DNA of 64,000 nucleotides from Candidatus Spongiisociaceae bacterium (GTDB taxonomy: Bacteria > Actinomycetota > Acidimicrobiia > Spongiisociales > Spongiisociaceae): NCBI GenBank assembly GCA_965262915.1, contig OZ253564.1, positions 2,176,001 to 2,240,000 on the forward strand, written 5' to 3'. Under the pieces are notes generated by a model that worked only from the letters and a program-made list of their open reading frames with translations, had not been told where the DNA came from and did not search any database. Positions 1-64,000 of this stretch are shown in pieces (position 1 is the stretch's first letter; each line of letters starts with the position of its first letter). Position numbers and translations under genes: made by a program.

Positions 1-979
1 GCTGGCTTCCCGCGAGGTGCTGCGCGACGTCCTCGCCGACCTGGCCGACCTCGGCTATGAGGTGATGGCCGGCTTCGAGTACGAGGTACGGATCTTCGAC
101 GGGGCGGGCCAACCCCTTTCGACGGGTCTCAGCTACAGCCTGGGGGAGATCGGCCGTTTCGACCGGCTGCTGGAGGTGCTGGTGCCGGCTCTCGAGGGTC
201 TCGGGGTGAACCTCGAAGCGGTCCACACCGAAGCGGGTCCGGGGTTGCTCGAGCTGAACATCTCGGCGCGGCGGGGTCTGGCGGCCGCCGACGACGCCGC
301 CTTGCTCAAGTTCGCGGTCAAGGACGTAGCAGCTTCCCTGGGTCTCACCGCCAGCTTCCTGGCCAAGACCATGCCGCTCGAGGAGGGATCGAGCGGGCAT
401 GTCCACCTGTCGTTCTGGCAAGGAGAGGAGAACGCCTTCGCCCCCGATGCCGAGGGAGAGTTCCCCGATACGTGCATGGCCGCAGTAGGAGGCCTTCTCG
501 ACCATCTCGCCGCCGCGTCCCTCCTGGTGAACCCCACCGTCAACTCCTACAAGCGCCTGGTTCCCGGTTACTTCGCGCCGGTGAACGTGAGTTGGGGATA
601 CGAGAACCGCTCCACGTCGGTGCGTGCCATCCGGGGTGACCGCCCCGCTCGTTCCCGCCTGGAGTGTCGCCGTCCCGGCGCCGACGCCAACCCCTACCTG
701 GCCCTGGCGGCGCTGGTTGCGTCGGCCATCATCGGGATCAGGGATGGGGTGGAGCCGCCGGCGCCCGAGACCCAGGATGTCTCCGAGAGGGCCGACCTGC
801 CGCCGCTGCCCAACTCCCTGGAGAGTGCCCTCAGAGCTTTTCGCGCCGATACCGCTTTGCGGGAGGCATTGGGCACGGATTTCAGCGGCTACTACGACAT
901 ATCAAGGGCCTGGGAGCTAAGTGCCTGGCAGAAGAGCGTCAGCGACTGGGAGCGGGAACGCTACACCCGAGCCGTCTAG
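1..979 (+). CDS. Glutamine synthetase-family ligase (GS-like, probably gamma-glutamyl-amine ligase), 5'-truncated by window edge
   Basis: GFEYE, HTEAGPGLLELN, GSSGHVHLS, NSYKRLVPG..AP, WGYENR, RLECRRPGADANPYL motifs; frame open from window start. Confidence 0.9.
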   Translation, partial: LASREVLRDVLADLADLGYEVMAGFEYEVRIFDGAGQPLSTGLSYSLGEIGRFDRLLEVLVPALEGLGVNLEAVHTEAGPGLLELNISARRGLAAADDAALLKFAVKDVAASLGLTASFLAKTMPLEEGSSGHVHLSFWQGEENAFAPDAEGEFPDTCMAAVGGLLDHLAAASLLVNPTVNSYKRLVPGYFAPVNVSWGYENRSTSVRAIRGDRPARSRLECRRPGADANPYLALAALVASAIIGIRDGVEPPAPETQDVSERADLPPLPNSLESALRAFRADTALREALGTDFSGYYDISRAWELSAWQKSVSDWERERYTRAV

Positions 980-1088
980 TCTCGGTCACTGAAGTGACGC
1001 TCGCTCGGCTGATACCCGACGCAGATGTGGACGGAACCATCGGAGATACCGTCCGAACACCGACCCGATCCAGCGATGGAGTTGAGCA

Positions 1089-1514
1089 ATGCCGGACACG
1101 GTAAGGAGAGCGCTTGGAGGGGCGTTGTTTGCCTACGCCGTCATCTACGCGGTACAGGTTGTCTTCAACATCTTCTATTCCGGTCTGCTCCCCCGCATGG
1201 AGGTGTACCGGGTCATGAACTACTTCACGGCGGTGGGCATTCTGGTATCCGTTGTCGTCGTCTGGAGACACAAGCTGGAAACGGACGATCCGGACACGGC
1301 GCCTGGCCGGCAGCTGGCGGCTCAGGCCGGGTTCTACTGCACTCTGGCCCTGGCCATATGGTTCTTCACCCTCTGGTTCCAGTTGCTCACCCTGGGTGAC
1401 GGCGAGTCCTTGAGCGAGGCCGACAACGTTGCGTGGTACCTCGTCTCCGTGCTCAACCCGCTGGTGCTTGGAACCACCGGCGCCCACCTCAGGAAATCGG
1501 CAGGCGCTCGATGA
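1089..1514 (+). CDS. Hypothetical membrane protein (about 4 TM helices)
   Basis: 141-aa ORF with four hydrophobic segments; stop overlaps next ATG (ATGA). Confidence 0.65.
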   Translation: MPDTVRRALGGALFAYAVIYAVQVVFNIFYSGLLPRMEVYRVMNYFTAVGILVSVVVVWRHKLETDDPDTAPGRQLAAQAGFYCTLALAIWFFTLWFQLLTLGDGESLSEADNVAWYLVSVLNPLVLGTTGAHLRKSAGAR

Positions 1515-1714
1515 AGAAGGTTGCCGACGAGCAGGTAATACTCGACAGGTAGGGCCGGATGGGGTCGCTGGTATTGGAGGAACCGGACGGGAGTGTCGTC
1601 CTTAGGGGCACCAAGACCAGCAAGTGCTCCTGGAAGCAAACCTACCCTGCAATGGCTGCCGAGGGAGAGGACTGGAGCGACTTCGACATCACTGCCGCTG
1701 ACGACCTGTGGTGA
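1511..1714 (+). pseudogene. Degenerate AbrB/MazE-like antitoxin with internal TAG (1550-1552)
   Basis: Manual translation MKKVADEQVILDR*GRMGSLVLEEPDGSVVLRG...SWKQTYPAMAAEGEDWSDFDITAADDLW*; acidic W-rich tail; TGATG coupling to a PemK-like ORF. Confidence 0.55.
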
Positions 1715-1926
1715 TGACGGACTTCCCCGAGCGGTGCGCCGTCCACTTCGCCGGTCTCAACCTTGCGGTCGGAAGTAAGACCGCAAAGGTTCGTCCTGTT
1801 GTGATAGCCGGCCGGAACGAGATGAGCAGGTTGATGAGCTTTGTTGTGGTTTGCTCTTCACCTCTACGCTGCTCCACCCGGGCTGCACTCATCTGTAGGG
1901 AGCCGTGTCGGTGCCGGGTGACTTGA
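1714..1926 (+). pseudogene. Truncated/degenerate PemK/MazF toxin
   Basis: ...FAGLNLAVGSKTAKVRPVVIAGRNEMSRLMSFVVVC resembles the MazF N-terminus (LDP.vGSE..K.RP.vvvS.....vvv.P); similarity is lost after ~50 aa. Confidence 0.6.
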
Positions 1927-3148
1927 CCATTCGGCCACCCTTCCAGACCATGGTGATCTGAGAGGAGTCTCCGAGGACCGAGATGTTGTCCAGTGGGTTG
2001 GTGGCGACCGCGATCACATCGGCGTCGTAGCCTTCGGCCAGCAAACCGGTCTTGGGCGCCCGAGGGCCGAGGGTCAGCGGACCGTTGGCGGTGGCCGCCT
2101 CGATTGCCTGTATCGGGGTCATGCCGGCCTTGACCAAGGCGGCGAGTTCCAGACCGTTAGTGCCCCAAGGTCCGCCACTCACCATGATGTCGGCCCCGGT
2201 GGCGATGGGGATTCCCGAGGCGATGGCGAGTCGCATCGCGGCGGAATGCGTCCGCTCGACCTTGGCCTGAGCCTGCCATGCCCAGTCCGGGATCTGGCCC
2301 TTGAGCGACACCAGGTACTCGACGGCGTGGCGGGTCGGAACCGCCATGGTCCCCATCTCGAGCATCAACTCGGCCGTCTCCTGATCGAGAGTGCTGCAGT
2401 GTTCGATGGTCTTGACGCCGGCCCGGGCAGCCGCTGCAACTCCCGCTAGTCCGTGGCAGTGGGCTCCCACCGCCATCTCGGCCATGGCGGCCTCCTCGAC
2501 GATGGCCCGCAGTTCCTTGTCGTTGAACTGGCGGTGGTCCGGATGGTCGAAATGGCTCATGGTGCCGCCCGTGGCGTTGATCTTGATGACCTTGGCACCG
2601 ACCCGGATCTGGCGCCGGACAGCCTTGATGCACTCCGCCACCCCGTCGCAGACGGCCACCCAACCCACGCCCGAAGCGGCCAGGTCGTCCCGCCAGGACT
2701 CGGGCATCCAGTGGATGTCGCTGTGCCCGGCGGTGGGCCCGAGTGCCGACCCTGCGCCGTATATGTTGGGTCCGATGAGCGTTCCCTCGTCGGCCAGCCG
2801 CCCCAGGTGGACACCCATACCTCCCATCTCGCGGGTGCTGGTGAACCCCGCCATCAGGAGCGTGTGCGCGTCGCGGGCCGCCCGCACTGCCAGCATGGGC
2901 AGCGGGGTGGTGGCCAATTGCGTTAGATCGGCTGACTCGGTCCCGAAGAAATGGGAGTGGCAGTCCCACATGCCGGGCATGACCACCGGCACGTGATGGG
3001 TCTCGCTGCGCGGGGTCTCGGGTGCATCCGCCCGCGTCCCCGCGTAGGCGATGGTCTCGCCGTCGATCACCAGGCACCCGTCGGGTACCGGATCGCCCCG
3101 TCCCGGAATCAGCAGACTGGCCTCTATGCGTATCGAATCGGTTGTCAC
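1889..3148 (-). CDS. Metal-dependent amidohydrolase (Xaa-Pro dipeptidase-like subfamily)
   Basis: MPGMWDCHSH, GHSD, KINATGG, AHCHG, TIEH, GAD, GYDADVI; GTG start at 3148 after GGAGG. Confidence 0.9.
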   Translation of the reverse strand: MTTDSIRIEASLLIPGRGDPVPDGCLVIDGETIAYAGTRADAPETPRSETHHVPVVMPGMWDCHSHFFGTESADLTQLATTPLPMLAVRAARDAHTLLMAGFTSTREMGGMGVHLGRLADEGTLIGPNIYGAGSALGPTAGHSDIHWMPESWRDDLAASGVGWVAVCDGVAECIKAVRRQIRVGAKVIKINATGGTMSHFDHPDHRQFNDKELRAIVEEAAMAEMAVGAHCHGLAGVAAAARAGVKTIEHCSTLDQETAELMLEMGTMAVPTRHAVEYLVSLKGQIPDWAWQAQAKVERTHSAAMRLAIASGIPIATGADIMVSGGPWGTNGLELAALVKAGMTPIQAIEAATANGPLTLGPRAPKTGLLAEGYDADVIAVATNPLDNISVLGDSSQITMVWKGGRMVKSPGTDTAPYR

Positions 3149-3211
3149 ATCTTCCTCCCCGGACCGCACGATAGGCTTGATCGCCCGCTGTTTGCGACGA
3201 GGGGATCCCCT

Positions 3212-3646
3212 TTGCGAGTCAAGAGGAAGGTCTTCATCAACCGGAACGTGGACGTGGTGTTCGGGTACCTGGCCTCGCCCGTAAACGAGCCGCGGTGGCG
3301 GGGGAGCGTGCTGCGAAACACACCCGACGAACCGGTTGTTCTCCGGCTGGGGTCCACGGGCGACAGCCTGATCCGGTTCATGGGCCGCGAGGTGGATGTC
3401 CCCTGGGAGATAGTGGAATTCGTCGACGACGCTCGGCTGTGCCGGGAGTACAAGTCGCGTGTCCGGGGGGGACGGGATCTCTATGTGTTGCAGCCGTTCG
3501 GGATCGGGTCCACCATCGTCGAGGTTGAGGTACAGGTCGAGGTCGCCGGTCTGGTGGGCTTGCTCACCACGAGCCGGCGCTCCTCGATGGAGCGCGAACT
3601 GCGAGCCGACCTCCAACGACTGAAAGCAGTCCTCGAAACCAGCTGA
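3212..3646 (+). CDS. SRPBCC (polyketide cyclase/START-like) family protein
   Basis: V.I.R....VFGYLA.P.NEPRW N-terminus and DLQRLKAVLE C-terminal helix; start approximate (TTG). Confidence 0.75.
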   Translation: MRVKRKVFINRNVDVVFGYLASPVNEPRWRGSVLRNTPDEPVVLRLGSTGDSLIRFMGREVDVPWEIVEFVDDARLCREYKSRVRGGRDLYVLQPFGIGSTIVEVEVQVEVAGLVGLLTTSRRSSMERELRADLQRLKAVLETS

Positions 3647-3923
3647 CCGTCGAGCAGAAAAACGTTACCTAGCCGGCCGCCGGTAGCTTTGATCTGGGGT
3701 TGGGGGGATCTGATCCCTGCGCGCATGTAGGACTTGCTGATGGTCGTAGCGAAGTTGATCCGCCGGGTCTCAGCGATACTGGAGACGGACCAGTTGGGGT
3801 GATGATCCGTTTTCCGATTCTCCGCGTCGGGTAGACGGCTCCGTAGCGGGAGTCATACGTTTTACATGATCTAGTGATATTTACAGGTTGGATGTGTCAC
3901 AGGGCCGTGGTACAACTTACATC

Positions 3924-5213
3924 ATGGATAACGAACACACGTTCGCTCTCGTCAGGGACACCACGGGCACCAACACTGCGACCGGCCCGGCATCCGACCA
4001 GTCGGTCAACGACGCCGTCGAGCGGATCAGAGTCGCGCTCGCGGAGTTGAACCAGGTGCGGATAGGTCCCATGTCCCGGCCCGAAGCGCACCGCACGCTG
4101 GGACTGCTGAGTCAGGCTCAATCGGTGGTCACCTCTTTGATGTGTGACGTAGGCCGCCAGGTCGCCGACACCGAGCCTGATAGTGATCCTGCCGAGGTGC
4201 TGCGGCAAGGAGCGCGCCTGCCGAGCCGGGAATCCAAGCGGATGGCGAAGGTAGCCCGGCAGCTGTCGGAAATGCCCAAAGTCCGGGAACGCTTCTCGAC
4301 CGGTGACATCACCCCGACCCATGTCAACGCGCTGGCCAACGCGGCGGAGAAGGTCGGACCCGACGCAGTGGAAACCGACGAGGGGCTGTTGGAGGCCGCC
4401 GACCAGATGTCGCCGGACAGTTTCAACCGGCACGCCCGGAAGTGGTCCGACCGCAAGCTCATCGAAGCGGGTCTCGACCCGCTCGAGCGGCAGCGGCGGG
4501 CTCGCGAAGCCAAGCTATGGGTGGAGAAGGAAACCGGGCTCGGAGTGCTCATGGCGAAGGTCCCTCGACCCCAGTTCGAACACTTCCGCCAAGCCATCGA
4601 CAGCCACTACATGCGCCTTGTACGGCAGGACGGAACCGACAGCCCCGATCCCGACCAAGTGCGCACCCCCACCCAGCGTCTCGCCGATGTGGTGTTCGAA
4701 CTGGTAACCAACCGCAACGCGGTCACCGGCGAATTCGTCACCGAGAACGTTGGGATCAGGGCCAAGGCCTCCACCCAGCTAATCCTCGTCGCCTCCGTAG
4801 GTGTGCTGGACGGCACCGACCCCGGTGGGCAGATCGAGATGATCGGGGTCGGCCCCGTGCCCCGCCACATCCTCGCAACGCTGTCCCCGGACACCGAACT
4901 GGCCGGCATGATCTTCAACCGGGCAGGCCGTCCGCTCTGGTTAGGCCGGAACCAGCGCCTCGGCAACGCAGCCCAACGATTGGCGGTTGCCGTACGAGAC
5001 GGCGGATGCTTCGACTGCGGCGCCCCGATGCACCGATGCGAACTCCACCACATCCGCGAATGGCACCGCGACCGTGGCCGAACCGACATCCACAATCTTG
5101 TCGCCGTCTGCCGCCGGCACCACAGGTGGCTGGATACCAACAACCTCGTAGTCCGGCGAACCCCCAACGGCTACCAGACCCGACCCCGAGCCGGACCAAG
5201 CCCGCCGGGATGA
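3924..5213 (+). CDS. DUF222 (13E12-repeat) protein with C-terminal HNH endonuclease
   Basis: RTPTQRLADVVFEL; PLWLGRNQRL...QRLAVAVRDGGCFDC...CELHHIREWHRDRGRTDIHNLVAVCRRHHR. Confidence 0.88.
   Translation: MDNEHTFALVRDTTGTNTATGPASDQSVNDAVERIRVALAELNQVRIGPMSRPEAHRTLGLLSQAQSVVTSLMCDVGRQVADTEPDSDPAEVLRQGARLPSRESKRMAKVARQLSEMPKVRERFSTGDITPTHVNALANAAEKVGPDAVETDEGLLEAADQMSPDSFNRHARKWSDRKLIEAGLDPLERQRRAREAKLWVEKETGLGVLMAKVPRPQFEHFRQAIDSHYMRLVRQDGTDSPDPDQVRTPTQRLADVVFELVTNRNAVTGEFVTENVGIRAKASTQLILVASVGVLDGTDPGGQIEMIGVGPVPRHILATLSPDTELAGMIFNRAGRPLWLGRNQRLGNAAQRLAVAVRDGGCFDCGAPMHRCELHHIREWHRDRGRTDIHNLVAVCRRHHRWLDTNNLVVRRTPNGYQTRPRAGPSPPG
3932..3945. promoter_or_regulatory. LexA (SOS) box
   Basis: CGAAC-ACAC-GTTCG, an exact match to the Gram-positive/actinobacterial CGAAC-N4-GTTCG consensus, just inside the DUF222-HNH gene. 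Confidence 0.8.
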
Positions 5214-5230
5214 TCTCCCGCGCGGAGATC
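5212..5230 (+). terminator. Hairpin directly after the DUF222-HNH stop
   Basis: GATCTCC-cgcgc-GGAGATC perfect 7-bp stem; no U-tract. Confidence 0.35.
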
Positions 5231-5353
5231 TGACATCTCACCACGAGCACCCCAGGCCCAATCTCGGCGGATACAGGAATGTTTCCCCTCTTGGATCAGG
5301 GGGGTGGAGGGTTACCGTCCGCCCGTGTGCCCGCAGCGGAGTTGGGCGACGCG

Positions 5354-6553
5354 CTACTTCCCGGGTCGCCGGCTACTCCATACGGCGCGGGGTAGCCGCT
5401 TCTCCTTATCGACGAACGGCAGAGTGTCCACGGTCGCCTCATGTGGCGTTCCATCGTGCTCATGCAACAAGACCCTCTTGCCGAACCAGTCATCGTCCGG
5501 CAAAGGCCGATCGAAGCGCGCATAGCCGATTCCCGTATTCAGCGTGGGCGACCACGTTCCGATCGTCACATGCCCGACCGGGCCGTTTTTGAAGTGGACC
5601 TGCATTCCGGCTTCCGGTGCAGCGGTAGCACAGACCAGGCCAAACAGGAGCTGGCTGCGATCGGCCTGTTCCAACGCGGCTCGGCCGACGAAGTCTTCTT
5701 TGTCGAGTCTGACAAACTGCCCGAGACCTGCACCGAACGGTGTCAAGTCCGGATCGATATCGCTGCCGTTGTCAAGAATTCCAGACTCGATACGTCGAAT
5801 TCCCATCGACGACCCCGAGCTGAACTTCATGCCAAAAGGCTCACCGCAGGCGAATAGATCATCCCAGAGGGCATCATGATCTGTCGGTCTTGGGCCGCTA
5901 TTGCAGTAGATCTCGATTCCCACTTCCCCTGTCCACCCGGTGCGTGAGACCCACAATGTTTGGCCGCAGACGTCAAAGAATCCAGCGTGAAAGTATTTGA
6001 AGTCGGCCGATAGTCCACCGCCAGTCGCCGCATCCAGCACGTCAAGGGATTTTGGTCCCTGAATCTGTAGTACTCGTGAATTCGGATCGGAGACTTCTAC
6101 ATCAAGCCCGATAGCGTTCGCCTTGAGCCAGCTGGTGAACTTGCCGTTTGCCTTGACATACCAGTAGCGATCTTCCGCCAGTCGCATGACTACTCCGTCC
6201 ATCAGAACAGTGCCATCTTCATTGCAGGCGATGCCGTAGCGACATCGACCGATTCCGAGTGTCTCGACTCTGCACGCGAGGACTCTCTCGAGCAGTCTGG
6301 CAGCATCTGGGCCGATGATCTCGAGCGGTTTCTCCGGAACGTCGTACAACAGGACGCCATGGCGCAACTTCCAATACTGAGGAATAGGGTCCTCGTCATG
6401 GGTCGTCTTGAGCGGATACAGGCGATCGCAGTACAAGCCGAAGACCGTCTCATCAGTCACATATCGGTGAGCAAAGGGTGACTGGGCGAGTCGGAACGAA
6501 CTCAACCGGACCGTATCGAACGATTCGATATAGAAGTGTTTGTCCCCCATCAT
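5354..6553 (-). CDS. Aminomethyltransferase (GcvT/DmdA/LigM-like folate-dependent) family protein
   Basis: LEIIGPDAARLL, G.CRY...CNEDG....DG, QIQGPKS, SRTGWTGEVGIEIY, RRIESG, DFVGRAAL. Confidence 0.88.
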   Translation of the reverse strand: MMGDKHFYIESFDTVRLSSFRLAQSPFAHRYVTDETVFGLYCDRLYPLKTTHDEDPIPQYWKLRHGVLLYDVPEKPLEIIGPDAARLLERVLACRVETLGIGRCRYGIACNEDGTVLMDGVVMRLAEDRYWYVKANGKFTSWLKANAIGLDVEVSDPNSRVLQIQGPKSLDVLDAATGGGLSADFKYFHAGFFDVCGQTLWVSRTGWTGEVGIEIYCNSGPRPTDHDALWDDLFACGEPFGMKFSSGSSMGIRRIESGILDNGSDIDPDLTPFGAGLGQFVRLDKEDFVGRAALEQADRSQLLFGLVCATAAPEAGMQVHFKNGPVGHVTIGTWSPTLNTGIGYARFDRPLPDDDWFGKRVLLHEHDGTPHEATVDTLPFVDKEKRLPRAVWSSRRPGK

Positions 6554-6622
6554 CTATACCTCAAATACGGGATAGGCGAAGTGTTTATGATAGCAGAACA
6601 GTGAGAACCTGAGCGCGCCGCT

Positions 6623-7987
6623 TTAGTACAGTTCCAAGTACTCGTTGGTCTCCCAGGCGCTGATCCCGTCGGTGCGCTGCGAGTCCGGGTCCTCGTCCTC
6701 CTCCGCGGCGTACCTTCCCAACTCGTAGCGCCGGACGGCCAGCATCGCGTCCTTGAACTCCTGACCGAAGAACTCGGTGGTGGCGGCGCTGGCCTCGAAG
6801 TGGTCCAGTGCCTCTCCGAGCGTGGCAGGAAGCTTCTCCAGAGACTCGTCTTCTTCCGCCGGTACCCCCTTGCGCGAGGGCGGCGGCGGTTCCAACCCCC
6901 TCTCGATCCCGTCCAAACCGGCGGCCAGGATGGCGGCGCCGGCCAGGTAGGGGTTCATCAAGGCGCTGGGGGACCGGGTCTCGACCCGGGTGGCGTCCGG
7001 ACCGGCTGCCTTCACCCTGAGGAGGGCGGAGCGGTCCTCCAATCCCCAGGAGATGTTGGTGGGGCTGAAGGTGTGGGTCCGGCGTCGTCGGCGGCAGTTG
7101 ATGGTGGGGGCGAGCAATGCGTCGATGGCGTTGGCATGGGTGATGAGTCCGGCCACGAACTGGAGGCCCACCTCGCTGAGTCCCTGGTCGTGGGATTCGT
7201 CGGCCATCACGTTCTGGCCGCTGTCCTTGTCCACCAGCGACATGTGGATATGGCAGCCGTTGCCTGAATGATCCACCCACGGCTTGGTCATGAAGGTGGC
7301 CACGTACCCGTCCTGGTGGGCGATCTGCTTCACGCCGTTCTTGAACGTGAAGGCCTTGTCGGGGCCGTCGAGGCCGCGGCCGGGGGTGAAGTTGATCTCC
7401 CACTGCGACCCGGCGTACTCGCAGTTGGAGGTGATGATGTCGATACCCACGCCGGGCATCAGGTCCACGATCCTGTTGATCGTCGGGACCCACTCGTTGC
7501 GGACCACGTTGAAGATGTGGTACCCCTCGAAGAGGCGCTCGTGGGTCTCGCCGTCGAGGAGGTAGAACTCGAATTCGCACCCGGTCATCGGTTCGAACCC
7601 CATGCTGTGGGCCTTCTCGAGGACCCGGCGGTATACGGCCCGCGGTGTGGCCTCGAGGGTCTTGCCGTCGTACCACTGGGCATCGCAGATCAGGCGGGCG
7701 GTCTCGGGCGCCCAGGGCACGGTGGCGGCGGTGGTTGGATCGGGGAACAGCAACTGGTCTCCGTAGCCGACCTCTTCGTTGTAGAGACTTCCGGGAACTA
7801 CATCGGAGCGTGTGTCGAGAACCGCGGCGCCCCCGTACATGTTGAGGCCCCTGCGTGCGAAGCCAGGGGCGGCGTTGAGAGGCACGATCTTGGTGCGGGA
7901 GGTGCCATGCAGGTCGGGCAACTCGAAGCGTACCCGCTTGATTCCCTGTGATTCCCAGTCGTCGAAGATCTGATCGAACTCGGACAC
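6623..7987 (-). CDS. Glutamine synthetase-family protein (PuuA/GlnA3-like gamma-glutamyl ligase)
   Basis: DLHG..R.K, GCEFEFYL, EYAGSQWEIN, FMTKP...SGNGCHIHMSL, WGLEDRS, RVETR.PS...NPYL; GTG start after GGAGG. Confidence 0.9.
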   Translation of the reverse strand: MSEFDQIFDDWESQGIKRVRFELPDLHGTSRTKIVPLNAAPGFARRGLNMYGGAAVLDTRSDVVPGSLYNEEVGYGDQLLFPDPTTAATVPWAPETARLICDAQWYDGKTLEATPRAVYRRVLEKAHSMGFEPMTGCEFEFYLLDGETHERLFEGYHIFNVVRNEWVPTINRIVDLMPGVGIDIITSNCEYAGSQWEINFTPGRGLDGPDKAFTFKNGVKQIAHQDGYVATFMTKPWVDHSGNGCHIHMSLVDKDSGQNVMADESHDQGLSEVGLQFVAGLITHANAIDALLAPTINCRRRRRTHTFSPTNISWGLEDRSALLRVKAAGPDATRVETRSPSALMNPYLAGAAILAAGLDGIERGLEPPPPSRKGVPAEEDESLEKLPATLGEALDHFEASAATTEFFGQEFKDAMLAVRRYELGRYAAEEDEDPDSQRTDGISAWETNEYLELY

Positions 7988-8098
7988 CTTCCCAACCTCC
8001 TCGTGGCCGGCCCTCCGCTCAGGCATGTCAAAGGCCCTCGCCGTGCGAGGACCGATTATAAGGGGTTGGCAGGCTGCCGTTCTTCGAGTGGCGACCAC

Positions 8099-8137
8099 CA
8101 CCACGGAATACGGACCACCGACCACGGAACAACGACC
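8099..8137. repeat. Degenerate 7-bp tandem array
   Basis: accacgg aatacgg accaccg accacgg aacaacg acc, between divergent genes. Confidence 0.55.
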
Positions 8138-8152
8138 GGGTATAGTCGGCCG

Positions 8153-9499
8153 ATGACGACATCACACCCCCGCGAATCGGCGGTTTTCTACCGCAGTCCC
8201 GACGACGAATACCCCATGATCGTGCGCGCCGAGGGATTCCACCTGTGGGACTCCTCCGGCAAGAGGTACCTCGACCTCTCTAGCGGCATATCGGCTACCG
8301 CAGGAATCGGCCAGGGCAGGCCGGAGATAGCCGAGGCTATGGCTGCCCAAGCGCGAACCCTGTCCTTCGTCCACAACTCACGGGTAACCAACGACCAGCA
8401 GGAGTTGCTGGCCGCCCGCCTGGCGGAACTGGCCCCGGAAGGAGTCGGAAAGGTGATGTTCACCTCCGGCGGGTCGGAGGCGAACGAGCTGTCTATTCGC
8501 ATAGCGCGCCAGTACCACTTGTCCCGGGGCGACTGGGAGCGGATCAAGATCGTGGCGCTCGCGCCGAGCTATCACGGCGCCACGGTCGGGGCACTGTCGA
8601 TGACCGGCCGCTGGGATGTGAACCGCGCCTACGACCCGCACCTGATGCACACGGTCAAGGTGACGGCGCCGGTCGGCTTCCGGGGGCCCTTCGCCGGTCT
8701 GGATGGCGAAGCCCTCGCCGAACGCGCGGCATCCGCCGTGGAGGACGCCATCGAAGCGACCGGGCCTCATACCGTGTCGGCGTTCATGGGCGAGCCGGTA
8801 TCCCCATCGGCGGGCATGCCCGTGCCGCCTGCTTCGTACTGGCAGAAAGTGCGCGACATATGCGATCGGCACGGGATCCTCCTCATCACCGACGAGATCG
8901 TGACCGGCGCCGGACGAACCGGCGAGTTCCTGGCCATGGAACACTTCGGGGTGGTACCCGATCTCTGCAACCTCGCCAAGGGACTCAGCGGGGGTTACAT
9001 GCCTCTGGGAGCGACGCTCGTAAGGAACGAGATCGTCGGCGAGATAGCGGTCCAGAATCGCCGCATGGCCGAGGTTCACACGTTCAGCGGCGCCCCGGTT
9101 TCCTGCGCGGTGGGTTTGGCGGTACTCGAGGTCATAATCCGGGAAGGCCTGGTCGAGCAGGCTGCCAAGCGGGGGGCCTTCCTCCGCTCCCTGCTCGAGC
9201 ACGAGTTGGGCCACCTGCCCGTCGTGGGTGAGATCCGCGGTATCGGCCTCATGCAGATGGTCGAGTACGTGCGGTCGCGAGACGGCCGTGAGAAGTTCCC
9301 GGCGGAGTCGAAGGTGGCCGCATCGCTGTCCGCCGCCATGTACGAGCGTGGGGTGGTGCTGAACACGCTCGGCTCGCAGAGTGCCCTGGTGGGGGATTGC
9401 ACGGTCTTCTTCCCGGCGCTGACGATCGGCGAATCGGACCTCGAGCAAGGGGTTAGCGTGCTTCGCGAGGTGTTGGAGGATCAGCATGGCCGATGGTGA
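8153..9499 (+). CDS. Class-III PLP aminotransferase
   Basis: TSGGSEANE, SYHGAT, DEIVTGAGRTG..PDL.NLAKGLSGG; TATAGT -10 box 6 nt before ATG. Confidence 0.92.
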   Translation: MTTSHPRESAVFYRSPDDEYPMIVRAEGFHLWDSSGKRYLDLSSGISATAGIGQGRPEIAEAMAAQARTLSFVHNSRVTNDQQELLAARLAELAPEGVGKVMFTSGGSEANELSIRIARQYHLSRGDWERIKIVALAPSYHGATVGALSMTGRWDVNRAYDPHLMHTVKVTAPVGFRGPFAGLDGEALAERAASAVEDAIEATGPHTVSAFMGEPVSPSAGMPVPPASYWQKVRDICDRHGILLITDEIVTGAGRTGEFLAMEHFGVVPDLCNLAKGLSGGYMPLGATLVRNEIVGEIAVQNRRMAEVHTFSGAPVSCAVGLAVLEVIIREGLVEQAAKRGAFLRSLLEHELGHLPVVGEIRGIGLMQMVEYVRSRDGREKFPAESKVAASLSAAMYERGVVLNTLGSQSALVGDCTVFFPALTIGESDLEQGVSVLREVLEDQHGRW

Positions 9500-10460
9500 G
9501 ATCACTCTCGGGAAGATCGTTGACGCTCACGAGCGCATGGACCCACCTGTGCGGGTCACACCGATCCTCCCGGTGGCCCGGTCCTCGGGCGAGGTGGGGC
9601 GGGAGCGTCTCTTCCTGAAGGCCGAAAACCTGCAGGTGACCGGGTCTTACAAGGCCCGGGCCGCCTTCCACATCCTCCGCTCCCTCGACGACGAGCGCCG
9701 CCGGAAGGGCATCGTCATGTCCTCGTCGGGGAACTTCGCCCAGGCTTTCGCCTATGCCGGACCGGTTGTCGGGTCGCCGGTGGCCATCGTCATGCCCGAC
9801 TACACGGCTGACGTAAAGGTGCAGTCAACCCGGGACTACGGCGCGCAGGTGGTTCTCTGCCCGACGTTTGCCGATCGGGATCCAACCGTCGAGCGGCTGG
9901 CGGCGGATCAGGGGATGATCGCCCTGCACTCGTTCGAGGACCCCGAAGTTCCGATCGGTCATGCCGGCATCGGCTTGGAGATCCTCGAACAGGTTCCCGA
10001 TGTCGAGACGGTGCTGATACCCATCTCGAGCGGCGGGCTGGCGGCCGGTATCGCGGTGGCGATCAAAGAGAACAGGCCGGACGTGGCGGTCCTCGGAGTC
10101 CAGCCGGAGGGCGGTAACGCGGCATACGTGTCGTGGCAGGCCGGGGAAGTGAGAACCATCGAGCACTGGGACTCCATGGCGGACGCGCTTTCGGGCCGGC
10201 GGCCGGGGGTGCTTCCTTTCCGTTACCTACAGCGCTACCTCGACGACATCCTGCTGGTGACCGAGGAGGCCATAGCGGAGGCGGTCAGGACGATCCTGTT
10301 CCGCACCAAGACCCTCGCCGAGCCGGGAGGGGCGACCGCCGCGGCGGCTTTCCTCGACGGCTTGGTGGACAACGACCGGGTGACCGTGGCGATCGCGTCG
10401 GGTGGCAACATCCAGCCCGTCATCCTGGAGAAGATCCTGGCGGGGACCGGTGGTGGTTGA
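9486..10460 (+). CDS. Threonine/serine dehydratase-like PLP enzyme (no regulatory domain)
   Basis: LKAENLQVTGSYKAR, SSGNFAQ, PISSGGL, AEPGGA, SGGN. Confidence 0.9.
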   Translation: MADGEITLGKIVDAHERMDPPVRVTPILPVARSSGEVGRERLFLKAENLQVTGSYKARAAFHILRSLDDERRRKGIVMSSSGNFAQAFAYAGPVVGSPVAIVMPDYTADVKVQSTRDYGAQVVLCPTFADRDPTVERLAADQGMIALHSFEDPEVPIGHAGIGLEILEQVPDVETVLIPISSGGLAAGIAVAIKENRPDVAVLGVQPEGGNAAYVSWQAGEVRTIEHWDSMADALSGRRPGVLPFRYLQRYLDDILLVTEEAIAEAVRTILFRTKTLAEPGGATAAAAFLDGLVDNDRVTVAIASGGNIQPVILEKILAGTGGG

Positions 10461-10481
10461 GCGAATGACACGAGGTGAGCG

Positions 10482-11282
10482 ATGAGTGAGTCGCGTCCGC
10501 GCATAGGGATTGTCGGGTTCGGCCTCATCGGTTCCTACGTGTACCGCCAGATCGTCACCCGACCGGAACTCGGGCTCGATGTGGCGTTCGTGCACAACCG
10601 CAGTCCGGGGAGGGTCGCGCATCTGCCCCCGGAGACGGTCCTTGACGATCTCAGGGACTTTGCCGGGCGCGAGCCCGATCTGGTGGTCGAACTGGCCCAT
10701 GCGTCTGTGACGGTGGCCCACGGCACGGCATTTCTACGCCACACCGACTACATGCCCCTCTCTCTCACCGCCCTCGCCGACGCCGAGCTGGAACGCGCTC
10801 TCCTGGACACGTCCCGGGCCCATGGCACCCGGTTCTACATTCCTCACGGGGCGGTCGTGGGATTGGAGGCCATTGCCGAAGGTCGGGACCAGTGGGACGA
10901 GGTGACCATGGTGATGCGCAAGAGCCCTTCGAGCATCGACTTCACCGACCACCCCACCCTCACGGCCGACGAGATCTCGGGCGACACGGTGATCTACGAC
11001 GGCCCCACCAGGGGTATCTGCCCGTTGTTTCCCCGCAACGTCAACTCGCACGCGGCGCTGGCCCTGGGAGGCATCGGATTCGACCGGACCAGATCGGTGC
11101 TGGTTGCCGTGGCGGATTCCCACACGTCCGACATCGAGATCATCGCCCGTGGCGAGGCTGCCGATCTGACGATCAGGCGGGTCAGCCCCATGAAAGGCGT
11201 CAGCGGTATGTTCACCCTCATATCGGCCCTCGGCAGCGTCGTGCGGGCCAAGAGCCCGGGCGCTGGACTACAGATCTGCTGA
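10482..11282 (+). CDS. Aspartate dehydrogenase-like protein (NadX/DUF108)
   Basis: GIVGFGLIG Rossmann motif, LVVELAH, IPHGAVVGL, RKSP, FPRNVNSHAALAL. Confidence 0.8.
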   Translation: MSESRPRIGIVGFGLIGSYVYRQIVTRPELGLDVAFVHNRSPGRVAHLPPETVLDDLRDFAGREPDLVVELAHASVTVAHGTAFLRHTDYMPLSLTALADAELERALLDTSRAHGTRFYIPHGAVVGLEAIAEGRDQWDEVTMVMRKSPSSIDFTDHPTLTADEISGDTVIYDGPTRGICPLFPRNVNSHAALALGGIGFDRTRSVLVAVADSHTSDIEIIARGEAADLTIRRVSPMKGVSGMFTLISALGSVVRAKSPGAGLQIC

Positions 11283-11309
11283 TCGGGGTCCGTGACCCGG
11301 CGTCGGCCT

Positions 11310-11344
11310 GACTACCGACTACCGACACCTGGCACCTGGCACCT
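11310..11344. repeat. 7-bp tandem array
   Basis: gactacc gactacc gacacct ggcacct ggcacct, between convergent stops. Confidence 0.7.
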
Positions 11345-12140
11345 ACTCATACCAGCCCACGCATCCGGGATAGATGTTGCCGCGGACGGGGATCATGCGG
11401 TGGGTGAACCACCCGCTCTCCTGGTCGGTGTAGGTGCAGCGTCCGCTGAAGTAGATCGTGACCAGCCCGCGCCGGGAGTGATCCGACGCGTTCGGTCCGC
11501 TCATGTGGATGGTCTCGCAGTGATGGATGCATGCGTCACCCGCCCTGAGCTCGACCGGCTCGAAGGCGAGTTCGTCGGGGTCGAGGTCCGGGGCCGCTCC
11601 ACCGAACAGGGCGTCCTTGCTGAAGTCCCGGTCGTGCCTGAAGACCTGGCGGTGGCTGCCGGGGACGAACTGGGTGCATCCCCGTTCAAGGGTGGAGTCG
11701 TCCAGTGCCAGCCATACCGAGAGCTTGCCCTTCCCGGACCAGAAGACGTCCCAGTAGGCGTTGTCCTGGTGGGGCGGCGCGGCGCTCCCGCCGGGAGGTT
11801 TCAGGAAGGTCTGGTCGGTGTAGTAGACGATGTCCGGACCGATCAGGTCCTCCACCACGTCGAGCGTCTTGGCCCGCAGAGTGTAGGTGTCGAGGAGTTC
11901 CCGGCTGGCGTGGGCGGCGTGCATGAGCGCCCGGAACTTCTCGGTCCGCGGGATGTCGGTCCGGTCGGCGAGGACCGGGTCGACATCGACGTGGATGTTC
12001 TCGTCAGGAGGGTCCTGCTCGACGAGGCGGTCCATGATCCTGCGGATGTCGGCGAGTTCGCCGGCGTCGACGAAGTTCTCGACTCTCAGGAACCCGTTAC
12101 GCTCCCAGGCACCGATCTCTTCCACAGTGAGTGCTTTCAT
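11343..12140 (-). CDS. Phytanoyl-CoA dioxygenase (PhyH) family Fe(II)/2-OG oxygenase
   Basis: KPPGG...PHQD..YW, WLALDD...GC..FVPGSH, GD..IH....H.S..N.S...RR. Confidence 0.9.
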   Translation of the reverse strand: MKALTVEEIGAWERNGFLRVENFVDAGELADIRRIMDRLVEQDPPDENIHVDVDPVLADRTDIPRTEKFRALMHAAHASRELLDTYTLRAKTLDVVEDLIGPDIVYYTDQTFLKPPGGSAAPPHQDNAYWDVFWSGKGKLSVWLALDDSTLERGCTQFVPGSHRQVFRHDRDFSKDALFGGAAPDLDPDELAFEPVELRAGDACIHHCETIHMSGPNASDHSRRGLVTIYFSGRCTYTDQESGWFTHRMIPVRGNIYPGCVGWYE

Positions 12141-12187
12141 GCTCCCTATGTTCCCTCTCGACGGATACGGAACTTTACCAAGAGCGA

Positions 12188-12203
12188 TGAGCCGATCGGC
12201 TCA
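12188..12203. promoter_or_regulatory. Perfect 16-bp palindrome, candidate operator
   Basis: TGAGCCGATCGGCTCA is its own reverse complement; lies between divergent PhyH and GNAT genes. Confidence 0.4.
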
Positions 12204-12286
12204 CGTCGCCACAAGGGACGTTCACGAGGATCACCGATCACAGGAGTTGGACCCGGCGACCAACCAGCGGCCATCGGCCACCGTCG

Positions 12287-13078
12287 ATGACTGATCGCAG
12301 GCTTCAGAACCGCTTCGATCTGGTTCTGGCCGAGGCTTTCCGCCAGACCATCCGCAACTGCGGGGGCGAGATCTGGGAGGCGAACGGTGTGGTCTCGTGG
12401 GCCGGTTCGCTCACCCAGGCCTCGCCCGCCCACGCCAACGGAGTGATGCGCCTCAACCGGCTGATGTCCGGGCGCGAGGTCCTGGGCATAACCTCCGGGT
12501 TCTTCCGGGCGAGAGGCCACGGGTACACGGTGCTGGTGCGAGCCGACGACCGGGCTCTCATCGCGGAGATCGAGAGAGCCGGCTGGACGATGGACACCGA
12601 GCACGCAGCGATGGTGCTGGCCGAGCCGCTTGCCGGGGCGCATACCGAGGACGGGGTGGAGATCCGTCGGGTCAAGGACCCTACGGGGATGCTGGAGTTC
12701 TGCGCCACCGTAACCGCAGGATTGGGGTCGGGCCAGGACGTGCAGCGGTTCGTGAACGTGGCCCTACGGCGGATCCAGGCACTGTTGGGTCCCACCAAGG
12801 CGGCCTTCGTGGCGTACGAAGAGGGGACTGCCGCGGCCAGCGTCCTGTCAATGCTCATTGAGGGTGTGGTCTTTCTCGGGTGGATATGCACCAAGCCGGA
12901 TCACCGCCGCCGAGGGCTCGCCACCGCGGTTACCAGTGCCGCCATCCGGGCCGGTCTCGAGCAGGGTGCGACCCTGGCCGCCGTGTTGAGTCCTCTCCCG
13001 GCGGCACCGATGCCGGCTGCCATGGGGTTCCAGGAGGTAGGGCGGTACAGGGAATACGTGTTCCCGCCGCGGGGATAA
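12287..13078 (+). CDS. GNAT family N-acetyltransferase
   Basis: ICTKPDHRRRGLATAV acetyl-CoA-binding motif and C-terminal MGF. Confidence 0.8.
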   Translation: MTDRRLQNRFDLVLAEAFRQTIRNCGGEIWEANGVVSWAGSLTQASPAHANGVMRLNRLMSGREVLGITSGFFRARGHGYTVLVRADDRALIAEIERAGWTMDTEHAAMVLAEPLAGAHTEDGVEIRRVKDPTGMLEFCATVTAGLGSGQDVQRFVNVALRRIQALLGPTKAAFVAYEEGTAAASVLSMLIEGVVFLGWICTKPDHRRRGLATAVTSAAIRAGLEQGATLAAVLSPLPAAPMPAAMGFQEVGRYREYVFPPRG

Positions 13079-13216
13079 GCGTCGCATGATCAGTGCTTGA
13101 CATCGGTTGCTTCGAATGTGGCGATCGGGTACGGGCTCCGACCGATGACCCTGTTTTGTACATCTCCCCGCCCTGGTCTCCTACTCAGGCTCCCCATCTT
13201 GTATATGATGTACGTC

Positions 13217-13507
13217 ATGGTGACCGTCACCGTCAGTCAGGCAAGAGGGACGATATCTCACCTAGTCGATCGCGTTCTCGAAGGTGAGGAGGTCACGTTG
13301 ACTCGATATGGTCGGCCTGTCGCGGTGCTTGTCCGGCCCGATAGGTTGGCGAGTCGTCGTGGCGCAGAGTCCCTCGACCCCTCAGTAGTCATCGACTATG
13401 CCCTCTCCCAGGGTAAGAAGGCCCACCTCACGGATCTTGCGGGTCTCTCTGTCGAACGTGCCGAGGCGCTCGTAGCCGAAGTAAGAGCCTCCCGCGCACG
13501 CCGCTAG
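13217..13507 (+). CDS. Phd/YefM family antitoxin
   Basis: VTVSQARGTISHLVDRV..GEEVTLTRYGRPVAVLV; TATGAT -10 box 7 nt upstream. Confidence 0.88.
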   Translation: MVTVTVSQARGTISHLVDRVLEGEEVTLTRYGRPVAVLVRPDRLASRRGAESLDPSVVIDYALSQGKKAHLTDLAGLSVERAEALVAEVRASRARR

Positions 13508-13516
13508 GTCCCACCC

Positions 13517-13987
13517 GTGGATGCATTTGATGCCGACGCATTGATCTATGCGGCCGCACCGGGGCACGAATTGGGACGAAGGGTCTTGGCTCTCTTCCCT
13601 TCCGAACCTCCGGAGACTACGGGGAGCGCCGCCGGGATCGGATCGGTCTACCTGATGCCGGAAGTGCTGATCAGACCGGTCCGTAACCAAGACCTTGACG
13701 AGTCGGTTGCTCTGGGCGCGCTGCTCGCCCGGCTCGATCTGCGTCCCGCGGACGATGCTACCGGTCGGCTAGCCGTCATCCTCGGCGCCAAGTACGGGCT
13801 CCTTGCCGGGGATGCGATCCACCTCGCAACGGCGGTCCAAGCCGGGGCACGGCGATTCATCACCAACAACAGCAGGGACTTCCCGAAGTCGATCACGGAG
13901 ATCAGCATCACGTATCCGGCTGATCTTCCCGACCCGACGGCTCAGGAGGGTGCTGAGAAACCCCGTGCAAAGGGGTTCGCCGGCTAG
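13517..13987 (+). CDS. PIN-domain (VapC) toxin
   Basis: AFDADALIY, PEVL, GDAIHLATA, FITNNSRDF; last ~13 codons come from a MITE. Confidence 0.88.
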   Translation: MDAFDADALIYAAAPGHELGRRVLALFPSEPPETTGSAAGIGSVYLMPEVLIRPVRNQDLDESVALGALLARLDLRPADDATGRLAVILGAKYGLLAGDAIHLATAVQAGARRFITNNSRDFPKSITEISITYPADLPDPTAQEGAEKPRAKGFAG

Positions 13988-14055
13988 CCCATAACACTCA
14001 GACCAGGTAGTTTGCCAACCCGCGAACCCCGCAAGATTCGTTTTTCAGCACCCTC
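13946..14055. mobile_element. Palindromic MITE, copy 1 (same termini as copies 2-4, different interior)
   Basis: GAGGGTGCTGAGAAAC ... GTTTTTCAGCACCCTC terminal IR (1 mismatch); internal IR GGGGTTCGC/GCGAACCCC. Confidence 0.75.
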
Positions 14056-14115
14056 CCAGGAACTCTCCACGCGGCGGGCCATTCGTATAGGGACCGGCCG
14101 CCCGTAGACTGACCG

Positions 14116-16032
14116 GTGCGGCGATGGGAGGACCCGATTTTCCACGGTTCGGGAGGAGGTTGGTGGTCCTACCTGAACTATGACCAGAGCCAACCGGGAC
14201 CGGAGCTGGACCGGGCACTGCTGAAGCGGGTCTTCGCCTACGGCCGTCCGTATCGGTGGCTGCTGGTAGGTGTGCTGGCCACCATCCTGGTGGTCTCGGT
14301 GCTGTCGGTGATCCCTCCGCTGCTGGTCCGGGAGCTGATCGACCGCGCCATCCCCGAGGCCGATGTCGGGCGTTTGACGCTGCTCGGCGTGGGGATGGTG
14401 GCCGTGCCCCTGGTGAACGTGTCGGTGGGCGCGCTGCAGCGATGGATGTCCGCCAAGGCCGGGGAGGGCATCATCTTCGACCTGCGCCGCAGCCTCTACA
14501 CCCATCTTCAGGCCATGTCACTGCGCTTCTTCACCGAGACCAAGACCGGTGAGCTGATCTCGCGCCTGAACAGCGACGTTGTCGGTGCACAGACAGCGAT
14601 AACCGGCACTTTCGTCACCATCATCTCCAACCTCATCTCGGTGGTGGTGATCCTGATCGTGATGGTCCGGGCCGAGTGGCGGCTAACCCTGCTGGCGGTG
14701 GCCGCACTGCCCCTGTTCGTCTTCCCGGCCCGCAGGGTGGCACAGGTTCTGAGAGGGATCACCCAGCGTCAGATGCAGCACAACGCGGCGATGGCCGCCA
14801 TCCTCAGCGAGACGTTCAACGTGAGTGGCGCCTTGCTGGTGAAGCTGTTCGGCCGCCGCCGGGAGGAGGTGGCGAGGTTCTCGGAGGAGGCCGGGATGGT
14901 GCGGGACCTGGGTGTTCGTCAGGCCCTGATCGGCCGCTGGTTCTTTGCGGCTCTCGGTCTGGTGGGCGCCATGGGCACGGCGGCTGTGTTCTGGGTGGGT
15001 GGCTACCTGGTGATCCAGGGAGACCTGAGCCTCGGTACGGTGGTGATGTTCTCGTCCCTGCTGGTCCAGCTCTACGGTCCTCTGTCCGCCATGTCCAACG
15101 CCCGAGTGGAGTTCGCCACCTCCCTCGTCTCGTTCGAGCGGGTGTTCGAGATCCTGGATCTACCCCACGAGATCGTGGAGAGCCCCGACCCGGTGGACAT
15201 CCGGCCGGTCCGTGGGGCGGTCGAGTTCGACCGGGTGTTCTTCCGCTACCACACACCCGGAACCTCGGGCCTGGCTGCCGTGAGTCGCCCATGGAAGCCC
15301 CAGGATGGCGATGCTCCGGTCGCGCAGGCGAGTCGACCCTGGGCAATCGAGGAAGTGACATTCCGGATCGAACCAGGCGAGTTCGCCGCGGTTGTCGGTC
15401 CTTCCGGGGCCGGCAAGACCACGGTGACCTACCTGGTTCCCAGGCTCTACGACGTCGACCGTGGCCAGGTGAGAATCGACGGCAAGGATGTGCGTGATGC
15501 CACGGTCGGGTCCCTCGAGGACGCGATCGGGGTGGTCACCCAGGAGACGTTCCTGTTCCACGACACGATCGCGGCCAACCTCCGGTACGCCAAGCCGCAC
15601 GCGAGCCAGGAGGAACTCGAGGAGGCGGCCCGGGCGGCGAACATCCACGACTTCGTAGCGTCCTTGTCGGACGGGTACGAGACGGTGGTGGGAGAGCGGG
15701 GCTACCGCCTGTCGGGCGGCGAGAAGCAGCGGGTCGCGCTGGCCCGCGTGATCCTCAAGGACCCCCAGATCCTCATTCTCGACGAGGCCACCGCCCATCT
15801 CGACTCCGAGTCCGAAGCCCTGATCCATGAAGCACTGGAGCGGGTCATGGTGGGCCGCACGTCGCTGGTGATCGCCCACCGCCTCTCCACCATCCAGGCC
15901 GCCGACCGGATCCTCGTGCTGGACGAAGGCCGGTTGGTGGAGGAGGGAACGCACGCGGAGTTGCTGGACTCGGGCGGTCTCTACGCCCGGTTGTACAGAA
16001 CCCAGTTCCGCCACCAGAAGACCCCGGCCTGA
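14116..16032 (+). CDS. ABC exporter, fused permease/ATP-binding subunit
   Basis: TM domain followed by GPSGAGKT, LSGGEKQR, ILILDEAT, IAHRLST. Confidence 0.95.
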   Translation: MRRWEDPIFHGSGGGWWSYLNYDQSQPGPELDRALLKRVFAYGRPYRWLLVGVLATILVVSVLSVIPPLLVRELIDRAIPEADVGRLTLLGVGMVAVPLVNVSVGALQRWMSAKAGEGIIFDLRRSLYTHLQAMSLRFFTETKTGELISRLNSDVVGAQTAITGTFVTIISNLISVVVILIVMVRAEWRLTLLAVAALPLFVFPARRVAQVLRGITQRQMQHNAAMAAILSETFNVSGALLVKLFGRRREEVARFSEEAGMVRDLGVRQALIGRWFFAALGLVGAMGTAAVFWVGGYLVIQGDLSLGTVVMFSSLLVQLYGPLSAMSNARVEFATSLVSFERVFEILDLPHEIVESPDPVDIRPVRGAVEFDRVFFRYHTPGTSGLAAVSRPWKPQDGDAPVAQASRPWAIEEVTFRIEPGEFAAVVGPSGAGKTTVTYLVPRLYDVDRGQVRIDGKDVRDATVGSLEDAIGVVTQETFLFHDTIAANLRYAKPHASQEELEEAARAANIHDFVASLSDGYETVVGERGYRLSGGEKQRVALARVILKDPQILILDEATAHLDSESEALIHEALERVMVGRTSLVIAHRLSTIQAADRILVLDEGRLVEEGTHAELLDSGGLYARLYRTQFRHQKTPA

Positions 16033-16042
16033 GTCGGCCTGT

Positions 16043-16399
16043 TCAGGCGCCCACCGTTCTCGATACCAAAGGCGATCGGTGGGCGAGTAGCAGGAGAGTC
16101 CCGTCGTGGCACATCCACAGATGTTCGTTCACCTTGAACCACCGGTGCGGTGGCGTCACCCGGAGTGCGGCGCTGTCGGCAGGCCAACGCGAACGGTAGG
16201 CGAGCACCTCGTCGGCGGGTGCGCGGATCGTGTCCACCCGGCCCACCAACTGGTAGTCGCCGAACACCGTCGACATGGCATCCCACGCGTCCCGGCTACC
16301 CGTGCCATCGCCGAACCGGACCCTACGGCACTCCTGGCACGCTCCTACCCATATGCCACGATGGACCGAGTGGGCCATGGTGTGATTCGCGCACCGCAT
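16043..16399 (-). CDS. Hypothetical protein, possible N-terminal Zn site
   Basis: 118-aa ORF with CxxH...CxxC; CACCAT -10-like hexamer 7 nt before ATG. Confidence 0.55.
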   Translation of the reverse strand: MRCANHTMAHSVHRGIWVGACQECRRVRFGDGTGSRDAWDAMSTVFGDYQLVGRVDTIRAPADEVLAYRSRWPADSAALRVTPPHRWFKVNEHLWMCHDGTLLLLAHRSPLVSRTVGA

Positions 16400-16571
16400 C
16401 GAGACAATGGTGCCATGGCGGTGTGACACTTATGGTGATTTCGCTGTGACAGGGCGAGGGCGGGCGGACCGTGCGATCGGTTGAGGGTGCGAGACTTCCG
16501 GCGTCTGGATCGATGTGTCGGATGGCTCTCGCCGACGAGCGGCGCCGGCCGGACTACCGTCAGGCAGACCG

Positions 16572-19286
16572 ATGATGGTCACGGGTGCCAGCGGTTGTGG
16601 ACGGGCGTTAGGAGCGGCTCGAGTGGCCGTGCTGGTGGTACTGGTCCTGGCGGTGGCGGTGGCGGGCCGGGCGGCCGACGGGGAGGGTTTCTCGGATCTG
16701 GGCGAAGGTGGGGTGCACCGCCCGGCGATAGACGCGCTCGATGCGGCCGGGGTGTTCGAGGGCACCGAGTGTGCAGCGGGTCGGTTCTGTCCTGAGGATC
16801 CGATCCCGCGCTGGGTGGTAGCGGTGTGGTTGGTGCGGGTGCTGGACGACGGTGCGCTACCGCCCGGGGTGGGCGTTTCGTCGTTTGCCGATGTCGACGA
16901 AGGTCTGTGGTGGGCACCGTTCGTGGAGCGTCTGGCGGCTCTCGAGGTCACTGCCGGCTGTGGGGTGGATCCGTCGCGGTTCTGTCCGGACGATCCGGTC
17001 ACCAGGGCGCAGATAGCCACGTTCCTCACCCGCGCCTTCGGTCTCGAGCCCGGTCCTCCCGCCGGTTTCGAGGATGTGGCGGGTGGTGTTCATTCCGGGA
17101 GTATCGATGCTCTGGCGGCTGCGGGGATCACTGCCGGCTGTGGGGTGAATCCGTTGCGGTACTGCCCGGATGAGCCGGTGAGCAGGGGTCAGATGGCGAC
17201 CTTCATAGCCCGGGCCGAAGGGCTGGTTCCCCTGCCCGGTACCGTCCAGTCCTACCGGATCGGCTTCACTCGTCAGCATCTTCCGGTCGACCGGGTCTAT
17301 GTAATGAGCTCCAACGGCGCCTACCAGCGGCAGCTCGTTCCCGAGGGCAGTGGCTGGGGAGCGGTGTGGTCGCCGGACAGCACGCGTATCGCGTTTACCA
17401 GTGAGCATGGTTCGGAAACCGCGTCGCGTATCTTTGTGGTCGACCCCTACTACGGCAACGAGGCGCAGGACCTCGGCATCGGTTACTCCCCGGTGTGGTC
17501 GCCGGACGGTACCCGTTTCGCCTTCTCCAGCTTCGGGGAAAGCGCTACCGACGTTCTGGTTATGGATGTCGACGGTACAGGTCGCCGGAAGCTGGCGGTG
17601 GGACAGGACCCGGCATGGTCGCCGGACGGTCTGAGCATTGCCTTCACGCGTACGGTCGAGGGTGTCGACGGCGTCTTCGTGATCGGAGTCGACGGTACCG
17701 GTGAGCGTTACCTGGGCGAGGGGAGCGGGCCCGTGTGGTCGCCGGACGGCATGGAGGTAGCGTTCACCCGCGCCGTCGACGGTGGTGACGATCTGTTCGT
17801 CATGAACTCCGACGGCTCGGACCAGCGGCAACTCACTCACGCCGACGGCAACGACCGGAACCCGGCTTGGTCGCCCGATGGCGAACGTATCGCCTTCGAC
17901 AGCGAACGTGACTCCGACCTGTCCGAGGAGACCCCGGATAGCGACATCTATGTCATGAACGCCGACGGTTCCGACCGGCGGAGGCTGACGGACGGCGGTG
18001 TCAGGAACTACAGGCCGGTCTGGTCGCCAGACGGGGTCCGCATCGCCTACACCAGCCACGAGTGGCGGTACTTCTACATATATTCGATCAACGCCGACGG
18101 TTCTGACCGGCAACGGCTCACCTACACGAGCGATGATCGGGACCCGGTGTGGTCGCCCGACGGATGGAGCATCGCGTTTACGAGCGACCGGGAGGGGAAC
18201 TATCTGAGTCTGGTGACCGAGATCGACGGTACCGATCAGAGTCGAGTGGTCGATACAGGTCCCGGAGCACCGGTCTGGTCCCCCGGCGGGGCCCACATTG
18301 CCTTCTCTTGCTGTCCCGGCTATCTCGGGTACATCTCCGTCGTTGACACCGGAGAAGCCGGCTTTCCCCGACGACTCGCCGAGACGGCCGGTACCGACTG
18401 GGACAAGGACCCGGTCTGGTCCCCCGACGGTACCCGCATGGCCTTCACCCGCTCCGTCAGCGCCGAGAACGAATTGGGATTCGTTGACGAGATCTTCCTC
18501 ATCGACGCCGACGGAACCAACCTGACGCAAGTCACCCACACCGACGGCGGGGCCTACGGAGCAAGCTTCCCTGTCTGGTCTCCGGACGGTACCCGTATTG
18601 CCTTCACCCGGTCCCGGGATCTCAACCCTGCTCCGAATATCTCGAACATCGACGTCGAGTTGCTCGTCGTGAACTCCGACGGAACCGATCAGAGCCTGGT
18701 GGCCCAGACCTACGGTGACGATCACAACCCGGTGTGGTCGCCCGACGGTACCCGCATCGCCTTCCACCACAGCACGCAGTCCACCACCAAGATCCTCGTT
18801 GTGAATGCCGACGGCTCCGACCAGCGGATACTTGCGCGCACCCGCGGCGAGGAATGGGGTCCGAGGTGGTCTCCGGACGGTACCCGTATCGCTTTCACGG
18901 GAATCACCAGGCGCGGAGGAGTCCCCAGCGTCTTCGTCGTGAACGCCGACGGCACTGACCAGAGGAACCTGACGTTCGGGGCGGGTCCGAGGTGGTCTCC
19001 GGATGGAACCAGCATCGCTTTCGTGGACTATGGGGACACCGGCTTCACATTCGAGATCGTCCGCGCTAACCCAGACGGAACCAACCAAAGGCTTCTTACG
19101 AGAACCGGGCCCGAAACGGCCCCCTCGGGTTTGGTGTGGTCGCCTGACGGGAGCCGCATCGCCTTCAGCAGCAGCCATGACGGTGACGACGAGATCTACG
19201 TGGCGAACGCGGACGGGACCGGCCAGACGCAACTCACCGACAACACCTTCTTCGCGGACTCGGATCCGGTCTGGATACCCGGCTGA
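16572..19286 (+). CDS. Secreted SLH-like domain protein with TolB-like (PD40) beta-propeller repeats
   Basis: Hydrophobic signal; three F.D...(GC..P.R)FCP...VTR.QMA.F modules; about 14 WSPDG..IAF repeats. Confidence 0.9.
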   Translation: MMVTGASGCGRALGAARVAVLVVLVLAVAVAGRAADGEGFSDLGEGGVHRPAIDALDAAGVFEGTECAAGRFCPEDPIPRWVVAVWLVRVLDDGALPPGVGVSSFADVDEGLWWAPFVERLAALEVTAGCGVDPSRFCPDDPVTRAQIATFLTRAFGLEPGPPAGFEDVAGGVHSGSIDALAAAGITAGCGVNPLRYCPDEPVSRGQMATFIARAEGLVPLPGTVQSYRIGFTRQHLPVDRVYVMSSNGAYQRQLVPEGSGWGAVWSPDSTRIAFTSEHGSETASRIFVVDPYYGNEAQDLGIGYSPVWSPDGTRFAFSSFGESATDVLVMDVDGTGRRKLAVGQDPAWSPDGLSIAFTRTVEGVDGVFVIGVDGTGERYLGEGSGPVWSPDGMEVAFTRAVDGGDDLFVMNSDGSDQRQLTHADGNDRNPAWSPDGERIAFDSERDSDLSEETPDSDIYVMNADGSDRRRLTDGGVRNYRPVWSPDGVRIAYTSHEWRYFYIYSINADGSDRQRLTYTSDDRDPVWSPDGWSIAFTSDREGNYLSLVTEIDGTDQSRVVDTGPGAPVWSPGGAHIAFSCCPGYLGYISVVDTGEAGFPRRLAETAGTDWDKDPVWSPDGTRMAFTRSVSAENELGFVDEIFLIDADGTNLTQVTHTDGGAYGASFPVWSPDGTRIAFTRSRDLNPAPNISNIDVELLVVNSDGTDQSLVAQTYGDDHNPVWSPDGTRIAFHHSTQSTTKILVVNADGSDQRILARTRGEEWGPRWSPDGTRIAFTGITRRGGVPSVFVVNADGTDQRNLTFGAGPRWSPDGTSIAFVDYGDTGFTFEIVRANPDGTNQRLLTRTGPETAPSGLVWSPDGSRIAFSSSHDGDDEIYVANADGTGQTQLTDNTFFADSDPVWIPG

Positions 19287-19349
19287 GCCGAGGGGGAGAC
19301 AGCCGCGATCGGTTGGTGTGATCGACAGTGAGGGCGGTCTTCCGATCGA

Positions 19350-19360
19350 GTAGGTTCACG
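19350..19360 (+). repeat. 11-bp direct repeat (left copy) flanking the Xre-RES module
   Basis: GTAGGTTCACG, repeated at 20324-20334; both copies preceded by CGATC. Confidence 0.55.
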
Positions 19361-19465
19361 ATTACCGGTCACGGTTGTTGCCCACAGTATCGACGTTATA
19401 TATGACAGCAATCCGCTATTATTAGGACATATATCCGACATAAGAGTCCATGCGGAGGAGTTGGC

Positions 19466-19798
19466 ATGTCGAGCATGGTCGGCGTGATAGATGGGATGCT
19501 TGTCGGGAAGGTTGTGGATCCGCCCGATGTAGCCAAGGTGACCAGAGCTACAGCGCGTAGCGTTTCGAGATGGATGGAGGGAGTTGAGCCTCGACGGGCG
19601 GCCGAGGAACGGTTGCTGGAACTCCGCTCCGTCGTCGATCTGCTCCGGCAGGTGATGCGCGACGAACCGGCGCGAATCTGGCTGAGGAGTCCCGAACCTG
19701 AACTTGCTTATGAGAAACCCCTCGACCTGATCGAACGAGGCGAGTACCGGAGGGTGATCGGCGTGCTGTTGGCGTTGGCCGAAGGCGTCACGGCGTGA
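19466..19798 (+). CDS. Xre/MbcA/ParS-type antitoxin (DUF2384)
   Basis: HTH (VAKVTRATARSVSRW) plus ARIWLRSP...L....PLDLI..GEY.RV; GGAGG RBS. Confidence 0.88.
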   Translation: MSSMVGVIDGMLVGKVVDPPDVAKVTRATARSVSRWMEGVEPRRAAEERLLELRSVVDLLRQVMRDEPARIWLRSPEPELAYEKPLDLIERGEYRRVIGVLLALAEGVTA

Positions 19799-19799
19799 C

Positions 19800-20327
19800 G
19801 TGAGCGAGCGCGTCGAGCGTGCGTCCACCGCACCCCGACATCGATATGAGGGGGAGGCCTTTCGTTACATGTCCGTACGCCGGAACCTTCCCATGAGCGG
19901 GGAGGGGGCGCGAATCCACGGTGGCCGGTTCAATCCGCCGAACAGCTTTGCGGTTGTCTATCTGTGCACGACTCGATCGTGCGCGGTGGCCGAGTTCCGG
20001 CGCGCGGGCCAACTCCGGACGATCGGAATCACAGGTCTGCTTCCTCGTGCGCTGTACCGATACGGGGTGTCGCTCGAAAGTGTCCTCGACCTGAGCGAAG
20101 GGCGGAGTCGAGATCACTTGGAGGTGACCCTGGAACAGGTTCTCGGAACCGACCTCGATCTTCCCCGCCGCATTGGTGAGGCGGCTTATGGGAGCGGTTT
20201 CGAGGCCATTGCGGCACCCTCGGCAACAGGTGTGGATCATGTTGTCGCCGTCTTCCCGGACCGGGTAGGAGTCGGCGACCTGGTTCCCCGGCTCGAGGAG
20301 ATCTGGGCCCTCCTGAGCGATCTGTAG
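19800..20327 (+). CDS. RES-domain toxin (MbcT/ParT-like NAD+ phosphorylase)
   Basis: SGEGA..HGGRFNP....VYL...A.AE, IGEAAY..GFEAI..PSA. Confidence 0.88.
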   Translation: MSERVERASTAPRHRYEGEAFRYMSVRRNLPMSGEGARIHGGRFNPPNSFAVVYLCTTRSCAVAEFRRAGQLRTIGITGLLPRALYRYGVSLESVLDLSEGRSRDHLEVTLEQVLGTDLDLPRRIGEAAYGSGFEAIAAPSATGVDHVVAVFPDRVGVGDLVPRLEEIWALLSDL

Positions 20328-20334
20328 GTTCACG
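20324..20334 (+). repeat. 11-bp direct repeat (right copy), contains the RES toxin stop codon
   Basis: GTAGGTTCACG identical to 19350-19360. Confidence 0.55.
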
Positions 20335-20513
20335 TAGCTCGGAAAGCGCCGCTCGTCGGGCCGAGCCCGAGCATTCGGCCGGCTCCTCCGATGCGGATGG
20401 GAGGATGCCAGTGGACATGAGTCGAGATCGTGCCACCGACCCTCTGGTCCCTGCACCGCATCCGGCTAGCCCTCGAGATCACACCCGAAGACACCTCGTC
20501 CCGCGGTCGGCGG

Positions 20514-21419
20514 TTAGCCGGAATCGGACAGGAGGGTCATCCGGACATCGACCTCCAGCCGCGAATCGCTGCCTCCCTCGATTACCCCTTTCGTCGGCGG
20601 AACGTCGTCATAGTCGCGACCCACGGCTATCCGCACGTATCGTTGGTCGGCGAGCCTACGGTTGGTGGGGTCGATACCGATCCAGCCCGCGCCGGGTAGC
20701 CGGATCTCGGCCCAAGCGTGCGTCGCTGCTCCAGAGGCGGATCCCGCTTCTCCTACTCCGTTCTCGGTCACGTAGAGGTATCCAGAGACGTATCTGGTGG
20801 GGATGCCCCACGAGCGGGCGACGGCCACCAATACATGGGTGTAGTCCTGGCACACCCCTTTCCTCGAGACGAGGATGTCGTCGATGGGCGAGTCGACCGA
20901 TGTTGCGCCCGGTGTGTACGAGAAGGCGTCGTTGAGGGCCGCGGACAGTGCCAGCACCTCGACCAGAGGATCGGTGTCCGGTTCCATGCCTAGCTGCGTG
21001 ACGAACTCGGCAAGCGCGGGCGAGGGGCGCGCCCCGGGGCTGGGTCCGGTGAAATCCCACCATCGCGGATCGTTCCCCATCGAGCGGACCTCATCCCAAG
21101 CACCGGCCTCCAGACGGTCGGGTAAGGGGGGCGGCGGGTCTACCTCGACGTCAGAAGTCGAAACTACCTCCAACCTATCGTGCTCCCGGTGGAGGGTCAG
21201 CACATGCCTGGTGTTGCCGAAGGGGTCCGTCTCGGTGGTGAAACTCGCCGGAGGTGTTGTCTCGACAGAGAAGTCGAGCAGCCTCTGTCCGGGGGATTCG
21301 AGTGGTCGGAGGCATAGCGACATCGTGCATCGACGAACCGGGGCAGTGTATGCGAACCGCGAGACGTGTTCGATGTGGTAGCGCGTCGCTTCTCCCGTGC
21401 CGTTGCCGGGACGGGTCAT
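20514..21419 (-). CDS. Transglutaminase-like protein (Bact_transglu_N plus core)
   Basis: Y.IEH.SRF.Y, DPFGN, GVCQDYTH, RYVSGYL, THAWAE, GWIGIDPTN, GRDY.DVPP. Confidence 0.92.
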   Translation of the reverse strand: MTRPGNGTGEATRYHIEHVSRFAYTAPVRRCTMSLCLRPLESPGQRLLDFSVETTPPASFTTETDPFGNTRHVLTLHREHDRLEVVSTSDVEVDPPPPLPDRLEAGAWDEVRSMGNDPRWWDFTGPSPGARPSPALAEFVTQLGMEPDTDPLVEVLALSAALNDAFSYTPGATSVDSPIDDILVSRKGVCQDYTHVLVAVARSWGIPTRYVSGYLYVTENGVGEAGSASGAATHAWAEIRLPGAGWIGIDPTNRRLADQRYVRIAVGRDYDDVPPTKGVIEGGSDSRLEVDVRMTLLSDSG

Positions 21420-22413
21420 TGGTAGGCGCCGCCGGCCCTCCCCGCGATGGGAGCCACGACGGGGTAGTCGAAATACGTCGTGGTCACGAGGTCGTGGAGC
21501 CGGCGGCAGGCGCTGCGGATCTCCCGGAGCAGAGCATCCCGGTCGGTCGCGGCAGGCCACTTGTTGTCGACGAGATGGCGGATGTGCTCGGATTGGCGCC
21601 GGGTCCGGTCGGTGGACGCGGCGTCGGGTCCTGGTCCGACCGCGACCAACTCGCTGCACAACTCCGAGACCGACAGACTGAGGGAGTCGGGGAGTCGGGG
21701 AGTTGGGGGTTGGTCACCAGCAGGTCCAGGACCCGGTCGGGTTCGATGGCGGCGCTGGAGGCGCGGTTGTAGGCCTCGAACGCGTAGTAGTGGCGTAGCA
21801 GGCTCGTCCAGTAGGCGTCAGCCGGGACCTCGAACAGCCGGACCGCGGCTATCTGGGCGATCAGCAGGGAAGACGAGAGCTGGGCGCGCTCAACGTAGTT
21901 GCCCAACTGCACGAAGTGCCACGCGTCGTCTCGGTACAGGGTGGATGAGGTCACACCCCGGAACGTATCGATCTCGGCAGCCGTCTCGGCGTAGAAGTTC
22001 TCGGGAGATCTGAGCCAGATGTCCTGTATCGCCATGCCCTGGAGCCGTAGGTGGGACCGGTTGAGGCAGGTCCACATCTCGGCCGAGATGTGGTGGCGCA
22101 TCTGGCGTGCGTTCTCCCGACCCTGGGCGAAGCAGGTACGGATCGAATCCGGGTTGGTGGGCTCGAATGTGAGGTCGTCGGTGAGCGTGAAGGAGTCGGC
22201 CAGGGTGTACAGGTCGTCGGTGTCGAGTTCCAGTGCACCGGCCTGCGGTTGCCGCTCGAAGGCGCCGTATATCCGGTGCCAGCCGAAGTAGATGTCCCGG
22301 GGCGGGCTTTCCACGAGGGACTCGGTCTGCTGCTTGAGGAGCCGGGATAGGTGGCGGGCCCTCTCCAAGTAGCGGCCCATCCAATACAGCCCGGCGGCGC
22401 TTCTGGACAGCAT
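21416..22413 (-). pseudogene. Alpha-E domain protein (DUF403), frameshifted by an 8-bp tandem duplication
   Basis: MLSRSA..LYWMGRYLERA, RENAR..R..IS.EMW, G..VERA; GGGAGTCG duplicated at 21682-21697; removing one unit joins ...NPQLPDSLSLSVSELCSEL... to the 21416-21661 frame. Confidence 0.85.
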
Positions 22414-22419
22414 CGCGGA

Positions 22420-23853
22420 TCAGTCCTCCAGCACCCAGAAGTCCTTGCCGCCTCCGCCCTGGCTGGAATTGACAACCAGGCTGCCGCGGCGAAGGGCGAT
22501 ACGGCAGAACGCTCCGGGCACCATTCGGGTCTCGCGCCCGGACAGGATGAAGGGACGCAGGTCTACGTGGCGAGGCTCCAGGCGACCTTCGATGAGGCAG
22601 GGCGCACGCGACAGGGCGAGCGTGGGTTGGGAGATGTAGTCGGCGGGATCCGCCCTCAGCCGCATCGCGAAGTCGTTGCGCTCGGCAGGCGTCGAGTGGG
22701 GGCCGATCAGCATCCCGTACCCGCCCGACTCGCCCACCCGCTTCACCACCAGACCTTCCAGGTTGTCGAGGGTGTACTCGAGGTCCTCGGGGCGCCTGCA
22801 GAGGTAGGTCTCGACGTTCTCGAGCAGCGGTTCGGCACCCAGGTAGTAGCGGATCATGTCTGGAACGAAGGCGTAGAGGCTCTTGTCGTCCGCTACGCCG
22901 GTTCCGGGGGCGTTGACCAGCGACACGTTTCCCAGGCGGGCGGCATGCAGCAGACCGGGCACACCGAGCAGGGAATCGGGACGGAAGACCAACGGATCCA
23001 GGTAGTCGTCGTCGACCCGCCGGTAGATCACATCCACCCGTTTCAGCCCCGAGGTGGTACGCATGTACACGTAGCCGTCTTCGACCAGGAGATCGCGGCC
23101 CTCCACCAGGTCGGCGCCGATCTGGCGGGCCAGGAACATGTGCTCGTAGAAAGCAGAGTTGTAGATACCCGGGGTAAGCAGTGCCATCGTCGGATCCGAG
23201 GGGCCCTCGGGCGCGAGTTCGCGCAGGGTCTGGGCGAGGACGAGCCCGTAGTTCTCGATGTCTCGCACCCGGGAACGGCGATAGAGGAGCCGATGGGCGG
23301 ACTTGGTTGCCTTCCGGATGGCAAGCATGTACGACACTCCGGAGGGCACGCGCAGGTTGTCCTCGAGGACGCGGAACCCGTCGGTGGTGCGAACCAGGTC
23401 GGTCCCGCAGACCGCCGCCCACACGCCGTGGGGAGCCTTGAAGCCCCGCATCTCAAGGCGGTATTGCGGGCAGTCCCGGACCATGTCCGCGGGTATCACC
23501 CGATCGGCGATGATCCGGGCTTCGCTGTAGATATCCTCGAGGAACCGGTTGAGGGCGGATAGACGTTGTTCCAGACCGGCTGTGAGGTCACTCTATTCCG
23601 TTGCGGACATCACGCGAGGTATGCAGTCGATGGGGATGATTCGCTCGGTTTCCTCGTCGTCGCCGTAGACGGTGAACGTGATTCCTTCGTTGGTGAAGGA
23701 GCGGGTGACCCACTCCCCGATGGCGCCCAGGTCGGGAGGCGACAAGCGCCCTAGTGTGTCGTAGAGCTCCTGAGAGTGGCGATGCGGCGAGCCATCGACC
23801 CCGAACATCTCGTCGTATATGGCCGCGTCAAGGTCGTAGCTGTCGAAGTTCAA
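22420..23853 (-). pseudogene. Circularly permuted type-2 ATP-grasp protein with in-frame TAG
   Basis: YDEMF...GITFTVY...ERIIP.D.IPR..SATE*SDLTAGLEQRL.ALNRFL.DIY...VLEDNLRVPSGVSY...VNSSQGGGGKD.WV; TAG at 23593-23595 where Trp is expected. Confidence 0.88.
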
Positions 23854-24010
23854 AAGGTTGACCTCGGTCTTGCGCCGTGATCAGTTCGAGCGGCGATGAT
23901 CGTATCCCTTCCGTTCCCGCCCGGCCATCCCGTGGTGAGGGACGCCCGATTGCGGGGCCCGGCGATGTTAACGATCGACGCGATGAGCCTCGTTGCGGGC
24001 ACGGTGGCCG

Positions 24011-24550
24011 CTAAGCCTCGCCGAGCCGTTCGAGTTCGGCCACGCTGCCCCTGTCCGGGCCGGGACAGGTCGGTTTGGTGGGTTCCGGGATCACCAGAAC
24101 CGGGACCTTGGAGGCGGCCGTTACCGTCATCGAGATGCTGTTCCAGGCTGACCCGGTGAAGAGACGGCGGGTCGCGCCGAGCACGATCAGGTCGGCGTCG
24201 ATCATCTCGGCGGTCTTGAGGATCTCGTCGGCGACGTCGCTCGCCTCCACGAAGACCGTTCGCGGTGCGATGTTGCGGCACTTCAGTGCCGCCACCACGG
24301 GTGCCACCATCTTCGAACCCCTTTCCCGGACGTAGCGCTCGGCGGCGGTGCTGGTGCTCGGTCCGGTCCGTTCCGGGGATGAGGCGTCGAACGGCCGCCA
24401 ATCGTCGGCGGCGAGTTCCTCGAGGAACTCGTGAGGAGTCTGGACCACGTTCATGACTGTCACCGCGCCGCGGGAACCGGCCAGGACTTCGACAATGTCG
24501 GCGACCGGTTCGGGAGGTAACACTCCGGCGGTGGTGACGAGGATACGCAC
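24011..24550 (-). CDS. Universal stress protein (Usp)
   Basis: MRILV..., DEILKTA....ADLIVLG.....GS....S..V......PVLVIP; TAGATT -10 box 7 nt before GTG. Confidence 0.85.
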   Translation of the reverse strand: MRILVTTAGVLPPEPVADIVEVLAGSRGAVTVMNVVQTPHEFLEELAADDWRPFDASSPERTGPSTSTAAERYVRERGSKMVAPVVAALKCRNIAPRTVFVEASDVADEILKTAEMIDADLIVLGATRRLFTGSAWNSISMTVTAASKVPVLVIPEPTKPTCPGPDRGSVAELERLGEA

Positions 24551-24562
24551 AATTCAGAATCT

Positions 24563-24645
24563 AGTGGTCTGTCTGTGAAACGGCGGCGTGGTATGCGCCG
24601 GTAGCGAGGGGCGCCGATGGCAAGTTGTTTCGCAGGCAGACCACT
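24563..24645. mobile_element. Short palindromic element/MITE (second family)
   Basis: AGTGGTCTGTCTGTGAAAC ... GTTTCGCAGGCAGACCACT IR (2 mismatches, both G:U-compatible); left end recurs at 48733. Confidence 0.6.
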
Positions 24646-24804
24646 CGGTGGTGATGTCGGACGATGGAGACTCAAAGGCCTTCCGTTCGGGCAGGCGGAA
24701 CCCGCTCGGTCTCGGGATAGAGGTTCCGGCCGGGGCTGCGGTTACTCTCGAATCGGAACCTTCGTAAAGAAGGCGCCGCGGTAGCGCGATACGAGGAGGT
24801 GGAC

Positions 24805-25305
24805 GTGCCCGAGCCCGTACTCATCAACAGGGTCACATGGATGATTCCCAACGCCCTGGCCCTTGTGGGGTCCCGGTCGGGTGACGAGTGGAACGGTATG
24901 ACCACCTCCTGGATCACCCAGCTGTCCATGGAGCCGGTCATCATCGGGATCGGGGTCGACAACAAGGCGGTCACCCACCGCCTGATAAGCCGGGGCGGCG
25001 CATTCAGTGTCAATCTCTGGTCGCCCGAAGACACCAGGGTGTTCGTCAAGTTCTCCAAGCCGGCGGTCAAGGCAGGGATGACGCTGAACCGCCGACCCAT
25101 CCGCGAGGGGATCACGGGGGTACCGATATTCGAGGAGGCGATCGCATGGATGGAGTGCGAGGTCCGCAGGTCCATGGACTTCGGCACCCACACCCTTTTC
25201 GCCGGTGAACTGGTGGCAGCCGGTATCGTCGACGATTCCGGCCGGGCCGCCTGGATAGGGGATACCCGCATGAAGTACGGGGGCGTACGCCGGGGCGGTC
25301 ATTGA
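24805..25305 (+). CDS. Flavin reductase-like protein
   Basis: NGMTTSWITQLSMEP, GAFSVN, TGVPIF.EAIAW.EC.V...GTHTLFAGE. Confidence 0.88.
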   Translation: MPEPVLINRVTWMIPNALALVGSRSGDEWNGMTTSWITQLSMEPVIIGIGVDNKAVTHRLISRGGAFSVNLWSPEDTRVFVKFSKPAVKAGMTLNRRPIREGITGVPIFEEAIAWMECEVRRSMDFGTHTLFAGELVAAGIVDDSGRAAWIGDTRMKYGGVRRGGH

Positions 25306-25338
25306 TCAGCCCGGGCGATATCCGGTTGATCCGACTGG

Positions 25339-25437
25339 GAGGGTGGTGCAAAACCCCTTCACGGCCCGTCGACCGATGACATAATGCCTGTTCAGAGGAA
25401 GACGGGCCGTTGCTCCCCAACGTTTTGGACCACCCTC
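25339..25437. mobile_element. Palindromic MITE, copy 2 (inverted relative to copies 3 and 4)
   Basis: GAGGGTGGTGCAAAAC ... GTTTTGGACCACCCTC; CTGG duplicated at both flanks; interior aligns by eye to the reverse complement of 57358-57455. Confidence 0.8.
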
Positions 25438-25458
25438 CTGGAGGGCTGAAGGAGATCG

Positions 25459-26217
25459 ATGGAGGCACGTATGGACGGCAAGGTCGCGGTGGTAACGGGT
25501 GCCTCCCGCGGGATCGGTGAGGCGATAGCGGCCGGGTTCCTGGCCGAGGGTGCTCGCGGGGTGGTGATCACCAGCCGTCGGAAGGAGAACATAGAAGCGG
25601 CGGCGGACCGTCTCGCCGATCCGGGCCGGGTGGTTCCGGTGGTCGCCAAGTCGGATACCACCGACGGGGCGGCGGCCGCCATCGATGCCGCCGTCGACCG
25701 GTTCGGGGCCTGCGATGTGCTGGTCAACAACGCCGGCACCAACCCGGCCTACGGGCCGCTGATGGATGTCGATCTCGGAGCGGTGAACCGGACCTGGGAG
25801 GTGAACCTCCTCGGTCCCCTGGTGTACACGAGGGTCGCCTGGGACCGGTGGATGAAGGATCGTGGGGGTGTGGTCTGTAACAACGCGTCGGTGGGCGGCC
25901 GCCTCCCGGGCCACGGTATGGGTGCCTACAACATCTCCAAGGCCGGCCTGATCTACATGACCCGGCACCTGGCCCTCGAGCTGGCTCCGGGGGTGCGGGT
26001 GGTGGGGGTGGCCCCCGGGGTGGTCAGGACCCGATTGTCACGGCTTCTCTGGGAGAACGAGGATGCGGCAGCCTCGCTGCACCCGCTGGGAAGGATCGGT
26101 GAGCCGGTCGACGTGGCCGGGGCGGTTGCGTTCCTCTGCTCGGACAGGGCGTCCTGGATCACCGGCGTCACGTTGGATGTGGACGGCGGCATCGCCAACG
26201 CTTCGGGATACGTGTAG
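25459..26217 (+). CDS. SDR family oxidoreductase
   Basis: TGASRGIG, LVNNAG, YNISK catalytic motif, FL.S..ASWITG..L.VDGG. Confidence 0.93.
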   Translation: MEARMDGKVAVVTGASRGIGEAIAAGFLAEGARGVVITSRRKENIEAAADRLADPGRVVPVVAKSDTTDGAAAAIDAAVDRFGACDVLVNNAGTNPAYGPLMDVDLGAVNRTWEVNLLGPLVYTRVAWDRWMKDRGGVVCNNASVGGRLPGHGMGAYNISKAGLIYMTRHLALELAPGVRVVGVAPGVVRTRLSRLLWENEDAAASLHPLGRIGEPVDVAGAVAFLCSDRASWITGVTLDVDGGIANASGYV

Positions 26218-26223
26218 GGGTTC

Positions 26224-26258
26224 GGTTGCCGGTTGCCGGTTGCCGGTTGCCGGTTGCC
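26224..26258 (+). repeat. Perfect heptamer tandem (GGTTGCC)x5
   Basis: Read directly; begins 7 nt after the SDR stop. Confidence 0.9.
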
Positions 26259-26328
26259 CGAGTATGAGATAGTCGTGCCTTCCCCTATGTTGTATTAGTA
26301 GACGCTAATACCGACTACGCGTCAAGGG

Positions 26329-26357
26329 ACCACGAATCCACGAGCCACGGACCACGG
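26329..26357. repeat. Degenerate 7-bp array (CCACG core)
   Basis: accacga atccacg agccacg gaccacgg, immediately after the nei stop. Confidence 0.6.
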
Positions 26358-26358
26358 C

Positions 26359-27132
26359 CTAGCCCTGGCACGATGGGCACCAGAACGTTGTGCGGCCGGC
26401 GGTTGTGGATTTCCTTATGCCGATTCCGCAGCGGCGGCACGGCCGGTTCGCTCGTTCGTACACGTACAGGTTCATGCTGGCGCGGCGGGCGCCGGTCGTG
26501 GTGCGGCGGCGGCCCGCGTTGAGCCGCAGGTGCCGGGCGCATCTCCGCAGCATCCGATCAACCAGTGCGTCGTCCACCTCCCCGATCGGCGTCGCGGGGT
26601 GGATCCCCATCTCGAACAGCACCTCGTTGCGGTAGACGTTGCCGATCCCCGAAACCACCGACTGATCGAGTAGGACCTCGGTGACCGTGGTTCGTGGATC
26701 CCGGCGCCGGGACCGGACCAGCACTTCTTCGAGGTCGGGTACCGGCACGCTCAGGTCCGGTCCGAGACTTGCTACGGAAGCCCGCACCTTGGGGGAACGA
26801 TCGAGTTCCACCGTGGGGGCGTTGTAACACCGGATCGCCCAACCGGCGGTTTCCAAAGCCACGCGGGCGGCGCCGTCGCCCCGTCGCCCGGTGGGCGGTC
26901 CGAACCACCAACGGCCGGTCATGCCAAGGTGTACCCGGAGGGTCCAGCCGCCCTCGAAGTCGATGAGCAGGGGCTTGCCGACCGCCCCGACCTTTCGTAC
27001 CCGGGCGTCCCGGAGCCGGTGCGCGTGCCGCCGTACACAGCGGGCACTGCCCCCCAGACGCACGAGGGGACGCCCGCCGATCCGTTCCCGGATGCGGTCG
27101 GCGACGCCATGGACGGTGTCGCCCTCTGGCAT
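26359..27132 (-). CDS. nei: Fpg/Nei family DNA glycosylase (endonuclease VIII-like)
   Basis: N-terminal MPEG, HLGMTG, LLDQ..VSGIGNVYR.E, C-terminal C4 zinc finger. Confidence 0.9.
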   Translation of the reverse strand: MPEGDTVHGVADRIRERIGGRPLVRLGGSARCVRRHAHRLRDARVRKVGAVGKPLLIDFEGGWTLRVHLGMTGRWWFGPPTGRRGDGAARVALETAGWAIRCYNAPTVELDRSPKVRASVASLGPDLSVPVPDLEEVLVRSRRRDPRTTVTEVLLDQSVVSGIGNVYRNEVLFEMGIHPATPIGEVDDALVDRMLRRCARHLRLNAGRRRTTTGARRASMNLYVYERANRPCRRCGIGIRKSTTAGRTTFWCPSCQG

Positions 27133-27140
27133 ACAGACCA

Positions 27141-30100
27141 CTAACGGCCCCGGTAGGCCAGACCGTGCAGGCTGACCGCGAAACCACTCTCGAGTAGCGC
27201 CGGACCCAGCGGATGGTCGCCGGCCGGCTCGCCGTCGATGGTCTCGATGATCAGGCGGCGGTGCCGCAGCCCTATCTCGGTCAGGGCTTCGGCGGCAGCC
27301 GCGTGCAGATCCGGCTCCCGGGTTAGCAGGACAGCCTTCTTACCGCCCCGCTCGAGGAACACGAGCGGGCTTCCGTCGTGGAGGATCACGTAGGCGCCTG
27401 CCGAGCGGGAGGCCCGGCCTTCGGCTTGCTCCGGCCACGGGACCAGCGTCCCGTACGGGTTGGCCGGGTCTGCGGCTGCCAGTACCAGCACCTCGTCGCC
27501 TTGCTCGGCAGCCCGTAGCCGGTCCAGAGCCCCGGGAAGGGCGAACTGGAGCCCTCCCAGACCCTCAACGAAGTAGCCGCGGCGGATGCTCCCCGTCTCC
27601 TCCAGGTGGTTGAGCACCGGGTACAGGGTGGTGAGCCCGCCCGGGATGTTCTCCGCCAGAGCCCCGGCCCGGGTCAGGACTCCCTGGCGCTCCAGTAGCA
27701 ACTCGGTCCACGCCGCCGCCCATACCGAGTCCGCGGCAGGGATCGGGCACAGATCGGTCACCATCGACCAGCGGCCCGAGGAGGAAGGGGGCATCGTGGA
27801 TGGCAGGTGGGGACGGGCCCGGACCGGGCGTCGGCGCACCTTTCCCAATTGCAGGGCGCGGAGGGGAGCGAGGGTGTCGTTGGTGATCTCTCCCGACCAC
27901 ACCAGGTCCCATAGGGCGTCCAGGGTGTCCTCGAGGCGTGTTCCTCCCGATGCGGTGTGGATGTCGCGGAAGAACGAAGCGCCCCGTGCCGAGAGATGGG
28001 CGCGGATCGCCTCGTGGAGTTCCGACTCGGGAGGATCCTGTTCGGTGGGCCGATGCAGGATGGGCAACCGGTCGCGCAGGTACAGCGCGATCCGGCCGTC
28101 ACGCGGTCCGATGGACCCGCGGCCGACCCAGACCACCTCGCCGGACGCCATGAGTTGGTCCAGCATCCCGGGGGTGTAGTCGAGGCGGGCGGTGAGAACA
28201 TCCCGTTCGAGGATGGAGGCGGGGATCGGAACGCCTTGGAGGGTGCGGATCGTCTCCACCAGCGCCGCTATGTGGCAGCGCCCGGTGCGACCCACCCCCT
28301 GCCAGGCGGGAAGGAACCGTCCCAGCGCGGTCTGCTCCACTGCTTCGATCTCACGGCGCAGCACCGCCAGGCTGCGCCGCTTGAGGCGCCGCAGGACGCG
28401 GTTGTCCACCCACTCCTGACCGGCGCCACCCGGTCGGAACGCCCCTCGGGTAACTCGTCCCGCCCGCTCGAGCGTTCCGAGCGTGTTCTGTACGACCGCC
28501 AGGGGTAGGCCGAGCGCAAGTCCCGCCTCTTCGGCCGTGAAGGGTCCATGGGTACGTGCATAGCGGCCCACCACCTCACCCAGGGAATCGGGTCCGCCCT
28601 CCAGGAAGGCATGGGGGGTTCCGGGAGGCGGCTGCACTCCCACAGCGTCGCGTAGCCGACCGGCGTCTTCGATGGCCGCCCAGGCCGGCACCCCGGCCAC
28701 ATGTACCTGGATCGCCCGCCGGGCCGACTCCAGCTCGCTGAGGATCTCTGCTGCATCACCGGCGACAAGACGGGCGGCCACCCCCTCCCCGGTGAGCGGT
28801 CCGAGGGCGCGCAGGAGGTCAGCCACACCGTCCCTCCCCCTGACCTTGCGGTCCTCCGCCAGGCGCTGCAGCTCCAGTTCCACCGACGCGACCACGTCTT
28901 CGTTGAGGAGTTCACGCAGTTCGCCCTCACCGAGCAGTTCCCGCAACAGGTCACGGTCCAGGGTCAGGGCCGCCGCCCGCCGCTCGGCAGGTGCGGTGTC
29001 CCCTTCGTAGAGATAGGAGGCGACGAACTCGAACAGGAGCGACGATGCGAAGGGGCTCGCACCCGCGGTGTCGACTTCGACCACCCGGACCTTCCGGGAT
29101 CTGATTTCGCCGAGGATTGCCTTCGACGCGGGGAGGTCGAAAACGTCCTGGAGGATCTCCCGGTACGTCTCCAGGATGATCGGGAACGAGCCGAAGCGCG
29201 TGACTATCGCCATCAGGTCGGAAGCCCGCCGTCGCTGGAGCCACAGAGGCGTGCGCCCGCCGGGGCGGCGGCGGGGGAGGAGGAGGGCCCGGGCGGCGGC
29301 CTCCCGGAACCGGGCGGCGAATATCGCCGTGCCCGAGAGTTCGTCGATCAATATCGACTCGAGTTCGTCGGGGTCGATGAGCAGATCATCGAGGGTGGGC
29401 AGGTCGTCGGTGTCGACGAACCGGAAGGAGATCCCGTCGTCGCTCCAGATGACATCGAGATTGCGCCCGTAGCGGTGGCGGAGGCGCTGGTTGATGGCCA
29501 TCGCCCACGGGGCATGGACCCGTGCCCCGAAGGGGGAGAGGACGGCGATCCGCCAGTCGCCGATCTCGTCGCGGAAGCGTTCGACGACGATCGTCCTGTC
29601 GGTGGGAAGCACGCCGGTTGCATCCTTCTGGTCGGAGAGGAAGGCGACCAGGTTGGAGGCTGCCCACGCGTCGAGATGGTGCTGGTCGCGGAGCGTGGCT
29701 ACGGCTGGTCCGGGCTCCAGCGCACCGAAACGGCGGATGAACCGGCCGATGGCCCTTCCGGTGTCCAGTGGACGGCCCTCACGGTCGCCCCGCCAGAACG
29801 GCATCCGGGCAGCCGGCTCGGCCGGGGCCGGGATCACCTCCACCCGGTCGGCGGTGATATCGCTGATCCGCCAGGTGGAGGTGCCGAGGATGAACACGTC
29901 GCCCGGGCGAGACTCGTAGACCATCTCCTCGTCGAGCTCCCCGACCCGGCTCCCGTCGGGGAGGTTGACGGTGTAGAGACCCCGGTCCGGGATGGTTCCG
30001 GGGTTGGTCACCGCCAGGCGTTGGGCGCCCGAACGGGGGGTGAGGGTGTGGGTCACCCGGTCCCACACCAGGCGGGGCCGCAACTCTCCGAACAGCTCCG

Positions 30101-31532
30101 AGGGGTAGCGCCCCGCCAGCATGTCGAGCACCGACTCGTAGGGACCGCGGGCGAGGTCACGGTAGGGGCCCGCCCGCCGCACCGTCCCGTACAGTTCGTC
30201 CACGTCCCAGTCGTCCATCGCGACCGCCGCCACGATCTGCTGGGCCAGTACATCGAGCGGGCTCTGGGGAACGGTGGTCGGTTCCACCGCACGGGCGAGC
30301 ATCAGATCGGCCACCACGGTCGCCTCCAACAGGTCCCCGCGGAACTTGGGGAAGATCTTGGCGATGCTGGTGGCGCCCACCTGATGGCCGGCCCGGCCGA
30401 CCCGCTGGAGGCCCGACGCCACGCTAGTGGGTGACTCGATGTGGATCACCAGATCGACCGCACCCATGTCGATACCGAGTTCCAGCGTCGAAGTGGCCAC
30501 CACGGCCGGTAGATCCCCCCGCTTCAGGAGGTCCTCGATCAGCAGGCGCTGGTGGCGAGACACCGAACCGTGGTGGGCGCGGGCTATCTCCTGGTCGGCC
30601 AGGTTGTTGAGCTCGGTACACAGCCTCTCGGCCAGCCTCCGGGAGTTGGCGAAGACGATGGTGGATCGGTGGGCCCGGATCAGGTCGAGCAACCTGGGGT
30701 AGACGGAGGGCCAGATGGACCGGTAGCCCGTATCCGCGGGATCGGAGTTGAGCGGATCGGGGGGCGCCGGAGCAGCCATGTCCTCGACCGGGACGACGAG
30801 TTCCACCTCCAGTCCCCGATCGCTCGGAACGTCGACGACGGTCACCGGCCGGGGCGTCCAGGTATCGCCCTCAACCGTGCCGCCGGCCATGAACTCGGCG
30901 ATGACCGGCAAGGGCCGTTGGGTGGCAGAGAGGCCGATCCGCTGGGGAACGACAGCGGTGATCTCCTCGAGCCTCTCGAGCGACAGAGCCAGATGGGAGC
31001 CCCGCTTGGTGCCCGCCACCGCGTGTACCTCGTCGAGGATCACCCATCGGATCGAGGCCAGTATCCGGCGGGCCTGGCTGGTGAGGATCAGGTACAGGGA
31101 CTCGGGGGTGGTGATGAGGATGTCCGGGGGATGCCGCTGCATGCGCCGCCGGTCGGCCGCCGGGGTGTCCCCGGTGCGGATGGCCGCCGCCACTTCGGCG
31201 AGTGGGGCCGTTCCGTAGCGGGCCGCGGCATGGACGATTCCAGTCAGCGGCGCCCTCAGGTTGCGCTCCACGTCGTGGGCCAGGGCCTTCATCGGGGATA
31301 TGTACAGCACCCGGCAGCGGCTTGCCCGAGCGGGGACGGGTTCGGTGAAAAGCCGATCGAGTGTGTAGAGGAAGGCGGCCAGGGTCTTCCCCGATCCGGT
31401 GGGGGCGTGGACGAGGGTGTGATCACCCGCGGCGATGGCCGGCCATCCTCTCGCCTGGGCCGGGGTGGGCGCGGGGAACGACTCCTCGAACCAGGTCGCT
31501 GTGGCAGGGGAGAACAGATCGCGCAACACCAT
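27141..31532 (-). CDS. lhr: Lhr (large helicase-related) SF2 helicase with C-terminal extension
   Basis: APTGSGKT, DEVH, LSAT, ATSTLELGIDMG, QRVGRAGH, GTIPDRG, RRGYFVEGLGG.QFA, AADPANPYG. Confidence 0.95.
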   Translation of the reverse strand: MVLRDLFSPATATWFEESFPAPTPAQARGWPAIAAGDHTLVHAPTGSGKTLAAFLYTLDRLFTEPVPARASRCRVLYISPMKALAHDVERNLRAPLTGIVHAAARYGTAPLAEVAAAIRTGDTPAADRRRMQRHPPDILITTPESLYLILTSQARRILASIRWVILDEVHAVAGTKRGSHLALSLERLEEITAVVPQRIGLSATQRPLPVIAEFMAGGTVEGDTWTPRPVTVVDVPSDRGLEVELVVPVEDMAAPAPPDPLNSDPADTGYRSIWPSVYPRLLDLIRAHRSTIVFANSRRLAERLCTELNNLADQEIARAHHGSVSRHQRLLIEDLLKRGDLPAVVATSTLELGIDMGAVDLVIHIESPTSVASGLQRVGRAGHQVGATSIAKIFPKFRGDLLEATVVADLMLARAVEPTTVPQSPLDVLAQQIVAAVAMDDWDVDELYGTVRRAGPYRDLARGPYESVLDMLAGRYPSELFGELRPRLVWDRVTHTLTPRSGAQRLAVTNPGTIPDRGLYTVNLPDGSRVGELDEEMVYESRPGDVFILGTSTWRISDITADRVEVIPAPAEPAARMPFWRGDREGRPLDTGRAIGRFIRRFGALEPGPAVATLRDQHHLDAWAASNLVAFLSDQKDATGVLPTDRTIVVERFRDEIGDWRIAVLSPFGARVHAPWAMAINQRLRHRYGRNLDVIWSDDGISFRFVDTDDLPTLDDLLIDPDELESILIDELSGTAIFAARFREAAARALLLPRRRPGGRTPLWLQRRRASDLMAIVTRFGSFPIILETYREILQDVFDLPASKAILGEIRSRKVRVVEVDTAGASPFASSLLFEFVASYLYEGDTAPAERRAAALTLDRDLLRELLGEGELRELLNEDVVASVELELQRLAEDRKVRGRDGVADLLRALGPLTGEGVAARLVAGDAAEILSELESARRAIQVHVAGVPAWAAIEDAGRLRDAVGVQPPPGTPHAFLEGGPDSLGEVVGRYARTHGPFTAEEAGLALGLPLAVVQNTLGTLERAGRVTRGAFRPGGAGQEWVDNRVLRRLKRRSLAVLRREIEAVEQTALGRFLPAWQGVGRTGRCHIAALVETIRTLQGVPIPASILERDVLTARLDYTPGMLDQLMASGEVVWVGRGSIGPRDGRIALYLRDRLPILHRPTEQDPPESELHEAIRAHLSARGASFFRDIHTASGGTRLEDTLDALWDLVWSGEITNDTLAPLRALQLGKVRRRPVRARPHLPSTMPPSSSGRWSMVTDLCPIPAADSVWAAAWTELLLERQGVLTRAGALAENIPGGLTTLYPVLNHLEETGSIRRGYFVEGLGGLQFALPGALDRLRAAEQGDEVLVLAAADPANPYGTLVPWPEQAEGRASRSAGAYVILHDGSPLVFLERGGKKAVLLTREPDLHAAAAEALTEIGLRHRRLIIETIDGEPAGDHPLGPALLESGFAVSLHGLAYRGR

Positions 31533-31587
31533 GACCGAGAGGGTATCGCGGGCGTGTGACACGGTCGGTGGCCGGTAGCGGGTCACG

Positions 31588-31668
31588 GGCAACTGGCAAC
31601 TAACAACTGGCTACCAACGGTGCCAACCGCCAACCTCGGTATTCAACTCCGACCGACAACTACCGACT
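31588..31668. repeat. Degenerate 7-bp array
   Basis: ggcaact ggcaact aacaact ggctacc ... gccaacc gccaacc ... gacaact accgact. Confidence 0.65.
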
Positions 31669-31870
31669 AGCCCCGATTCTTCAGGCTTGGAGGGTCACGT
31701 CCTTGAATCTGGTGGGGCTGGGACCTCTGACGAGGGGTTTGTGAGTGTTGACGAGCCCGGTGTCCCGTACAGCCGTTTCACTCCCAGGGTGAGCGGCGAC
31801 TGAGCGCACTTGTCGACTTCACCCGGCCGGTAGTGGAACATTGGGCCAGTGTGTCTGAAGAATCAGGGCT
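31669..31870. mobile_element. ~200-bp MITE (third family) nested in a heptamer array
   Basis: AGCCCCGATTCTTCAG ... CTGAAGAATCAGGGCT 16-bp IR (1 mismatch); solo right end GAAGAATCAGGGCT at 31945-31958. Confidence 0.7.
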
Positions 31871-31957
31871 CGTATCAGGCTTGACTACTGACCGCCGACC
31901 ACTGGCCACTGACCCCGGGCCAACCCCCAAACCGGCTAGCCCGCGAAGAATCAGGGC

Positions 31958-32022
31958 TAACAACCGCCAACCGCCAACCGGCAACCGCCAACCGGCACCT
32001 GGCACCTGGCACCTGGCAACCG
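31958..32022. repeat. 7-bp tandem array
   Basis: aacaacc gccaacc gccaacc ggcaacc gccaacc ggcacct ggcacct ggcacct ggcaacc, directly after the btpA-like stop. Confidence 0.85.
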
Positions 32023-32023
32023 G

Positions 32024-32794
32024 TCAGCGTGCGGCTTTGACCAGCGCGGCGGCCCTCGTGGGATCCACCGGCCGGTGGACATCCCCCATCTCTTTGATGT
32101 CCGTTCCCACGATCACGCCTTCAACCACGCCGGCCAAGCCTGCGAGACGGTCCGCGGTGACACCGGATCCCACCAGGAGCCTGGCACCCGGCACCGCCGC
32201 CCTCACCCGCTGGATCAGTGCCCACTCGGCCGGCCGCCCGGTGGCCGGCCCTGACACGATCAGTGCGTCGGCCATGGCCCGGTACCGGAGATCGGCTGCC
32301 GCCTCCTCGATCCTCAGTCCAGGCGGGGGAGTGGCGTGCTTGACGAACACGTCGGCCAGCACGTCGATTTCTGGGCCGATCGAAGCCTTCAACCGGGTGA
32401 GGTGAGCGGCCTTCCCCTCTATGAGCCCCTGATCCGTGTACATGGTGCCCGAGAGGACGTTGACGCGGATGAACCGGGCCTCGCACGCCGCGGCAATCGA
32501 CAGCGCGGCGATGGCATCGTTGCGCAAGACATTGACGCCGACCGGCAGATCGACCGCGTCCCGGATCGCCGCCACCACCCGCGCCAGGGCTGCCACGGTG
32601 GTATCAGGGACATCGTCGGGAAAGTAGGGAACGTCGCCGTAGTTCTCCACCAGGACGGCGTCGAAGCCCGCGTTCTGCAGGGTGGTCGCATCGTCGACCG
32701 CTCGCCGGACCACCCGTCCCATGGGAGGCCGGTAACGCGGGGAACCCGGGAGGGCCCCCACGTGGACCATCCCGATGAGTTGGAGGGATGCCAT
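32024..32794 (-). CDS. BtpA/SgcQ family TIM-barrel protein
   Basis: IGMVH..LPGSP, ENYGD.P, GVNVLRND, FIRVN, TDQG, ADV.VKH, SG.ATG. Confidence 0.92.
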   Translation of the reverse strand: MASLQLIGMVHVGALPGSPRYRPPMGRVVRRAVDDATTLQNAGFDAVLVENYGDVPYFPDDVPDTTVAALARVVAAIRDAVDLPVGVNVLRNDAIAALSIAAACEARFIRVNVLSGTMYTDQGLIEGKAAHLTRLKASIGPEIDVLADVFVKHATPPPGLRIEEAAADLRYRAMADALIVSGPATGRPAEWALIQRVRAAVPGARLLVGSGVTADRLAGLAGVVEGVIVGTDIKEMGDVHRPVDPTRAAALVKAAR

Positions 32795-33531
32795 CAGTAG
32801 ATGCGCATCACCTGCAGGGCCGCCTCGGCTTCCTCGCCCTTGACGATCAGGTTCTCGGCATCATCGGGGTGGAGTCGCTGTACTGCTACTCGGCAAATCT
32901 CGCCCGCCGGGCCGCGGATGACCTGGCCGGTGCCCTCGGGGCCGACGGTGTACTTGGCGTACAAGGGACCGATTCCCTCGATGCGGACCGGAACCTCGTA
33001 CTCGTAACCGGCCTGCTCGAATGCCCAGGGAAGGGTCTTCTGGGTGAGCACGACGATGTGGCGCAGGCGGTCCGTGTCCTGTGACTCCTCGCCGATGGCG
33101 GCATGGATGTCGAGCCCGTGCGCCCATGTCTCGGCCAGCCGCAGGGTGGCGAAGCTACGGGCCGACATCTCGCTGAAGAACCAGGGAACCCTGTCGCGGG
33201 CCGAGGCGTGACTCAGGGCGTCGACCACCGTGGCCCTGCCGAGGCGCCACCACTCGATGACGTCCTGGGGACGCATCTGCCGTCCTCGCTCGACACCGGA
33301 CTGGGTGAAGTCGTCGAACGTCTCGTAGTCGTCGACGTCGTCGATCATCGATCCGTCTTCCGCCAAAGCGTTATAGGCGTACTCCTCAGTGTGGGCGAGA
33401 TGGGAGATCGTGTCGCGGATGTCCCACTCCTCGGAGGGGGTGAGCGCGGTCCAATTGCGTACCTTCACGCGCTGGAGGCACTGGTCGAGTTGTTGCTGTT
33501 CCGCTACCAGATCGGACAGTATTTCCCGCAC
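32794..33531 (-). CDS. MDMPI/DinB-like (maleylpyruvate isomerase N-terminal family) protein
   Basis: W...TP...W.IRD.ISHLA, R.PW...MSA......RL.ETWAHG.DI. Confidence 0.85.
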   Translation of the reverse strand: MREILSDLVAEQQQLDQCLQRVKVRNWTALTPSEEWDIRDTISHLAHTEEYAYNALAEDGSMIDDVDDYETFDDFTQSGVERGRQMRPQDVIEWWRLGRATVVDALSHASARDRVPWFFSEMSARSFATLRLAETWAHGLDIHAAIGEESQDTDRLRHIVVLTQKTLPWAFEQAGYEYEVPVRIEGIGPLYAKYTVGPEGTGQVIRGPAGEICRVAVQRLHPDDAENLIVKGEEAEAALQVMRIY

Positions 33532-33742
33532 CCGCGTTAGTCTACTATGCCCGATCCGCCACTAATCCGGTTCCGGGAGATTATTGAGACGAGCGATAGC
33601 CCGGGTGTTGAATCTTCGAGGCAGTTCGGCCGCCCCGGCACGGTTCTCCTCCGGGTATCCACCGCATCCACAACCGGGTGACCCACTGACCGCGGGATCC
33701 ATGGTGACCTTTCCCGTACCGGCCCACTCCGCGGACCTTCGC

Positions 33743-34816
33743 TCAGTTGGGGAGCGGCCGGGGTAGCGGACCCTCGAATCCGGGCGTTGGGTACACGAAG
33801 CCGTTTAGCCGGTCGAAGAGGCGACGCAGCCGCCCGACGCTCCGCCGGTTGAAGGCCAATCCCACCCGTGCACAGTCGAGAGCGTCCCCATCGCGGACTT
33901 CGCTCTCGTGGGGATCGACCCGTTCGATACGACCTACGGTGACAATATCGGCGAACTCCTCGTTGAGCATGCCGATCTGGCGGTCGGTGGGTGCGTGTCT
34001 GAGGCGGATGATCAGCCGGCCCTGGACGTATCGCTGGGAGTGGTAGTTGGCATAGAACCGGCATATCTCGTCGGCTGCCTCGTCGACGTCTCCGGTGATC
34101 CTGTACAGGTCGAGGTCCTCGGGGCTGATCATGCCGTGCCCGAGCAGGCGCTCGCTCACGAACCGCTGCCATGCGGGCCAGTAGGAGTCCCCGGACTCCA
34201 TGAGGACGATCGGTTGGATGGGCGCCTTTCCGGTCTGGACCAGCGTGAGCAACTCGAATGCTTCGTCCATGGTGCCGAAGCCGCCGGGGAAGATGGCGAA
34301 GGCATGCGATTCCTTGACGAAGCCGAGCTTGCGGGTGAAGAAGTACTTGAAGTTGATGAGCCGGCTGTCGGGGACGTAGGGGTTGGCATGGGCCTCGAAC
34401 GGGAGCCGGATGTTGACGCCGAAGGAGCCCTCGCGGCCTGCCCCGCGATTGCCGGCCTCCATGATCCCCGGGCCTGCGCCGGTGACCACCATCCATCCCC
34501 GGCGTCTCCACATGTGCCGGGCGAAATCATGAGCAAGCCGGTAATCCGGATGGTCGGGTGCCGTCCGGGCCGACCCGAAGATGGTGACCTTGGGTAGGTC
34601 GGCGTAGGCCCGGAACACCCTCGACGAATAGCGCATCTCCTTGAGTGCGCTGTTGAAGAGCTTCAACTCCCCGCGGTCGGGCCGGTCGCGGTGGAGCTTC
34701 AGGGCCGTGGTCATCAACTCGGCGATCAGATCCGGGTTGCTACCGTCCCCGGCCCGGCGGATGAGGTCGGCGATCCTGCGGTCGAGGTCCGCGTTTCCCA
34801 TTTCGTATCGGGCCAT
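33743..34816 (-). CDS. LOG family (TIGR00730-like) Rossmann-fold protein, long form
   Basis: VTIFGSAR, TGAGPGIMEAGNRGA, FKYFFTRK, PGGFGTMDE. Confidence 0.9.
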   Translation of the reverse strand: MARYEMGNADLDRRIADLIRRAGDGSNPDLIAELMTTALKLHRDRPDRGELKLFNSALKEMRYSSRVFRAYADLPKVTIFGSARTAPDHPDYRLAHDFARHMWRRRGWMVVTGAGPGIMEAGNRGAGREGSFGVNIRLPFEAHANPYVPDSRLINFKYFFTRKLGFVKESHAFAIFPGGFGTMDEAFELLTLVQTGKAPIQPIVLMESGDSYWPAWQRFVSERLLGHGMISPEDLDLYRITGDVDEAADEICRFYANYHSQRYVQGRLIIRLRHAPTDRQIGMLNEEFADIVTVGRIERVDPHESEVRDGDALDCARVGLAFNRRSVGRLRRLFDRLNGFVYPTPGFEGPLPRPLPN

Positions 34817-34942
34817 GGCCGGTAGAGTAACGGGGTCCTGTCCCTCGGGAGATCGAGACGGCATTGTTCTTCCCGGCTCGGACCGTCGGGGATCCCGGAC
34901 TCCTTTCCGGCTACCTGCTCGGCCTGCGATGATGCTTCCCAT

Positions 34943-37135
34943 ATGAACATCGAATTCGACGGAACCGAGGTTGCGTTCGACGAGGGCGACTCGGTGTTCA
35001 CCGCCGTGTGGCGGGCCGGGTTGCGACCCTGGGGCGGATGTCTGTGCGCGGAGGGGGACTGTCCCTACTGCCTGATCACCGTGGACGGTATCTCGTACCG
35101 GCGCGCCTGCCGGACACCCGCCGAGGACGGTGTGTCTGCTGTCTCCCATCCCGGCGACGGTTACCCACCCCTGCCGTCGGGTCACGGGGAGACGGAGGTC
35201 GGCTTCGAGATGATCCACTGCGACACGGTCGTGATCGGGCAGGGCCGTTCGGGTAGGGCGGCTGCTTCGAGAGCAAGGGAGCAGGACCGCCGGGTGGTCA
35301 CCCTCGACTCACGAATGGGGCGCCACGCGGTGGGCGTGTACCCGGGTCCCGAAGTGGTCGCCCGGACCCCGAAAGGCATGGCCCGGATCTTCTGCGTCGA
35401 CGTCGTGGTCGCTACCGGTGTGGTCGAGGTCCAGCCGGTCTGCCCGGGTAACCAACTGGCCGGCATATTGACCAAGCGGGCGTCCGAGCGGCTGGCGGCT
35501 GCTGGAGTCGGGCTGGGGAGGGCGGTGGCGGTCGGTTCTCCCCCGGAGGGGGTCGAGTGCGAGCGGTCCGAGGGAAGGCTGGTGCGGTTCGAGGGGGGAG
35601 GATCGGTCCGGGCGGTGGTGACGGCCGATGACCACACGGGTGTCGAACGCGTCTATCACTGCGACACCGCGGTGGTGGGGTTGGGCACCGGGCCGCGCGA
35701 CACTCTCGCCCGGATGGCATCGGGTATCCCAGGCGTGCGGACGGCGGGAGGCGCGGCCGGCGATCTCGAGCAGCCGCCCGTTCCGGAGGTGGGCATCGTC
35801 TGTCCGTGCTCGGGTGTCACCGTGGACGATCTGCATTCCGTGTGGGACCGGGGATTTCACGAGTTGGAGCTGATCAAACGGTCCACATTGGCCGGAACCG
35901 GTGTGTGCCAGGGTGCGGTGTGCATGCCGCACGTTCGCAGTTTCGTAGCCGCCGGCGATGCGGAATTGCCGCCATCCTTCACAGCGCGCCCGGTGGCCAC
36001 CCAGATCACTATGGGGGAGGCGGCAGCCGGTTGGTACCACCCCGCCGATCGCCGGACCGCCCTCCACGAGCAGCATCTGGCGTTGGATGCCACGATGGAG
36101 CGGGTCGGCGGTTGGTACCGGCCCTGGACCTACGGTGATCCCGACGGCGAGTACTGGGCGGTGCGGGGCATGGTGTCGATCTGCGACGTGAGCACCCTGG
36201 GCAAGTTCCTCGTCTCGGGTCCGGACGCGGTGGAGTTCCTGGAGCGTACCTACCCGACCCCCATCGCCACCATCCGGCCCGGTCGAGCCAAGTACGTGCT
36301 GGCACTCGACGAGCGGGGTTATGTCTTCGACGACGGAATCGTGTGCCGGGAGGCCGAGACCCGGTTCTTCCTCACCTTCAACTCGGCGGGGGCCGACCAC
36401 GCGGAGATGTGGTTGCGTGATTGGGCCGAGACGTGGCGGATGGACGTCCGGATCCTTGACCGGACCGCCTCGTGGGGGGCGATCAACGTCACGGGTCCGT
36501 TGTCCGACGAGCTCCTCGCCAGAGTCGGGGTGACCGATCCGCCGTCCTTCATGAGCCATAGACCGATGGAGGTGGCCGGCGTGGCCTGCCGGGTGCTACG
36601 GCTGAGCTTCACTGGCGAGCGCTCCTACGAGCTTCACCACCAGGCAGGAGACTCGGTCCGTTTGTGGTCATCCCTGATGGAAGGGGGGAGCCGCCTCGGG
36701 GTACGGCCCCACGGCCTGGAAGTGCTGGAGGAGCTGCGCCTCGACAAGGGCCACATCCTGGTGGGGGTGGACAGTCTCCCCGACTCCACCCCTCGCCGTC
36801 TGGGTCATGACTGGGCGGTTCGGATGGACAAGGGGGATTTCGTCGGCCGCCGAGCGGTGTCCAGGACCTCGCGGTCGCCCTTGGACAAGCTCCTGGTGGG
36901 CCTGGAGATGGAAGGCTCGCCCCCTCCGCGCGGCGCCATCATGCGGGTGGGAGGGGACTATGCGGGATTCGTGACCTCCGGCGCCCGCTCCCGGGTGCTC
37001 GACAAGTCGATCATGCTGGCCTGGCTGTATGCGATCGACGACAGGTTCGCTGATGAGGTCGCCGTCGACGGACGGACCGCCCGGCGGGTCCCGCTGCCCT
37101 TCTACGACCCGGAGCACACCCGTGCCCGTGGCTGA
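34943..37135 (+). CDS. Sarcosine oxidase alpha-like fusion (2Fe-2S, short flavin domain, BFD-like Cys cluster, GcvT domain)
   Basis: CLCAEGDCPYC...RAC; VCPCSGVT...ELIKR...GTGVCQGAVC; DVSTLGKF, SFTGERSYEL, LRLDKGH. Confidence 0.82.
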   Translation: MNIEFDGTEVAFDEGDSVFTAVWRAGLRPWGGCLCAEGDCPYCLITVDGISYRRACRTPAEDGVSAVSHPGDGYPPLPSGHGETEVGFEMIHCDTVVIGQGRSGRAAASRAREQDRRVVTLDSRMGRHAVGVYPGPEVVARTPKGMARIFCVDVVVATGVVEVQPVCPGNQLAGILTKRASERLAAAGVGLGRAVAVGSPPEGVECERSEGRLVRFEGGGSVRAVVTADDHTGVERVYHCDTAVVGLGTGPRDTLARMASGIPGVRTAGGAAGDLEQPPVPEVGIVCPCSGVTVDDLHSVWDRGFHELELIKRSTLAGTGVCQGAVCMPHVRSFVAAGDAELPPSFTARPVATQITMGEAAAGWYHPADRRTALHEQHLALDATMERVGGWYRPWTYGDPDGEYWAVRGMVSICDVSTLGKFLVSGPDAVEFLERTYPTPIATIRPGRAKYVLALDERGYVFDDGIVCREAETRFFLTFNSAGADHAEMWLRDWAETWRMDVRILDRTASWGAINVTGPLSDELLARVGVTDPPSFMSHRPMEVAGVACRVLRLSFTGERSYELHHQAGDSVRLWSSLMEGGSRLGVRPHGLEVLEELRLDKGHILVGVDSLPDSTPRRLGHDWAVRMDKGDFVGRRAVSRTSRSPLDKLLVGLEMEGSPPPRGAIMRVGGDYAGFVTSGARSRVLDKSIMLAWLYAIDDRFADEVAVDGRTARRVPLPFYDPEHTRARG

Positions 37136-37529
37136 TCGGTTCGAGCGCCTGGCCGCCACCAGGGTCGTGGCCGACCCGGCGGCTCTCGATGCGGTGGAGG
37201 CTCCGGAAGGCGGTTACGTGATGCGGCCGGCGCCGGACGATCTCCTGGTGCTGCCCGCCGTCAGCCGGATCGATGTTGCCGACCACCATGCCATCATCGA
37301 GCCTGAAGAGGGGTTCTCCGGAGCGTGGTTCGACGAACCGGAGTGGCCTCGGTTGCAAGCGGTTTGTGGGTGGCAGTTCCCCCGGCGCCGTCCGGCCTTC
37401 GCCCAAGGCCACATCGCTGGCATACCGACCAAGCTGTTCTTCACCGAGGGCCGGCTGCTGGTCCTGGTTCCGACGGTTGTGGCACACCATCTGGCCGACC
37501 GCCTCCAGACCGGCGGTCGGCAGGTATGA
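37128..37529 (+). CDS. Small protein, probable sarcosine oxidase gamma-like subunit
   Basis: GTG overlaps the alpha stop and its stop overlaps the beta ATG; R.APDD.LV and ....AHHLADRL patterns; called mainly from operon position. Confidence 0.55.
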   Translation: MADRFERLAATRVVADPAALDAVEAPEGGYVMRPAPDDLLVLPAVSRIDVADHHAIIEPEEGFSGAWFDEPEWPRLQAVCGWQFPRRRPAFAQGHIAGIPTKLFFTEGRLLVLVPTVVAHHLADRLQTGGRQV

Positions 37530-38740
37530 ACGAGTTCATCGAAGCCCATATAGCTCTCACCTGGCAGGATCTGCGGTCTTCGTACGACGTGGTGATCGTG
37601 GGGGGAGGCGGCCACGGTCTCTCGACCGCCTATCATCTCGCAACCCGGCATGGCATCACCAACGTTGCGGTACTGGAACGCGGCTACATCGGATCCGGCA
37701 ATTCCGGTCGCAACACGACGGTCATCAGAGCCAACTACGGCATTCCCGAGGCGGTCCGGTTCTACCAGCGGAGCGTCGATCTCTATTCCAGACTGGAGGA
37801 GGAGACGGGGCGCTGGATAATGCACGATCGCAAGGGCCTGCTCTGGCTGGTCCACGGCGTGCCGGGTACGCGCAACGAGCGGGCCCGCTCGATCATCAAC
37901 CAGGCCTTCGGAGCGGACACCGAGTACGTGACGGCTTCGGAGGTAGGCGAGATCTGCCCGGAGGTGGATCTGAATGCAGGGGGCGGCGAGTACCGCGTTC
38001 TGGGTGGTTCCTACAGCCCCCACGCCGCTACCGCCCGCCACGACCGGGTGGTATGGGCGCTGGCCGAGGGCGCCATGAAGCGGGGCGTGCACGTTCACCA
38101 GCGCACCGCGGTGACCGGGCTCATCAAGTCCGGGAACCGGGTCACGGGAGTACTCACCGACCGGGGACCGGTGTCGGCGGGCATCGTGGTGAGCGCTGTG
38201 GGGGGCCACGTGTCGTCGCTGGCTGCCATGGCCGGCGTGCGGTTACCCATCCGAACCCACCCGCTGCAGGCGTTCGTCACCAACCATTACGCCCGGGCCT
38301 TCCGTCCCATAGTCGCATCGGTGGATCTGGGCTTCTACGTCAGCCAGACTGCCCGGGGAGAGATGCTGGTGGGTGGCGGAATCGACCTGCAGCCGAGCTA
38401 CTCGTACCGTTCCAGCTACGAGTTCCTTTCCTTCTGCTCCCTGTCCGCGGTCACCCTGCTGCCGTTCCTTCGTGACCTCAAAGTCCTGCGCCAGTGGACG
38501 GGGGTGTGTGATATGCCGATCGATATGTCCCCGATCATGGGACGGACCGGAGTGGACGGGTTCCTGGTCACCACCGGCTGGGGAACCTGGGGTTTCAAGG
38601 CGATTCCCGCAGGGGGCGAGCAGATGGCGGAGTTGATCGCCACCGACCGTACCCCCGAGCTGATCGCCCCGTTCTCCCTGAGCCGGTTCAAGTACGATCG
38701 GCTGATGTTCGACCCCGGCTCGACGGGAACCACGCACTGA
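37526..38740 (+). CDS. Sarcosine oxidase beta-like FAD-dependent oxidoreductase
   Basis: YDVVIVGGGGHGL.TAY.LA..HGITNVAVLE.G.IG.GNSGRNTT.IR.NY; GWGTWGFKA.P. Confidence 0.9.
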   Translation: MNEFIEAHIALTWQDLRSSYDVVIVGGGGHGLSTAYHLATRHGITNVAVLERGYIGSGNSGRNTTVIRANYGIPEAVRFYQRSVDLYSRLEEETGRWIMHDRKGLLWLVHGVPGTRNERARSIINQAFGADTEYVTASEVGEICPEVDLNAGGGEYRVLGGSYSPHAATARHDRVVWALAEGAMKRGVHVHQRTAVTGLIKSGNRVTGVLTDRGPVSAGIVVSAVGGHVSSLAAMAGVRLPIRTHPLQAFVTNHYARAFRPIVASVDLGFYVSQTARGEMLVGGGIDLQPSYSYRSSYEFLSFCSLSAVTLLPFLRDLKVLRQWTGVCDMPIDMSPIMGRTGVDGFLVTTGWGTWGFKAIPAGGEQMAELIATDRTPELIAPFSLSRFKYDRLMFDPGSTGTTH

Positions 38741-38967
38741 TGGTCCTGCGCCTGGCGTGCCCCCACTGCGGTCCCCGCCCGGTCACCGAATGGGTCTACG
38801 CAGAGGCGCCCGATCCGCCCGACCACCTCACCGACCCCGACGAGCGGGACGTGGACCGCGGGTTCATGATCGGAAACACGGAGGGCGCCAACCAGGAGCG
38901 CTGGTTCCACGCCGGGGGCTGCCGCCGCTGGCACACCATCAGGAGGGATACCACCCTCGACCACTGA
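38740..38967 (+). CDS. Sarcosine oxidase delta subunit
   Basis: CPHCGPR...E ... ERWFH..GCRRW....RDT. Confidence 0.88.
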   Translation: MVLRLACPHCGPRPVTEWVYAEAPDPPDHLTDPDERDVDRGFMIGNTEGANQERWFHAGGCRRWHTIRRDTTLDH

Positions 38968-39004
38968 GCGGGCGGACCGGTGCGTGTCCCCTCTCGCCCA
39001 GACC

Positions 39005-39032
39005 GTCATACGCAGTATTCTTCGTGTATGAC
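39005..39032 (+). promoter_or_regulatory. Candidate TA autoregulatory operator and leaderless promoter
   Basis: GTCATAC...GTATGAC inverted repeat brackets the TATTCT -10 box (39016-39021) and the ATG. Confidence 0.6.
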
Positions 39033-39279
39033 AGTATTGAGTTTTCGGATGGCGGCTGAAGAGATAGCCGAGGTGGGCCGTTGGGCAGACCGGCTGGGCG
39101 TCGGGAGGTCGGAGTTCATACGCGAGTCGCTGCGCCGCCATCTCAGGTGGCTGGCGTCGGCGGAGGACGCTGATCGGTGGGAAGAGGAGCCGCTGAGCGC
39201 AGGGGAGTCGGCGCTTGCAGAGATCGCCGACTGGGGAGTGGCAGAGGATTGGTCGGATTGGGACGATGAGACAAGGTGA
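39028..39279 (+). CDS. RHH/CopG antitoxin (MazE5-like)
   Basis: MTVLSFR...WA.RLGV.RSE..R..LRRHL...IADWG.AEDWSDW. Confidence 0.85.
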   Translation: MTVLSFRMAAEEIAEVGRWADRLGVGRSEFIRESLRRHLRWLASAEDADRWEEEPLSAGESALAEIADWGVAEDWSDWDDETR

Positions 39280-39574
39280 GATCTGGTTCGCGGCTACTCC
39301 CGGCGGAGACCGTCCGGTTCTCGTGCTGACCCGCGATCCGGTTGCCGACCGTATCGGTTCCGTGGTGGTGGCATCGCTCACCAGGACCCGGCGCGGTCTC
39401 GTGTCGGAGTTGTTCTTGACTGCGCACCGGGACGGGATACCCACGGACTGCGTGGTGAACTTCGACAACATCCACACGATCCCGCGCTCGGCCCTCCGCC
39501 GTTTCGTCGCGCAGCTGCCCTCGGATCGGATCATCGAAGCCTGCAGGGTCCTCCGCGACGCCTTGGGGTGTTGA
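39266..39574 (+). CDS. mazF: PemK/MazF toxin (MazF5-like)
   Basis: GEIWFAATPGGDRPVLVLTRDPVADRI..VVV..LTRT.RGLVSEL, CVVNFDNIHT. Confidence 0.9.
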   Translation: MRQGEIWFAATPGGDRPVLVLTRDPVADRIGSVVVASLTRTRRGLVSELFLTAHRDGIPTDCVVNFDNIHTIPRSALRRFVAQLPSDRIIEACRVLRDALGC

Positions 39575-39578
39575 ACTT

Positions 39579-40493
39579 CTACGAGATCCCGGCCACCAGC
39601 GACCGGCACACCCCGTCGAGGATGTCGTGGCCGGTCACGGTGATCTCACTCAGCCCGAGAATCCGAAGCGAGGTCTCGGCCACGACGGTGCCGCCGACGA
39701 TGATCGGCGCCCGTTCGGGGTTGAGGGAGGGAATGGCCCGCTTCTCCCCCAGGGTGAGCGAGCCCAGCCACGTGACCATGGCCTCCACGTCCGCGAGGCG
39801 CAGGGTGGCTCCTTCCACTGCCGGGGAGTCGTAGGTGTCGAGGCCGAGGTGCATGGCGGCCAGGCTGGTCCAGGTCCCGGCCGTTCCCATCGCTTTGTCT
39901 CGGCGCGGCAGGTCCGCGGCTCCCATCACACGGGAGGCTTCCCGGCGGGCTGCCGCGAGGTCGCCGGGGGTGGCGGGATGGTTCGGCAGGCATCGCTCGG
40001 TGAGCCGGACGGATCCGATGTCGGTCGACACCCCTCCCTGGTCGGTGACGATCTCGGTGCTTCCTCCACCGACATCGACCACGACCGTGGCGGCGGGGTC
40101 GGGAGCGGATCCGGTTGCTCCGGCGAACACGAGGACCGCCTCCTCCTCGCCTCCGATGATGTCGGGCCGGAACCCCAGGGCGCGCCGGGCTGCCTCGACG
40201 AGCTCGTCCCGGTTGGCGCCGTCGCGCGCCGCCGAGGTCGCCACCGCCCTGGCCGCCTGCACACCCGACTCCCTGATCCGGCTGCCATAGACCGCCAGGA
40301 CGCGGGTGGTGCGCTCCATGGCTCCTGCTGACAGCCGCCCCGAAGTGTCCACGCCCCTACCCAGACCGGTTACCGTCTCGATGCGCTCCACGTCCACGAG
40401 CCCGACCTCGGTCACGTCGGCGATCAGGAGGCGGGTGGAGTTGGTGCCCATGTCCACCGCCGCGACCCGTGTCGCGGCGCGGCGTGCGCTCAA
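39579..40493 (-). CDS. ppx: Ppx/GppA family phosphatase
   Basis: AAVDMGTNSTRLL, ATSAARD, I.G.EEA...F.GA, VDVGGGSTE, IGSVRLTER; TTG start overlaps the upstream stop. Confidence 0.92.
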   Translation of the reverse strand: MSARRAATRVAAVDMGTNSTRLLIADVTEVGLVDVERIETVTGLGRGVDTSGRLSAGAMERTTRVLAVYGSRIRESGVQAARAVATSAARDGANRDELVEAARRALGFRPDIIGGEEEAVLVFAGATGSAPDPAATVVVDVGGGSTEIVTDQGGVSTDIGSVRLTERCLPNHPATPGDLAAARREASRVMGAADLPRRDKAMGTAGTWTSLAAMHLGLDTYDSPAVEGATLRLADVEAMVTWLGSLTLGEKRAIPSLNPERAPIIVGGTVVAETSLRILGLSEITVTGHDILDGVCRSLVAGIS

Positions 40494-41497
40494 GAGTCGA
40501 ATGCCGGCGCGGCAGGCCCCTTGCGGACGCAAGCCGCCCACACCGTTTCGTAGTGGTCGACGTCGTAGGAGTCGATGTGGGGGAGCACCATCATCTCCCA
40601 TGCGCGCCGCAGCGGGTCCTTGCGGGTGCCGAACATCATCAGGCCGGCAGGGATCCGGTCCAGCACGGTACGCAGGCTGATCGGGGTCTCGACCCGGGTG
40701 CCCGGGTCGGTGGAGAGGAACGAGCTGTTGATCTCGGTGGCCAGGCGGCTGATGTGCTTGACGTAGGGGTCTCGCATCGAGGGATAGCGGCGGACCAGCA
40801 TCGCCTCGATCTCCGAGGAGTCGGGGAACTCCTTTTCCCAGATCACCCACCGGTCGGCGAAGGCCTTGTTGAGGGTCTGGGTGCCGGCGTAGTCGCGCAG
40901 GTCGGTCGGGTTCATGGTTCCGAAGAGGCGCACGTCGTCGCGCAGGGCGACGGACTCGCCGGTGGGGAGGTCGAGGGCCGAGTAACGGTCCAGCAGTCCG
41001 TGGAGGGCGAAGAGGGTCTCGGCGCCCGCCGCGTTGAGCTCGGAGAGGTTGACCAGCGCCGGTCCCCGGAGCGCCCGGGTGATGTCTCCGTCCTCCCAGC
41101 GGCTCTCGGTGCCGCCCATACCGTCCCCGTAGAGCTTCACCGAGCCGATGAGGGTGATGTCCCGTACCTCACCGGTGAGAGGCACCCGGTAGTAGGGGAG
41201 CCGGAGGAGGGCGGCGAACTGCTCGATGTCGTGGTCCTTGCCGGTTCCCATGTGACCCCGTACCGCCAGGTGGAGAGGAACGGTCCCCTCGGGCTTCTCC
41301 CGGCGGATCTTCTCCACTTGGGCGAACCGGTAGAGCATTCCCACGTCGACGTAGTTGGGGTCCGGTTCGGGGATCTTGGCGACGCGCTGGTGATGGTCCC
41401 GCAACCCCACCTCGGGCACCACGAGGGTTTCGAGCTCGATGGGCCGGCCCGCCCCGGTCGGGTCGGTGAAGGTGACTGCTCGCGGGCGTTCAGGCAC
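40490..41497 (-). CDS. MoxR/CbbQ/NorQ-like AAA+ ATPase with atypical Walker motifs
   Basis: GHMGTGKD, LIG, W.DG.ITRALR, LVNLSELN, TMNP..YAGT..LN.AFADRW, ISLR; GTG at 41497 overlaps the vWA stop. Confidence 0.85.
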   Translation of the reverse strand: MPERPRAVTFTDPTGAGRPIELETLVVPEVGLRDHHQRVAKIPEPDPNYVDVGMLYRFAQVEKIRREKPEGTVPLHLAVRGHMGTGKDHDIEQFAALLRLPYYRVPLTGEVRDITLIGSVKLYGDGMGGTESRWEDGDITRALRGPALVNLSELNAAGAETLFALHGLLDRYSALDLPTGESVALRDDVRLFGTMNPTDLRDYAGTQTLNKAFADRWVIWEKEFPDSSEIEAMLVRRYPSMRDPYVKHISRLATEINSSFLSTDPGTRVETPISLRTVLDRIPAGLMMFGTRKDPLRRAWEMMVLPHIDSYDVDHYETVWAACVRKGPAAPAFDS

Positions 41498-43610
41498 TGC
41501 GGCGCTCCGCGGGTCGGATGGTCGGGCTTTGTCGCGCGCTTTCCCGTCCGGCACGGGACCACCAGGTGTCCTCCCCGTGCAGGGCCAGCCCGCGGCAGAG
41601 CGCCATCCTGACCCCCGCCACCATCGAGTTGGCCAGCTCGTCGGGCCGCGAGATCACCTGGTGGTAACGGTAGGCGGCGACGACGGTGTCGTCCCCCACC
41701 CCGATCCCCAGTACCGTGGTGCCATTCCCGTCCACCTCCTCGACCGATCGGGCCAGCGCCTCCACTGATCCCCGGGTCATCCCGTCGGCCAGCACCACCA
41801 GTACCCGCACATGAGCGCCGTGGTTGGCGAGGCGCTCGGCGGCGTAGGTGACGTTGAACTCGTCGACGTTGGCGGCCTTCTCGAAGAGCGACACCGGCGG
41901 CGTCTCCCTGGGCGCCCGGCGGGCCTCGAGGCCGGCCTCTCCGGTCTTGGCCGCGGTCCAGAATAGCCCTGCCAGGACATCGTCGGACCGCCTCCACGGT
42001 TCGTTGAAACTCGAGAGCAGGTAGTGGTTGACCGTCGAGGTGAGCCGGTCGGCGGCCGTGCCGTGGGACTGCCGCAACTCGCTGATGGCCGCGGTCCGGC
42101 GGCGCGAGTAGGTCCACTCGGTGTCGTCGACACGGGCCGCGAACGCCCTGTTGAAGAGGGCCACCTCGAAGTCGACCTGGAGTTCGTTGCACATGGCCGC
42201 CAGCGTCCAAGCCCCCAACATTGCGGCGGCCAGGCCCCACGGACGCCGGTCGCGGGGCGCCGCAAGGCGGCGGGGTTGCAGCATGGACGCCGAACCGTCC
42301 ACCAGCACGCTCACCGCATACGACCGGCGCGTCGAGATGGAGCGGCGTTCGAACATGCGCTCGTATAGGCCGCCTCCGAGCAGGAGCGCCGCGTGAGGTG
42401 AGAGGTCTCCCGCGTCGAACCCCGACCGCAGGCCGCGCCGTTGGTTGGCCACGAACAGGGGATAGAGCTCGCCCGACACATGGCGCTGGTCGACACTCCA
42501 CTCACGGGCTGCTTCCTCCAGGGCTGTCCTACCACGGGCCGCGAAGCGACGGAACGGTTCGGGTACCCTGCCCACCGCCAGCTTTCCGCTCTGGCCGGTC
42601 GGCAGGTACACGACAGGGGCCTGGCTGACCCTGAGCAGCTGGTCCGTACCCTCGCCCGATGCCCGGTCCAGCTCGGCCGGTCTGCCGTTCGGGCCGGTCT
42701 GCCGCTCGGCCCCGCGGCGGGTCTCGCGGTAGCGCTCCGCGTCCTGGACGATCGGCGAGAACAGGCGCACCCGGTCGAGCCCCTCCGTCATCGCCTCAGC
42801 CTGGGCCTCCTCACGCTCGCGTTGCCTCGAGGGTTGCTCGTCGGGTCGGCTCCCGTAGACGAGACCGTGTACCTCGGCGACCGTCAGCAGCCGCATCGCC
42901 AGGTCGGCCACTTCCCAGGGGTCGTCGGCTGCAGCAGCCTTCTCGAGGATTCCCATGGCGTCGCGCCAGGCGGCGCCGGAGCGGGCGTCGAGGCGGCGCT
43001 CGAGTAGGCCGTCGTCCAGATACCCGCCCACCGTCATGAAGCACGCCACCGCGAAGCGGGCGAGCGGGCCGTGACGGCTCAGGGCGCCTGTGAGGGAGGC
43101 CCGGTAGAGATCCTCGAGAACCGAGCGGGCGCCCGGATAGTACGCCAGGCCCTGCCGTTCCTGGCGGGCGTCCTCGATGGCGAAGAACAGCGCCTCTGCC
43201 GGTGGACCACCCGCCCGGTCCAGAGCTTCGAGAAGGGTGAGCTCTTCCTCAGCGGGAGAATCGGCGCTGTCCGGTAGCCAGTCGCCGGGGAGGGATCGGC
43301 GCTCATCGAAGTCCGACGAGACCAGATGCACGACCTCGTGGAGGGCGGAAGCCAGAGCCGTCTCCTCGGGTGTCACCGGCGCCCGCCGGCCGTAGGCGGC
43401 CTGGAACAGGCCGGGGTCGATCACCACCTCGTGTTCGGAGGCCCGGCTCGAAGCGCCCAGCACCACGCGCAACTCCTCCTGTCCGGTCAGCGTGCGAGCC
43501 ACTCTGGTGACGGCGCTCGCCACGCGCTGGTAGCGCTCCACGACCGCCTCGATGGCCCGCCCCTCCGGAGGGAGGATCTCGGTGAGGAGCGATCTATCCC
43601 TTGGTACCAC
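41490..43610 (-). CDS. vWA-domain protein with N-terminal HExxH (CobT/NorD-like architecture)
   Basis: ALHEVVH, AIEDARQE; G.DAG.L, VSVLVDGSASM (MIDAS DxSxS), VLVVLADG, VLGIGVG. Confidence 0.82.
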   Translation of the reverse strand: MVPRDRSLLTEILPPEGRAIEAVVERYQRVASAVTRVARTLTGQEELRVVLGASSRASEHEVVIDPGLFQAAYGRRAPVTPEETALASALHEVVHLVSSDFDERRSLPGDWLPDSADSPAEEELTLLEALDRAGGPPAEALFFAIEDARQERQGLAYYPGARSVLEDLYRASLTGALSRHGPLARFAVACFMTVGGYLDDGLLERRLDARSGAAWRDAMGILEKAAAADDPWEVADLAMRLLTVAEVHGLVYGSRPDEQPSRQREREEAQAEAMTEGLDRVRLFSPIVQDAERYRETRRGAERQTGPNGRPAELDRASGEGTDQLLRVSQAPVVYLPTGQSGKLAVGRVPEPFRRFAARGRTALEEAAREWSVDQRHVSGELYPLFVANQRRGLRSGFDAGDLSPHAALLLGGGLYERMFERRSISTRRSYAVSVLVDGSASMLQPRRLAAPRDRRPWGLAAAMLGAWTLAAMCNELQVDFEVALFNRAFAARVDDTEWTYSRRRTAAISELRQSHGTAADRLTSTVNHYLLSSFNEPWRRSDDVLAGLFWTAAKTGEAGLEARRAPRETPPVSLFEKAANVDEFNVTYAAERLANHGAHVRVLVVLADGMTRGSVEALARSVEEVDGNGTTVLGIGVGDDTVVAAYRYHQVISRPDELANSMVAGVRMALCRGLALHGEDTWWSRAGRESARQSPTIRPAERRSA

Positions 43611-43672
43611 AACCCTTTATTGTTGCATACGGTCGCCGACCGGAGGAGTCGCTCCCGAGAGTCTATCCTCAG

Positions 43673-43769
43673 GAGGGTGCTCAGAAACGGTCAACTGGTT
43701 GGCCCGTCATCCGCCCACGTGGCATTTTGTCGTCGACCGCCGGGCCAACCGGGGTTATCGACCACCCCC
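43673..43769. mobile_element. Palindromic MITE, copy 3
   Basis: GAGGGTGCTCAGAAAC ... GTTATCGACCACCCCC; CTCAG duplicated at both flanks; interior collinear with 57358-57455. Confidence 0.8.
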
Positions 43770-43770
43770 C

Positions 43771-44595
43771 TCAGGCCACCACGATCGCCAGCAGGGCAAC
43801 CACGCCCAGGCCGTACACCGCCAGTGCCCGCAGCACCGGGGCTCTGGGACCGTAGGGGATCCGCTGCCACATCGAAACGATGATCATCCCCGCCACCAGA
43901 CCGCCCACATGCGCTTCCCAGGCGATGCCGGGGACGAGGAGCGGCAGGGCCAGGTTGATGGCAAGGAGGAGGAGAAGGCGACGGAACTGGGCGCCTCCGT
44001 GGGGGGTATGGCGTAGCGGGTAGGTCCCGATCAGCACCGCTCCGAACAAGCCGAAGATGGCGCCGGACGCTCCCACGGCCCCTCCGTCGGAGAGGTACTG
44101 GAAGGCGACGGCCCCCGAGACGGCCGAGGCTAGGTAGAGCCCGACGAAGGACACCGTGCCCACCTGCCGCTCCAGCCGCGGTCCGAACAGGTACAGGGCG
44201 TACATGTTGAACACTATGTGCAGCACCGATCCGCGGGAGTGCAGGAACGCCGCCGTGACGGCCCGCCACCATTCCCCGTACCGGACGGCCTCGGTGATAT
44301 GGGCGTAGTCGATAGTGAACTGCACGTTCTGCCGCTGTACCAGGTAGGCGACTACCGAGACCACCATGATGACCAGCACCGCTGGCGTGATCCCGGTGGC
44401 GAGCCGCCGGGCGTTCACCACCCTGGTGGCCCGGCTACCGCGACTGCAGTCGGGACACCGCTGCCCGACGGGAGAGTCGTGCGAGCAGAACGGGCAGATC
44501 GGCTTGTCACAGCGCGAGCACCTCAGGGAGGTGCTTCGATCCGGGTGCCGGTAGCACCGCATCGAATCGGAGGGCGACACCGTTCCGCTGTCCAT
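43771..44595 (-). CDS. Rhomboid intramembrane serine protease with N-terminal B-box-like Zn finger
   Basis: CYRHPDR...RCSRCDKPICP.C; WWR..TAAFLH, H..FNM, GASGA, AH.GG; TAGAAT -10 box. Confidence 0.93.
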   Translation of the reverse strand: MDSGTVSPSDSMRCYRHPDRSTSLRCSRCDKPICPFCSHDSPVGQRCPDCSRGSRATRVVNARRLATGITPAVLVIMVVSVVAYLVQRQNVQFTIDYAHITEAVRYGEWWRAVTAAFLHSRGSVLHIVFNMYALYLFGPRLERQVGTVSFVGLYLASAVSGAVAFQYLSDGGAVGASGAIFGLFGAVLIGTYPLRHTPHGGAQFRRLLLLLAINLALPLLVPGIAWEAHVGGLVAGMIIVSMWQRIPYGPRAPVLRALAVYGLGVVALLAIVVA

Positions 44596-44770
44596 CCGCC
44601 CCATTCTACGAGGTCGGCGGACCATTGATACCGGGTGCCGGAAGCCGGGGCGACCCGTGCGGATGCGCACGGGGGTACCCTCAGGATTCCTATGGGCGCC
44701 GACACCCCGGAGGCGGAGGTACGTCCGTGCCCGGCACTCTATGATGAACGGGACGAGCGGCTGGTATACG

Positions 44771-46165
44771 ATGTTCACCGAGATGCGTGTACGCAACTTC
44801 AAGTCCTGGGAGGACAGCGGACTGATCCGGCTGGCGCCCGTTACCGGGCTCTTCGGAACCAACAGCTCGGGCAAGACGAGCCTCCTTCAGGCCTTGCTGC
44901 TTCTGAAGCAGACCACCGAGTCAGCCGATCGGAAGCAGGTGCTCAACCTCGGAGACAAACGGTCTCCTACGTCTTTGGGTCTAATCGGAGACGTGATACA
45001 CGGTCACGATTCGAAGTCACGTCTCGAATTCGAGTTCTCGTGGCGCAGCATGGAGCCTGTCGAGGCTTCCGACCCTGCCAATCCGGGGTCCAACCTTTTC
45101 AGCGAATCCGAGCTGTCTTTTCGTACACTTGTTGCAGTCCGGAACGGGACACAACGCGTCGAGGAGTTCGCATACAAGACAGGTGCTGCGCGGGTCGAAT
45201 TCTCTCGCCGACAAAGACAGAAGCGTAAGAGCCCGGAGTACGATCTGAAGGCGACCGTAAACGGCGATACCGGCTACCTGAAGCGGATCCAGGGTCGGGC
45301 GTGGGGTCTACCGCCGCCCGTCAAGTGCTACGGCTTCCCCGACGAGGCATTCGCCTACTTCCAGAACTCTGCTTTCGTCAACGCGTTCGAGTTGGCGCTC
45401 GAGCGACAGTTCGGCAACTCGTTGTTCTATCTCGGTCCGCTACGCCAGAACCCGGCCCGCTCATACCGGTGGCAAGGCTCGACTCCTTCTAGCGTCGGAG
45501 CGGAGGGTGAGCGCGCAATCGAGGCACTCCTGGCATCCGGGCGCCGACCGAGGAAGGAATGGATCGCGCGGGAACTCAAGTCGAACGGGCACGCCAAGAA
45601 GCTGTTCCTTGTCGAGGACGTGGTGTCTCAATGGCTTCGGGAGATGAAGCTGGTTCGATCCTTCTACCTGGAGCGAATAGCCGAAGATGCCGATATCTAC
45701 CGAGTACGGATCAAACGCTCGTCCGATTCGGCCGAGGTCCTGCTTCCTGACGTGGGATTCGGTGTATCGCAGGTGCTCCCCGTCCTCGTTCTTCTCGCCT
45801 GTGTTCCCAAGACTTCGGTGGTGATACTCGAACAGCCGGAACTGCACCTTCACCCGGCGGTACAAGCCGCGCTGGCCGACGTCATCCTCGAGACCGCACG
45901 CGTGGGTCGTGCCCAGGTCATCGTTGAGAGCCATAGCGAGTACTTACTGAGGAGGCTCCAACGCAGGGTTGCCGAGCGTGCGGTCTCGAAGGAGGACATC
46001 GCGCTGTATTTCTGCGATCACGATGATCGTCGATCGAGTATCGAACGTCTCGATCTCAACATGTTCGGTCAGATCGACAACTGGCCATCCGGATTCTTCG
46101 GTGACCCCATCGGGGAAGCGGTTGCGATGGTCGAAGCAGGGGCGAAACGTGCAGCAATCCCATGA
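44771..46165 (+). CDS. ABC-type ATPase (AAA_21/AAA_15-like) with DUF3696-like C-terminus
   Basis: NFKS, GTNSSGKTS, YLGPLR, DVGFGVSQVLP, ILEQPELHLHP, VESHSE, GQIDNWPSGFFGD. Confidence 0.88.
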   Translation: MFTEMRVRNFKSWEDSGLIRLAPVTGLFGTNSSGKTSLLQALLLLKQTTESADRKQVLNLGDKRSPTSLGLIGDVIHGHDSKSRLEFEFSWRSMEPVEASDPANPGSNLFSESELSFRTLVAVRNGTQRVEEFAYKTGAARVEFSRRQRQKRKSPEYDLKATVNGDTGYLKRIQGRAWGLPPPVKCYGFPDEAFAYFQNSAFVNAFELALERQFGNSLFYLGPLRQNPARSYRWQGSTPSSVGAEGERAIEALLASGRRPRKEWIARELKSNGHAKKLFLVEDVVSQWLREMKLVRSFYLERIAEDADIYRVRIKRSSDSAEVLLPDVGFGVSQVLPVLVLLACVPKTSVVILEQPELHLHPAVQAALADVILETARVGRAQVIVESHSEYLLRRLQRRVAERAVSKEDIALYFCDHDDRRSSIERLDLNMFGQIDNWPSGFFGDPIGEAVAMVEAGAKRAAIP

Positions 46166-46644
46166 GGCATTCTGTGATCGACACCAATGTTTTGGTTGTC
46201 GCGAGCGGTCGCGCCGATCACGCGGACGACACGTGTCGCCTCCGTTCTGCGAGAGCTCTACTCGAAGTGGAGAGGAAACGCTCGCTCGTGCTGGATTGGG
46301 GCTGGGAAATCCTCCGGGAGTATTCGAGACACGTGAGCGTCGTTGGCGAACCTGAGGCAGGGGACCGCTTCTTCCAATGGGCGGCCTCATCCGCCCACAT
46401 ACGCCGTGTCAGTATCAACGAACACCCCGATCGCGCCTACCGCGAATTCCCGAGCGACCCACGGCTCGAGCGATTCGACTGGAGTGCTCGCAAGTTCGTG
46501 GCTGCGACGGTCTCGTCGGGCACGGAAGATACCGAACTGGTCAACGCTGTCGACTCCGACTACTCCCTCCATCGGACCGCTTTGAAGGACGCAGGCGTGT
46601 CGGTGAACGAACTATGTCCGAGTCTGATTGAAAGAACCCGGTAG
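46162..46644 (+). CDS. PIN-like domain protein coupled to the ATPase
   Basis: VIDTNVL.VA, I..EY, FD.S.RKFVA, NAVDSD; ATGA overlap with the ATPase stop. Confidence 0.7.
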   Translation: MRHSVIDTNVLVVASGRADHADDTCRLRSARALLEVERKRSLVLDWGWEILREYSRHVSVVGEPEAGDRFFQWAASSAHIRRVSINEHPDRAYREFPSDPRLERFDWSARKFVAATVSSGTEDTELVNAVDSDYSLHRTALKDAGVSVNELCPSLIERTR

Positions 46645-46700
46645 CGGGTGTCGAGCATACTCGGCTGGAGGGTGCTTCTCGCCCTGTACCATCGTCCTCC

Positions 46701-47951
46701 GTGCAGGTAGAGGTTTCGAGTACGTCCACCGGGATGACGGTGGTCACCGAGTCCGTTCCGGGAGTCCGGTCGGTGGCCATTGGGTGCTGGGTGGACACGG
46801 GGAGCCGTGACGAGCGTCCCAACGAGGCGGGGGCCGCCCATTTCCTGGAGCACCTGCTCTTCAAGGGTTCGGAGAGGCTGTCGGCCCGCGACATCTCCGA
46901 GACGTTCGACGCCATCGGAGCGCAGAGCAACGCGTTCACGTCCAAGGAGTACACGTGTTTCTGGGCGCGGATGCTCGACAGCGAGCTCAGCACCGGTCTC
47001 GAGCTGCTCGCCGAGATGCTCCAGCGTCCGGCCTTCCGGCCCGACGAGATCGACTCCGAACGGCGGGTGGTGATCGAAGAGATAAACATGAACGAGGACG
47101 ATCCTTCCGATGTAGCGGTGGAGACCTTCATCAGAACCATGTTTCTCGGACACCCGTTGGGGCTTCCGGTGCTGGGAACCCGCGACTCCATCGGGGACAT
47201 GAGCCGTGACGACATCGACGGGTACTGGCGACGCCGGTACGGATCAGGAACGGTTGTGGTGGCGGTGGCGGGAAACACGGAACACCGCCGCGTATCGGAT
47301 CTGGTGCAGGAACTGTTCGACTCGTGGAGTGCCGGGGACGGCAGCCACGACCTGGCGCCGCCGGCGATCGAATCGCGGGTGCAGGTGGTCCGGAGGGATA
47401 CCGAGCAGATACATCTCGTCTACGGAGGGGAGTCGATCAACAGGACCGACGACGCCCGGTTGGCCGACGGGGTGCTCCATCACATCCTGGGCGGTGGAAT
47501 GTCGTCACGCCTGTTCCAGAAGATCCGGGAGGAGCGCGGCCTGGCGTACGCGGTCCACAGCTTCTCGATGCGCTTCGCGGAGACGGGCGCATGGGGGGTC
47601 TACGTGGGGACCACTCCGGCCACGGCCCACACCGTGATGGAGATCCTCACCGAGGAGATCGAGCGCATGATGTCGGAGGGGGTCACCGAAGCCGAGTTGG
47701 AGCGGGCCAAGGGCCACATGCGGGGTGGGCTGGCCCTGTCCATGGAGGACACCAACACCCGCATGATCCGTCTGGGCCGCAACCAGATCTTCGGCCTGCC
47801 GAACCTGTCCCTCGACGAGCGGCTGGCCCGCATCGAGTCGATCACGAGGTCCGACATCGCGGAGAGCGCCAACCGCGTCATGGAGGGTCCCCGCGTCATG
47901 GGGGCGGTGGGACCGTTCGAGAGCGGTGAGTTCGAGGGGTACCTGACATGA
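46701..47951 (+). CDS. M16 (pitrilysin) family metallopeptidase
   Basis: GSRDE...AHFLEHLLFKG, NAFT, GGGMSSRLFQ.IRE.RGL.Y. Confidence 0.95.
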   Translation: MQVEVSSTSTGMTVVTESVPGVRSVAIGCWVDTGSRDERPNEAGAAHFLEHLLFKGSERLSARDISETFDAIGAQSNAFTSKEYTCFWARMLDSELSTGLELLAEMLQRPAFRPDEIDSERRVVIEEINMNEDDPSDVAVETFIRTMFLGHPLGLPVLGTRDSIGDMSRDDIDGYWRRRYGSGTVVVAVAGNTEHRRVSDLVQELFDSWSAGDGSHDLAPPAIESRVQVVRRDTEQIHLVYGGESINRTDDARLADGVLHHILGGGMSSRLFQKIREERGLAYAVHSFSMRFAETGAWGVYVGTTPATAHTVMEILTEEIERMMSEGVTEAELERAKGHMRGGLALSMEDTNTRMIRLGRNQIFGLPNLSLDERLARIESITRSDIAESANRVMEGPRVMGAVGPFESGEFEGYLT

Positions 47952-48718
47952 TATCGGTGGGCATCTCCGGAGCGCCGGGCCGGATGGGCCGCCTCTCCCT
48001 GGCCGCCCTGCTCCCTCTGGATGACCTTTCGGTAGGAGGCCTCTATGGCCCGGGCCACGATGGTGAGGAAATCCTGGGCCATACCTGCTCGGGGGACGCC
48101 GAGGCGCTCGGAGGATGCGACGTGATCCTGGAGTTCACCAATCCCGGGGTCGCCCCGTCCAACGTGAGCCGCTGGAGGTCGTTCGACGCCCACGTGGTCA
48201 TCGGCACGTCCGGGTACGACACCGGACGGCTTGCCGCGCTCGAGGACGAGTGGGCCGGCGCTACCCGCAGGTGCCTGGTGGTACCGAACTTCTCGATCGG
48301 CGCGGTCCTGATGATGCAGTTCGCCGAGCTGGCGGCGCCCCACTTTCCCTCGGCTGAGATCATCGAGTTGCACCACGAGGACAAGCCGGATGCTCCGTCG
48401 GGCACTTCGCTCAATACGGCTGCCCGCATGGGATCGGCCCGCAGGAGAGCCGCGGTGGAGCCTCACGGGCGCGGGGGGGAGTCGGTGCCCGGCGCCCTGG
48501 GTGCGCAGGTGGAGGGGGTGGCGATCCATTCCGTGCGAGCCCACGGTTTCGTCGCCCACCAGGAGGTGATACTCGGCGGAACCGGCGAGTACCTGACCAT
48601 CCGCCACGACACCACCGACTATGCCGCCTTCACGCCCGGCATCGTCCTGGCGCTGCGAACGGTGCCGTCGCTGGAGAGGGCCGTGACGGTAGGACTCGAA
48701 TCGATCCTGGGTATCTGA
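47948..48718 (+). CDS. dapB: 4-hydroxy-tetrahydrodipicolinate reductase
   Basis: GA.GRMG, GTSG, PNFSIG, EIIELHHEDKPDAPSGT, IHSVR, IRHD. Confidence 0.95.
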   Translation: MISVGISGAPGRMGRLSLAALLPLDDLSVGGLYGPGHDGEEILGHTCSGDAEALGGCDVILEFTNPGVAPSNVSRWRSFDAHVVIGTSGYDTGRLAALEDEWAGATRRCLVVPNFSIGAVLMMQFAELAAPHFPSAEIIELHHEDKPDAPSGTSLNTAARMGSARRRAAVEPHGRGGESVPGALGAQVEGVAIHSVRAHGFVAHQEVILGGTGEYLTIRHDTTDYAAFTPGIVLALRTVPSLERAVTVGLESILGI

Positions 48719-48732
48719 CCGGCAATACCGCC

Positions 48733-48832
48733 GGTCTGTCTGTGAAATCGCGGCGTGGCATGGCCGGAGGCGGCGTTCCTCGCAAAGGCCCGCCGACGAA
48801 GGCGTACCCGCAGCGGTACGGCTGCGGCGTAG
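48733..48832. repeat. Partial copy of the 24563-24645 element family
   Basis: GGTCTGTCTGTGAAA..CGGCGTGG.ATG shared with 24566-24595; no matching right end seen. Confidence 0.45.
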
Positions 48833-48904
48833 CCTCTAAGCTTGGGGAGGATCCGGGCTCGGCTTGTACACCCCGGACGCTACGAACCGTGGAAGGAAGG
48901 GAAC

Positions 48905-49786
48905 ATGGGCCCGTTCGGTGGGTTGCTCACCGCCATGATCACCCCGTTCGCCGCCGACGGATCGGTCGACTACGACCGGATGGCGCGCCTCGCCAAGCAC
49001 CTGGTGAACAACGGGCACGACGGTCTGCTGGTGACCGGGACGACCGGCGAATCCCCCACCCTCACCGATGCCGAGAAGCTGGCTCTGTACTCGACGGTTG
49101 TCGAGGCGGTGGGCCACAAGGCGGCGGTGGTGGCCGGCACCGGAACCTACGACACCCATCACTCCATCGAACTGTCGGTACGCGCCGCGGAGTTGGGGGT
49201 GGACGGGCTGATGGCGGTGACCCCTTACTACTCCAGGCCGCCCCAGCACGGCCTGTTAGCCCACTTCACGGCCATAGCGGACGCCACCGACCTGCCACTG
49301 ATCGTATACAACATTCCCGGCCGTACCGCCCGGTTGATCGAAGCCGAGACCCTGGCGGAGATGGCCGATCATCCCAACATCGCCGCCACCAAGGACGCCG
49401 TGGGCGACCTCGAGTACACCAAGGCCAGCCTCGAGTTGCTCCCCGACGACTTCCTCCTGTATTCGGGTGACGACTCGGCAACCCTTCCGATGCTCGAGCT
49501 CGGGGGTGTCGGTGTGATCTCGGTGGCCGGCCATTTCGCGGGACGGCAGATCAAGCGGATGATCGAGGCGCACGACGCCGGGGATGCCGCCGAGGCATGG
49601 CGCCTCCACGACGGCTTGACACCGCTGTTCGACGCCTGTTTCGTCGAGCCCAACCCGATGCCCACCAAGGCCGGTCTCAATGCATTGTGGGAGCCGGTCG
49701 GTGATCCGAGGCTTCCGTTGGTGCCGGCCTCGTCGGATACACGTGACGCGGTGGTGGCCGCGGTAGGGGCGGCGCAGGAGTTGTGA
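48905..49786 (+). CDS. dapA: 4-hydroxy-tetrahydrodipicolinate synthase
   Basis: TAMITPF, GTTGESPTL, VTPYY, YNIPGRT, ATKDA, YSGDD, NP.P.K. Confidence 0.95.
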   Translation: MGPFGGLLTAMITPFAADGSVDYDRMARLAKHLVNNGHDGLLVTGTTGESPTLTDAEKLALYSTVVEAVGHKAAVVAGTGTYDTHHSIELSVRAAELGVDGLMAVTPYYSRPPQHGLLAHFTAIADATDLPLIVYNIPGRTARLIEAETLAEMADHPNIAATKDAVGDLEYTKASLELLPDDFLLYSGDDSATLPMLELGGVGVISVAGHFAGRQIKRMIEAHDAGDAAEAWRLHDGLTPLFDACFVEPNPMPTKAGLNALWEPVGDPRLPLVPASSDTRDAVVAAVGAAQEL

Positions 49787-51435
49787 GCGTCCGAGTCACA
49801 TTTCTCGGCGGTCTCGGCGAGATCGGCCGGAATTGCGCCGCCATCGAGATCGACGGCCGGATCGCGCTGATCGACTGCGGTCTCATGTTCCCCGAAGAGG
49901 ACATGTGGGGGGTGGACCTCGTGCTGCCGGACTGGCGGTGGCTGCTCGAGCGCCGCGAGGACATCCGATGCGTGGTGCTGACCCACGGACACGAGGATCA
50001 CATGGGCGGGCTGGGGTACTTCTTGGAGGAAGTACCGGTTCCGGTCTTCGGGACCCGCTTGTCGTTGGCCATCGCAGCGGGACGGGTGGACGAGATGCGT
50101 GTCGACAAGGACTTCCGCCCGATTCCTGACGGTCGATGGGTGATGGAGGGGCCTTTCACCTTCCAGCTCATCCCGGTATCCCATTCGGTGCCGGAGGGGA
50201 GCGGGGTGGTGTTCGACACGCCGGAGGGCCTGATCGTCCACACCGGGGACTTCAAGCTCGATCCCACTCCCGTGGACGGCCGGCGTACCGACCTTCCCAC
50301 CTTCGCCCGATACGGTCGCGAGGGGGTTCGCCTGCTGCTCTCGGATTCGACCAATGCAGAGCGGGAGGGTGTCGTCCCGTCGGAGAAGTCCCTCGGACCG
50401 TCGATCCGGGCCATCGTCCAGCAAGCCCCCGGCCGGGTCATAAGCACCTGCTTCTCGAGCCATCTCCACCGGGTCCAGCAGCTGGCCGATGCCGGCCTGG
50501 ATTCCGATCGTTACGTGAGTTTCATCGGCCGGTCCATGGAGCGCAACGTCCGGATCGGGCTCGACCTGGGTGTCCTCCACCTGCCTCAGGAGCGCGTACT
50601 CAAGATCGGGGAGGCGATGGACGTGCCCCACGACGAGGTCATGATCGTCACCACCGGGTCACAGGGCGAACCTTTCTCGGCCCTTTCCCTCATGGCCGCC
50701 GGCCGGCACCGGTGGGTCAAGCTGGACCAGACGGATACGGTGCTCATCTCGGCTAGGCCGATTCCCGGTAACGAGACGGCCGTCTCGCGGGTCATCTCCG
50801 ATCTGACCCGGAGCGGGGCCAGGGTGTTCCACGGGCGAAACGCGAACGTCCACGTCTCCGGGCACGCCACCGCCGAGGAACTCAAGACCTTCCTCAACGT
50901 GGTACGTCCCTCCACCCTCGTGCCCGTACACGGCGAGTACCGCCACCTCAGCGCCCACGCCGATCTCGCCGAGGAGATGGGGGTACCCGAGGTACTGGTG
51001 CTCGAGGACGGCGACGCGGTGATCCTCGAAGACGGGCTCACCCGGGTGGAGCGCGACTCGGTCCCGGCGGGATACGTGTATGTCGACGGCGCCGGTGTCG
51101 GAGATATCCGCGAGTCGCTGCTGCGGGAGCGTGCCCGGTTGGGGGACGACGGGGTGGTGGTCGTATCCCTGACCCTCGATCCGGACACCCGCAGGCTGGT
51201 CGGTACGCCCCGACTGATCAGCCACGGGTTCACGGACGATGCGTCGATGGTGCTGGACGAAGTGGCCGGGGCGGTCCGGGCCGCCGCTGCGGAGGATCGT
51301 CGTCGATTCGGGAAGGACGCTGCCGCGGCTGTCCGGCAGGTGGCCCGCAAGGTGATCAAGGCCGAGACGGGTCGCCGTCCGGTGATCCTGCCGATGATCG
51401 CCGGTCTCGAACAGAGCCGCCGCCGGCGCCGGTAG
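49783..51435 (+). CDS. rnj: Ribonuclease J
   Basis: LGGLGEIGRN, THGHEDH, HS.P, HTGDFK, DSTNA, TGSQGEP, HVSGH, PVHGEYRH. Confidence 0.96.
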   Translation: MSVRVTFLGGLGEIGRNCAAIEIDGRIALIDCGLMFPEEDMWGVDLVLPDWRWLLERREDIRCVVLTHGHEDHMGGLGYFLEEVPVPVFGTRLSLAIAAGRVDEMRVDKDFRPIPDGRWVMEGPFTFQLIPVSHSVPEGSGVVFDTPEGLIVHTGDFKLDPTPVDGRRTDLPTFARYGREGVRLLLSDSTNAEREGVVPSEKSLGPSIRAIVQQAPGRVISTCFSSHLHRVQQLADAGLDSDRYVSFIGRSMERNVRIGLDLGVLHLPQERVLKIGEAMDVPHDEVMIVTTGSQGEPFSALSLMAAGRHRWVKLDQTDTVLISARPIPGNETAVSRVISDLTRSGARVFHGRNANVHVSGHATAEELKTFLNVVRPSTLVPVHGEYRHLSAHADLAEEMGVPEVLVLEDGDAVILEDGLTRVERDSVPAGYVYVDGAGVGDIRESLLRERARLGDDGVVVVSLTLDPDTRRLVGTPRLISHGFTDDASMVLDEVAGAVRAAAAEDRRRFGKDAAAAVRQVARKVIKAETGRRPVILPMIAGLEQSRRRRR

Positions 51436-51502
51436 TGCCGGATAGCCGTCGGGCGCAGGGTCGTTGAGTGGTCCGGGTCGTTGGTGTAATGTTACTCGGC
51501 AC

Positions 51503-53980
51503 ATGACCAAGGGGACATCCACCCGTGGGGGCACGGGGCGGAGGCGGGTGTCACAGGTACATGGGAACAAGGCCGGACTCGATAGGCGCGGACCGCGACC
51601 GGCCGGGCGCGGGCAGCCCCGGGCGGGCGGCTCCGCGGGTCGCAACACGTCCGGACCCAAGGGCGGCGGCCGACCCTCCGGGCCCGAGCGGACGAGGAGC
51701 CGGTCCGGGCGGTCCCGGTCGGCCTTGACCCAACGCTCGGCCGAGCAAGGGCGCGAGCGGCGTTCGCGGCCCTTCCTCACCATGGTTTACGAGCGCATCC
51801 GGTTCGGGATCGGACGCCAGACCCACGACCGGATAGGCCTGTGCCTCACATCCGCGGGGCTGCTGATCGTCCTGGCCTTCTTCGAAGGTTCCGGGCCGGT
51901 GGGACGATGGACGCTCGACGGTCTCCGCTTCCTGGTAGGCGTGTGGGCCTATGGCTTCCCCGTCATCCTGATAGCGCTCGGCGGCGCCCTGATCCTGGGG
52001 CGTTACCGCGATGACTTCCGCCGGGTCCTGTTCGGGGCGGTCCTCTGGTTTGTCGGTTCGCTGACCCTCTTCCACCTGATCACGGGAAGCGTGTCACTGG
52101 CCGGGAACATCGAGATCGTGAAGCAGAGGGGAGGAGCCATCGGTTCGCTGATCGCCTTCCCGCTGCATCGCCTCCTGGGATTCTGGGGTGCGTTCCTGAT
52201 CATCGCGGCCATCACCGGCGCCGGCGTCATGATCGTTGTGGGCGCCTCGTTGCGCGAGGTGCTGATAGCGGCCGGCGAGCTGGTGACCTATTTGGTGAGG
52301 CAGGTCAAGGCCAAGGCGGCTGCGGCGCGGGTGCGCAGGGAGGTATCACCTGCCCGGCGACGCCGTCCCTCCTCGGGGGACCGGCGCTCTCCGCCTGTGG
52401 AGCAGAGACCCCCTCCTCCTGCCGCGCCGGCTCCCAAGGCCCCGCAAAAGCCACCCCCGCCTTCTCCCCGCCCGGCCCGACCCCGCAAGCAGCAGGTCAG
52501 CCGGCGGGCCGCGCCACGGACGGATGGGGATGGCGCCGGGTACCGGCTTCCCCCCGTCGAGTTGCTGCAGAAGGGTCAGAGCGAAGGTCAGAGTCGCCGG
52601 ATGCTGGAGGAAACGGCTCGCCAACTCGAGGCCACGCTGCGCGATCACGCGGTGAACGCCCGTCTCACCAACATCGTGCCGGGTCCGACGGTGACCCGTT
52701 ACGAGATCGAGCTGGCGCCAGGGGTGAAGGTGTCGCGGATCACCAGCCTCGCAGGCGACATCGCCTACGCGCTGGCGACACCGGATGTGCGACTGCTGGC
52801 TCCGATTCCGGGAAGGTCGGCGATCGGCGTCGAGGTTCCGAACCGCGTTCGCCGCCTGGTCACGCTCGGCGATGTCCTCGCTTCCCCCGATGCGGCCGAG
52901 GAGTCCCATCCGCTGGTGGTGGGTCTGGGTGCGAGCATCTCGGGAAGGCCGGTGCTGCTCAACCTGGGGGAATTGCCCCACGTGCTGATCGCCGGCGCCA
53001 CCGGGGCCGGTAAGTCCTCCTGCATCAACTCCATCGTCACCTCCCTGCTGGTACGCGCCTATCCGGACGATGTACGCCTGATCATGGTCGATCCCAAGCG
53101 GGTGGAACTCGGCCAGTACAACGGAGCTCCCCACCTGCTCACGAAGGTGATCACCAAGCCCAAGAAGGCGTTGGACGCTCTCCAGTGGGCGGTGGCCGAG
53201 ATGGATCGGCGCTACGATCTGCTTGCCGACGCGGGCGTGCGGGACATCCAGGGTTACCGGGGAAAGTTCGACTCCGGCCGGCTCCCCGACAACCGCTTCG
53301 ACCGGTTTCCCTATCTCGTGGTCCTCATCGACGAGTTGAACGATCTCATGATGGTTGCGGGCCGCGACGTGGAGACCGCCATCGTGCGGATCGCCCAGAT
53401 GGCCCGGGCGGTCGGTATCCATCTGGTGATCGCCACCCAGCGACCGTCGGTCAATGTGATCACCGGTGTGATCAAGGCCAACATCCCGAGCCGATTGGCC
53501 TTCTCGGTGGCGTCCCAGACCGATTCGCGCGTGATCATCGACACGGTGGGCGCCGACAAGCTCATAGGTATGGGTGACATGCTGGTGGTGACCGCGCGTG
53601 AACCGCGCGCCAACAGGGTCCAGGGCGCATGGGTGAGCGAGGAGGAGATCGCCGCGGTGGTGGATTGGGTCAAGGGCCAGAAGGCGGCCGATTACCGGCA
53701 GATCGCCGAGGAGGTGGCTGTCGAGCGGCAGGCTGCTGCCGAGGAGGTCGACGGGGGGGACGCCGATCTGGTGCGACGGGCTCACGAACTCGTGGTCCGG
53801 TCCCAGCTGGGTTCGACGTCGATGCTCCAGCGCAAGCTTCGGATCGGATTTGCCCGGGCCGGTCGCATCATGGACATCCTCGAGCAGAGGGGGATAGTGG
53901 GCCCGTCCGAGGGCTCGAAGGCCCGTGAAGTACTGGTGACGATCGAGGACCTGGAAGCCGAGGCCACACTGCCGTCGTGA
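51503..53980 (+). CDS. ftsK: DNA translocase FtsK
   Basis: 4TM region, GPTVTRYE, AGATGAGKS, DPKRVEL, IDELNDLM, ATQRPSV, STSMLQRKLRIGFARAGR; start approximate. Confidence 0.96.
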   Translation: MTKGTSTRGGTGRRRVSQVHGNKAGLDRRGPRPAGRGQPRAGGSAGRNTSGPKGGGRPSGPERTRSRSGRSRSALTQRSAEQGRERRSRPFLTMVYERIRFGIGRQTHDRIGLCLTSAGLLIVLAFFEGSGPVGRWTLDGLRFLVGVWAYGFPVILIALGGALILGRYRDDFRRVLFGAVLWFVGSLTLFHLITGSVSLAGNIEIVKQRGGAIGSLIAFPLHRLLGFWGAFLIIAAITGAGVMIVVGASLREVLIAAGELVTYLVRQVKAKAAAARVRREVSPARRRRPSSGDRRSPPVEQRPPPPAAPAPKAPQKPPPPSPRPARPRKQQVSRRAAPRTDGDGAGYRLPPVELLQKGQSEGQSRRMLEETARQLEATLRDHAVNARLTNIVPGPTVTRYEIELAPGVKVSRITSLAGDIAYALATPDVRLLAPIPGRSAIGVEVPNRVRRLVTLGDVLASPDAAEESHPLVVGLGASISGRPVLLNLGELPHVLIAGATGAGKSSCINSIVTSLLVRAYPDDVRLIMVDPKRVELGQYNGAPHLLTKVITKPKKALDALQWAVAEMDRRYDLLADAGVRDIQGYRGKFDSGRLPDNRFDRFPYLVVLIDELNDLMMVAGRDVETAIVRIAQMARAVGIHLVIATQRPSVNVITGVIKANIPSRLAFSVASQTDSRVIIDTVGADKLIGMGDMLVVTAREPRANRVQGAWVSEEEIAAVVDWVKGQKAADYRQIAEEVAVERQAAAEEVDGGDADLVRRAHELVVRSQLGSTSMLQRKLRIGFARAGRIMDILEQRGIVGPSEGSKAREVLVTIEDLEAEATLPS

Positions 53981-54131
53981 TGGGCCGGTCGGCTGCGCGA
54001 CACACGCGCTCCAGTCGACGACCGGGCGGATCACGAGGAGTGACTCTCATGACCGGCGTGGGTGCGCCGGCGCGGTCACGAATCGAACCTGCGGAGGGTG
54101 TACGGCAGATCCGTCGTACCATGGAGGCCTG

Positions 54132-55319
54132 ATGGCTTACGTTTTCGAACTTCCAGACATAGGCGAGGGTCTCACCGAGGCGGACATCGTTCGCTGGCAC
54201 GTACCCGTGGGTAGCTCCGTGGAGTTGGACCAGGTTCTGGTCGAGGTCGAGACCGCCAAGGCCGTGGTCGAGATTCCCTCGCCGGCCGCGGGGACCGTCC
54301 TGCACCACGGGGCTACCGAGGGCGTCACGCTGACGGTCGGTTCCGTCCTGGCCGTGATCGGCGAAGCCGGGGAGTCGTGGCGAGGTCGCGATGGGGCGCC
54401 CGGCGCTATCGCGGCCGGTCCGGTTCCGGCGGCGGCCGGTGTCGCATCTCCCTCGCAGGATCGGAGGACCCGGGCCGGCGGAGGCCGGGTGCAGGCGTTG
54501 CCCGTGGTGCGGAAGCTGGCCCGGGAACACGGCATCGAACTGTCCGGGATGGCGGGGACGGGTCCCGGGGGGCGTATAACCAGGGACGATATGATGGCGG
54601 CGGTGGCCGGTCGTCCGAAGGCGCCACCGGCGGCCCGGCCCGAGCAACGGGTGCGCCTCTCCATGCTGCGTCGCACGATCTCCGAACACATGAGTGCCTC
54701 TTGGCGGGAGATCCCCCACGTGACCATCTTCCACGATGCCGACGCCTCCCGGTTGCTGGCGGTCCGGCGAGCCCTGGCCAAGCGGCACCAAGCGGACATC
54801 CCCGTCGAGGCCCTGATCGTCAAGGCGCTGGTGCCCGTGATACAGCATTTCCGCGAGTTCAACGCCACTCTCGACGGTGAGGAACTGGTACTCCACCCAT
54901 CCTTCGATGCCGGCATCGCAGTCGACACCGACGACGGGTTGCTGGTCCCGGTGATCCGGGAGGCGGAGAAGTCGGGTCTGCTCGGGTTGGCCCAGGCGGT
55001 CAGGGACCTCGGTACCAGGGGCAAGGCCCGCACCCTGGCGGCCCATGAACTGACCGGGGCCACCTTCACGATCTCCAACTTCGGGGCCCTGGGCGGGGGC
55101 CGCGGAACTCCGATCATCCCGACCGGCACGACCGCCATCCTGGCAATCGGGCGAGCGTCCGATACGCCCGTGGCGAGAGACGGGGTGGTTGCCATAGCGC
55201 CGATGATGCCGCTCTCGCTGGCGTTCGACCACCGGGTGATCGACGGAGGCTCGGGCCAGCGGTTCATCTCGATGCTGGTCGAGAATCTTGAGGAGCCTGC
55301 CCTGTTCCTGGCCGACTGA
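54132..55319 (+). CDS. Dihydrolipoamide acyltransferase (E2) of a 2-oxo-acid dehydrogenase complex
   Basis: LPDIGEGLTEA, ETAKA lipoyl site, GTGPGGRIT, TFTISNFG, FDHRVIDG. Confidence 0.93.
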   Translation: MAYVFELPDIGEGLTEADIVRWHVPVGSSVELDQVLVEVETAKAVVEIPSPAAGTVLHHGATEGVTLTVGSVLAVIGEAGESWRGRDGAPGAIAAGPVPAAAGVASPSQDRRTRAGGGRVQALPVVRKLAREHGIELSGMAGTGPGGRITRDDMMAAVAGRPKAPPAARPEQRVRLSMLRRTISEHMSASWREIPHVTIFHDADASRLLAVRRALAKRHQADIPVEALIVKALVPVIQHFREFNATLDGEELVLHPSFDAGIAVDTDDGLLVPVIREAEKSGLLGLAQAVRDLGTRGKARTLAAHELTGATFTISNFGALGGGRGTPIIPTGTTAILAIGRASDTPVARDGVVAIAPMMPLSLAFDHRVIDGGSGQRFISMLVENLEEPALFLAD

Positions 55320-55383
55320 CCTGCCGCCGGGGAGGATGGACATCGGGTGTCGGGGAGCCGATGCCGGTCCGGGATCGGCCGTC

Positions 55384-55914
55384 TCAGCCGGTTGCATCCT
55401 TCTCGTAGGTGACCGAGGTGACCAGCCGGTCCTCCGGGATCCGGTAATAGGCGCGCAGGACGGCTTCGGAGTCCTCCGAAAGGTGGTACCCCGCCTTCTC
55501 CAGAATTCCGCGGGCCTTGTAGTTGGCGGCGTAGGTACCGATGACTATGCGTGCGGTTGGCGGTAGACGTTCCTCCACGTGGCGGAGCAGGGCCGAGGCG
55601 ATGCCCTGACGCTGGTATCGGGGCAGCACGTACGCGTGTCGCATCAGCACGACCCCCCTGATCGGCTCGCTGCCCATCACCCCCACCAGTTCCCCGGCCA
55701 CGAATGCTCCCCACCAGGTCATGCGTTCGGCTTCGGCTTCCCAGGCCGTCTCGTCCATCTCGGGGTCGTGGAGGTCCTCGGGCGGGAGGAACTCCCGGTA
55801 CCACGCGGCGGCTGCGTTGATCACCTCCACCGCCTGTCGGCGGTCACCGGATGTGAGCCGGCGGATGGTGAGCCGGTCGCTGGTGCATGGTGATGGTGGG
55901 GAGGTGATGGACAG
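55384..55914 (-). CDS. GNAT family N-acetyltransferase
   Basis: RHAYVLPRYQRQGIASALL, GTYAANY.A...LEK.GY; start uncertain (CTG 55914 or ATG 56025). Confidence 0.8.
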   Translation of the reverse strand: MSITSPPSPCTSDRLTIRRLTSGDRRQAVEVINAAAAWYREFLPPEDLHDPEMDETAWEAEAERMTWWGAFVAGELVGVMGSEPIRGVVLMRHAYVLPRYQRQGIASALLRHVEERLPPTARIVIGTYAANYKARGILEKAGYHLSEDSEAVLRAYYRIPEDRLVTSVTYEKDATG

Positions 55915-56113
55915 TTTCCTTGTCAGGGCGGACGGTATCGACAGGTGTACCTGGTTGGTCTCGCTCCCGAGCCTAATGCCGGCGCCGGTAGCCGAGTGGA
56001 TGGAAGTCGGCTGTGTACGGTCCATCAGCCGGGATTCCGTGCCGAGCCTATTCAGCCGCCTAAACTCAGGTCGGTTGGGAGTACCGGACGCTGCTGGGAA
56101 GGCGGAACTCAGA

Positions 56114-57172
56114 ATGGCCGGAATCGTACATATCGTAGGAACAGGGACCATCGGCGAGCCCTTGATCGGGCTCATGGCCGACAACCAGGCCGCTTTCGGG
56201 ATCGACGAGGTCACGTTCCACAAACGGACCCCGCTGCTGGCAGAGCGGGGCAAGGTGAACGACCTGGTCCGGCGCGGAGCCCGCCTCTCGGTCGACGCCG
56301 ATCGCTGGAGCGATTTCGAGGAGTTGGGTCATGCGCCCAAACTAGAGGCGTGGGAAGCCATCGAGCGGGCAACGGTGGTGATCGACTGCACACCCGCGGG
56401 CAACGAGAACAAGGAGAAGTACTACCGTCACGCCTCCGATGTCACCGGGTTTCTCGCCCAGGGTTCGGAGTTCGGCTTCGGGAAGATGTACGCCCGGGGA
56501 ATAAACGACGAGGCGCTGGATCGCGACGAGGACCGCTTCCTTCACATCGTCTCGTGCAACACGCACAACATCGCGGTGCTGCTCAAGACCCTAGGATTCG
56601 ATGCGGACGGGACCAACCACGTGGCCGAGGGGAAGTTCCTCTGCATCCGCCGGGCCAACGACATCAGCCAGGAGGGCGGTTTCATCCCCGCTCCCCAGGT
56701 GGGGACCCATCCCAAGGGCCGTTTCGGCACCCACCATGCGAAAGACGCCCATCATCTGTTCCAGACCCTGGGCCAGGAGCTGGACCTGTTCTCCTCGGCC
56801 CTCAAGGTGAACAGCCAGTACATGCACGCCCTGCACTTCGAGATCGCCCTCGACCGCGACATAACCGTCGAGGAGGCCCAAGACCGGCTCGAGGCCAACC
56901 CGCGCGTGGCGATCACCTACAAGCGGTCTGCTGGCCAGATCTTCTCGTTCGGCCGCGACCACGGTTACTTCGGGCGGATACTCAGCCAGACGGTCGTGCC
57001 GGTCGAGACCATGGTGGTTCGGGGCGGTAACCGGATCGTGGGTTTCTGCTTCACCCCCCAGGACGGCAACCCGATGCTCTCCACGGTTGCCGCCACCCTC
57101 TGGTACCTGCACCCCGGCGGGTTCGATCACCGGCTCGCCGTGCTACGGCGTTACTTCTTCCCTGAGATCTGA
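56114..57172 (+). CDS. Archaeal-type (class II) GAPDH-like dehydrogenase
   Basis: VGTGTIG, VVIDCTP, AQGSE, IVSCNTH (catalytic Cys), IRRAND, GTHH..D, YMH. Confidence 0.75.
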   Translation: MAGIVHIVGTGTIGEPLIGLMADNQAAFGIDEVTFHKRTPLLAERGKVNDLVRRGARLSVDADRWSDFEELGHAPKLEAWEAIERATVVIDCTPAGNENKEKYYRHASDVTGFLAQGSEFGFGKMYARGINDEALDRDEDRFLHIVSCNTHNIAVLLKTLGFDADGTNHVAEGKFLCIRRANDISQEGGFIPAPQVGTHPKGRFGTHHAKDAHHLFQTLGQELDLFSSALKVNSQYMHALHFEIALDRDITVEEAQDRLEANPRVAITYKRSAGQIFSFGRDHGYFGRILSQTVVPVETMVVRGGNRIVGFCFTPQDGNPMLSTVAATLWYLHPGGFDHRLAVLRRYFFPEI

Positions 57173-57290
57173 ACCGCCAGGGAACCTTCGGAGAATCATC
57201 GGATCGGATGCCCACCTGCCGACCTGCGTCGCCGACCATCCGGTATCGGACGGTGCCCGGTTGCCTGCAGTAGATCCTGGCGGCCCGACC

Positions 57291-58943
57291 ATGGCGGTGC
57301 CGGGATCCCGACGTAGCGTCGCCGGAGGATTGGCGCGGCGCCGTCCGGCTGCCCGAGGAGAGTGCTCGAAAACGGGCAGATGGTCGGCCCGTCGTCCGCT
57401 GACGTGGCATCTCGTCATCGACCGTCGGGCCAACCGGGGGTTTTCGACCACCCTCCTCGTGGCGATGCTGGCTGCCGTGATGTTGGCGGCTGCCGTGGCC
57501 GCTGGCGCCCGGGCGGATGACGAGGACGGTTTCGCCGACATCACCGGAGCCGGTGTTCATGCCCCCGCCATAGAGATCCTCGATGCTCTGGGTAGTCTCG
57601 ACGGCACCGAGTGCGCCTCCGGGCGGTTCTGTCCTTCCGAACCTCTGCGGCGTTGGGTGATGGCGGTATGGCTGGTGCGGGCACTCGACGGTACGGACCC
57701 TGAACCGGGCGACTCCGGTGACTTCGTGGACATCCCTGCCGGGGCGTGGTGGGCGGGCCACGTGGACCGGCTGGCCGAGTTGGGGATAACCAAAGGATGC
57801 GCCACCGGTCCCACCAGGTATTGCCCGTCCGAGACCGTGACCCGCGGGCAGATGGCGACCTTCCTCAAGAGGGCCTTCAGCATCGAAGCTACCCGACCCG
57901 GCGGATTCACCGACATCGCCGGCAACGTCCATGCCGGCAGCATCGATGCGCTGGTGGCTGCCGACATCACCGCCGGATGCGCCACCGATCCGGCCCGTTA
58001 CTGCCCGGCGGCGCCTGTCGATCGGGGGCAGATGGCGACCTTCCTGGCGCGGGCTCTGGGTCTCGTGCCCTCTGCCGCATTCGCCGATGACGTGGAGAGA
58101 CACGGAATCGGTCACCTGGTGTCCAGCTATACGACCTACCACAAGTGCTGCGCCTCCCGGGTGACCAATATCCAGTTGTTCGCCGACAAGGTCGATGGCG
58201 CGATAGTGCCGCCCGGTGGACGGTTCAGCCTCAACCGGCACGTCGGGAAGCGAACCTCCGCCGAGGGGTTCCTTCCCGCCGGTACTCTCGTGAAGGGAGA
58301 GTTGGTGAACACCGTGGGAGGTGGGGTGAGCCAGTTCGCCACCACCTTCTACAACGCCATGTTCTGGGGCGGCTACCGAGACGTGGCCCACAAGGCTCAC
58401 AGCTTCTACTTCTCCCGCTATCCCGAAGGCATAGAGGCCACCATCAACTGGCCCGACGTGGACCTGGTCTTCAGCAACGACACGTCCGGATACGTGCTGA
58501 TCGGTACCGAGTACACCGACACGTCCATCACTGTGAAGTTCTACGGCGATAACGACGGCCGGATCGTGGTCGGGGACTGGAAAGCCGGGAAGGGCAGCAT
58601 GGAGGTGATCTCCGAGGGAGGATCGGAGGCTCGGGTGGTGACCGCCGAGGTCTCGGACCGTTTCAACTGGGTGGGTGCGCCCAGATCCCTGACTCGAGGG
58701 AATCCGGATCTGGCCTACGGCGAGGAGAAGCGGGTCCAGTCGGCCCTGGCGGGCTGGACGGTCCGGGTGACGCGCACCATCGACCGCGGAGGACGGAAGA
58801 CCATCCAGCGCTGGACCGTCCGGTACGTACCGCGACGGGAGATCAACGAGGTCCACCCTTGCGTGCTGTCCGGCACCTGTCCGGAGGAGGAGCCGCCCGG
58901 GACGGACGATCCTCCCCCCGGCGGGTCCGACGGTCATCTCTGA
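57291..58943 (+). CDS. Secreted SLH-like plus VanW domain protein
   Basis: Signal h-region, three Cys-paired SLH-like modules, R..NI, FS.N..VG.R, GGGVSQFATT.YNA, HS.Y.SRYP.G.EATI, D..F.NDT; start uncertain. Confidence 0.85.
   Translation: MAVPGSRRSVAGGLARRRPAARGECSKTGRWSARRPLTWHLVIDRRANRGFSTTLLVAMLAAVMLAAAVAAGARADDEDGFADITGAGVHAPAIEILDALGSLDGTECASGRFCPSEPLRRWVMAVWLVRALDGTDPEPGDSGDFVDIPAGAWWAGHVDRLAELGITKGCATGPTRYCPSETVTRGQMATFLKRAFSIEATRPGGFTDIAGNVHAGSIDALVAADITAGCATDPARYCPAAPVDRGQMATFLARALGLVPSAAFADDVERHGIGHLVSSYTTYHKCCASRVTNIQLFADKVDGAIVPPGGRFSLNRHVGKRTSAEGFLPAGTLVKGELVNTVGGGVSQFATTFYNAMFWGGYRDVAHKAHSFYFSRYPEGIEATINWPDVDLVFSNDTSGYVLIGTEYTDTSITVKFYGDNDGRIVVGDWKAGKGSMEVISEGGSEARVVTAEVSDRFNWVGAPRSLTRGNPDLAYGEEKRVQSALAGWTVRVTRTIDRGGRKTIQRWTVRYVPRREINEVHPCVLSGTCPEEEPPGTDDPPPGGSDGHL
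57358..57455. mobile_element. Palindromic MITE, copy 4 (within the 5' frame of the SLH-VanW gene)
   Basis: GAGAGTGCTCGAAAAC ... GTTTTCGACCACCCTC; collinear with copy 3. Confidence 0.8.
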
Positions 58944-59016
58944 ACCGGTGGGGCGGCGAGGTCCGTACGGATTCACCGGTCCCGGCTGCCGGTTACCGAA
59001 CGCATCCCGAACAGGT

Positions 59017-60839
59017 TAAGCCTGAATCCACCGGTAGATATCCTGTGGTTGGGGGTGGATAGACGCGGAAAGTGCCTCTGATCTGGGACAATAGCCATAC
59101 GAAACATGTGTATTGGCCCGGAGTCAGGAGGCACTTCCTGTGAGTGGAGTATTGCAGAATATCGACCGGTATGAGGTGGTTTTCGATGATGAGGGGCTGG
59201 TGGCCGACGCGGGGTTGTTGGCGGCCGGGACGTTGATGGACCGTTTGGGGTTGGAAGATGTGGTGGATGGGACGGTGCGGTTGGAGGGCCGGGTGGGTGG
59301 CGCGCATCCGGGTCGTAAGGTGTGTACGGTGGTAGCTGCGATGCTGGTGGGCGGCTCTCATATTGATCATGTGGGTCGGCTCCGGGCGGGTTCCACCGAT
59401 CGGGTGTTGCCCCATGCGGTGATGGCCCCGTCCACTGTGGGGACCTTTCTGCGTTCGTTCACCTGGGGTCATGTACGCCAGTCGGGGGAAGGTGTTGACC
59501 TTGGCGCTGGGTCGTGCGTGGCGGGCGGGCGCGGGTCCCGGTAAGGGACCTGTGACCGTTGATTTGGACTCGACGATCTGTGCGGTGTCGGGCAAGACCA
59601 AACAGGGGGCCGCTTTCGGTTACACCAAGGAGTTGGGTTATCACCCGCTGTTGGCGTTCCGAGCCGATACGGGGGAGGTGGTCGGTGCCCGTCTGCGTGC
59701 AGGAGGGTCGCAGCGGGGTGTGGTCCATTTCGTCGGGGAGACGATCCGGCGTGTGCGACGGGCCGGGGCCAGGGGCCCGGTGAGCGTGCGGGCCGATTCG
59801 GGGTTCTGGTCCTATGCCCTCTTGGCCGCCCTCGACCACCTCGGGGTGGGATGGTCGATCACCACCCAGGTGAATGCCAAGGTCAGGACACTGATCAGCA
59901 ATATCGACAAAGACGCCTGGGCTCCCATCGTCTATCCCCGGGGCGGCGAAGCACAAGTGGGGGAAACCGTCCTGGAGATGACCAACCCCAAGAAACGGTC
60001 GCAGCGGCGCCGGGTCCGTCTCGTGGTGCGCCGCACCCGCTTGGTCGGTTCCCAAGCCCAGCTGTTCCCCGACTGGCGGTACCACACCTTGGTCACCAAC
60101 CTGGACCTAGCCGCGGTCGAAGCCGACCGGCACCACCAACCCGGGGCCGGACAAGACGACACCGGTCACCAACCCCGCGGCGAACAAGACACCGAAGTGG
60201 CCGAACTGTCGGCGGTAGAGATCGGTGACAACCCTGGGGAGGCGCACAGCCCGCTGCCCGCGGTCGAAGCCGACCGGTACCACCGCCGCCACGCCACATG
60301 CGAACTCGCCATCCGCGACCTCAAAGACTCCGGGGGTCTCGCTCACCTACCTTCCGGCGTCTTCGCAGCTAACGCCGCCTGGCTGCTGTGCGCCGCCCTA
60401 GCGCATAACCTCTACCGCCAGATAGCCCTCCTCGGGGGTACGCATCGGGCTGGGCGGCTGGTCTGTGGACGTACTATCCGTACCCGACTGTTCGGGCTCC
60501 CTGGACGGGTCGTGAACCATGGCGGACGCCGCCTCGTGCGTCTACCCGCCCGATGGCCCTGGGCCGGCACCTACCTAACCACCCTCACTAACCTCCGGGC
60601 GCTGCCCCAACTCAGCTAACCCGGCCCGACGGACCCCTCACAACCATAGCCAACCACCCAAACCCCAGCCACACACGCCCGAAACAACACCAACCAGCCT
60701 CCAACACCACCTAACCCACCAAACCACACCCACCACAGCCCTAAAAAACCCCCAAAACCAACCAGCCCCAACCCCTCAACCTCCCACCAACCGCACCCCG
60801 GACCACCCCCCGGGGAGGCCGTCGGTGGATTCAGGCTTA
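59017..60839. mobile_element. IS1380-family insertion sequence
   Basis: Perfect 17-bp IR TAAGCCTGAATCCACCG (59017-59033) / CGGTGGATTCAGGCTTA (60823-60839) around a DDE transposase; outer bases may be target duplication. Confidence 0.9.
59140..60619 (+). pseudogene. IS1380-family transposase, +1 frameshift in a G5 run (59484-59488)
   Basis: LVADAGL, APST.GTFLRSFT.GHVRQ / VTVDLDST, GYHPL, VRADSGF, E.AIRDLK, HLPSG.F.AN.AWL; the two frames join if one G is removed. Confidence 0.85.
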
Positions 60840-60851
60840 GACTGACCATCC

Positions 60852-62219
60852 ATGACAGTGCGCCCGGCCCCGACAGTACACATCACGACGCTCGGATGCT
60901 CGAAGAACCAGGTCGACTCCGAGAAGGTGGAGGCGATGCTGTACGAGGCAGGTTACCGCCGGGCGGGTTCGGCCGAGGGGGCGGACGTGGTGATGGTCAA
61001 CACGTGTGCCTTCATCGAAGCGGCCCGCCGCGAGTCGGTGGAGACGATCCTCGACGTGGAACATGCCAAGGCCGACGATGCCCGTCTGGTGGTGATGGGT
61101 TGCATGGCGCAGCGTTTCGGCGCCGAGTTGGAGGAGGCTCTGGACGACGTGGACGCGGTGGTGGGTCTCGATCGCTACGGAGAGCTGGTGGGGATCCTCG
61201 ACTCCATGACCCCCTGGACGCCGGTGCGGCTGGGGCGCCCTCCGAGTATGGACATCCTCCATCTGGTCGACCGACCCGCGCCGACCCTCCCTTACGCGTA
61301 CGTGAAGGTGGCGGAGGGCTGCGACAAGACGTGTGCCTTCTGTGCCATCCCGCTGATCCGCGGCCCGCAGCGGTCACGTCGTCCCACCGAGATCCGCGAT
61401 GAGATCGCCGGCCTCTGCGAAGCGGGTGTTTCCGAGATCGTGCTGGTCGCCCAGGACCTGGCCGCCTACGGACGGGACATCGGGGTCCGGTCGCGAAACA
61501 CCATCGTCGATCTGCTGCGGTTCGTCTCGGACGCGGAGGGTCTGGCCAGGTTGAGGCTCCTCTACCTCTACCCGACCGAGATCCGTCCCCCGCTCATCGA
61601 GGAGATCGTCTCGAACCCCAAGTTGGCCCCATACTTCGATCTCAGCCTCCAGCACGCCTCCCGCCGGCTGCTCCGCTCCATGCGGCGGCCGGGTAGCACC
61701 ACCTCCCATCTGCGCCTGATCGAACGGATCCGCACCTCGGAGCGGGAGGCGGCTCTCCGGTCGTCGTTCATTGTCGGTTATCCGGGTGAGACCGAGGACG
61801 ATGTGGATGAACTGGTCGAGTTCCTCATCCAGGCGGATCTCGACTGGGCGGGATTCTTTCCCTACTCGCCGGAGGTGGGCACAGGCGCGGTCGACCTGCC
61901 GGGACGGATCGATCCTGCCGAGGTAGCGGTCCGGGTCCGGGAACTCACCAGCGTCCAGGATGCGATCACCTCCCGGCGCAACGCTGAGCAGGTCGGCCGG
62001 ACGCACACGGTTCTGGTGGACCAGGTGGAGGACGGCGTGCCGGTGGGAAGGTCCTACCGGGAGGCGCCCGACATCGATGGTCTGATCTGCCTGGATTCCG
62101 GCTCTCCCGGCGAGTGGGTGGATGCCGAGATCACGGGGAGCTACGAGACCGATCTGGTAGCGGAGGTACGGGGGCCTGCCTATGCGGGCGGTCCGGTGAG
62201 AGCGAGGAGGTCGGCGTGA
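60852..62219 (+). CDS. rimO: Ribosomal protein S12 methylthiotransferase
   Basis: LGCSKNQVDSE, NTCAFI, EGCDKTCAFCAIP radical-SAM motif, LYLYP, APDIDG TRAM region. Confidence 0.95.
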   Translation: MTVRPAPTVHITTLGCSKNQVDSEKVEAMLYEAGYRRAGSAEGADVVMVNTCAFIEAARRESVETILDVEHAKADDARLVVMGCMAQRFGAELEEALDDVDAVVGLDRYGELVGILDSMTPWTPVRLGRPPSMDILHLVDRPAPTLPYAYVKVAEGCDKTCAFCAIPLIRGPQRSRRPTEIRDEIAGLCEAGVSEIVLVAQDLAAYGRDIGVRSRNTIVDLLRFVSDAEGLARLRLLYLYPTEIRPPLIEEIVSNPKLAPYFDLSLQHASRRLLRSMRRPGSTTSHLRLIERIRTSEREAALRSSFIVGYPGETEDDVDELVEFLIQADLDWAGFFPYSPEVGTGAVDLPGRIDPAEVAVRVRELTSVQDAITSRRNAEQVGRTHTVLVDQVEDGVPVGRSYREAPDIDGLICLDSGSPGEWVDAEITGSYETDLVAEVRGPAYAGGPVRARRSA

Positions 62220-63463
62220 TCGTCGAGGTGGTGGCGGTGGGAACCGAGTTGCTGCTCGGCCAGACGGTCAACACGAACGCGGCCTACCTGGGGGAGAGGC
62301 TCGCGGAGTTGGGTCTCGATGCCCACCACCAGGTGGTGGTGGGCGACAACCACCACCGCATGGTCGACACGATCCGGACGGCGATGGACCGGGCCGATGC
62401 GGTCATCATCAGCGGCGGGCTCGGTCCCACCCAGGACGACATCACCCGCGAGGCGATCTGCGAGGCAACCGGGAGGGGCATGCTCTTCAGCGAGGAACAC
62501 GCCTCCGTACTGCGGGCCTTCTGGCGCAAGCTCGGGAGGGAGTTTCCCGAGAGCAATCTCTGCCAGGCCGAGTACCCGGAGGGTTCCGAACAGCTGCCCA
62601 ACCGGCGCGGGACCGCCCCCGGCCTGTTCCTCGACCACGGCGGGACCCTGATCTTCGCCCTTCCCGGTGTTCCGGCCGAGCTCCACCAGATGATCGATGA
62701 ACACGTGGTGCCGCGGTTGCGGGCGGCGACCGGGGCCGCCGAGGTACTGGTGAGCAGGGTGCTGCGGACCTGGGGATACGGCGAGTCGGCCGTGGCCGAC
62801 CTCCTCGACGACCTGTACCACGCCTCCTCCAATCCGTCGATGGCCTTCCTGGCCTCGGCCGGCGAGGTGAAGGTGCGCCTGTCGGCCAAGGCAGGCACGG
62901 ATGCGGAGGCACGGTCGATGATCGATCCGGTCGAACGGGAGGTGAGGCGACGCATGGGGGCCGCGGTGTTCGCCACCGACGACCAGAGCCTCGAGCAGAT
63001 CCTCCTCGAGGAACTCCGGGTCAGGAAGTGGACGATCGGGACCGCCGAATCGTTGACCTCCGGGATGCTCGCCGCCCGCCTGAGCCTGCTCCCCGGTTCG
63101 TCGGAGGTCTTCCGAGGGAGTGTCATCGCCTATGCAGCCGACCTCAAGCGGAGCATCCTCGGGGTACCCCGAGAGGTGATCGATGCCCACGGGGTGGTCA
63201 GTGCGGAGACCGCCGTGGCGATGGCCGAGGGGGCCGCTCGGGCCTTGGGGGTCGATGTGGTGGCGGCGTTGACGGGCGTGGCCGGCCCGGAGGCGCTGGA
63301 GCACCCCCCGGGTTCGGTCTTCGTAGCCGTGCGGACGCCCCTCGCCACCAGGTCCAGGTTCCTGAGGATGCCCGGCGATCGGGAGCGCGTCCGGGCCTAC
63401 ACAACCACCACCGCCCTCCAGTTGACCCGGCTGGCAGTGATCGGCGAGTGGTGGAAGGAGTGA
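62216..63463 (+). CDS. cinA: Competence/damage-inducible protein A (CinA, NMN deamidase domain)
   Basis: VGTELLLG...NTNA, GGLGPTQDD.T, GTAPG, LPGVP.E, AESLTSG, GVVS.ETA..MA.G, TGVAGP. Confidence 0.95.
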   Translation: MIVEVVAVGTELLLGQTVNTNAAYLGERLAELGLDAHHQVVVGDNHHRMVDTIRTAMDRADAVIISGGLGPTQDDITREAICEATGRGMLFSEEHASVLRAFWRKLGREFPESNLCQAEYPEGSEQLPNRRGTAPGLFLDHGGTLIFALPGVPAELHQMIDEHVVPRLRAATGAAEVLVSRVLRTWGYGESAVADLLDDLYHASSNPSMAFLASAGEVKVRLSAKAGTDAEARSMIDPVEREVRRRMGAAVFATDDQSLEQILLEELRVRKWTIGTAESLTSGMLAARLSLLPGSSEVFRGSVIAYAADLKRSILGVPREVIDAHGVVSAETAVAMAEGAARALGVDVVAALTGVAGPEALEHPPGSVFVAVRTPLATRSRFLRMPGDRERVRAYTTTTALQLTRLAVIGEWWKE

Positions 63464-64000
63464 TGCCCGGATCCGGGGATAGGTACTTCGTCGCCATTCC
63501 GCTAACGGCCGAGGCCCGGTTGGCTTTCGATGATTGGCGGGCCGGGCTGCACCTGCCGGGCCGGTTGGTCCCGCTGCAGAATCTCCATGTGACGTTGAGG
63601 TTCGTGGGTCCGGCCGGACAGGTCGAGCGGGAGAGGATCGTCGCCGCTCTCGACACGGCGGAGCTCGGCGGCTGCTTCTCCTTCCGGATCGGCGGCTTGG
63701 GCGGGTTCCCGAAGTTGTGGAAAGCCACGGTGGCCTGGGCGGCGCTCGAGGGGGATGGGGGGAAGGTTTCCGAGTTGGCAGGAGTGGTGGACGAAGCGGT
63801 GGCGTCGGCCGGGTTCGGCTACGAGGAACGACCTTTCCGGGGCCATCTCACCCTGGCCCGGATCCGTCCTCCGCGTGACCTGCGAGGGCCGGCCGCCCGA
63901 TGCCCTGCGGGGATCGACGTTCCGGTCACCGAGGTGGTCTTCTACCGGAGCCGCACGAGGGGCCGCTCCGTTGTCTACGACCCGTTGGAGCGCTTCCCGG
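63463..64000 (+). CDS. thpR: RNA 2',3'-cyclic phosphodiesterase (2H family), runs off window
   Basis: Manual translation MPGSGDRYFVAI...NLHVTLRF...FRGHLTLAR with two HxT motifs; TGATG coupling to cinA. Confidence 0.88.
   Translation, partial: MPGSGDRYFVAIPLTAEARLAFDDWRAGLHLPGRLVPLQNLHVTLRFVGPAGQVERERIVAALDTAELGGCFSFRIGGLGGFPKLWKATVAWAALEGDGGKVSELAGVVDEAVASAGFGYEERPFRGHLTLARIRPPRDLRGPAARCPAGIDVPVTEVVFYRSRTRGRSVVYDPLERFP

Follow-up and report, generated by a model that had tools for sequence, protein, structure and literature searches.

A conserved CobS/CobT-like gene pair in Acidimicrobiia whose ATPase carries a family-wide Asp/Ser exchange at the Mg site

Introduction

Can an AAA+ ATPase with Asp in place of the Walker A Ser/Thr and Ser in place of the Walker B Asp be a working motor, and with which proteins would it act? 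This question is raised by a three-gene locus in a 64,000-nucleotide stretch of DNA from a Candidatus Spongiisociaceae bacterium (hereafter the window). According to the available part of PMC9599734, the hydrogen bond between the Ser or Thr following the Walker A lysine (position K+1) and the Walker B Asp is established at the Mg site, and other P-loop enzymes hydrolyse more slowly or not at all once the Walker B Asp is lost. The initial annotation of the locus regarded the two changes as a compensatory exchange.

Results

The three genes are located on the minus strand. The gene at 41490..43610, found in the list of open reading frames, encodes a CobT-like HExxH-vWA protein of 706 aa (hereafter the partner). 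The gene at 40490..41497 encodes a CobS-like AAA_5 ATPase of 335 aa when read from a GTG start, and the length obtained with this start is matched by most close homologs. The gene at 39579..40493 encodes a short-form Ppx/GppA phosphatase of 304 aa starting with TTG. In the DNA, the partner and ATPase genes share the 8-nt overlap GTGCCTGA (41497-41490), and the ATPase and Ppx genes share the 4-nt overlap TTGA (40493-40490). The Walker A motif GHMGTGK is followed by D88-H89-D90 at K+1, K+2 and K+3 (41228..41257, minus strand); the GHMGTGKD part is encoded by GGT CAC ATG GGA ACC GGC AAG GAC (41257-41234). The Walker B motif N150-L-S152-E153 lies at 41039..41050 of the same strand, inside LVNLSELN, with TCC as the codon of S152 (41044-41042). 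The three coupled genes, their overlaps and the coordinates of both motifs given in the initial annotation are confirmed by the list of open reading frames and by the DNA.

In a profile alignment to annotated CobS, D88 occupies the Walker A Ser position, S152 the Walker B Asp position, and E153 sits on the catalytic Glu; the order of the motifs follows the published CobS description as far as it was available. The remaining catalytic residues lie between sensor 1 and sensor 2 (40670..40912, minus strand) and align to their CobS counterparts: sensor 1 N196 in TMNP (40912-40910), the Arg finger R216 in FADRW (40852-40850) and sensor 2 R276 (40672-40670). K87 and E153 are invariant in the ATPase. 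N196 and R216 are invariant in an alignment that includes distant relatives (A3). For R276, conservation is at least 98% across the 88 rows of the family, and in A3 the residue is nearly invariant at 90% or more. As proposed from the single sequence, the catalytic Glu, sensor 1 and Arg finger are therefore intact, and they are conserved in the family.

GHMGTGKD is present in all 120 closest database homologs of the ATPase, 119 of which carry Ser and one Ala at the Walker B site. Among 87 orthologous loci, with identity down to 55%, Asp is found at K+1 in 87/87 and Ser at the Walker B site in 86/87, the remaining locus having Ala; one locus has GHMGCGKD. Since the two sets overlap and share a common ancestor, they are counted as one evolutionary event. 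The codons turn over synonymously, with GAC 52 and GAT 31 for D88 and, among 83 parsed codons of S152, TCC 41, TCG 25, TCA 10, TCT 6 and AGC 1. These counts indicate that the two substitutions are genuine, shared by the whole family and maintained by purifying selection, and that they are no quirk or private feature of this assembly.

The Asp/Ser combination is absent from all 463 related AAA_5 domains compared; in the full set of 470 domains it occurs in just 7 rows, all of them from this ATPase family. The related domains carry T or S at K+1 in 455/463 cases and D or E at the Walker B Asp site in 460/463. Besides the swap, His at K+2, Asp at K+3 and Asn at Walker B-2 are specific to the family. 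The last two occupy normally hydrophobic positions (L, M, V or I at K+3 in 411/463 domains; L, V, I, C or F at Walker B-2 in 458/463), and N150 is replaced by Ser in some orthologs. As judged from this alignment, the swap belongs to a broader change and is more than a clean two-residue exchange. The idea of a compensatory exchange thus holds insofar as the swap is real, selected and accompanied by an intact catalytic set, and has to be widened to K+2, K+3 and Walker B-2. Asp and Ser do occur together, as it predicts, in 86/87 loci with Ala once, but their co-variation is not demonstrable because the swap arose once (7/470 rows).

The ATPase is more strongly conserved than its partner. The columns conserved to at least 98% in the 88-sequence family alignment amount to 38.5% in the ATPase vs 12.7% in the partner, and the identities in genomes of about 1 Mb are 55-58% vs 27-30%. 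A fold prediction of the ATPase from its single sequence reached a pLDDT of 33.6.

The ATPase matches PF07728 (E 1.2e-11, 45.3 bits, cut-off 22) and phrog_249 (E 9.3e-25). Its alignment with annotated CobS by hhalign covers aa 35-329 (probability 99.7%, E 2.2e-26). A profile including distant relatives matches midasin AAA domains (E 3.5e-113), CobS (1.5e-40), CbbQ (3.1e-36) and NorQ (5.2e-35). In a tree computed without support values, the family is placed on its own long branch. By these comparisons, the ATPase is a distinct, tightly conserved AAA_5 subfamily. The unusual subfamily with a HExxH-vWA partner suggested in the initial annotation is borne out by the pairing of the two genes, the partner lying directly upstream of the ATPase in 80/80 related and 7/7 distant loci. 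The assignment as MoxR-like had to be abandoned, the nearest relatives being CobS/CobT and phage CobS/CobT-like pairs and not MoxR proper.

Three parts make up the partner: a HExxH domain at about aa 1-250, a charged linker with a finger at about aa 250-428 and a vWA/MIDAS domain at about aa 429-680. Searches of Pfam and NCBIfam gave no match at E<=0.01. The HEVVH motif (H91, E92, H95) of the N-terminal domain, a putative zincin fold, lies at 43326..43340 on the minus strand and is invariant in 38/38 aligned orthologs, along with E151, D167 and Y169. The MIDAS motif DGSAS (D438-G-S440-A-S442) of the vWA domain lies at 42285..42299 on the same strand, and its D438, S440 and S442 are invariant in the same alignment, down to 27% identity. 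The AF2 model built from these 38 sequences has a mean pLDDT of 82.1. Structure searches with this model were dominated by vWA-domain matches; the C-terminal domain matched the NorD VWA domain (Z 17.9, rmsd 7.0, 233 aligned) and the Rea1/MDN1 MIDAS domain (Z 15.7 and 15.3). The vWA domain matches CobT with E 3.1e-4 in the profile search and 2.3e-9 in hhalign, and the fold matches over the full length are phage CobT-like proteins (E 2.6e-14).

Docking of the ATPase with aa 1-300 of the partner was predicted with an ipSAE of 0.78 vs 0.00 for the best control. The mark applied was reached by 116/157 solved complexes and 2/215 mismatched pairs, counts that hold only roughly here, where own alignments were used. 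The docking runs share at least 85% of the contacts, and the pLDDT of the partner is at least 85. The predicted interface is formed by residues 248-267 and 314-326 of the ATPase and residues 29-45, 82-90 and 157-164 of the partner. The docking result may reflect the likeness to CobT/CobS, since the interface resembles the contact between the CobT N-domain and the CobS small domain in the portion of the published description available.

The ATPase was found in 48/48 sampled genomes of the order to which the window belongs and in 45/47 genomes of a sister family with genome sizes of 0.7-1.1 Mb. In both groups, the gene has retained its place between dapB or an M16 peptidase and MDMPI-BtpA. This distribution indicates that the vWA and ATPase genes are a vertically inherited two-gene module conserved in Acidimicrobiia. 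The gene context provides no client candidate. A HEC-03 candidate defence pair is located 1 kb from the module. RNA evidence for the module is confined to contigs and is weak.

Discussion

The gene pair is, from its sequence, a distant CobS/CobT-like module. The homology to CobS extends over the full length of the ATPase, N-terminal extension and lid included. Like CobT, the partner has an N-domain, followed by a linker of at least some 90 residues and by a MIDAS vWA domain, and its predicted docking to the lid through the N-domain resembles the contact reported for CobT and CobS. However, the Walker A/B pair is S/D in CobS and D/S here, and only the vWA domain of the partner aligns significantly to CobT. 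The closest architectural relatives are, by domain composition, the pairs of a CobS-like ATPase and a HExxH-vWA protein in cyanophages, actinophages and jumbo phages, of which the jumbo phage pair is described in the accessible text of Iyer et al. 2021 (PMC7824862). Both proteins of the module have PHROG matches, and the ATPase and vWA genes adjoin in phages as they do here. HExxH and vWA occur together in 57/58 phage partner ORFs, with HExxH at aa 63-130, and most phage partners retain MIDAS D-S-S at the corresponding positions of the profile. In contrast to the module, canonical K-T and D-E are present in each of the 80 phage ATPases examined, and identity to the phage proteins is just 24-32%. 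NorQ/NorD, CbbQ/CbbO and midasin (Rea1/MDN1) belong to the same AAA_5 clade and share the general logic of a motor with a MIDAS adaptor, the vWA/MIDAS domains of NorD and midasin being the best structural match to the partner. Their Walker motifs are canonical or merely degenerate, never D/S, and the window holds no nor or cbb context. To our knowledge, these systems have no HExxH domain. The sigma-54 enhancer-binding proteins, which form another AAA+ clade, include active ATPases with an acidic residue directly after the Walker A lysine (GESGTGKE), but in the available part of PMC8871633 the Walker B Asp is retained (...LFLDE), so that the pair is not exchanged.

We propose, with a probability of about 0.6, that the ATPase and its partner form an active motor for remodelling or maturation, in which the Mg site is rewired. 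The computed basis of this proposal is homology, pairing, conservation, genome distribution and a docking prediction at the level of models. We infer ATP hydrolysis and the ligand roles as follows. Asp88 at K+1 would be a direct Mg ligand in place of the Ser/Thr hydroxyl, and Ser152 would take over from the Walker B Asp in the second shell. One negative charge would be retained in this exchange, and the packing volume would stay similar. A new buried polar network may be completed by His89, Asp90 and Asn150. Since these three residues have changed too, a simple ligand swap may oversimplify the site, and the Walker B hydroxyl may be dispensable because one ortholog has Ala in place of the Ser. 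By analogy to CobST, NorQD and CbbQO, the ATPase would assemble as a ring, with the N-domain of the partner docking onto its lid domain. The pore of the ring would take in the vWA finger, and an acidic group of the client would be held at the MIDAS site. In this chaperone or processing role, the client would be remodelled or matured, and possibly cleaved by the HExxH domain.

The ATPase could instead bind nucleotides as a switch, with slow or no hydrolysis, and serve the vWA partner as a scaffold gated by ATP, which we consider possible but clearly less likely. Many P-loop NTPases show lower activated hydrolysis when the Walker B Asp or the K+1 Ser/Thr is mutated, as stated in the excerpt available from PMC9599734. 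Midasin-type relatives have degenerate AAA domains beside active ones, R or H at K+1 is combined with Walker B S-N in 2/470 domains, both midasin-type, and the single Ala ortholog points in the same direction. However, the catalytic Glu, sensor 1 and the Arg finger stay invariant and sensor 2 R276 nearly so, while the partner falls to 27% identity. Degenerate midasin domains lack these residues (for example, they have N at Walker B+1 and, in one of them, I as the finger), and in the family studied here the charge at the Mg site is kept, not lost. It is rather doubtful that the remodelled pocket (D88, H89, D90, N150, S152, E153) binds a different or second metal ion and links the motor to the sensing or delivery of metal. 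In the sequence, the Mg site is surrounded by a cluster of five polar residues specific to the family, of which two are at normally hydrophobic positions, and His and Asp typically serve as ligands of transition metals. Such a pocket would fit the metal-insertion roles of CobST, NorQD and MoxR systems, the relatives CobST, NorQD and CbbQO acting in metal insertion according to the partial accounts available. On the other hand, the proximity of K+3 and Walker B-2 is derived from the general P-loop fold alone, and N150 is not strictly kept.

That the module serves as the CobST motor in an aerobic cobaltochelatase has hardly any probability, even though no named cellular families are closer to it than CobS and CobT. 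CobN (PF02514) was not found in the single-contig, 96% complete genome of the window, in which a control search worked; the absence of a cobN client assumed initially is thereby upheld, and with CobN lacking the module is not a cobaltochelatase. In addition, the ATPase scores 48.5 bits against the CobS equivalog TIGR01650, far below the cut-off of 558.55, HExxH is absent from the 2/2 canonical CobT sequences checked, and the module occurs in genomes of about 1 Mb. An origin from phages or a role in conflict, for example in virion assembly as a chaperone or in defence as a vWA-MoxR system, would agree with the architecture of the phage pairs, including that of the jumbo phages, and with the HEC-03 pair nearby, but appears very improbable. 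The module is a chromosomal core gene pair, universal in two lineages at a conserved site beside dapB; it gave no PADLOC hits, its gene order is reversed (vWA first here, ATPase first in phages), and the family has its own long branch in the tree computed without support values.

A function together with Ppx in polyphosphate or (p)ppGpp metabolism is improbable as well. Such a link was proposed in the initial annotation, and the TTGA overlap speaks for it, as does the presence of Ppx after the ATPase in 21/80 related loci, all of closest relatives and mostly within about 30 nt. Of the vWA-AAA-ppx order, vWA-AAA is conserved throughout, but Ppx is found at this position in 0/7 distant loci and in none of the loci L023-L080, a few of which hold less than 1 kb downstream; this lack of conserved linkage, set beforehand as refuting, speaks against the link. 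In L021 and L022, ppx is about 1.3 kb away, and a LOG-family gene takes its place in the four loci checked. The protein matches PF02541 (E 1.2e-43), scores 203.4 bits against TIGR03706, under the cut-off of 307, and is the single Ppx-GppA homolog in the 5.06 Mb genome, so that it is a housekeeping copy that moved beside the module in the sponge-associated clade and not a part of the machine. By comparison of the loci, Ppx is only a recent neighbour of the conserved module, with which it is probably co-transcribed in this clade.

Organization of the gene module

The three genes are read from the minus strand and overlap at both junctions. The gene at 41490-43610 encodes a protein of 706 aa with an HEVVH motif and a DGSAS MIDAS motif, referred to here as the partner. 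It shares 8 nt (GTGCCTGA, 41497-41490) with the following gene, which encodes a 335-aa AAA_5 ATPase (40490-41497). The ATPase gene in turn overlaps by 4 nt (TTGA, 40493-40490) with a gene for a 304-aa Ppx/GppA protein (39579-40493). The Walker A sequence GHMGTGKD is encoded at 41257-41234 and the Walker B Ser codon TCC, inside the sequence LVNLSELN, at 41044-41042, both on the minus strand. The open reading frames, overlaps and motif coordinates of the initial annotation were all found to be correct when the DNA was read again.

The ATPase matches the Pfam family PF07728 (AAA_5) above threshold (E 1.2e-11, 45.3 bits, cut-off 22), and its score with the NCBIfam CobS equivalog TIGR01650 is far below the cut-off (48.5 bits, cut-off 558.55). 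A Pfam search with the 706-aa partner from the window gave no match. The Ppx protein is above the Pfam threshold for PF02541 (E 1.2e-43, 150.1 bits, cut-off 27) and under the cut-off of the exopolyphosphatase model TIGR03706 (203.4 bits, cut-off 307); its substrate may be either polyphosphate or pppGpp. A sponge metatranscriptome run contained three short contigs on the vWA gene (contigs only), and two further runs, only guessed to be RNA, contained fragments on all three genes, with one contig spanning the vWA/ATPase junction. No contig in the sequencing runs bridged the ATPase/ppx junction, and transcription is neither shown nor excluded by the contigs.

Residue exchange in Walker A and Walker B

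The ATPase departs from the consensus in both Walker motifs. The Walker A pattern GxxxxGK[S/T] is replaced by GHMGTGKD, and in place of the Walker B pattern hhhhD(E) the sequence LVNLSE is found, with Ser at the Asp position and Asn at h(-2). The motifs were paired with those of an annotated CobS from a Sphingomonas plasmid by profile alignment (hhalign probability 99.7%, E 2.2e-26). In this alignment D88, the residue following the Walker A lysine (K+1), pairs with the Walker A Ser of CobS and S152 with its Walker B Asp, while E153 pairs with the catalytic Glu, N196 with sensor 1, R216 with the Arg finger and R276 with sensor 2. The order of the motifs agrees with the CobS motifs given in two preprints. 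E153, N196 and R216 are invariant in the ATPase alignment that includes distant relatives; R276 is nearly invariant there and invariant within the family.

The exchanged residues are conserved throughout the family. The sequence GHMGTGKD is present in 120 of the 120 closest database homologs (73-98% identity), and the Walker B site of these proteins is occupied by Ser in 119 and by Ala in one. Among 87 orthologous loci, from 80 species genomes and seven more distant genomes, Asp is encoded at K+1 in 87 and Ser at the Walker B site in 86, the single Ala locus being the same record as the single Ala protein. In the 83 loci that could be parsed, D88 is encoded by GAC (52) or GAT (31) and S152 by TCC (41), TCG (25), TCA (10), TCT (6) or AGC (1). 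Because the sequences are related by descent and the two sets, proteins and loci, have members in common, these counts show one ancient event kept by selection and not repeated co-variation. The double substitution described in the initial annotation is confirmed, and the observation is stronger than was stated. In the only Ala ortholog (locus L056, the record of protein P0089) the preceding stretch is also altered (…LSLNNLAELNA), which may be a real variant or an error of the metagenome-assembled genome.

In a search space of 1.84 billion representative proteins, the ATPase family forms one full-length 50% cluster together with fragments. The next relatives follow after a gap and comprise midasin-like giants and a few proteins of 330-420 aa with 27-33% identity. 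The two motifs were scored in 470 AAA_5 domains that contain both, taken from 209 relatives including 80 phage CobS-like proteins; this sample consists of the best 150 representative hits and 80 viral loci and does not represent all AAA+ proteins. The Asp/Ser combination occurs in seven of the 470 domains, every one from the ATPase's own family. Among the 463 non-family domains, K+1 is Thr or Ser in 455 and the Walker B site is Asp or Glu in 460. A recurrence of the swap elsewhere was considered and found to be unsupported (0/463). One multi-domain AAA_5 protein of 2600 aa from the representative search (P0190) has Asn at K+1 together with a canonical D-E Walker B in 4/4 scored domains, and thus represents a further non-Ser/Thr K+1 state in the AAA_5 clade.

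The alteration extends beyond the two residues. The K+2 residue (H89) is His in the ATPase family. The K+3 residue (D90) is Asp in the family and Leu, Met, Val or Ile in 411/463 relatives, and the residue two positions before the Walker B site (N150) is Asn in the family and Leu, Val, Ile, Cys or Phe in 458/463 relatives. The initial annotation had described an exchange of two residues; both changes are real, but they form part of this wider alteration. As helix 1 packs against the Walker B strand in P-loop folds, K+3 and Walker B-2 would be expected to face each other. Full-text literature searches, judged by title or abstract, yielded no relevant description of swapped Walker residues, of GKD-type Walker A motifs or of GTGKD-type strings; the exceptions in a supplementary figure of PMC9599734, outside this coverage, may bear on the matter.

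The partner protein and its predicted complex with the ATPase

An AF2 model of the partner built from 38 aligned orthologs has a mean pLDDT of 82.1. At the C-terminus lies a vWA/MIDAS domain that most resembles NorD (Z 17.9, rmsd 7.0, 233 aligned) and the MIDAS domain of Rea1/MDN1 (Z 15.7 and 15.3). Fold searches of solved structures with the whole model (Foldseek pdb, VIA wide) returned matches to the vWA domain only. The same domain aligns with CobT (E 3.1e-4 by profile; E 2.3e-9 by hhalign), and when the partner profile was compared by hhalign with a single canonical CobT, the alignment was significant over the vWA domain only. The family PF06213 gives E 0.36 for the window partner, and CobT_C (PF11775) is a weak match in 19 of 38 partner orthologs (best E 7.9e-5). 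For a relation of the N-terminal domain to CobT, a protein atlas search gave a lead only. The low-confidence stretches 392-403 and 415-427 may correspond to the position of the pore finger in CobT and NorD, judging from descriptions of those proteins.

Across family members as distant as 27% identity, no substitution occurs at H91, E92, H95, E151 and D167 or at the MIDAS positions D438, S440 and S442. With its intact DxSxS MIDAS and its position adjoining the ATPase, the partner forms a MoxR-type AAA+/vWA pair with it. The HExxH motif sits in a predicted helix (81-98 in the AF2 model); the initial annotation had suggested a possible zincin-type partner. SprT-like matches are weak and restricted to 3 of 38 orthologs (best E 0.031). 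Conservation makes E151 a candidate for the third metal ligand.

A complex of the ATPase with residues 1-300 of the partner was predicted with a score of 0.78, the best control scoring 0.00. Among solved complexes 116 of 157 attain this mark, as against 2 of 215 mismatched pairs; these counts are only approximate because own alignments were used here. The runs share at least 85% of contacts, with a partner pLDDT of at least 85. The predicted interface is formed by the ATPase lid (248-267) and C-terminal tail (314-326) against partner residues 29-45, 82-90 and 157-164, and its partner side adjoins the HExxH helix. It resembles the contact reported for the N-domain of CobT with the small domain of CobS, and the docking result may therefore reflect this likeness.

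Relation to known systems and proposed function

The module is a CobS/CobT-like AAA+/vWA pair with an inverted and extended Mg-site signature. The ATPase profile, distant relatives included, matches solved structures of midasin AAA domains, CobS, CbbQ and NorQ. Among predicted viral structures the whole partner matches phage CobT-like/vWA proteins over 729-800 columns (best E 2.6e-14), for example those of the Gordonia phages GMA3 and GMA7 and the Thermus phage P74-26, and the PHROG assignments are phrog_249 for the ATPase and phrog_1576 plus phrog_17276 for the partner. In 80 viral loci a CobS-like ATPase is followed by such a CobT-like/vWA partner, and 57 of 58 phage partner ORFs of at least 500 aa carry the HExxH at aa 63-130. 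Two of two canonical CobT sequences lack the HExxH, whereas it is invariant in the module partner. Iyer et al. 2021 (PMC7824862) describe from jumbo phages a MoxR-vWA pair that has a metallopeptidase domain at the N-terminus, and propose a role in virion assembly and processing. Many phages carry unexplained CobS/CobT-like genes, to which the role of the module is linked. In a FastTree phylogeny with 96 ATPase sequences and 238 columns, for which viral ORFs below 60 bits and duplicates had been dropped and 10 midasin domains served as the root, the family has a long stem and falls outside the clade that joins canonical CobS with most of the phage copies; the placement is given without support values, and neither a donor nor an order of events is drawn from it. 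In the plasmid collection, some 1100 large plasmids of enterobacteria, most of them assigned a conjugative type, encode a remote AAA_5 homolog with 24.6% identity across aa 73-259, annotated as AAA family ATPase or NirQ.

Several explanations of the module were considered. The likeness to CobS and CobT would fit a cobaltochelatase; however, CobN (PF02514) has no match in the genome, a single contig of 5.06 Mb that is 96% complete, while the control search was positive in 5 of 14 genomes. The lack of a cobN client noted in the initial annotation is thus borne out genome-wide, and identification of the pair as CobST was rejected. The phage counterparts would suit a phage-derived or defence module; PADLOC returned no match for the partner, the ATPase or Ppx. 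A real functional link with Ppx, at which the initial annotation had seen a hint in the coupled genes, is made less likely by the window copy being the only Ppx-GppA gene of the genome, hence a housekeeping gene that moved. The ppx gene follows the ATPase gene in 21 of 80 related loci, all within L001-L022, and lies about 1.3 kb away in L021 and L022; two loci (L005 and L025) end too early to judge and a few others hold less than 1 kb downstream. In the seven distant loci, ppx is absent next to the module in all. The partner is adjacent to the ATPase in 80/80 loci and 7/7 distant loci. Of the proposed vWA-AAA-ppx synteny, therefore, the pairing of the first two genes held and the third did not, and the Ppx neighbour is incidental. 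The interpretation first given was partly right, in its double substitution, but the change is wider than it assumed and Ppx does not belong to the module.

The remaining explanations concern the active site. According to PMC9599734, the K+1 Ser/Thr is a direct Mg ligand and forms a hydrogen bond with the Walker B Asp, which in turn binds Mg waters; the pair is treated as almost invariant in P-loop NTPases and is assigned a direct catalytic role, the exceptions including NMP kinases, with Gly at K+1, and Walker B motifs in which Glu replaces Asp. An acidic K+1 has a precedent in the sigma-54 activators (GESGTGKE), in which the Walker B Asp is retained, as described in PMC8871633. Loss of the usual pair could have turned the ATPase into a slow nucleotide switch; the conservation of the Glu, the sensors and the finger favours a functional hydrolase. 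Alternatively, the site could have been rebuilt for another or a second metal, and the rebuilt pocket may bind such a metal and couple metal handling to motor activity. We give a probability of about 0.4 to the reading of an anciently fixed inversion of the Walker pair with a five-residue polar rebuild of the metal site, in an otherwise catalytically complete motor that would still hydrolyse ATP.

Under this inversion, Asp88 would be a direct Mg ligand and Ser152 would occupy the second-shell position, with charge and packing preserved. Judging from the one Ala variant, a small uncharged residue, rather than strictly a hydroxyl, may be what the Walker B position requires. By analogy with CobST, NorQD and CbbQO, the ATPase ring would act on a client held at the MIDAS site, and the HExxH domain may anchor and perhaps also act as a processing peptidase. 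The conserved gene context of the module offered no client candidate. Should the motor prove active, the Ser/Thr-Asp pair would be interchangeable in polarity, and the family would be a natural test of models that give distinct proton-relay roles to the K+1 hydroxyl and the Walker B carboxylate. A whole orthologous family that keeps the exchanged pair under strong purifying selection is a natural system for the role of each residue, and the otherwise intact active site adds to its importance.

Distribution and genomic context

A search of 201 genomes of the class at E<=1e-30 detected the ATPase in 94. All 48 sampled genomes of the window's order carry it, as do 45 of 47 from a family whose genomes measure 0.7-1.1 Mb; in the other families sampled among the 201 genomes, this query gave no hit at that threshold. 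Two Acidimicrobiia lineages, among them genomes of about 1 Mb, have the ATPase as a core gene. Identity in the small genomes is still 55-58% for the ATPase but drops to 27-30% for the partner. The conserved gene pair occurs in a widespread bacterial lineage that includes, by record titles, sponge symbionts, as well as bacteria with very small genomes.

In distant orthologous loci the module is flanked on one side by dapB or an M16 peptidase gene, and on the other by LOG, MDMPI and BtpA genes. Upstream of the module, the window retains M16, dapB, dapA, rnj and ftsK; MDMPI, BtpA and Lhr are located about 6 kb downstream, past inserted sarcosine-oxidase-like genes and a toxin-antitoxin pair. The sarcosine-oxidase-like genes (34826-38737, plus strand) encode a GCV_T / 2Fe-2S fusion and a DAO-type oxidoreductase and lie between the module and MDMPI-BtpA. 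Since MDMPI-BtpA stands close behind the module in distant relatives, this block looks inserted in the window's lineage. Directly downstream of ppx (38980-39574, plus strand) is a PemK/MazF-like toxin gene (PF02452, E 1.9e-12) with which a small ORF overlaps, and the two look like a type II toxin-antitoxin pair. A MazF homolog in the corresponding place was seen in only one related locus, L002. Between the rhomboid and M16 peptidase genes, a region of lower GC content (0.63; 44657-46644, plus strand) holds a two-gene candidate defence system. Its first gene encodes an AAA_21/AAA_15 ATPase with DUF3696 (PADLOC HEC-03B, E 2.2e-140) and its second a protein of 160 aa (HEC-03A, E 1.6e-28). Elsewhere in the window (21487-23592, minus strand), a circularly permuted ATP-grasp gene (PF14403) adjoins an alpha-E domain gene (PF04168), and the two form a conserved pair.
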